The notes: generated by a model not told the origin, from the letters alone. Shown: positions 1-26,827, numbered from the stretch's first letter. The stretch is DNA of 26,827 nt from a virus (IMGVR_UViG_3300045235_000025:1-26827), one strand, 5' to 3'. Program-made: numbers and translations.

Positions 1-6
1 GGGACT

Positions 7-1326
7 GTGACCGACATCCAGTACGATCCCGCGACCGAGGGGTACCTGCTCGGCGCGATCTTCGAGGAGCCCGCCCGGATCTGGGAGGCACGGCAGATCG
101 TCCGCGAGTCCGACTTCGCGGTCCCCCGGAACGTGTCGGTGTGGATCACGATGTGCGAGGTCGCTGACCGCGGCACCGTGATCACCCCGATCACGGTGAA
201 TGATCGCCTCGTGGCCGCCGGCCGCACCCATGAAGTGGATGCGCTCTACGTGCACGAGCTGAACGGGTACGGCGCCTACGGCTATCAGGTGCCGCAGTAT
301 GCGGAGATCGTGCGCCGGCACGGGGAGCGCCGCAAGCTGTCGGAGGCGGCCGACGCGATCCGCGCGATCGCGACCGCCGGGGACGACTCCGAGGGCGACA
401 TCATCGAGAAGGCGTCCGGGATCATCTCGGAGCTGCGCGGCGGCACCCTGAGGCAGTCCCGCCCGATCGGCGCCGTCGGGCCCGAGGTCATCTCGGAGAT
501 GCGCGAGCAGGTGCCGCACACGCCGACGCCGTGGCCGTCGCTGAACGCGATCATCGGCGGCGTGAAGCCGGGCGCGATGTACACCGTTGCCGGCCGTTCG
601 GGTGGCGGGAAGTCGATCTTCGGTTTGCAGCTCGCCTTGCACGTCGCTGAGCTCGGTGGCCGGGTCGGGTACGTGTCGCTCGAGATGACGGAGAAGGACC
701 TGTGGAAGCGGCTCGCGTCGATGATGCAGGGCATTCACCAGTCGGCGCTGCAGCATCACCAGCTCACCGAGTCCGGGTGGTCGGCGGTCGCGCAGGCTGA
801 GGCCGCGATCGAGCGGCTCCCGCTCGAGGTGTACGACCGTGCCGGGGCGAGGTGGGAGGACGTGACCGGGTTCGGGCGCGCCCTGCACCGGAAGGGCGAC
901 CTGCAGCTCCTCGTCATCGACTACCTGGGCCTCGTGAAGAGCCCGCCCGGGTCACGGTCGCGCCCGCAGGACCTGGAGGGGTGGGCGAACGACGCGAAGT
1001 CGCTCGCGAAGGATCTCGGTTGCGCCGTCGTCTTGCTCGAGCAGCTCAACCGTGACTCGACGGGCCGGAAGTCGGCCCGGCCCGTCGTCACGGACCTGCG
1101 CGGCACTGCTGCTCTGGAGCACGCGGCCGACGCGATCGTGCTGCTCCACCGCCCCGAGAAGCGCGTCGGCGGCAAGAACTACATGACGAACGACATCGAG
1201 TTCATCGTGCCGAAGAACCGGCAAGGGCAGCCCGGGGAGCGCACGCTGCGCTTCGAGGGCGAGTACGCCCGCATCGTCCAGAAGACAGAAGAGAACACGC
1301 CTCTGATTGAGGCGGGAGAGGTATAG
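7..1326 (+). CDS. dnaB: DnaB-like replicative DNA helicase
   Basis: Walker A AGRSGGGKS, SLEM, VIDYL, QLNR, DLRG..ALEHAAD and KNR.G motifs; DnaB-like N-terminal domain; GTG start. Confidence 0.95.
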   Translation: MTDIQYDPATEGYLLGAIFEEPARIWEARQIVRESDFAVPRNVSVWITMCEVADRGTVITPITVNDRLVAAGRTHEVDALYVHELNGYGAYGYQVPQYAEIVRRHGERRKLSEAADAIRAIATAGDDSEGDIIEKASGIISELRGGTLRQSRPIGAVGPEVISEMREQVPHTPTPWPSLNAIIGGVKPGAMYTVAGRSGGGKSIFGLQLALHVAELGGRVGYVSLEMTEKDLWKRLASMMQGIHQSALQHHQLTESGWSAVAQAEAAIERLPLEVYDRAGARWEDVTGFGRALHRKGDLQLLVIDYLGLVKSPPGSRSRPQDLEGWANDAKSLAKDLGCAVVLLEQLNRDSTGRKSARPVVTDLRGTAALEHAADAIVLLHRPEKRVGGKNYMTNDIEFIVPKNRQGQPGERTLRFEGEYARIVQKTEENTPLIEAGEV

Positions 1327-1329
1327 ATC

Positions 1330-1866
1330 ATGGCCGGAGAGCCGCTCATCACCGTAGTAGGAAACCTCGTCGCCGATCCCGAGGCGCGTGTGTCGCAGTC
1401 GGGCAACTCGTGGGTGACGTTCCGCATCGCATCCACCCCGCGCGTGCGAGACCGCCAGTCCGGGGACTGGGCCGACGGCGAACCCCTGTGGCTCGGATGC
1501 CGCGCGTATGGGGAATACGCCGACAACATCGCCGCGTCCCTCACGAAGGGAATGCGCGTCATCGTGCAGGGCCGCCTCACGCAGCGCAGCTACGCCGACA
1601 ACCAGGGCCAGCAGCGCACGAGCCTCGACCTCGACGTCGAAGAGGTCGGTCCGTCGCTCCGCTTCGCCACGGTCGCGGTCTCGCGCGCCGGTACGGGCCC
1701 CGCCGGTGGCGGCTACGCGAAGACCGGGAACGGGGCCCAGCCCACCTACGGGCAGACCGAGGGCGGCGGCTACGGCCAACCCGCCTGGGGGTCGCCCGCG
1801 GCACAGCAGCAGGCCGGCGAGGAGCAGCAGTCCCCCGGCGGCTTCGACGACGAGCAGCCCTTCTAG
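1330..1866 (+). CDS. ssb: Single-stranded DNA-binding protein
   Basis: MAGEPLITVVGNLVADPE start typical of actinobacterial SSB, G/Q-rich linker, acidic tail DDEQPF. Confidence 0.97.
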   Translation: MAGEPLITVVGNLVADPEARVSQSGNSWVTFRIASTPRVRDRQSGDWADGEPLWLGCRAYGEYADNIAASLTKGMRVIVQGRLTQRSYADNQGQQRTSLDLDVEEVGPSLRFATVAVSRAGTGPAGGGYAKTGNGAQPTYGQTEGGGYGQPAWGSPAAQQQAGEEQQSPGGFDDEQPF

Positions 1867-1878
1867 GAGGCGATCACC

Positions 1879-2124
1879 ATGGCTATTCAGGAACGAATCA
1901 CGGTCGAGCTCGCATCGGTCGAGGTCGACGACAAGCTGCGCATCGAGCTCCGGCAGGAGAAGAAGCGCATGCGGTACACCGCGTCGCAGGCGCGGGATCT
2001 CGCGATCGAACTGATCGATGCTGCTGAGCGGGTCGACGTGCTGATCATCGAGGACATGGCCGAGCGAGGTCTGCGCATGGTGCACGGCATGGTCGTCGCC
2101 GACGGTGGGCAGGTCGTGCTGTGA
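1879..2124 (+). CDS. Hypothetical phage protein (81 aa)
   Basis: SD AGGAGG upstream, phage-like codon usage, stop overlaps the next ATG. Confidence 0.8.
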   Translation: MAIQERITVELASVEVDDKLRIELRQEKKRMRYTASQARDLAIELIDAAERVDVLIIEDMAERGLRMVHGMVVADGGQVVL

Positions 2125-2270
2125 TGACCTCCGAACGGAAGTGCATGCAGGCCCCGATCGGGCGCGGCTCCTACTGCGGCAGCACGTCCTACCCGGTCGT
2201 TACGGTCGAGCAGGCGACGTGCGCGAACTGCCTCGCGGCGTTCCGCGCCGACGAACGGGCCGCGAAATGA
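2124..2270 (+). CDS. Small Cys-containing protein (48 aa, MTSERKCMQAPIGRGSYC...TCANCLAAFRADERAAK), possible Zn-binding
   Basis: Not in the ORF track (too short); ATG overlaps the previous TGA; four Cys including CxxC; GC-rich third positions. Confidence 0.7.
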   Translation: MTSERKCMQAPIGRGSYCGSTSYPVVTVEQATCANCLAAFRADERAAK

Positions 2271-2286
2271 AAAGTCGGCTGAACAA

Positions 2287-2308
2287 CGCCGAGGGCGCAC
2301 GCTCGGCG
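2287..2308. terminator. Hairpin between convergent genes, probable terminator
   Basis: CGCCGAG-N8-CTCGGCG stem; followed by TTGTTC on the minus strand; lies between the stops at 2270 (+) and 2320 (-). Confidence 0.55.
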
Positions 2309-2319
2309 AAAAAACTGCT

Positions 2320-2823
2320 TCAGACCGATTGCTTCAGAAGCCACTCCGACTCACTACTCGGGTTCGCTGCCCAGTCTCCGACTACTTTAGCGATCTCTGT
2401 CACTCGTAGAACCGCACCATCTGGTGCGGCGGCCAGAGCTTCATCTAGAGCCCACTTAACGATGCGCTCGTTTGCGGGCTCATTGAGACGTCTGGCGCTC
2501 ATCATGATCAACAGGTGTTCTTGGGCACGCTCCGTATTCATGGGGTTCACACCGGTGGCAATGTCGATCGCGATGTCCTTGATGGCGAGAGTTATGGCAT
2601 CTGCAAGATCGAAACGTCGTTCCCGACTTTCCCACTCCATTTGTGACCTCGCGAGCTTCTGCTGTTTGTGCAGGATACGGAGGTTGAGAATCGCTATCCA
2701 AATAGTCCCGAGAGCGGCAATCGCTGCGACGACCACCCCTGCTTTCTCCCAGGGAGTCGCCTGCCCAACGGCTTCAACCAGGTTGGCAATCTCGCAGCTA
2801 ATCTTTAACGTCTCGCAGGTCAT
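2320..2823 (-). CDS. Moron-like membrane-anchored hypothetical protein
   Basis: Opposite strand to the operon, visibly more A/T-ending codons, one hydrophobic helix (AGVVVAAIAALGTIWIAILNL) followed by a helical charged domain. Confidence 0.8.
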   Translation of the reverse strand: MTCETLKISCEIANLVEAVGQATPWEKAGVVVAAIAALGTIWIAILNLRILHKQQKLARSQMEWESRERRFDLADAITLAIKDIAIDIATGVNPMNTERAQEHLLIMMSARRLNEPANERIVKWALDEALAAAPDGAVLRVTEIAKVVGDWAANPSSESEWLLKQSV

Positions 2824-2868
2824 AAGACAGCATCGTAACGTTCGAATCGTATGGCCGGAGATCGGAAA

Positions 2869-3534
2869 GTGATGCTCGCGATCGCGGATCCGCCCTACCC
2901 GCCGCTGTTCTCGGAAAGGTTCGACACCGCGGACGGTTCGCCACGGCTACTGACCCGCTCGCGGGCTCGACGCTGGTACGGGGACGGCACCCGGGGTCGC
3001 ACAGATTCGCCGCCAGCGGACTTCCACGCTGACGCCGGTATCTGGGACCACCTCGGCGAGCACCGACGACTAATGGAACGACTGATAGACGAGTACGACG
3101 GGTGGGCGATCGCGACCACCCCGGATGGGCTCGGCGCGTACCACCCGCTCCCGGTCTCTGCTCATGTGGCCGCGTGGGTGCGCCCGAACGCGATGCCGGG
3201 CGGGCAACGGATCATGTCGCGGTGGGAGCCGGTGATCGTATTCGTGCCGGAGGCCCGCCGCGGCCGCGAGCAGCTACGCGTCGCCGACGTCCTGACCGCA
3301 GCTGCGCCGCGTCGCGGGTTCGCGGGCGCGAAACCGGCCGAGTGGACGCGCTGGGTGCTCGACATGCTCGGCTACGCACCTGGTGAGGACACCGTCACCG
3401 ACCTCTTCCCGGGATCCGGCGCCGTGGCCGCCGCGATCGACGGCATGCTCCCGCTCGCCCCGAACCAGCTTGAAACGCTCGAACGCTTCGGCATCCCCGC
3501 CACCGAACTGAACCTCGAAAGGAACGACGAATGA
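2869..3534 (+). CDS. Compact DNA methyltransferase (amino-MTase, beta motif order)
   Basis: Catalytic DPPY near the N-terminus; KP...V.DLFPGSG SAM-binding motif near the C-terminus. Start is GTG 2869 or ATG 2872 after GGAG (the ORF track starts at 2851). Confidence 0.8.
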   Translation: MMLAIADPPYPPLFSERFDTADGSPRLLTRSRARRWYGDGTRGRTDSPPADFHADAGIWDHLGEHRRLMERLIDEYDGWAIATTPDGLGAYHPLPVSAHVAAWVRPNAMPGGQRIMSRWEPVIVFVPEARRGREQLRVADVLTAAAPRRGFAGAKPAEWTRWVLDMLGYAPGEDTVTDLFPGSGAVAAAIDGMLPLAPNQLETLERFGIPATELNLERNDE

Positions 3535-4016
3535 CCAGCTCGGCGAATCTCTTCGTGGCGCCAATAAGCCTGCGAGAAGCAAACCGATACGTCGCCGAGA
3601 ACCATCGGCACCACGGGCCAACCCGCGGACACCGATTCTCGGTCTCCGTAGTCGACGAGCACGGCGCAATCCGTGGCGTCGGGATCGCGGGCCGCCCCGT
3701 CTCTCGCGTGCTGCAAGCCGAGGGCTACCTCGAGGTCCTGCGCGTCTGCACCGACGGCACCCGGAACGCCTGCTCGATGATCTACGGCGCCCTGCGCAGA
3801 GCCGGGATCGCGCTCGGCTACGAGCCGCAAAAGATCATCACCTACACGCTCGCGTCGGAGCCGGGCGTATCGCTCCGCGCGGCCGGCTGGCATGACGATG
3901 GGCTCGCCGGTGGAGGCGAATGGGGGCGCAAGAGCCGACCCCGTGAAGTTGTCGCGCCGACCGAGACGAAACGACGGTGGCGAGCTGCGCTGCCGGTAGG
4001 GGGTGAGAGCGAGTGA
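3531..4016 (+). CDS. XF1762-like phage protein (Mom/GNAT-like fold suspected)
   Basis: Motifs EAN.YV..NHRHH, GRPVSR, LEVLRVCTDGTRNACSMIYGA, IITYTL..EPG.SLRAAGW recognised from memory of this family; ATGA overlap with the MTase; SD GAAAGGAA. Confidence 0.75.
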   Translation: MTSSANLFVAPISLREANRYVAENHRHHGPTRGHRFSVSVVDEHGAIRGVGIAGRPVSRVLQAEGYLEVLRVCTDGTRNACSMIYGALRRAGIALGYEPQKIITYTLASEPGVSLRAAGWHDDGLAGGGEWGRKSRPREVVAPTETKRRWRAALPVGGESE

Positions 4017-4168
4017 AGATGCCGCTCTGTCTGTACGCGATCTGCAAGAGGCTCGGACTTGCCCACGTATGCGAGTACGACGATCCAACACACCCGAGCT
4101 ATGTGGGCTTCACCGCAGGCATCTGCTACAAGCGCGGCGTCCACGGCGGCCGAAAGAAGGAGGACTAG
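4013..4168 (+). CDS. Small Cys/His protein (51 aa, MKMPLCLYAICKRLGLAHVC...)
   Basis: GTGA overlap with the previous stop; ends 3 nt before the next ATG. A better fit than the track ORF 4003..4188. Confidence 0.6.
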   Translation: MKMPLCLYAICKRLGLAHVCEYDDPTHPSYVGFTAGICYKRGVHGGRKKED

Positions 4169-4171
4169 ACC

Positions 4172-4897
4172 ATGACGACTACACCTAACCCGACCGCCGA
4201 GCAGATCGCCCGAAAGGCTCTGGTGAAGACACAGCGCGAAGGTCTGCCGCGACCGAGACAGGCCGCCCAGGTCATCGCCGACATCCGTGCTGCTGGTCTG
4301 CTCGGGGGCAACCCAACCGAGGAGCAGATCGAGGGGGCTGCTCGGGCTCTCTGCGCCGAGGAGCAGAACACTCCGTGGGAGCGCTTCCATAGAATCGTGC
4401 AGGACCGGTATCGCGCCACAGCACGAATCGCTCTCGCCGGTGCTCGTGTCGCCGTGCAGGAGCCGAGCGGGTGCGCAGAGTGCCATCGAGCCGAGGGTCA
4501 CAAGTTGGGCTGCTCGCATCGCCTCGCCCTGCAGGAACCGAGCGAGTACGTCGTGAACGATGACCTCGCCGCATCGGAACTATCTCGCGACCCGAACGGC
4601 TGGGATGAAAAGCCCGCTCCGTCCCCCGACCGCGAGAAGCTGATCGCGGAGGCGCGGGACGGATATCAACATGCCCTGATTCAGGGGTGGGCACACACTG
4701 ACGAACCGAAGCCTCTCGCGATAAGACTCGCTGACGCTCTTGCTGCTCCGCCCACGGTAGACGAGGAGAAGCTCGCGGGCGTGGTCATGGAACTCATCGT
4801 GCAGTGGAACTCGTGCGGGCACCCCGTTGCGGGTGATACTCGCCACCAGTTCATCGCCCGAGGCGTAGCTGCATGGCTTCGAGGTGGCGGGCGATGA
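4172..4897 (+). CDS. Modular hypothetical phage protein with internal repeats and a small CxxC/H module
   Basis: SD AAGGAGG; repeated NPT.EQI and A.QEPS motifs. Confidence 0.8.
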   Translation: MTTTPNPTAEQIARKALVKTQREGLPRPRQAAQVIADIRAAGLLGGNPTEEQIEGAARALCAEEQNTPWERFHRIVQDRYRATARIALAGARVAVQEPSGCAECHRAEGHKLGCSHRLALQEPSEYVVNDDLAASELSRDPNGWDEKPAPSPDREKLIAEARDGYQHALIQGWAHTDEPKPLAIRLADALAAPPTVDEEKLAGVVMELIVQWNSCGHPVAGDTRHQFIARGVAAWLRGGGR

Positions 4898-4905
4898 GAA
4901 ACCAG

Positions 4906-5187
4906 CTAGAGGCAAAGCGACCAGATGCTCGCAATGGCGCCGAAAGCCAACCCGCCGCCAATCAACCAAAGATCCCGACCGGAGGCGTCGCCGCCCTCCT
5001 CAAGTGCAGGAACGAGCACCTCCATCGCCGTCTCCACCTGATCATACGAGGCGCCCTCACCGGTGACGGTTCTCTCAGCCTGGCGAATAGCCCGTGCGTC
5101 AGCAGTCGCTTTCAGCCAGAGTCGGCGGGCCCCGAGGTAAGGAAGAACGGCCGCTATGACGTACAAGAAGGCGATAAAGATCTTCAT
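4906..5187 (-). CDS. Moron-like small membrane protein (93 aa, two hydrophobic segments)
   Basis: Start trimmed to MKIFIAFLYVIAAVLPYLG to avoid overlapping the next gene; C-terminal LWLIGGGLAFGAIASIWSLCL. Confidence 0.75.
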   Translation of the reverse strand: MKIFIAFLYVIAAVLPYLGARRLWLKATADARAIRQAERTVTGEGASYDQVETAMEVLVPALEEGGDASGRDLWLIGGGLAFGAIASIWSLCL

Positions 5188-5224
5188 GCGCTCACTTTCG
5201 CACAGCAACACGACGGAGTCACCG

Positions 5225-5854
5225 ATGAGTATTGATGACCGCACATGGTCCGAGTGGTTCCGCTGGCACCTCGACCAGGCCCCGTTCCAGATCCTGCACA
5301 TGCGTGAGCTCGTGGAGACGACCGTGCGGGCTCAGGACACCGAAGCGGTGCGGGTGTCGGGTGGCAGCGACCCGGCACGGCTCCCCTACAACGCGGACCC
5401 CGCCGATGACGCCGACGCCCTGTACGTCGAGCTCGTCCTGTTCGCGAGGGAGGTGTCCGAGCACACCGGGATCCTCGCCCCAGCGCCAGTGCGCAACGGC
5501 CTTTGGCAGGGCGCGCGCGAACCCCAGGGCCTGCCCGTCTGCCGACCAGATCAGGCGTTTACCTGGGCCGGGGAGATTCGCACCTGGCTCATCAACCAGA
5601 CCACCGACCTCGAACAGCTCGCGCACGACGGAAAGCTCGGGGACGCCCCCAACCACCTCGTCGGCACGATCAGGGAAATGCGGAAGCGCTACCCACGAGC
5701 AGAGCCGAAGTTCCGGGCGTACAGGCCAAGGCCTTGCCCAACCTGCGGACAGCGCACCGTGAGCCCCATTTGGGGAGTTAACGGGCTCACGGGGGCGAAG
5801 TGCGACACCTGCGGGCAGGAATGGTCGAATGGAAGAACTTACTCCAGTGCCTAG
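5225..5854 (+). CDS. Zn-ribbon protein (CPTC...CDTC), candidate late transcription regulator
   Basis: ATG 5225 after GGAG; C-terminal CxxC-x16-CxxC; position at the end of the early region, before the packaging genes. Confidence 0.7.
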   Translation: MSIDDRTWSEWFRWHLDQAPFQILHMRELVETTVRAQDTEAVRVSGGSDPARLPYNADPADDADALYVELVLFAREVSEHTGILAPAPVRNGLWQGAREPQGLPVCRPDQAFTWAGEIRTWLINQTTDLEQLAHDGKLGDAPNHLVGTIREMRKRYPRAEPKFRAYRPRPCPTCGQRTVSPIWGVNGLTGAKCDTCGQEWSNGRTYSSA

Positions 5855-6387
5855 AACATCTCCTCGGCTTGCTCCCATGCTTCTGAGATCGCGCCACTCG
5901 CTTCCGCGATTACGCCAAGCGTCTCGTCATCTGGCGAGTCGCCGCGAGAGGCCGCCGAAGCAATTCGCAGCATGCACCGCGATAGCCTCCTTTGCCACCG
6001 CGCGAGCGGCCTGTCTAGGGTGCCAAACTGACCTGCGATGCCGATCGCGGTGATTGAGTAGAGAGCTTCTTCCAAAGGCTTGCGACAGTCGTCCCTATGC
6101 AACCCTCCGATTTCGACAAGCATCCGAGAGTGTAGGTCATCCGGCAGTTCGATCTCGTCCAGAGCACCGCCAGCAGTCGCGGGGTCGTTGAGATGCTGCT
6201 CGAGTACGAGCAGATGCTCGATCAGCTCTCGGCCCTCCCGCTCGTGACGTTCGGCTACCTGCCGTTCGTAACCCACCGCTTCACTCTTACGCCTCGCCCA
6301 TTCGACGAGCCAAGTGCTTCCTAGAGCGATACCGCCACCGACAAGAGCGCCAGCAACTGGCGAAGATAGCGCAGCATCGAACGTCAT
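5851..6387 (-). CDS. Moron-like membrane-anchored hypothetical protein
   Basis: N-terminal helix VAGALVGGGIALGSTWLV followed by a helical domain; lower GC; convergent 4-nt overlap with the upstream gene. Confidence 0.8.
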   Translation of the reverse strand: MTFDAALSSPVAGALVGGGIALGSTWLVEWARRKSEAVGYERQVAERHEREGRELIEHLLVLEQHLNDPATAGGALDEIELPDDLHSRMLVEIGGLHRDDCRKPLEEALYSITAIGIAGQFGTLDRPLARWQRRLSRCMLRIASAASRGDSPDDETLGVIAEASGAISEAWEQAEEMF

Positions 6388-6396
6388 GGATGAATC

Positions 6397-6756
6397 ATGC
6401 CAGCAGACACGAAGAACCGCCTAACATATCGACTCGCCGCCTTGCGGGTCAACCGCTCCGTTCGCACGATTCAACGTTGGCGCAGAGAAGGAATGCCAAT
6501 GGGATTCGACCATATCGGGCGACGAACTGTTGACGAAGAGCTCCTTCTCGCCGAGTTGCGCAGACGCCTTCATGCCGACCCAGTTCACCAGCAGCGGATC
6601 CGCGCCATGGCGGGCGACACGCCGCAGGATGACCTTCTTGACACGCTCTCGGTGTCACCCCCTACTGTGATGGTTGAGCAAATGGGCCGGTACGCGAAAC
6701 ACCTCGCCTTTCCGGAAGGTAAGGCCGAGCGACAGGACCAGGCTTTCAGCCCGTGA
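6397..6756 (+). CDS. MerR/excisionase-like helix-turn-helix protein
   Basis: LTYRLAALRVNRSVRTIQRWRREGM matches the MerR-type HTH pattern; the C-terminal ~40 aa may be read-through over promoter sequence. Confidence 0.75.
   Translation: MPADTKNRLTYRLAALRVNRSVRTIQRWRREGMPMGFDHIGRRTVDEELLLAELRRRLHADPVHQQRIRAMAGDTPQDDLLDTLSVSPPTVMVEQMGRYAKHLAFPEGKAERQDQAFSP
6638..6668 (+). promoter_or_regulatory. Candidate late promoter with a 19-nt spacer and internal inverted repeat
   Basis: TTGACA (6638-6643), N19, TACTGT (6663-6668); TGACAC-N7-GTGTCA at 6639-6657. Confidence 0.55.
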
Positions 6757-6794
6757 AGATAGATTGCACTCATCCCAGAACTCTCTAAAATGGA

Positions 6795-6828
6795 CGGAGC
6801 CGTCCCCACTGCTATGGGGACGGCTCCG
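6795..6828 (-). terminator. Intrinsic terminator for the minus-strand peptide operon (possibly bidirectional)
   Basis: Perfect 14-bp stem CGGAGCCGTCCCCA/TGGGGACGGCTCCG, 6-nt loop, followed by TCCATTTT on the minus strand. Confidence 0.8.
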
Positions 6829-6856
6829 CGTCTAATTTGGACATCGATCTAGTGGA

Positions 6857-6979
6857 TCACTTGCCCCGCTTGGGGGCGTGCCGGACGGTCGTCGACGGAT
6901 GCGACTTGCCATAGCGAGCCGTCACGAACCGTCCGGTCACAGCGGAACGATACGAACCGCCAGAAGACTTCTTACTCAT
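6857..6979 (-). CDS. 40-aa basic peptide MSKKSSGGSYRSAVTGRFVTARYGKSHPSTTVRHAPKRGK
   Basis: Very strong SD GAGAGGAGGTGAAT-ATG; RSAVTGRFVT...HP.TTV resembles a family of small uncharacterised proteins seen in mobile elements (recalled, not searched). Confidence 0.85.
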   Translation of the reverse strand: MSKKSSGGSYRSAVTGRFVTARYGKSHPSTTVRHAPKRGK

Positions 6980-7024
6980 ATTCACCTCCTCTCACTACGG
7001 GGGCCAAGCGTTTAAGACGCCGGC

Positions 7025-7105
7025 CTACTTGGTGCGGATAGTCCCGGTCACGCGCACGGTCACGCCATTGCGCCTGATCGTGCGAGAAACACGCTTGGTT
7101 GCCAT
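7025..7105 (-). CDS. 26-aa basic peptide MATKRVSRTIRRNGVTVRVTGTIRTK
   Basis: Strong SD GAGAGGGGGTGATTTGAA-ATG; alternating hydrophobic/polar strands around an NG turn (beta-hairpin-like). Confidence 0.75.
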   Translation of the reverse strand: MATKRVSRTIRRNGVTVRVTGTIRTK

Positions 7106-7106
7106 T

Positions 7107-7265
7107 TCAAATCACCCCCTCTCGAGGAACTGAGCTCAGCGGGCCGGCCTGGAGCAGGTAGTCCACGCGGTTCAGCCCACAAGTACAAACACGCCCGCCG
7201 ACGATCAATGTTGAGCTATTGAAGCATCTAGGTGTAGCGTGGAGCGGACAAGCCAGTGACAACAT
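7107..7265 (-). CDS. 52-aa putative leader peptide (MLSLACPLHATPRCFN...PREGVI)
   Basis: SD GAAAGGGG upstream of the ATG; open frame runs through the next gene's SD and stops 1 nt before its ATG (TGA-A-ATG); atypical codon usage. Confidence 0.5.
   Translation of the reverse strand: MLSLACPLHATPRCFNSSTLIVGGRVCTCGLNRVDYLLQAGPLSSVPREGVI
7211..7240 (+). promoter_or_regulatory. Candidate sigmaA-type promoter for the antisense sRNA
   Basis: TTGAGC-N18-TAGCGT. Confidence 0.45.
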
Positions 7266-7370
7266 AGGGGTCCCCTTTCGGGATCGGTTGAGCCCAGCGC
7301 CAACTGGGTTTCAGGTTTGGTACACATATGGAGGCCGCCCGGCCGAGGCTGGGCGGCCTCCTGCTTTTCT
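7247..7370 (+). ncRNA. Putative ~125-nt cis-antisense sRNA
   Basis: Bounded by a candidate promoter and a strong terminator; no SD-led ORF inside; internal hairpins TCCC-CTTTC-GGGA (anti-SD in the loop) and GAGCCCAG-N6-CTGGGTTT; complementary to the SD and start of the leader ORF. Confidence 0.5.
7330..7370 (+). terminator. Intrinsic terminator
   Basis: 14-bp stem GGAGGCCGCCCGGC/GCTGGGCGGCCTCC (one G-U), 4-nt loop, then TGCTTTTCT. Confidence 0.8.
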
Positions 7371-7374
7371 GGTC

Positions 7375-7422
7375 TCTCTACATATAGTGAACCACACCCG
7401 GACCAACCACAAGATGAAGTAA
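7375..7422. promoter_or_regulatory. Tandem NrdR-box-like sites
   Basis: TCTCTACATATAGTGA (7375-7390) and CCACAAGATGAAGTAA (7407-7422), 32 bp apart; 12/16 and 9/16 matches to the idealised palindrome ACACTATATATAGTGT. Confidence 0.45.
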
Positions 7423-7512
7423 TTACAACGCTGTAGTTTTCCACTTCATTTCCACCGCCTGTGATCATTACCTGGGGAGAATGTTCGGCGGAGTTCCGCG
7501 TCTCTTGGGTGG

Positions 7513-7521
7513 TTATCCACA
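7513..7521 (+). promoter_or_regulatory. Perfect DnaA box
   Basis: TTATCCACA in AT-enriched intergenic DNA; one-mismatch TTTTCCACT at 7437-7445. Confidence 0.45.
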
Positions 7522-7634
7522 GGCTGGAGTCCCGAGAAGATTTTTCCCTCACACCTTCCCCCCGGCGTGTCAGTTCGCGGACCTCGGAGGGTCTACCCGT
7601 TAGGCACAGGTAAATCTCTCCGAGGAGGAAGCCC

Positions 7635-8156
7635 TTGGTAACCAGCGCGGAACGTTCCTCTGCAAAACGCGCACAGTTCCGCAAGCTACACGCCGACGGC
7701 CTCTCCGCCTCAGCGATCGCTCGCGAGCTCGGTGTCGCGAAGTCCACCATCTCTCGCTGGGCGAAGGCCGACGGGATCGGATTCGACCGAGCGAAGACCG
7801 CGGAGGCGACGGCCGCGAAGAGCATCGACCTGGCGGCGGCGCGTACGCGGCTTGCGGAGAAGATGGCGCACCGTGCCGAGCAGCTTCTCGATTCGCTCGA
7901 CGGCGAGTACCTCGTGTACAGCTTCGGCGGCCGCGACAACACGTACTCGGAGCATCTGCTCAAGAAGCCGCCCGTCGAGGTGATCCGCAACGCGGTCACG
8001 ACGGCAGGGATCACGTTCGACAAGCTGACCCGCATCGTGGAGAAGGATCCCGACGTGTCGGGTGCTGCTTCGGTGGTGCAGTCGCTCGAGGCAGGCATTC
8101 TCGCCGCGGCGGAGGTGCTGCGCGCACCAGGGACGGAGACAATCGAGGAGGCCTGA
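7635..8156 (+). CDS. HTH-domain terminase small subunit
   Basis: N-terminal HTH (GLSASAIARELGVAKSTISRWA), SD GAGGAGG with TTG start, directly upstream of terL. Confidence 0.8.
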   Translation: MVTSAERSSAKRAQFRKLHADGLSASAIARELGVAKSTISRWAKADGIGFDRAKTAEATAAKSIDLAAARTRLAEKMAHRAEQLLDSLDGEYLVYSFGGRDNTYSEHLLKKPPVEVIRNAVTTAGITFDKLTRIVEKDPDVSGAASVVQSLEAGILAAAEVLRAPGTETIEEA

Positions 8157-9443
8157 TTGGACGCGCTCGCCGGCCTCACTTCGATCATGTCGCGAGCGCA
8201 GCTCCTCTCGGTCGCGGACTGCACGCGGGCGAAGATCGCGCTCTGGTCCGGCGCCGTGCGCAGCGGCAAGACATTCATCTCGCTCTTCGCGTTCCTCTTC
8301 GCCGTGCTCCGCGCACCCAAGACCGGTGTGATCATCATTGTCGGCAGGACGCTCGACACGATCAACGGCAACCTGTTCAGCCTGCTCACGAACCCGGAGA
8401 TCTTCGGCCCCCTGGTGAAGCACGTGAAGTACACGCCGGGCGCGAAGACCGCGACCATCCTCGGTCGCACCGTGCACCTGTACGGCGCCAACGACGCGAG
8501 CAGCGAGACGAAGATCCGCGGCCTCACCGTCAGCCTCGCCTACGTCGACGAGGCGACCATCATCCCCGAGGCGTTCTGGGACATGCTCGTCACCCGTCTC
8601 AGCGTCGACGGCGCCCGACTCCTCGCGACCACGAACCCCGGCTCGAAGTCGCACTGGCTGCGGAAGCAGTGGATCCTCAAGGCCCGCAAGAAGTCGCTCA
8701 TCCACTTCGCGTTCACCATGGACGACAACCCCTCGCTGAGCGACCGGTTCAAAGCCGAAATGAAGGCCTCGTATGCCGGCGTCTTCTACCAACGCTTCAT
8801 CCGCGGCGAATGGACCAACGCCGAGGGCGCCGTCTACCCCATGTGGGACGAGCAGAAGCACCTCATCCGTCACGCCGACCTCCCTCCCATCGCACGCACG
8901 CTGGCTGTGGGCATGGACTACGGCACCACCAACGCCACCGTGGCGCTGATCCTCGGCATCACAGACGAAGAACAGCCGCGGCTCGTGTTCATCGACGAGT
9001 GGCACTACGCCAGTTCGGAGCACCACGGCGAGACCCTGCCCGACATCGAACTCAGCCGCCGCTTCCGTGAGTGGCTGCGCACACAGCACGGCACCGATGA
9101 CGTCTACGTGCCGGCCCCCGAGTTCGTGTTCCTCGACCCCTCCGCCGCGTCCATGCGCTCCCAGCTCCACAACGACCACGTCACGTCGTGGGCCGCCGAC
9201 AACGCCGTGCTCGACGGCATCCAGACCCTCGGCTCACTCCTCGCGCAGGGCAAGCTCCTGGTCACCGACCGCTGCAGCACCTTCCTCGCCGAAGTCACCG
9301 AGTACGAGTGGGACTCGAAGGCAGCCGAGGACGGCAAGGACGAAGTCGTCAAGCGCGACGACCACGCCATGGACGCCGGCCGCTACGCGGTGCAGTCGAC
9401 CGTCGGGCAGTGGCACTACGAGATTTACGGCCTCCCTGTCTAG
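8157..9443 (+). CDS. terL: Terminase large subunit (PBSX/SPP1-like)
   Basis: Walker A GAVRSGKT, Walker B YVDE, TTNP coupling motif, nuclease motifs GMDYG, DPSA and DHAMDAGRY. Confidence 0.95.
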   Translation: MDALAGLTSIMSRAQLLSVADCTRAKIALWSGAVRSGKTFISLFAFLFAVLRAPKTGVIIIVGRTLDTINGNLFSLLTNPEIFGPLVKHVKYTPGAKTATILGRTVHLYGANDASSETKIRGLTVSLAYVDEATIIPEAFWDMLVTRLSVDGARLLATTNPGSKSHWLRKQWILKARKKSLIHFAFTMDDNPSLSDRFKAEMKASYAGVFYQRFIRGEWTNAEGAVYPMWDEQKHLIRHADLPPIARTLAVGMDYGTTNATVALILGITDEEQPRLVFIDEWHYASSEHHGETLPDIELSRRFREWLRTQHGTDDVYVPAPEFVFLDPSAASMRSQLHNDHVTSWAADNAVLDGIQTLGSLLAQGKLLVTDRCSTFLAEVTEYEWDSKAAEDGKDEVVKRDDHAMDAGRYAVQSTVGQWHYEIYGLPV

Positions 9444-9951
9444 CCGTGCGTGCTGTTGAATCCCGCCGATGCGCTCGGATTATCTCGCGGATCTCGCGCT
9501 CATCCAACTTCGCAAGCACACGTCGGCGCCGAGAATGCGCCCGCGATTTGACAGAAAGCATCAAGCCGCCGACAGCCAGGAGAGTGCTGCCAAACGCAAA
9601 CCACAATGAGTTGCTCGAAATATACGACTGCGCTCCAAAGAGTTGGTACCCACGAATCGCGTCAAAGAGCATCACTACTGTCCCGATCGCACCAGCGAAG
9701 TAGAGGCAGAAGCCCAAGATGAACCAGTACAGACTGGTACCTCCTCGTTCCCGCCGGACTACATCGCGGGAAACCCAGTCGATTGCCTCCAGAATGTTGG
9801 ACCGCGCGATCGAGGGATCAGGCAGCCCTTCGAGAGTCGCCACGAGCGACTCCAGCTTTCTGCTTGGGCCAGCCCCAGCTCGCCACGCCAGAAAGAACGG
9901 CAGCGCAGCGGCTACTACGCCCACAAAGGTAAGTATCAGACCAGCATCCAT
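9349..9951 (-). CDS. Moron-like multi-pass membrane protein (three hydrophobic segments)
   Basis: Start trimmed to MDAGLILTFVGVVAAALPFFLAW; lower GC; lies between terL and portal; its 3' end overlaps terL by 95 nt. Confidence 0.75.
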   Translation of the reverse strand: MDAGLILTFVGVVAAALPFFLAWRAGAGPSRKLESLVATLEGLPDPSIARSNILEAIDWVSRDVVRRERGGTSLYWFILGFCLYFAGAIGTVVMLFDAIRGYQLFGAQSYISSNSLWFAFGSTLLAVGGLMLSVKSRAHSRRRRVLAKLDEREIREIIRAHRRDSTARTARQGGRKSRSATARRSTAPRSGRRPWRGRRA

Positions 9952-9981
9952 AGCTCTTGACCATACCGGGAGGTAACCACC

Positions 9982-11550
9982 ATGCCGATGCCTGCCGCGA
10001 ACACCCCCTGGCCCCCGCCCGCCTGGGCTGACGCCTACGCCCAGTACGCGGAGAACGACGCCTGGCTCACCGGCGACACCCGGGCCCTCGCGTCTATCTA
10101 CGGGGCTCAGGGCGGCGGAGCGACGCACACCCGCCACGGGCAGGCCCGCCGCGGTGGCCTCGCCGGCGCCATGTCGACCATGATCTGGGGGCGCCCCGTC
10201 CCCGCCGGCCAGCAGCGCACCCGCCTCCACGTGCCCATCCCCGCGGACCTCGCGACCCTCGCGTCCGACCTGCAGTACTCGGATCCGCCCGAGACGAGTT
10301 TCGCCGGAGACGAGCAGCACGATGAGAAGGCGCTCGCTCGCCTCGACGGCCTCATGAACAGCGACGAGGCTCACGCGATGTTCAACTCGCAGGGAGAGAT
10401 CAAGTCAGCGCTCGGCGCGACCGTGATCATCCCCCGCTGGGACACCGAAGTCGAGGATCACGTGTGGCTCGACTACGCGGCAGCCGACGCCGCCGTGCCC
10501 GTGTTCCGTCAGCGCCGCCTCGTCGAGGTGACGCTCTGGTCCGAGTACCTCGATGGGCACGTGTACTGGCGGCACCTCGAGCACCACGCCCCCGGCTACA
10601 TCGAGCACGCCCTCTACCGCGGCACCCAGACGAACCTCGGCCAGCGCGTCCCGCTGCAGGAGCGACCCGAGACCGAGGCCTACGCCGCGCTGGTCGACGG
10701 TGAGAGCAGGATCCTTACCGGCATCGACCGCCTCACCGCCGGCTACCTCCCGAACGCTCCCGCCTGGTCCTGGCGGAAGCAGGGCGTGCTCGCCGACGCG
10801 GGCCGCTCCGACTTCAACCAGTGCATCCCGCTGTTCGGCGCCATGGACGAGGCGTTTTCCTCGTGGATGCGAGACCTCAAGCTCGGCGCCGGCCGCCTCA
10901 TCGTCCCCGAGGCCTACCTCCGTAGCCTCGGGCCTGGCGCTGGCGCAGCGTTCGACACCTACCAGGAACTATTCCTCGGACTCAACACTCCGGGCAAGGC
11001 GGGCGACGGCATGGACCTCACCCCGCAGCAGTTCCAGATCCGGGTCGAGGAGCACGAGCAGACGATGCGCGGCATCATGCGCGAGATCCTCCGCAAGGCC
11101 GGATACTCACCGTCGTCGTGGGGCGACCCGGACCAGAAGGGCGGGCAGGCGACGGCGACGGAGATCGAGCAGCGCACCGAGCAGACCGAGCGCACCCGGG
11201 CGAAGAAGAACCTCTACGATCGGCGCGTGCTCTCCCGCATGGGGAGCGTTGCGCTCGAGCTCGACGGGCTGCTCTTCCCCGGGAAGGGCGGCGGACGGTA
11301 CGACCTCAACGTGCAGTTTCCCGACCTGTCTCGCACCGATCCGAAGGCCGAGGCGGAGACGATCGGCATCCTCAAGCTGGCTGATGCGATCTCGCAGTGG
11401 CAGGCCGTGAAGCGCGTGAACCCCGAGTGGGACGACGACCAGGTGCAGGCCGAGGTCGACCAGATCCTCAAGGAGAAGGGCGCGCAGCAGCCGCCCGACC
11501 CGGTCACGTTCGGCCGCGTCGACGACGAACCCGAAGACGACGAGCAGTAG
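9982..11550 (+). CDS. Portal protein (SPP1 gp6/A118-like)
   Basis: Position after terL, 522 aa, motifs WPP, F...R.EEH and TATEI; SD GGGAGGT. Confidence 0.92.
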   Translation: MPMPAANTPWPPPAWADAYAQYAENDAWLTGDTRALASIYGAQGGGATHTRHGQARRGGLAGAMSTMIWGRPVPAGQQRTRLHVPIPADLATLASDLQYSDPPETSFAGDEQHDEKALARLDGLMNSDEAHAMFNSQGEIKSALGATVIIPRWDTEVEDHVWLDYAAADAAVPVFRQRRLVEVTLWSEYLDGHVYWRHLEHHAPGYIEHALYRGTQTNLGQRVPLQERPETEAYAALVDGESRILTGIDRLTAGYLPNAPAWSWRKQGVLADAGRSDFNQCIPLFGAMDEAFSSWMRDLKLGAGRLIVPEAYLRSLGPGAGAAFDTYQELFLGLNTPGKAGDGMDLTPQQFQIRVEEHEQTMRGIMREILRKAGYSPSSWGDPDQKGGQATATEIEQRTEQTERTRAKKNLYDRRVLSRMGSVALELDGLLFPGKGGGRYDLNVQFPDLSRTDPKAEAETIGILKLADAISQWQAVKRVNPEWDDDQVQAEVDQILKEKGAQQPPDPVTFGRVDDEPEDDEQ

Positions 11551-11565
11551 CGCGAGGGGGTCGCC

Positions 11566-13161
11566 ATGGCAGAGCAGTGGCCCGGCGACTCCCCCGCCGC
11601 GTGGATCGACGACATCGGCCACGCCATCGCGGAACGCTACCGGCGCATCGAGGACGCCCTGCGGGAGACGCTCGAGCGGCTCGCTGACCAGCACCTCGAC
11701 GCGCCGGACGACATGCTCGCCCGTTATCGCGCGATCCAGCACCTGCGAGAGCAGGCCGAACGGCTCGTGCGCACCGTCGATCCGGACGAGCTCGCGCGCT
11801 GGGCGACCGCTGAGGCGGCGATGGGCGCGTCGGCGGAGATCTCCCGCGTCCTGCTCGACTTCCCCGCCTACGCCCCGTCGAGCGTCTCCGCGCTAACCGC
11901 GGGCGGCGCCTACGCAGTGGCCGCCGTCGAACTCGACCTTCGCGACGCGCTCCGCGCCCTGAACGCACGGATCCTGCGCGCCCCGGCCGACGCCTACCAG
12001 GCGATGACGTCGAAGCACATCGGCGCCTTGTTCGCGGGCATGACGACGTCGCAGGCGCTGCACCGTCGCATCCTCGACGAGTACCTCGCCGACGGCGTCA
12101 CCGGCTTCGTCGACAAGGGCGGGCGCCGGTGGACGATCGGCGCCTACTCGGAGATGGCTACGAGGAGCGCCGCGGCGCGCGCCTGGCGCGACCAGAGCGT
12201 TGCGTCCATGTCGGCGGCCGGTATCACGACGTTCACGCCCGTGATCGGATCCTCGGCATGCTCGAAGTGTGGGGCTTGGCAGGGCAAGGTCGTCACCGAC
12301 GGCGGCCCCGTCGGCGACATCATCGTGCCGCACGCCATCACCGCGGCGCCCACCCCGCTGCACGTCGACGGGACGCTCGCCGAGATGCGTGCCGCCGGGT
12401 GGGGACACCCGAACTGCCGGTGCACCCTCATCCCGGGCTTGCCGGGAGGAACGGACACGAACAGGCTCACCACGCACGACCCGCAGAGGCAGGCCGAACG
12501 GGAGAAGCTGCGCGAGCTGGAGCGCGACGTGCGCGCCGCGAAGCGAGACGGGGACCCCGACGAGATCGGTGCAGCGCAGGCCGCGCTCCGCAAGCATGTG
12601 CAGGAGACGGGCATCATCCGGCGCTCCTACCGAGAGCAGCTCGACTTCGCCGACGGCGGCACGAGCAACCCGCGCGGCCGGCAGACGCCCACCCCGCCAC
12701 TCATTCCCCGCGAGGAACAGACGTGGGCACAGCGGCAACGCCGCCTCGGTTTCCAGACCGGCCCCCGCTGGGATCTCGAACCGCACGAGGTGCTCTTCTA
12801 CGAGCGCTTCACAGACGCCGGCCACCAAGTGCGGCTCATCCCGAAGAGCACGAACCGGAAACCGACGAACGACTTTCGGTGGCTCTCGCATGACGGCATC
12901 GAGGTCGAAGTGAAGCGGCCCGCGAACCCGAGCTACGCGTCAAGCAAGCAGCTCGTGCAACGAGCAGTCGAGAGAGCCCGGAAGAACCACGGCTTCACCA
13001 AGGACCGGTTCATCCTCGACTTCGGCGAGCACGTCCTCGACGAACTCGTGCGGACGCAACTAGGCGAGTACAACTCGCGGAACCCGTTGAACCAGATCCG
13101 CGAGCTGTGGGTGTGGTCCCGCGGCGCACTCGTTCCGATCGCGCTCGACGCAAAGAAGTAG
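11566..13161 (+). CDS. MuF-type minor capsid protein with a C-terminal PD-(D/E)xK nuclease-like (CdiA-CT-like) extension
   Basis: FVDKGGRRWTI..Y.EMATR, CxxC..WQGK and HPNCRC motifs; tail contains PTNDF...EVEVK...FILD. Confidence 0.85.
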   Translation: MAEQWPGDSPAAWIDDIGHAIAERYRRIEDALRETLERLADQHLDAPDDMLARYRAIQHLREQAERLVRTVDPDELARWATAEAAMGASAEISRVLLDFPAYAPSSVSALTAGGAYAVAAVELDLRDALRALNARILRAPADAYQAMTSKHIGALFAGMTTSQALHRRILDEYLADGVTGFVDKGGRRWTIGAYSEMATRSAAARAWRDQSVASMSAAGITTFTPVIGSSACSKCGAWQGKVVTDGGPVGDIIVPHAITAAPTPLHVDGTLAEMRAAGWGHPNCRCTLIPGLPGGTDTNRLTTHDPQRQAEREKLRELERDVRAAKRDGDPDEIGAAQAALRKHVQETGIIRRSYREQLDFADGGTSNPRGRQTPTPPLIPREEQTWAQRQRRLGFQTGPRWDLEPHEVLFYERFTDAGHQVRLIPKSTNRKPTNDFRWLSHDGIEVEVKRPANPSYASSKQLVQRAVERARKNHGFTKDRFILDFGEHVLDELVRTQLGEYNSRNPLNQIRELWVWSRGALVPIALDAKK

Positions 13162-13214
13162 GGCCCTAGCCCGGCCGTTTGATTGTCCGGGGAGGCCCTA
13201 CACCCACCAGTGTA
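13152..13214 (-). ncRNA. Putative ~50-nt hairpin RNA with its own -10 box, antisense to the MuF stop region
   Basis: Minus-strand TACACT (13209-13214) lies 7 nt upstream of a bipartite stem (13158-13201), which is followed by TTCTTT. Confidence 0.4.
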
Positions 13215-13279
13215 CGCCGATCCGCGGCGTTCCACCATGCCCGCACGCGGGCCAAACCCTGCCTGAGGAGGCACGACCC

Positions 13280-13969
13280 ATGAACACCACTTTTCGACAC
13301 CAGGGCGACCCCGTGCAGTGCGGATGGTCGATCGGCCGAGCACCGCTCGCGCTCCGCGGCATCCGCTTCATCGAGGGTGAGGGCAGCGCCCCGCCCGCGG
13401 CACCCCCGGCCGGCGGCGGCCAGGCACCCGCGGGGCAGGCGCCCGCCGCTCCCCCTGCGTCGCCGGCCGCCGTCGCCGCGATGCTCGCGCACCTCGGCAA
13501 GGCGAACCCGCCCGCACCGCAGGCACCAGCACAGCCGGCAGCACCGCAGCAGATCCAGGGCTTCACGCCCGAGCAGGTGCAGAAGCTCATGGCCGACAAC
13601 GCTGCAGCCCAGAAGGCCCTCGATGACGCCCAGACTGCCGCCCAGCAGGCGCAGAAGGAGCGGGACGAGTTCCAGGCCCAGCTCTCGCAGTTCCAGCGCG
13701 AGAAGGCTGTCACGACTGCCGCTGATGGGAAGGCGAACGCCGCCCTGCTTCTCGACAGCGCGAAGTTCCAGGCCGCAGTCAAGGACGTCGACCTCGCCGA
13801 CACCGCGAAGCTCGGTGCCGCGATCGAGCAGTTCGTGAAGGACCACCCCGCCTACGCGGTCGCGCCGACGCCGCCGCTCCCCCACACGTCCGGCGGGACC
13901 CCCGCCGGTGGAACGACCACCAAGCCCACCACGCTGCAGGGCGCCGTCTCGGCCGCCCTCAGCAGCTAA
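13280..13969 (+). CDS. Scaffolding protein
   Basis: P/A-rich N-terminus, coiled coil, LLDS..F and ..HP.Y motifs, directly upstream of the capsid gene; SD GAGGAGG. Confidence 0.85.
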   Translation: MNTTFRHQGDPVQCGWSIGRAPLALRGIRFIEGEGSAPPAAPPAGGGQAPAGQAPAAPPASPAAVAAMLAHLGKANPPAPQAPAQPAAPQQIQGFTPEQVQKLMADNAAAQKALDDAQTAAQQAQKERDEFQAQLSQFQREKAVTTAADGKANAALLLDSAKFQAAVKDVDLADTAKLGAAIEQFVKDHPAYAVAPTPPLPHTSGGTPAGGTTTKPTTLQGAVSAALSS

Positions 13970-13985
13970 CCGAAAGGAGTAGCCC

Positions 13986-14966
13986 ATGCCCGTATCCCTG
14001 GCAGAGGCCAAGAACAACGCCCAGGAAGACCTGGACGTCGCCGTGATCGACGAGTTCCGCAAGGAGTCCGTCATCCTCGACACCCTCACCTTCGACGACG
14101 CCGTGAACCCGGCCGGCGGGGGCGCAACCCTCGACTACGGGTACCGTCGCCTGAAGACCCAGCCCACCGCCGCGTTCCGTGCACTCAACACGGAGTACAC
14201 CCGGCACGAGGTCACCACGGAGAAGAAGACCGTGACGCTCGCGCCCCTCGGCGGGTCGTTCCAGGTCGACCGCGTCATCGCGAAGGTCGGGCCCGCAGCA
14301 TCGTCTGCGGTCACCCTGAACCTCTCGCAGAAGATCAAGGCAACCGTGACCAAGTTCCAGGACGAGGTCATCAACGGCGACACCGCAACCGACGCGAACG
14401 GGTTCGACGGCCTCGACAAGGCCCTCACCGGCACCTCCACCGAGATGTCGGCGTCCGCGGACTGGACCGACTTCGACGCGGACGAACGGTCCGCGTTCAA
14501 GGCTCTGGATCTGCTCGACGAGTTCCTCGCACTGCTCGACGGCACCCCGACCGTCATCCTCGGCAACGCGAAGGGCCTCGCGAAGGTCCGCGCGATCGCT
14601 CGCCGCTCCGGCATGTACGTACGCGACCCGTTCGATGACCTCATCGGCGCGAACGGCCGCCCTATCACCCGCGAGTCGTACGGCGGGATCTTCTTCGCCG
14701 ACCCCGGCGCGAAGGCCGGCACCAACACGCCGATCATCCCGATCGAGGCGGACGGCACGACGTCGATCTACGCCTACCGGGTGGCCCTCGACGGCTTCCA
14801 CGGCGTGTCCACCGCGGGCGGTCAGCTCGTCGAAACCTGGCTGCCCGACTTCACCACCGCGGGCGCGGTGAAGACCGGTGAGGTCGAGCTCGGCCCCGTC
14901 GGCGTCGCGCTCAAGTCGACGAAGGCCGCGGCAGTCCTGCGCGGCGTCAAGGTGCAGGGCGCCTAA
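13986..14966 (+). CDS. Major capsid protein
   Basis: 326 aa, strongly biased codons, SD GAAAGGAG, motifs LGGSFQVDR and INGD....FDGL. Confidence 0.92.
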   Translation: MPVSLAEAKNNAQEDLDVAVIDEFRKESVILDTLTFDDAVNPAGGGATLDYGYRRLKTQPTAAFRALNTEYTRHEVTTEKKTVTLAPLGGSFQVDRVIAKVGPAASSAVTLNLSQKIKATVTKFQDEVINGDTATDANGFDGLDKALTGTSTEMSASADWTDFDADERSAFKALDLLDEFLALLDGTPTVILGNAKGLAKVRAIARRSGMYVRDPFDDLIGANGRPITRESYGGIFFADPGAKAGTNTPIIPIEADGTTSIYAYRVALDGFHGVSTAGGQLVETWLPDFTTAGAVKTGEVELGPVGVALKSTKAAAVLRGVKVQGA

Positions 14967-14975
14967 CCATCCCCA

Positions 14976-15012
14976 CCGTGTGGGCCGCAGCACCAGCGCG
15001 CGGCCCACACGG
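14976..15012 (+). terminator. Hairpin after the major capsid gene (terminator or mRNA stabiliser)
   Basis: 13-bp stem CCGTGTGGGCCGC/GCGGCCCACACGG, no long U tract. Confidence 0.55.
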
Positions 15013-15040
15013 CCACTTCCACCCTGAGGAGGGACACACC

Positions 15041-15361
15041 ATGGCACCCAAGATTCACACGCCCGTGAAGGGCTTCACCGGTGAGGTCGCCGGTGTGCAC
15101 TTCGCCGACGGCGTCGGCGAGACCGACGACAAGAACTCGCTCGCCTATTTCAATCGCCACGGCTACAAGATCGAAGCCGGCGACGAGGGCAAGGAGCTGA
15201 CGCCGAAGCAGAAGCTGCAGGCGGAAGCGAAGTCACTCGGGCTCTCGGATGAGGGCACGAAGGACGAGCTGGACGCTCGCATCGCGGAGCACAAGGCGAA
15301 GGCTGCGCAGAAGCCCGCCGAGGATCCGCCCGCCGGCGACGAGGGCAAGGAGCAGGGCTGA
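15041..15361 (+). CDS. Small virion-associated protein with a SAP/HeH-like helical module
   Basis: SD GAGGAGGG before MAPKIHTPV; L...AK.LGL...GTKDEL..RI pattern. Confidence 0.75.
   Translation: MAPKIHTPVKGFTGEVAGVHFADGVGETDDKNSLAYFNRHGYKIEAGDEGKELTPKQKLQAEAKSLGLSDEGTKDELDARIAEHKAKAAQKPAEDPPAGDEGKEQG
15176..15353 (+). repeat. Perfect 22-nt direct repeat
   Basis: GCCGGCGACGAGGGCAAGGAGC at 15176-15197 and 15332-15353. Confidence 0.95.
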
Positions 15362-15597
15362 TGCCCCGCTACCGTGACCCGCGCGCACCGTCCGGCCGCG
15401 TGGTCTTCGGCGGCGTGCCGTTCGTCGACGGCGTGACGGCCGACATCGAGCCCGGTGACGGCACCCGCGAGCTGTTCGGGTCGGCTGGGATCACTGAGGT
15501 CGCGGCCGACACCGTCGAGTCCACGCCTGACGCTGAGAGCGCTCCGTCGCCCGACGAGCCCGACACCGCCAAGCCCGCGCCCCGGCGCCGCAAGTAG
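15361..15597 (+). CDS. Small hypothetical structural-region protein
   Basis: TGATG overlap; GV.F.DGV motif shared with the preceding gene. Confidence 0.75.
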   Translation: MPRYRDPRAPSGRVVFGGVPFVDGVTADIEPGDGTRELFGSAGITEVAADTVESTPDAESAPSPDEPDTAKPAPRRRK

Positions 15598-15607
15598 AGG
15601 AGCAGAG

Positions 15608-16006
15608 ATGAGCCGCACCTACGCCACCAGCGACGAGTACGCGACCTGGCTCGGCGAGGCCTCCCCGCCTGCGGGTGCGGCTCGTCTCCTCCGTGACGCA
15701 TCCCTCGAGGTCGACGAGATGCTCCTCACTGCGGTGTACCGCGTCGACCACGACGACATGCCCGTCGACCCCAAGGTGCGTGAGGCGCTGAGGGACGCGA
15801 CGTGCGCGCAGGCCGAGCACCGTGCGGAGTACGGCGACGAGGTCGAGGTGATGGCTCCGGCGGAGTCGATCTCGCTCGGCCCGCTGAGCCTCGGCGGCGG
15901 GCGCAGCGGCGTCAGCAGCGCTCAGAGCGTCCCGCAGCATTCTCCGAAAGCGATCCGGGCGCTGCGCGTCGCGGGCCTCATCCCGGGGGCGGTGCTCGAT
16001 GGGTAG
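15608..16006 (+). CDS. Head-tail adaptor
   Basis: MSRTYAT..EY, LL..AS..VD, ATCAQ and L..AGL motifs; SD GAGGAG. Confidence 0.85.
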   Translation: MSRTYATSDEYATWLGEASPPAGAARLLRDASLEVDEMLLTAVYRVDHDDMPVDPKVREALRDATCAQAEHRAEYGDEVEVMAPAESISLGPLSLGGGRSGVSSAQSVPQHSPKAIRALRVAGLIPGAVLDG

Positions 16007-16367
16007 GCCGCTCTCCCCGCGGCGCCTCGAGCGCGCTCTCGCGCGGCTGCTCTGCCACCGAGGTCTCGTCACGATCGAGCCGTACGCGGGCGGTGCGGCG
16101 AACCGCCGCATCTACGGTCCTGCCGTCAGCGTGAAGCGCGCCCTGATCGCCGACGCTGCGCGCCTCACTGGTGACCAGTACGACAAGGAGACCACCGTCA
16201 ACGCGACGGTGTACTTCGAGCGGTCGGCCGTCGCCGAGGTCCCGTCCCCGGAGTCGCGGGTGACGATCTGGGCCGGCACCCCGGACGAGCGCACTGCGCA
16301 CGTTGAGGTGTGCGGCCGATACCAGCATCCCGAGCTCACTGATCTGCTGGAGGTGAAGCTGCGATGA
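15999..16367 (+). CDS. Head closure (stopper) protein
   Basis: Gene order, size and beta-rich sequence. Confidence 0.75.
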   Translation: MGRPLSPRRLERALARLLCHRGLVTIEPYAGGAANRRIYGPAVSVKRALIADAARLTGDQYDKETTVNATVYFERSAVAEVPSPESRVTIWAGTPDERTAHVEVCGRYQHPELTDLLEVKLR

Positions 16368-16711
16368 GCGGAGTCAGTACAGAGTGGAACGGCGACATCG
16401 TCTCCGCGATGATCAACGCCAACGCCGCCGAAGCCCTGAACCATGCTGCCGAGCTGCTGCGCGGTGACTCGGTGCCGCTCGCGCCGATCGACCGCGGCCC
16501 GCTGCGTGGCTCCGCACAGGTCACCCAGGCGACCGAGGGGAACCTCACCGCCTACGTCTCCTACGACACCCCGTACGCCGCCCGCCAGCACGAAGAGCTC
16601 GACTGGCGCCACGACGAGGGGCAGGCGAAGTACCTCGAGGGGCCGCTCACGGAGAACGAGGCGAAGTACCAGCAGGCGATCGCATCCCGGCTCGGAGAGG
16701 GGCTGTCGTGA
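16364..16711 (+). CDS. Neck/tail completion protein (HK97 gp10-like)
   Basis: AP.D.G.LR.S, YDTPYA.RQHE and GQAKYLE.PL motifs. Confidence 0.85.
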   Translation: MSGVSTEWNGDIVSAMINANAAEALNHAAELLRGDSVPLAPIDRGPLRGSAQVTQATEGNLTAYVSYDTPYAARQHEELDWRHDEGQAKYLEGPLTENEAKYQQAIASRLGEGLS

Positions 16712-17169
16712 ACGCGTACGTGCCGCGCGGGTACACGGGCCGCCTGATGGTCGGCATCGCCGAACGCATCCACGCCGCCGGCCTCGCGGTCTACAACCCC
16801 AACCACGACACGGAACCATACCCGGACGGCGTGCGAGGCATCTACTTCGACCACTCCCCCAGCGGGCGCGGCGCCGAGACGATCGCGACGTGCGTCATTA
16901 CCCCCTACCTGCCGCAGGCGGGAGACCTCAACGTCGAGCACACCCGAGTGCAGATCCGCGCCCGGCATCCGGGTCTCGGCGCGCTCGAGGTGCGCGACTG
17001 GCTCGACGAGATGCGCGCCATCTTCCCTGACAAGACCCGGCTCACGATCGGCGGCATCGACTTCGACCGCGTCCGGCAAACCGGCTCTACCTCGTGGGGC
17101 GAACCGTCGTCGACGGAGTCGCTCGAGACGACGCAGAACTTCACGTTCCGCGGCAACCGCTACGACTGA
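16708..17169 (+). CDS. Tail terminator protein
   Basis: Gene order before the tail tube; VQIR.R motif. Confidence 0.75.
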   Translation: MNAYVPRGYTGRLMVGIAERIHAAGLAVYNPNHDTEPYPDGVRGIYFDHSPSGRGAETIATCVITPYLPQAGDLNVEHTRVQIRARHPGLGALEVRDWLDEMRAIFPDKTRLTIGGIDFDRVRQTGSTSWGEPSSTESLETTQNFTFRGNRYD

Positions 17170-17187
17170 GCACTCACCCAAGACCCT

Positions 17188-17216
17188 GAGCCCCTGGCAG
17201 CCGCTGGGGGCTTTTT
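17188..17216 (+). terminator. Intrinsic terminator-like hairpin before the tail tube gene
   Basis: GAGCCCCTGGC-AGCC-GCTGGGGGCTT stem running into a T tract. Confidence 0.65.
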
Positions 17217-17237
17217 CGTACCCAGAACGGAGGCATC

Positions 17238-17765
17238 ATGCCCTACACCCCGCCCGCCCCCACCCAGGGCCTCAACGGCCAGTCCTACGAGTACCACTGT
17301 GACGTCGCCGCGCCGCCCGTGTCGCCCGCTGAGCCGACCTGGCTCACCGCCCCGGACATCACTGGCCTGCAGCCCAACCCTTCCCCGAAGACTGCCGACG
17401 GCACGACCTACGCGAACCGCGGCCAGGACGACACCTCGACGATCGGTGAGACCTTCACCGTCACCTTCGACGCGAAGGCCGTGAAGAACTCCGCCGGCGA
17501 GGTGCAGCCGTTCATCTCGCTCCTAATCGCCGCGGCGCAGTCGCACCTCAAGGGCGGCGACCCCACCAAGAAGGTCGTGAAGGTCCGCGTCTACCACGAG
17601 TGGATCGAAGAGCTCTCGTGGGAGTTCACCGCAGAGGTGTCTTTCCAGCGGAAGAACACCGGCAACGCCGACATCGAGTTCTTCACGTTCACGCTCACCT
17701 CGAAGGGCGACCGCGAGGTCGTCCCGAACCCGGCCCTCGCCGACGACACCAACGGCGGCGGCTAA
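17238..17765 (+). CDS. Major tail (tube) protein
   Basis: Gene order, 175 aa, beta-rich, strongly biased codons, SD GGAGG. Confidence 0.85.
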   Translation: MPYTPPAPTQGLNGQSYEYHCDVAAPPVSPAEPTWLTAPDITGLQPNPSPKTADGTTYANRGQDDTSTIGETFTVTFDAKAVKNSAGEVQPFISLLIAAAQSHLKGGDPTKKVVKVRVYHEWIEELSWEFTAEVSFQRKNTGNADIEFFTFTLTSKGDREVVPNPALADDTNGGG

Positions 17766-17785
17766 CACCCTGCCGCCATCTACTC

Positions 17786-17820
17786 CTCGGGGGCGCGCCT
17801 GGTCGTGCCGCGCCCCCGAG
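17786..17820 (+). terminator. Hairpin after the tail tube gene
   Basis: 12-bp stem CTCGGGGGCGCG/CGCGCCCCCGAG. Confidence 0.55.
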
Positions 17821-17865
17821 GTACCCCCTCCTCGCGCGACCCAGAAACTTTCAAGGAGCACGACC

Positions 17866-18384
17866 ATGCCCATCACCGCCCGCGAGCTCAACGGCAACCT
17901 CGTCATCGACTTCGGCGACGGCACCGACTACACCGTGTACCCCGTCCCCGGTTCCGTCGGAATCGAGATCCAGACGCTCCTCATCGGCGTCGCCCTCGGC
18001 ACCACCATGCACGGTCACGGCGCCGAGAGGGTGATGGAAGACACCGACCGGCTCACGAAGCTCGCCCTCGGCATCCCCACGAAGAAGCGGAAGCAGGCCC
18101 CGAACCGGCGCATGCGCGAGTTCGACGAGATGCGCGCCGCCCGCCAGCAGGTCATCGCGCAGGCCGCGATCCTCTGGAACACCGGCGGCGGCGGCATCGA
18201 CGCCGTGCAGGACCTCCTCGACGAGGCGGGCGGTGGCTACCCAAAAGCCCTCGGACGCGTGATGCGATCCTCCGGGCTGGGCGATCAGTACGAAGTGCTG
18301 AGGACATGGCTCGATTCGGCGGCCGACACCTCGGAGACGGCTTCTACGCCGAACCCGACTGGTGGCCCGAGTACCTCCGCCTAG
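17866..18384 (+). CDS. Tail assembly chaperone (G)
   Basis: Between the tail tube and tape measure genes; SD AAGGAG; contains a slippery site. Confidence 0.88.
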   Translation: MPITARELNGNLVIDFGDGTDYTVYPVPGSVGIEIQTLLIGVALGTTMHGHGAERVMEDTDRLTKLALGIPTKKRKQAPNRRMREFDEMRAARQQVIAQAAILWNTGGGGIDAVQDLLDEAGGGYPKALGRVMRSSGLGDQYEVLRTWLDSAADTSETASTPNPTGGPSTSA

Positions 18385-18641
18385 AACGCGAGGAAGCCGA
18401 CCAAGAGCCCACAGGCATCGACTCGCGCGAACTGTGGGCCCACGTGTTCGAACACTGGCGGTCCTGCGTGCTGCCCGACCTGCAGCGCTTCTACCCCCGC
18501 CTGCCTGCCGATGACGAGCAGGCACTCCTCGCGCTCCCGTGGCGATCGCTGCGGGAGGTGATCATCTCCCTCTTCGGGATCCGCGACTCCATGACCGGCG
18601 CCACGTTCGCGCGCCTCCACGACAAGAAGGAGGGCACGTGA
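17866..18641 (+). CDS. Tail assembly chaperone GT, made by -1 programmed frameshift
   Basis: C CCA AAA at 18240-18246; the -1 frame is open to 18641 and overlaps the tape measure start (GTGA). Confidence 0.8.
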
Positions 18642-21600
18642 GCTTCGAAGTCGGCCGCCTCTCCGCGGCCCTCACCCTCGACGGCGTCGACCAGTTCCAC
18701 CGCGACCTCGACGGCGCCGGCCGGAAGCTGCAGGAGACCGGGCAGCGCGGCGCAAGCTTCGGCCGCGCAGCCGAGGCCGCCGTGCGCACCGCGGCCGGCG
18801 CCACCACTGGACTCGTCACCGCGGCGGGCGCGTACCTCGCGATCCTCACGAAGACCGGCGTCGCCTACAACTCGCTGCAGCAGAACAGCCGCGCCGCTCT
18901 GTCGGTGCTGCTGGGCGGTACCGAGCAGGCGAACGCCCAGATGGACAAGCTCGACGCCTTCGCCCGGAACTCGCCCTTCTCGAAGAGCGTGTTCATCCAG
19001 GCGCAGCAGCAGCTCATCGGCTTCGGCATGGAAGCCGGGAAAGTCATCCCCACCCTCGACGCGATCCAGCAGGGCGTCGCCGCGATGGGCGGCTCGAACG
19101 AGCAGATCTCCGAAGTCGTCAACATCCTCGCCAACGTCAACTCGACCGGAAAGATCACAGCCGAGACCTTCAACCAGCTCGGCTACCGCGGCATCGACGG
19201 CGCCGAACTCCTCGGGAAGGCCTGGGGCAAGACCGCCGCCGAGATCCGCGAGGCCGTCACCAAGGGCGAGATCGACGGCAAGGAAGCGATCGACGCCCTG
19301 GTCGCCTCGATGCAGGACCGCTTCGGCGGTGCCGCGGACAACGTGAAGCAGCAGTGGTCCGGCGCGGTCGACCGCATCAAGGCCGCCCAGCGTGACCTGG
19401 GCTCCCACATCGCGGAGCCGTTCGTGTCCGCGCAGGGTGGCGGCATGGCCGTCACCTGGGGCAACCAGGTCGCCGACGTGCTGCGCGCGATCGAGAAGCA
19501 GGCCGTCCCCGTCATGGGGATCCTCACCCAGCGAGGGATGCCGTTCTTCGCGGCTCTCACTCAGGGCCTCGACTCCGCGCAGGCGTCGATCCAACGGTGG
19601 AACCCCGCCTCGCTCGAGGTGTCTCTCGATCGGCTCGCGAACCACGCGCCCGGCATCGCTGCAACCGCTGGCGCGGTGCTCGCGCTCGGCGCCAACGTCG
19701 GCCCCCTGGGGCAGATGCTCTCCATGCTGGGCATCAGCGCGAACCCCGCCGTCGCGGCGCTCGTGGGCCTCGCCGCCGCCTCCCCTGAGGTGCGAGCCGC
19801 CCTCGGTGATCTGCTCGCGGCAGGCAAGCCGCTGCTGCCCCTCCTGGGCGAACTCGCGGTGATCCTGTCCGGGTCTCTGAACAGCGCACTCCCCCTCGTG
19901 GCCGGCGGCGTGGAACTCCTCACCGCGGTGCTGCGGCCCGCGATCGGCCTGCTCGACGCGATCCCCACACCCGTGCTCGCCGGCGCGCTCGCGTTCCTCG
20001 CCATGCACAAGGCGACCCAGTCGCTCGAGGGCCCGCTGGGCACCGTGACGGAGGTCCTGCAGCGCTTCGGCCAGCAGGCCGCAGTGCAGGCCGCCCTCGG
20101 CGGGCACAGCCGCGCCATGGGCATGCTCACTGTCGCGTCCATGGGGGCCGAGACAGCGGTGAAGGGCCTCGGCAACGCGCTCAAGACCGCTTTCCTCGCG
20201 AACCCAATCGGAATCGCACTGACCGTCGTCGCGACCGCTGTCGGAGCCTGGGCCATGGCGAACGCCGCCGCACAGCAGAAGGTCGAAGAGCACAATGCAC
20301 GCGTGACTGCGCTCAAGGACACTCTGAACGAGACGACGGGCGCTCTGACAGAGGCATCCGCAGCGCAGGTTCAGGCGAGCCTCGATCAGACCAAGGCGAA
20401 GGATCTCGCGGACCAGATCGGCGTCAGCTACCGCGACGTGCAGCAGGCGGTTCTCGGAAATGAGGAGGCATACGCGCGGGTCACGGCCGCGGTCGACAAG
20501 TACTCGGCCGCGATGACGACTGGAGACGCGAATGCCGACACATGGAACGCCACCTTCATGGAGGGCCAGGGGCATGTCCGCGACTTCAACGTGATCCTAG
20601 AGGAGCACCGCGCCTCTGTGGACGCCGCGCAGCAGGCGAAACACGAAATGATCCAGGCCGATCGTGAGGCCGCCGCAGCCATGTCCGAAGCGGGCCGCTC
20701 CAACCAGCGCTTCAACGAGGCGCTGCAGGTCGCTCGCGACATCACGCAGGACGCCGAGACGCGTGTGCGGGCACTCAGGCAGGCACTCGACGAGCTTAAG
20801 GGCGGTTCAGTCTCGGCTGAGGAGGCCCAGGCAAAGCTATCGGAGACCAATCTCTCGCTCGCGGAGGGCCTCTCGCGCGCAGACGAGGCCGGCAACAGCC
20901 TGTGGGCGTCGCTGGTAACCGGGACCGGGGAGATCGACAAGAGCAGCCAGGCTGGTCTTGATTTCTACAACACCATGGATCGCGCCCGCAGTGGCATGCT
21001 CGATGCGGCCCGACAGGCCTCTGACGTAGCCCTTGCCAACGGCGACATTGCTGGGGCGTACAAGGCGGCGCAAGAGGCTGGGGATGGCTACCTCGCCACG
21101 CTCCAACAGACGATGCGAGACCAAGGCGTAGCCGAGGAAAAGATCGCGGCCCTGACCGCTCACTACCTCGATGTGCCCTCCGTCGTGGCCACCGCGCTCA
21201 CCGACAACGGGACCATATCCGAAGTGGACCAGAGAGCGCTTGCGCTCGCTCTGCAGCTTGAGGGTATCCCCGAGGGGAAGTCGATTACGGTCGATGACCC
21301 CGGTTCGCCTGCGGTGATTCAGCGGTTGCGGGACGTTGGCCTCAAGGTCGAAGCGATCCCCGGCACGAAGCAGATTCAGATCACCCAGTCGGGCGCTGAC
21401 GCGGTCGAGTCGATTCTCAACAATCTGGTTCGGCATCGCGTCGCCGAAGTCGGCGTCCGGTACACCGGTGGCGGCGGCACGATGACGAAGGCCGACGGCG
21501 GTGTCGTCGGCCACGCTAGTGGCCGCAGCGTCGACATGCGGTCGTTCGCGAACGGCGGCGGGTTCCCGACGGGCATCTTCGCCGGCGGGCCCCCGCTGAT

Positions 21601-21961
21601 CAAGTTCGCCGAGCCCGAGACCGGCTGGGAGGCCTTCATCTCGGGGCGGAAGGGCCAGGAAGCCCGGAACGCGAAGATCGCGATGGACGCACTCGCGCGG
21701 CTCGGTTTCCCCGTCGTGCCCGTGTCGGCGCTGCGCGGCATCCCAGCATTCGCGAACGGCGGCGGCGTGAACCACTCCTCCGCGGTGTCGGGCCGGCCTC
21801 CCGTAGGGGCCGTGCCGGTGCAGCGGCGTGAGCGGCGCCGCGGCCGGCGGGGAATGCTCGCACAGACGATCAACATCGGCGAGAAGGCCTCGTCGAATGA
21901 TTTCCGGAACGCGGTCTCAATTCTGGGCCAGCTGATGGACGAGTACGAACGGGAGGGGTGA
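18638..21961 (+). CDS. Tape measure protein
   Basis: GTG start after AAGGAGGG; ~1107 aa, Ala-rich and helical, FARNSPF motif, hydrophobic middle region, C-terminal FA.GG and FAEPETGWEAFI. Confidence 0.95.
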   Translation: MSFEVGRLSAALTLDGVDQFHRDLDGAGRKLQETGQRGASFGRAAEAAVRTAAGATTGLVTAAGAYLAILTKTGVAYNSLQQNSRAALSVLLGGTEQANAQMDKLDAFARNSPFSKSVFIQAQQQLIGFGMEAGKVIPTLDAIQQGVAAMGGSNEQISEVVNILANVNSTGKITAETFNQLGYRGIDGAELLGKAWGKTAAEIREAVTKGEIDGKEAIDALVASMQDRFGGAADNVKQQWSGAVDRIKAAQRDLGSHIAEPFVSAQGGGMAVTWGNQVADVLRAIEKQAVPVMGILTQRGMPFFAALTQGLDSAQASIQRWNPASLEVSLDRLANHAPGIAATAGAVLALGANVGPLGQMLSMLGISANPAVAALVGLAAASPEVRAALGDLLAAGKPLLPLLGELAVILSGSLNSALPLVAGGVELLTAVLRPAIGLLDAIPTPVLAGALAFLAMHKATQSLEGPLGTVTEVLQRFGQQAAVQAALGGHSRAMGMLTVASMGAETAVKGLGNALKTAFLANPIGIALTVVATAVGAWAMANAAAQQKVEEHNARVTALKDTLNETTGALTEASAAQVQASLDQTKAKDLADQIGVSYRDVQQAVLGNEEAYARVTAAVDKYSAAMTTGDANADTWNATFMEGQGHVRDFNVILEEHRASVDAAQQAKHEMIQADREAAAAMSEAGRSNQRFNEALQVARDITQDAETRVRALRQALDELKGGSVSAEEAQAKLSETNLSLAEGLSRADEAGNSLWASLVTGTGEIDKSSQAGLDFYNTMDRARSGMLDAARQASDVALANGDIAGAYKAAQEAGDGYLATLQQTMRDQGVAEEKIAALTAHYLDVPSVVATALTDNGTISEVDQRALALALQLEGIPEGKSITVDDPGSPAVIQRLRDVGLKVEAIPGTKQIQITQSGADAVESILNNLVRHRVAEVGVRYTGGGGTMTKADGGVVGHASGRSVDMRSFANGGGFPTGIFAGGPPLIKFAEPETGWEAFISGRKGQEARNAKIAMDALARLGFPVVPVSALRGIPAFANGGGVNHSSAVSGRPPVGAVPVQRRERRRGRRGMLAQTINIGEKASSNDFRNAVSILGQLMDEYEREG

Positions 21962-22872
21962 GCATGTACGGCGACTGGATCCTCCGATATCCCGGAACCG
22001 AATACATCTTCGGCCCTCCCGCGCACCCTGTGCAGCTCGTGGAGTGGGAGCAGGACGCTGACGGCGTCGACGTCGAAGACGTCCGTCCCGTCGGTGCGGA
22101 CGGCCTCTGGATGGGGCGGGACACCCTCGAACCGGGTGCGGTGACCGTGCACGTGAAGATCGACTTCACCACGGCGCCGTACCCGGTCGAGGAGTGCGCC
22201 CGCCTCGCCCTCGCAGCCCGGTCCGAGCTCGGGAGAGTGTGGCGCGGCGACGCCGTGCGCACCCAGGCGGGTGAGGTCGCCGAGCTCGTCATGGGCGGCC
22301 TGCAGGTGATCGAGGGCCGGCCCCGCCGGCCCCGCTTCGACGACGCCGACCAGAGCGTAGGCCTCATCTACGCGGAACTGCCGTTCATCCCGTCGACGAC
22401 CGGCGCCTACCTCCTCGATGGGGCGGGCGAGTCGTGGCGGTCTGTGGAGACGCAGCTCGTGCCGCCCGAGCCTCGGGACGGGTGGGAGTGGCCGCTTGAG
22501 TGGCCGCTGCTCACCCACAATCCGACAGTGAGGGCGACGTGGTTCGAGGTCGGTGGCGATACCGATACGCCCGTCGTGCTGAGCGTGCAGGGCCCGCTTG
22601 GTGCGGGCGCCGAGGTTGAGGTGCCGGGAGCGTTTCGTAGCCGCACACGTCAAGCGCTCGCGCATGATCAGGTTGCGGTGCTTGACGCGAGGCCCGGCCG
22701 GATGCTGCAGACCATCAACGGCGTCCCGTCCCCGTTCCTCACGCCCGATAGCAGTCTGCTGTCGGGCTTCGTTCTTTCTCCTGGGCCGCATTCGCTGGCC
22801 CTCCGTGGCGTCTCCTCTGATGGGCAGGCGCGCGCCTCCCTTCGGTGGCGCGACATGAAGGCAGGTATCTGA
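21958..22872 (+). CDS. Distal tail protein-like minor tail protein
   Basis: Directly after the tape measure gene; WPL.WPL and L.PG.H..LRG motifs. Confidence 0.8.
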   Translation: MSMYGDWILRYPGTEYIFGPPAHPVQLVEWEQDADGVDVEDVRPVGADGLWMGRDTLEPGAVTVHVKIDFTTAPYPVEECARLALAARSELGRVWRGDAVRTQAGEVAELVMGGLQVIEGRPRRPRFDDADQSVGLIYAELPFIPSTTGAYLLDGAGESWRSVETQLVPPEPRDGWEWPLEWPLLTHNPTVRATWFEVGGDTDTPVVLSVQGPLGAGAEVEVPGAFRSRTRQALAHDQVAVLDARPGRMLQTINGVPSPFLTPDSSLLSGFVLSPGPHSLALRGVSSDGQARASLRWRDMKAGI

Positions 22873-23864
22873 TGGCTGACAACTACGAGGTGGGCGGGTG
22901 GGCGCTCGCCGGCGTGAAGACCTCCGTCGAGGAGGGGCGCCGGTTTGCGTTCGCCGCGACCAACGGGGACGAGGGAGTGGTGAAGCCCGTGGACCTCGAA
23001 GTGATGACCCTCGCTACCCCGCTCGACGGGATCCGGGTGCGTCTCGGGTCGGCACTGATCCTCTCCCGCTACGCAGAGGGCGAGACCTACCAGGCCTCGC
23101 TCCTGGATACCGCGACCCTGAGCGTGACCCCGGCACCGTCCGATCGAGGCCGCTCGGATCTCGTGGCGCTCTATGTGGCGGACCCGTGGGCGCGGAACTC
23201 CGCCTGGCCTGAACCGGCGGACCCCGAAACGTACAACGGGTACCGGCTCGAGATCTTCGAGGATGTCGGCCCGGGCGTGACCCGCCTGCAGGACGTACCC
23301 GGCCTCGACTCGAAGTACCGAACCGGGATCGCACTCGCCCGCATCGACCTGCCCGCCGGGCGCGGGGACGTGCAGCAGGAGATGATCAAGGATCTTCGCC
23401 AGGTCGCGAATCCGCGATCGAGGCGGCGTTCGGTCACGCTCTACCCGACTGGTGCCCCCAGTGAGGGGCGACCGATGCCGACCAGTGGGTATTCATCATG
23501 GCCGCTCGAATCGAGTGAGCGGCCCCAGGTAGATATCCCGATTTGGGCGACGCGCATCATCATCCGCTGCGACATGGCCGGGATCGTGTTCACCCCTGGT
23601 GCCGGGGGCATCACGGTCGCCGGCCTGCGCACGGGGTTCGCGTCGACCCCGCCTGGTCAGAACACGATCATCATCGAGGACGCCGCGTCGACGGCGAACC
23701 GCGAGAACTACTTCGTCGTCGGCACCCACGTGATCCCGGAAGCGCTGCGCGGCACGACCCAGTACATCAACGTGCAGGGCGTGCGTTCTTCGGGTGTCGG
23801 CAGCTGGCGCGCGGACTATCAGACCTCCGTCGTGATCGAGTGGGAGTTCCAGGGGGACCTATGA
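22872..23864 (+). CDS. Minor tail protein
   Basis: ATG overlaps the previous stop; RSDLV...V.DP and ALARI..PA......I.DLR motifs typical of actinophage minor tails. Confidence 0.8.
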   Translation: MADNYEVGGWALAGVKTSVEEGRRFAFAATNGDEGVVKPVDLEVMTLATPLDGIRVRLGSALILSRYAEGETYQASLLDTATLSVTPAPSDRGRSDLVALYVADPWARNSAWPEPADPETYNGYRLEIFEDVGPGVTRLQDVPGLDSKYRTGIALARIDLPAGRGDVQQEMIKDLRQVANPRSRRRSVTLYPTGAPSEGRPMPTSGYSSWPLESSERPQVDIPIWATRIIIRCDMAGIVFTPGAGGITVAGLRTGFASTPPGQNTIIIEDAASTANRENYFVVGTHVIPEALRGTTQYINVQGVRSSGVGSWRADYQTSVVIEWEFQGDL

Positions 23865-25327
23865 GCATCGAGCAGCTGCGCTTCGCGCTGCAGCGCTACG
23901 GCACGTGGGAGTGGCTCGACCGTGAAGCGCCGCTCGTGTCTTCGGATGCGGGCGAGCTCGCGCTCTCCGCGTACGGGGTGATGCGGGCGACCGTGCCCGC
24001 CCCGGCCGCGCACCGCCCGCTCGCGCATGATGGGCGGCCCATGTTCGAGCGGTGGGGCACACTTGTGCACATCGAGTCCGGGGACACGCGCGCCCCGCGC
24101 CGCCACTGGACCGGCGTCGTCGAGTCGGCAACGCTCGGCGCATCGGGCTGGGATCTCACCCTGCGCGAACTCGTGGGGTACCCGTCCGGGGTGCCGTACG
24201 AGGGTCTGGTGCGGGCGGTGCGGGCGGATCCCGCCGCCGTGGTGCGGCAGCTGATCACGGATCTGCAGTCGCTCCCTGGCGGCTGGTACGGGTGCACTGT
24301 CGAGGGGTCGACCCCGATCAGGGTCGGCACCGACCTCGATAACCAGGTGGCCGCGGCGCGGGCCACGATGGACGCCCGCAAGGCCACCCTCGACGGCTTC
24401 TCGAAGACGGCGCGGGAGCAAACGAAAGAGGTGCAGGATCTCGATGCGACGCTCTCGGATGAGGTGACCACGGCGCAGGCCCTCCTCGCGCAGGCGCAGC
24501 AGCAGGTCGCGCAGCTCGTCACGACCGGCGGGGACCCCGCCCAGATCGAAGCCGCGAAAGCCACCGTCACCGCGAGGCAGGCCGCCTATCAGGGGGCTCT
24601 CGCGGGCTACAACGCGGAGCTCGCCGCAGGCCGGGGAGCGCTCGCGTCCGCCCGCGCCACGAAAGAGCAAGCCCAGGCCGCCTACGATGCCGCGAAGACC
24701 GCGTATGACGCGGTGAGGGAACGACGCAAGGCGGAGGGTGGCGCGTACGTCATCAGTGGCGAAGACCTCCCCGACACCTACCGGGAGATTCAAGCCCTCG
24801 CCGCGGAGTGCGGGTTCGAGTGGACGACCCGCACCCGCTACTCAGCAGGAGCGCCGGATGTCGCGATCGTCATCCACCACCCCAGGGCCGGGACCCGCCG
24901 GGACGATCTGGTGTTCGACACCTCGGTGAACATTCTCGACCCGCTCGAGCTCGATGACGGCGACTACGCAAACGCCGCGATCGGCGTCGGCGCGGGTGAA
25001 GGCAGTGCTGGGGTGCGGGTGTCGCTGTCCGAGCCGTCCCCGCGGATGCGGCGCCCGGTCGTGGTCGAGGATCGCAGCATCCGCACCAACGCCGCGATGC
25101 GCGCCCGCGCCCGCACCGTGCTGCGCGCCTCAACTGGGGAGCCGCGCCCGCTCGAGATCACCGTCCGCGACCACCCCAACACCCCGATCGGGGCCTGGCA
25201 GGTGGGCGACATCATCACCGTGCGCGGCGTCACCACGATCGGCACGACATGGCAGGGGCTTGCCCGGATCCGGTCGTGGTCGTGGGTCTCCCGCACCCGT
25301 GCACGCATCAATCTCGACCCCGCCTAG
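23861..25327 (+). CDS. Minor tail (hub/Tal-like) protein with a central coiled coil
   Basis: Start trimmed to MSIEQLRF (ATGA overlap); WTG.V, YAN...G.GAGEG and VGD.I.V motifs. Confidence 0.8.
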   Translation: MSIEQLRFALQRYGTWEWLDREAPLVSSDAGELALSAYGVMRATVPAPAAHRPLAHDGRPMFERWGTLVHIESGDTRAPRRHWTGVVESATLGASGWDLTLRELVGYPSGVPYEGLVRAVRADPAAVVRQLITDLQSLPGGWYGCTVEGSTPIRVGTDLDNQVAAARATMDARKATLDGFSKTAREQTKEVQDLDATLSDEVTTAQALLAQAQQQVAQLVTTGGDPAQIEAAKATVTARQAAYQGALAGYNAELAAGRGALASARATKEQAQAAYDAAKTAYDAVRERRKAEGGAYVISGEDLPDTYREIQALAAECGFEWTTRTRYSAGAPDVAIVIHHPRAGTRRDDLVFDTSVNILDPLELDDGDYANAAIGVGAGEGSAGVRVSLSEPSPRMRRPVVVEDRSIRTNAAMRARARTVLRASTGEPRPLEITVRDHPNTPIGAWQVGDIITVRGVTTIGTTWQGLARIRSWSWVSRTRARINLDPA

Positions 25328-25335
25328 GAGGACTC

Positions 25336-26827
25336 ATGGTGTCACGCGACGAACGCCGCATCGCCCGCGAACTCGTCGACGCGAAGCGCGCCCGCGAAGG
25401 CGCCCGTACGCGGCAGATCCCGCACACCTCCGTCGAACTCGACAACGGTGAAAGCGCCGGTCTCGTCGATGCCGCAACCGACGCGAGCGACGCTCGCGCG
25501 CTCTCTGAGGTGCAGGCCGGCCAGCTGGGCGATCTCACCGATATCACCGACACCAGCACGGTCGAGAACACCTTCCTGCCGGAGCGTATGGCGCCCGGCG
25601 CTGGGTCCTCGAAGGCTGCATTCGATGTGGCTGTTGAGGCCGCGGTACGTGTCTATGAGGCCCTCACCCGGGCCGACACCGCGATGGACGCCGCGGCCCG
25701 TTCCGAGCGCACCGCACTCGGCCTCGTACGCCGCTACTCGGAGACCGAACCGGAACCCCCCGAAGGTGGTTGGCTGGTCGGCGCGGAATGGGTGCAGTCC
25801 GTCAACGGGGTCCCGCGGTATGTGTTCGTGTGGGACGGTGTTGGGTGGACCCGAGCCCAGTACCTCGCGGATGAGATCCTCCTCCCGGGCGAGGATGGCG
25901 CGATCCGGCTGGGCGACTCGATGGTGTCGGCTCCGAACATGGCGGCGGGTGCGCTCGATGCGTTCACGGTGAACGCCCTCCAGATGTACGGCGGCTACAT
26001 CGAAGCGCCAGTGATTGCGTCTTCCGACAAACTGGGGTCGGGTGCGAACGTGTTGGCGGATCCTGAGTTCCAGTCCACAGTCGATACGGCGTGGGTGGCG
26101 TCGGGACATTTGGGGGATGCGGCTACGTCGAGTACGGACACGCACACTTGGGATCAGACCGTAACCCGCAACGCGTGGATGGACAACCCGGCCACAACCC
26201 GACGCTACCGGGGATCAGGGGTGTCCAGACTGTTGCTCACGCCGGCGGTTCGCCGTACAGGTTCGTTACTGTTCGCGAACTACGGGTGGAAGCCCGCGAA
26301 CCGGACGTTCACAAACCCGAAGATCTATACCAACCCGGAAAACTGGTTCAGTTACATCCCGGTGGGCAAGCTCGCGGACGAGTGGAAGGCCTCCGGGGTG
26401 CCCGCGCTCGGCTCTGCGGTCTCTCGCACCACTTACCTGACCAATTCGACCGTCGCCGAGGTTATCGATGGCGAGCGTTGGAACGTGCGTGCCAAGTTCT
26501 CGCGAGTCGGGTCGGATGCTGTCGGCCTGGTGGACATCAGGGTTGAGCTCATCGACGCGGTCTCGTCGTCGCTGGTCTGGCACTACGACGTCAGCGACGG
26601 GGAGAAGATCGCTGGTGAAATCAACACATGGTTTTTGCCGGAGGCTCCTGCCAGTCTAAGACTGCGTATACGTGCCGAATATACAGCTGCTGGTGGGTCA
26701 GCGGAGCGCCGCATGGACGTAGGCGGGTACTCCCGCGTTGATATTGATGGGGTAGTGAGCACCCATTGGATTGCTTCGTCATCAGACAATTATCATTCCT
26801 ATGGGAACCTGCCAACGGGGGCTCCGG
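25336..26827 (+). CDS. Tail fibre/receptor-binding-like protein, truncated by the window end
   Basis: Absent from the ORF track because it has no stop; SD AGGAGG; frame MVSRDERRIARELVDAKR... reads open to the end; WDG.GW and NVL.DP.F motifs; GC falls distally. Confidence 0.8.
   Translation, partial: MVSRDERRIARELVDAKRAREGARTRQIPHTSVELDNGESAGLVDAATDASDARALSEVQAGQLGDLTDITDTSTVENTFLPERMAPGAGSSKAAFDVAVEAAVRVYEALTRADTAMDAAARSERTALGLVRRYSETEPEPPEGGWLVGAEWVQSVNGVPRYVFVWDGVGWTRAQYLADEILLPGEDGAIRLGDSMVSAPNMAAGALDAFTVNALQMYGGYIEAPVIASSDKLGSGANVLADPEFQSTVDTAWVASGHLGDAATSSTDTHTWDQTVTRNAWMDNPATTRRYRGSGVSRLLLTPAVRRTGSLLFANYGWKPANRTFTNPKIYTNPENWFSYIPVGKLADEWKASGVPALGSAVSRTTYLTNSTVAEVIDGERWNVRAKFSRVGSDAVGLVDIRVELIDAVSSSLVWHYDVSDGEKIAGEINTWFLPEAPASLRLRIRAEYTAAGGSAERRMDVGGYSRVDIDGVVSTHWIASSSDNYHSYGNLPTGAP

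Follow-up and report, generated by a model that had tools for sequence, protein, structure and literature searches.

A conserved accessory operon of three genes for tiny proteins lies in an actinobacterial phage on the strand opposite to that of its neighbour genes, and its 5' end is overlapped by a predicted cis-antisense RNA of ~125 nt, which would keep the first gene from being translated, a reading that we put at about an even chance. The stretch of DNA analysed, called the window here, is an entire IMG/VR virus record of 26,827 bases, with a completeness estimate of 66% and a G+C content of ~68%. Its source is an actinobacterial phage; its portal is at most 39% identical to the portals of Streptomyces, Gordonia and Microbacterium phages, and comparison of the window DNA with deposited phages found no similarity. 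The public runs that contain the stretch are labelled as ant metagenome. Nearly all real genes of the window are on the plus strand, and the small genes occupy an 878-base gap between the early genes and the terminase genes, in which G+C is 0.59-0.61, as against about 0.69 across most other parts of the window. The features of the gap and its surroundings are as follows.

Up to 6756, plus strand: early genes, with a DnaB-like helicase, SSB, a Mom-like protein and then unknowns up to a 119-aa gene (6397-6756)
6795-6828, end of the minus-strand cassette: terminator-like hairpin of 14 pairs, between the convergent early plus-strand operon and the cassette
6857-6979, minus strand: gene 3, a 40-aa basic protein with one repeat, from an uncharacterised widespread family
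7025-7105, minus strand: gene 2, a 26-aa basic peptide
7107-7265, minus strand: gene 1, a 52-aa ORF, probably for a small Cys/His protein
7211-7216 and 7235-7240, plus strand: promoter-like hexamers inside gene 1, with an 18-base spacer, read by eye
7247-7371, plus strand: predicted cis-antisense RNA of ~125 nt, with hairpins at 7269-7285, 7288-7314 and 7330-7361
7330-7371, plus strand: intrinsic terminator, with a 14-pair hairpin (7330-7361, 12 G-C) and a T-rich tail to about 7371
7266-7377, minus strand: predicted 5' UTR of the operon transcript, from behind the predicted promoter to gene 1
7412-7407 (-35) and 7389-7384 (-10), minus strand: predicted operon promoter with a variable 17-base spacer, drawn by eye from conserved patches in the L104 alignment
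7378-7571, strand unassigned: conserved non-coding block between the cassette and terS, 68% identical to L104 (blastn)
From 7635, plus strand: an HTH/small-terminase-like gene (terS, 7635-8156), then the large terminase, portal, head and tail genes

All the features listed in a preliminary description of this DNA were found where it had placed them. They include the three minus-strand ORFs of 52, 26 and 40 aa (7265-7107, 7105-7025 and 6979-6857), the 14-bp terminator downstream of the 40-aa ORF (6795-6828), the strong plus-strand terminator at 7330-7370, the loop of the 7269-7285 hairpin with its complement to a ribosome-binding site, and the near-identical Shine-Dalgarno stretches ahead of the 26-aa and 40-aa ORFs. 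The likeness of these two stretches presumably comes from both being long complements of the 3' tail of 16S rRNA. A single base (7106) separates the stop of the 52-aa ORF from the start of the 26-aa ORF. The hairpin at 6795-6828 folds at -34.8 kcal/mol on the minus strand vs -31.9 on the plus strand and is followed by a T-run on the minus strand, as read by eye, and its counterpart in a second phage, L104 (1640-1690), has -35.2 on the minus strand vs -32.0 on the plus strand, so it is likely the terminator of the minus-strand cassette.

Phage "morons" are accessory cassettes with their own promoter and terminator. The three-gene cassette resembles them in its orientation, which is opposite to that of the neighbour genes, in the terminators on its flanks, in its lower G+C and in its variable presence among relatives, with signals of its own that include a predicted promoter. 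It differs from them in having a conserved structured element on the antisense strand and in its unusually small products. Among four related lineages, two (that of the window and that of L104) have the cassette in the same slot, while in L105 (terS 68% identical) and L148 (119-aa gene 77% identical) it is absent and other ORFs occupy the slot.

The second phage was obtained with the small-terminase-like protein as the query, which gave 5 loci from 11 candidates, two of them from the window's own lineage and one with only 82 bases upstream; L148 was located with the 119-aa gene as the query. The comparison is one of two independent cassette lineages. The terS of L104 is 79% identical to that of the window, and upstream of it, on the minus strand, lie ORFs that follow the order and spacing of the window and are 56, 26 and 39 aa long. 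In L104 the stop of gene 1 is 10 bases past the start of gene 2, so that the two overlap; in the window it comes 1 base ahead of that start. The plus-strand terminator hairpin is 65 bases from the start of gene 1 in the window and 67 in L104, and 224 and 226 bases, respectively, from gene 2. The recurrence of the whole arrangement in L104 makes the layout more than chance.

BLASTP between window and L104 gives E values of 1e-6, 1e-7 and 1e-16 for genes 1, 2 and 3, identity by codon position has a coding pattern in all three, and dN/dS is ~0.65, ~0.21 and ~0.20. At about 0.2, this comparison of sequences demonstrates purifying selection on genes 2 and 3, and both are very likely real genes. The view of the ORFs as genuine units has held, as conserved genes that travel together with a structured element on the plus strand. 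None of the three products matches any Pfam, NCBIfam, PHROG or PADLOC model, and the region 6300-8300 has no differences among the 4 DNA runs searched for natural variants.

Gene 1 aligns with its L104 counterpart without gaps from the start codon, at 33% protein identity, while its DNA is only 43% identical, with identities of 0.42, 0.53 and 0.36 at the three codon positions. The residues C6, H9, C27 and C29 are invariant and form the pattern Cys-x2-His ... Cys-x-Cys, and conserved codons neighbouring these Cys and His have synonymous differences, as read from the alignment. The BLOSUM score is 51 in the frame of gene 1 and -12 in each of the other two frames, and the score of the core (residues 2-47) is reached by 1 of 100,000 shuffles. 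Since about 24% of shuffles of each gene 1 region remain open, openness alone is little proof of the gene, and its GC3 is only 0.60; the gapless conservation in frame and the kept Cys and His point to a protein gene, which we regard as probably real. No homologue of it is in the protein collection, a structure model with a pLDDT of 45 was rejected as unusable, and no run resembling a membrane span was seen in the product by eye. The preliminary description took the 52-aa ORF for a leader. Its Cys and His, kept through synonymous changes, suggest instead a protein in its own right, probably a fast-evolving small one with a possible metal-binding pattern, rather than a mere leader; with so little constraint, the frame could also have been retained mainly for its translation.

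The 26-aa peptide of gene 2 has eight Lys/Arg, no acidic residue and no hydrophobic stretch, by reading. Its orthologue in L104 has the same length and the same place, with codon-position identities of 0.70, 0.78 and 0.44, a dN of 0.32 and a dS of 1.52. A tblastn search with the peptide has no match in deposited phages, both the 52-aa and the 26-aa ORFs are absent from the protein collection, and a degenerate pattern for the 26-aa peptide matches no contig other than the twin of the window and that of L104. When genes 1 and 2 of both phages were compared with 141 loci, no match was better than an E of 0.001 over 25 aa, and these matches are taken as compositional.

Gene 3 encodes a protein with ten Lys/Arg, no acidic residue and no hydrophobic stretch, by reading, which is 66% identical to its L104 orthologue (dN 0.25, dS 1.23; codon-position identities 0.72, 0.79 and 0.49). 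Four relatives are present in the protein collection (HMMER E 8e-16 to 4.6e-14), of which one has a single repeat and is 90% identical (P0005, on 2 contigs) and three are 70-aa proteins with two repeats. The 40-aa protein itself is also encoded on a contig of 110 kb. The family, defined by one or two repeats of ~30 aa, was confirmed in 81 of 123 candidate stretches from species genomes (80 kept), in 13 of 166 from metagenome contigs and in 40 of 51 from viral contigs. Two loci (L003 and L004) were rejected as members, with the matches in other frames or within larger ORFs. Gene 3 has the invariant residues of the family, R11, S12, A13, G16, V19, P28, T30 and T31 in window numbering. The genome copies are mostly two-repeat proteins of ~70 aa from Alphaproteobacteria with ordinary ribosome-binding sites, and single-repeat copies are found in Actinomycetota and on many phage contigs. 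At more than 130 other loci the family is without the leader/antisense arrangement of the window, usually as a free-standing gene.

A structure model of the family (pLDDT 68) has a strand-strand-helix-strand order in each repeat; it gives no Foldseek match at E <= 0.001 and none at Z >= 2 among 48,161 chains. Matches in the ESM Atlas are to "hypothetical protein" clusters only, and a full-text literature search on four family motif strings returned no paper. The repeat is also found in 22 longer proteins at E <= 0.001. Among the 12 of these that were scanned, one has sigma-70 and LuxR-type domains ahead of two repeats and another has a Fic/Doc domain followed by one repeat, fused or abutting; two further fusion groups, by reading, have an N-terminal domain and a helix-turn-helix-like stretch before the repeats. 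Several other long forms resemble mis-called starts. The C-terminal position of the repeat in fusions to sigma factor and helix-turn-helix proteins suggests a tail that binds nucleic acid or is associated with regulators, which makes the 40-aa protein a small handle on an unstudied family. The earlier idea that the basic peptides bind nucleic acid fits these fusions for the 40-aa repeat, and it is likely that the basic products do so.

Regulator genes (capH/capP or WYL) and defence genes (CBASS or TIR) often adjoin relatives of gene 3. In a scan of 104 of the 255 distinct neighbour ORFs by Pfam and of 43 neighbours by PADLOC, the latter identified five capP (L056, L059, L066, L079 and L084), two capH (L079 and L084), five WYL regulators (L035, L050, L060, L065 and L072), two CBASS cyclases (L034 and L079), one SAVED-HNH effector (L079), two ThsB-like TIR proteins (L044 and L066), one PtuB, two MkoA-like helicases, one Tmn and one type I methyltransferase. 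Pfam neighbours are TacA/GNAT pairs, RES, ArdC, a relaxase, resolvases and an IS110 transposase, and DUF1508, DUF3892 and DUF2188 are small genes immediately downstream of family genes. Divergent capH and capP lie directly upstream of the peptide gene at L079 and L084, as does a divergent capP at L056 and L059, where the HTH gene was outside the scan. Passages of a preprint on CapH/CapP describe control that is triggered by DNA damage, and the CapH/CapP operons that they list contain DUF2188, DUF3892 and "hypothetical protein" genes; the gene 3 family is not named in those passages (bioRxiv 10.1101/2022.04.27.489752). The two-repeat relatives of gene 3 resemble the small genes under CapH/CapP or WYL (CapW-like) regulators beside CBASS and other defence operons, being placed just after divergent capH/capP or adjacent to WYL genes, together with DUF1508, DUF3892 or DUF2188 and CBASS or TIR genes. 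The single-repeat copy of the phage lacks a repressor of this kind in its vicinity and would be controlled through RNA.

The plus-strand unit (7241-7375) keeps its three hairpins and terminator in both phages, with the sequence diverged; blastn finds no similarity between window and L104 in the DNA from the terminator hairpin to gene 2. The predicted RNA is 125 nt long in the window and 126 nt in L104. The fold z is -3.56 on the plus strand vs -2.20 on the minus strand in the window, and -4.56 vs -1.33 in L104. Taken singly, all six hairpins of the two phages favour the plus strand, by 1.2 to 8.0 kcal/mol, while the hairpin at the 3' end of the operon, as an internal control, favours the minus strand in both. 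Of the 30 pairs of the consensus structure, 12 are altered on both sides, against 0-3 in slid controls, a count biased in favour of the structure because this was derived from the same two sequences. The first hairpin (7269-7285) has six pairs on the plus strand and a 5-base loop that complements the purine stretch ahead of gene 1, and the loop is the complement of the gene 1 ribosome-binding stretch in both phages, although that stretch differs between them.

The last hairpin (7330-7361) is G+C-rich and followed by a T-run, the usual form of an intrinsic terminator, and one of its plus-strand pairs is a G-U that becomes a mismatch on the minus strand. In its L104 counterpart (2183-2216), 15 pairs form on the plus strand alone, and with just 4 T in the tail it was not listed by the terminator scan. 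A plus-strand terminator very probably exists. The conserved hairpins and terminator that favour the plus strand support a cis-antisense RNA over the gene 1 ribosome-binding site, and for a dedicated RNA of this kind the evidence is evenly balanced. Of the antisense-gated architecture proposed earlier, the conserved plus-strand element with a terminator over the ribosome-binding site and start of gene 1 is borne out, while the antisense RNA itself is a prediction.

A plus-strand promoter at 7211-7240 had also been proposed. The hexamers are present, and by reading L104 has similar ones (2062-2067 and 2086-2091) in an identical codon register, so that both phages have TTG-N3, an 18-base spacer and TA-N3-T; they are too weak for a sigma-70 scan, which in neither phage reports a promoter on the plus strand. 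In the -10-like hexamer, the conserved His and Thr codons of gene 1 also dictate two of the three key bases. About 4 of the 6 fixed hexamer bases are not explained by conserved amino acids, which by a rough, post hoc estimate has a chance of roughly 0.03.

For the operon, the predicted promoter at 7384-7412 is not reported by the sigma-70 scan either, and its position suggests an mRNA start near 7377, just beyond the end of the predicted antisense RNA. The conserved non-coding block (7378-7571) has no blastn match in L105. In all four DNA runs parts of the block recur on another, deeper contig, which is identical over 7378-7398, has 8 differences over 7473-7526 and is unrelated in its flanks, so the block may be a control module that also serves other cargo.

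In four metatranscriptome runs (X19-X22), contigs cover 6695-7427, 6805-7403, 6974-7371 and 6959-7164; these contigs carry no strand, the depth is about that of the flanks, and DNA carry-over is possible. The right ends of contigs at 7371-7427 were rejected as transcript ends, since contigs from DNA runs break there too and another contig shares 7378-7398.

From these elements the following mechanism can be proposed. Transcription of the operon would run leftward, starting at about 7377 and stopping at the 6828-6795 hairpin, and a plus-strand RNA would start near 7247 within gene 1, end at 7371 and be complementary to the operon leader, the gene 1 ribosome-binding site and the first codons of gene 1. 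Pairing would begin, probably loop to loop, at the hairpin that has the complement of the gene 1 ribosome-binding site. The duplex would hide this site and the start codon and lower translation of gene 1, and through the abutting stop and start that share of gene 2 translation which depends on ribosomes arriving from gene 1 would be reduced; alternatively, the duplex may be marked for cleavage. Gene 3 may escape, having a site of its own 45 bases beyond. Unlike in hok, neither gene 2 nor gene 3 is predicted to have its ribosome-binding site buried in the window mRNA (0.59 and 0.46 unpaired), and as both genes have strong sites of their own, a block of gene 1 need not silence them.

Several known antisense-controlled systems have parts of this design. 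The hok/mok/sok system of plasmid R1 is a type I toxin-antitoxin with a small hydrophobic membrane toxin of ~50 aa, in which mok translation is needed for translation of the toxin. The cassette is like it in having an upstream frame whose stop abuts or overlaps the start of the small gene after it and a predicted cis-antisense RNA over the ribosome-binding site of that upstream frame. Unlike hok/mok/sok, its products are basic and hydrophilic rather than membrane peptides, its upstream frame keeps Cys and His and resembles a protein, and its downstream ribosome-binding site is strong and exposed. The hok/sok-like logic suggested at the outset does not suit gene 2, whose strong site is predicted to be largely unpaired, nor does any Rfam model, Hok/Sok or other, match: the window has no match at the gathering score, and within 6700-7700 only three chance-level matches (E 0.35-3.2) were returned. 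With neither a membrane toxin nor an Rfam match, the cassette was rejected as a member of hok/sok.

SymE/SymR of E. coli is a type I pair with a soluble toxin, SymE, which has the AbrB fold. The likeness here is an antisense RNA, predicted in the window, that begins within the 5' part of the coding sequence and spans both the start codon and the ribosome-binding site of a gene for a soluble protein; the cassette differs in having products without similarity to SymE (no Pfam match), in its three genes and in its phage setting. Membership with SymE was rejected on the lack of Pfam, NCBIfam, PHROG and PADLOC matches among the three products. In CopA/tap/repA of plasmid R1 and sar RNA/ant of phage P22, a small cis-antisense RNA with stem-loops blocks a ribosome-binding site in an operon; CopA acts through a leader peptide that is coupled to the next gene, and the sar RNA uses the same principle within a phage accessory region. 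The cassette shares with both the stem-loop cis-antisense RNA at an operon ribosome-binding site, which is predicted in the window, while its genes are unrelated and its targets are neither replication nor an antirepressor.

The layout can also be read without any small RNA. The hairpin at 7330-7361 may merely stop leak-through of the early operon past 6795-6828 before it reaches the cassette promoter or the late genes, with the two smaller hairpins incidental or serving the mRNA leader. We consider this unlikely. In its favour, scans find no plus-strand promoter, little T follows 6795-6828 on the plus strand, which makes leak-through plausible, accessory cassettes usually have a terminator at either end, and RNA-library contigs cross the entire cassette with no break at 7247. 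Such an insulator does not account for the two smaller hairpins, which are also kept in place with pair changes on both sides and a plus-strand bias, or for the promoter-like hexamers in the same register in both phages, and a single terminator right after 6756 would be enough for the purpose. That the same promoter-like sequence (7211-7240) serves the late operon, giving a short terminated RNA unless a phage factor permits read-through to terS, is very improbable. Lambda offers a precedent with its late promoter, 6S RNA and Q; the unit is on the terS strand, 270 bases ahead of that gene, and the gene at 6397-6756, which is conserved in L104 and L148, has a helix-turn-helix-like stretch by reading. 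Yet the cassette-free L105 and L148 run plus-strand ORFs up to or toward terS without the unit, which travels with the cassette, and the conserved block closer to terS could carry a late promoter.

The full claim of the preliminary description, a type I toxin-antitoxin or abortive-infection module in which the antisense RNA acts as antitoxin through a leader ORF against a toxic soluble basic peptide, is speculative and in our judgement improbable. The architecture is as described and conserved, one gene 3 relative is fused to or abuts a Fic/Doc domain, and the position of bacterial relatives behind DNA-damage-sensing repressors beside defence genes suggests that tight control matters. Against these points, no product has a hydrophobic segment, the gene 3 family is usually free-standing with an ordinary ribosome-binding site and without a leader or antisense element, the ribosome-binding site of gene 2 is not sequestered, and the supposed leader resembles a protein. 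It is hardly credible that the ORFs are chance frames in a non-coding spacer in which the terminators alone function: the absence of the 52-aa and 26-aa ORFs from the protein collection, the lack of a family match for all three and the open fraction of gene 1 shuffles would agree with it, but the coding signatures conserved in the second phage already contradict it for genes 2 and 3, and gene 3 has more than 130 homologues.

The preferred reading, a conserved accessory operon with a predicted antisense RNA at its 5' end, bears on three aspects of phage biology. The 26-aa and 40-aa genes, of a kind mostly missed by annotation pipelines, are under clear purifying selection and are a concrete case of micro-proteins encoded in phage spacers. 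If the antisense RNA is real, the cassette would offer a compact, testable case of an actinobacterial phage that gates an accessory operon by RNA; to our knowledge, few RNA regulators have been described in such phages. The 40-aa protein links the phage with a large uncharacterised family that fronts defence operons controlled by DNA damage. It is quite unlikely, from what the sequences offer, that the trio is an RNA-gated module of phage-host conflict in which gene 3 of the phage acts as a soluble nucleic-acid-binding type I toxin or as a mimic that disturbs a host defence switch; if it were so, gene 3 would be a one-repeat copy of a protein that bacteria control by DNA-damage-sensing CapH/CapP or WYL repressors, at the front of operons for CBASS, TIR and other defences.

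The non-coding block at 7378-7571, which lies between the three-gene cassette and terS and includes the predicted promoter of the operon, has a counterpart with 68% identity (blastn) in L104, the second phage that carries the cassette, and no match to it was found by blastn in L105, a related lineage without the cassette. In 4/4 DNA runs, a deeper contig that is otherwise unrelated is identical to the window at 7378-7398 and has 8 differences from it across 7473-7526. One possible reading of the block is that of a promoter or operator module that is reused with other cargo. The 9-base run at 7513-7521 is unchanged between the window phage and L104 in the alignment, and it presumably fits the DnaA-box consensus.

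In L148, a related prophage without the cassette, a 252-aa plus-strand ORF (2829-3587) fills the slot after the 119-aa gene, where the window has the cassette, and by its sequence the product looks like a membrane or ion-channel protein. Elsewhere in the window, a Mom-like protein for DNA modification is encoded at 3531-4016 (match to PHROG 1384 with E 4.8e-31).

Relatives of the 40-aa protein encoded by gene 3 of the cassette are also present in named phages, one of them as an unannotated gene:

L149 2426-2581 (record 12062-12217), opposite orientation: single-repeat family member of Mycobacterium phage prophi68-1

This gene lies inside a gap with an "excise" gene on one side and a "DNA binding protein" gene on the other, where the gene numbering of the phage jumps over 19. 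A relative in Komagataeibacter phage phiKX1 carries the annotation "hypothetical protein" and stands alone on the opposite strand. At another locus, L092, a 55-aa ORF (1274-1441) that is very basic, contains internal repeats, and has a good ribosome-binding site is found directly 3' of a single-repeat family gene.

The repeat of the family is also found as the C-terminal part of longer proteins (P0019, P0021, P0010-P0012, P0018, P0024, and P0026), which comprise one sigma-70/LuxR-type protein, one Fic/Doc protein, for which two neighbouring genes may have been merged in gene calling, and two groups with a helix-turn-helix-like stretch. Copies from different Rhodobacterales genera (L006, L009, L010, L013, L017, L019, L021-L023, L029, and L042) have almost identical 5' flanks and neighbours, namely a TacA/GNAT pair and, at a greater distance, ArdC, and this near-identity across genera suggests one mobile element of recent spread.

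At L056, L059, L079, and L084 (about 1200-4100), the first gene downstream of divergent capH/capP encodes a two-repeat relative of the 40-aa protein. Across these loci and L034, L044, and L066, the family genes are followed by DUF1508 genes, by CBASS genes (SAVED-HNH effector and cyclase), or by ThsB-like TIR genes. The 40-aa protein family may be a component of DNA-damage-controlled defence operons.
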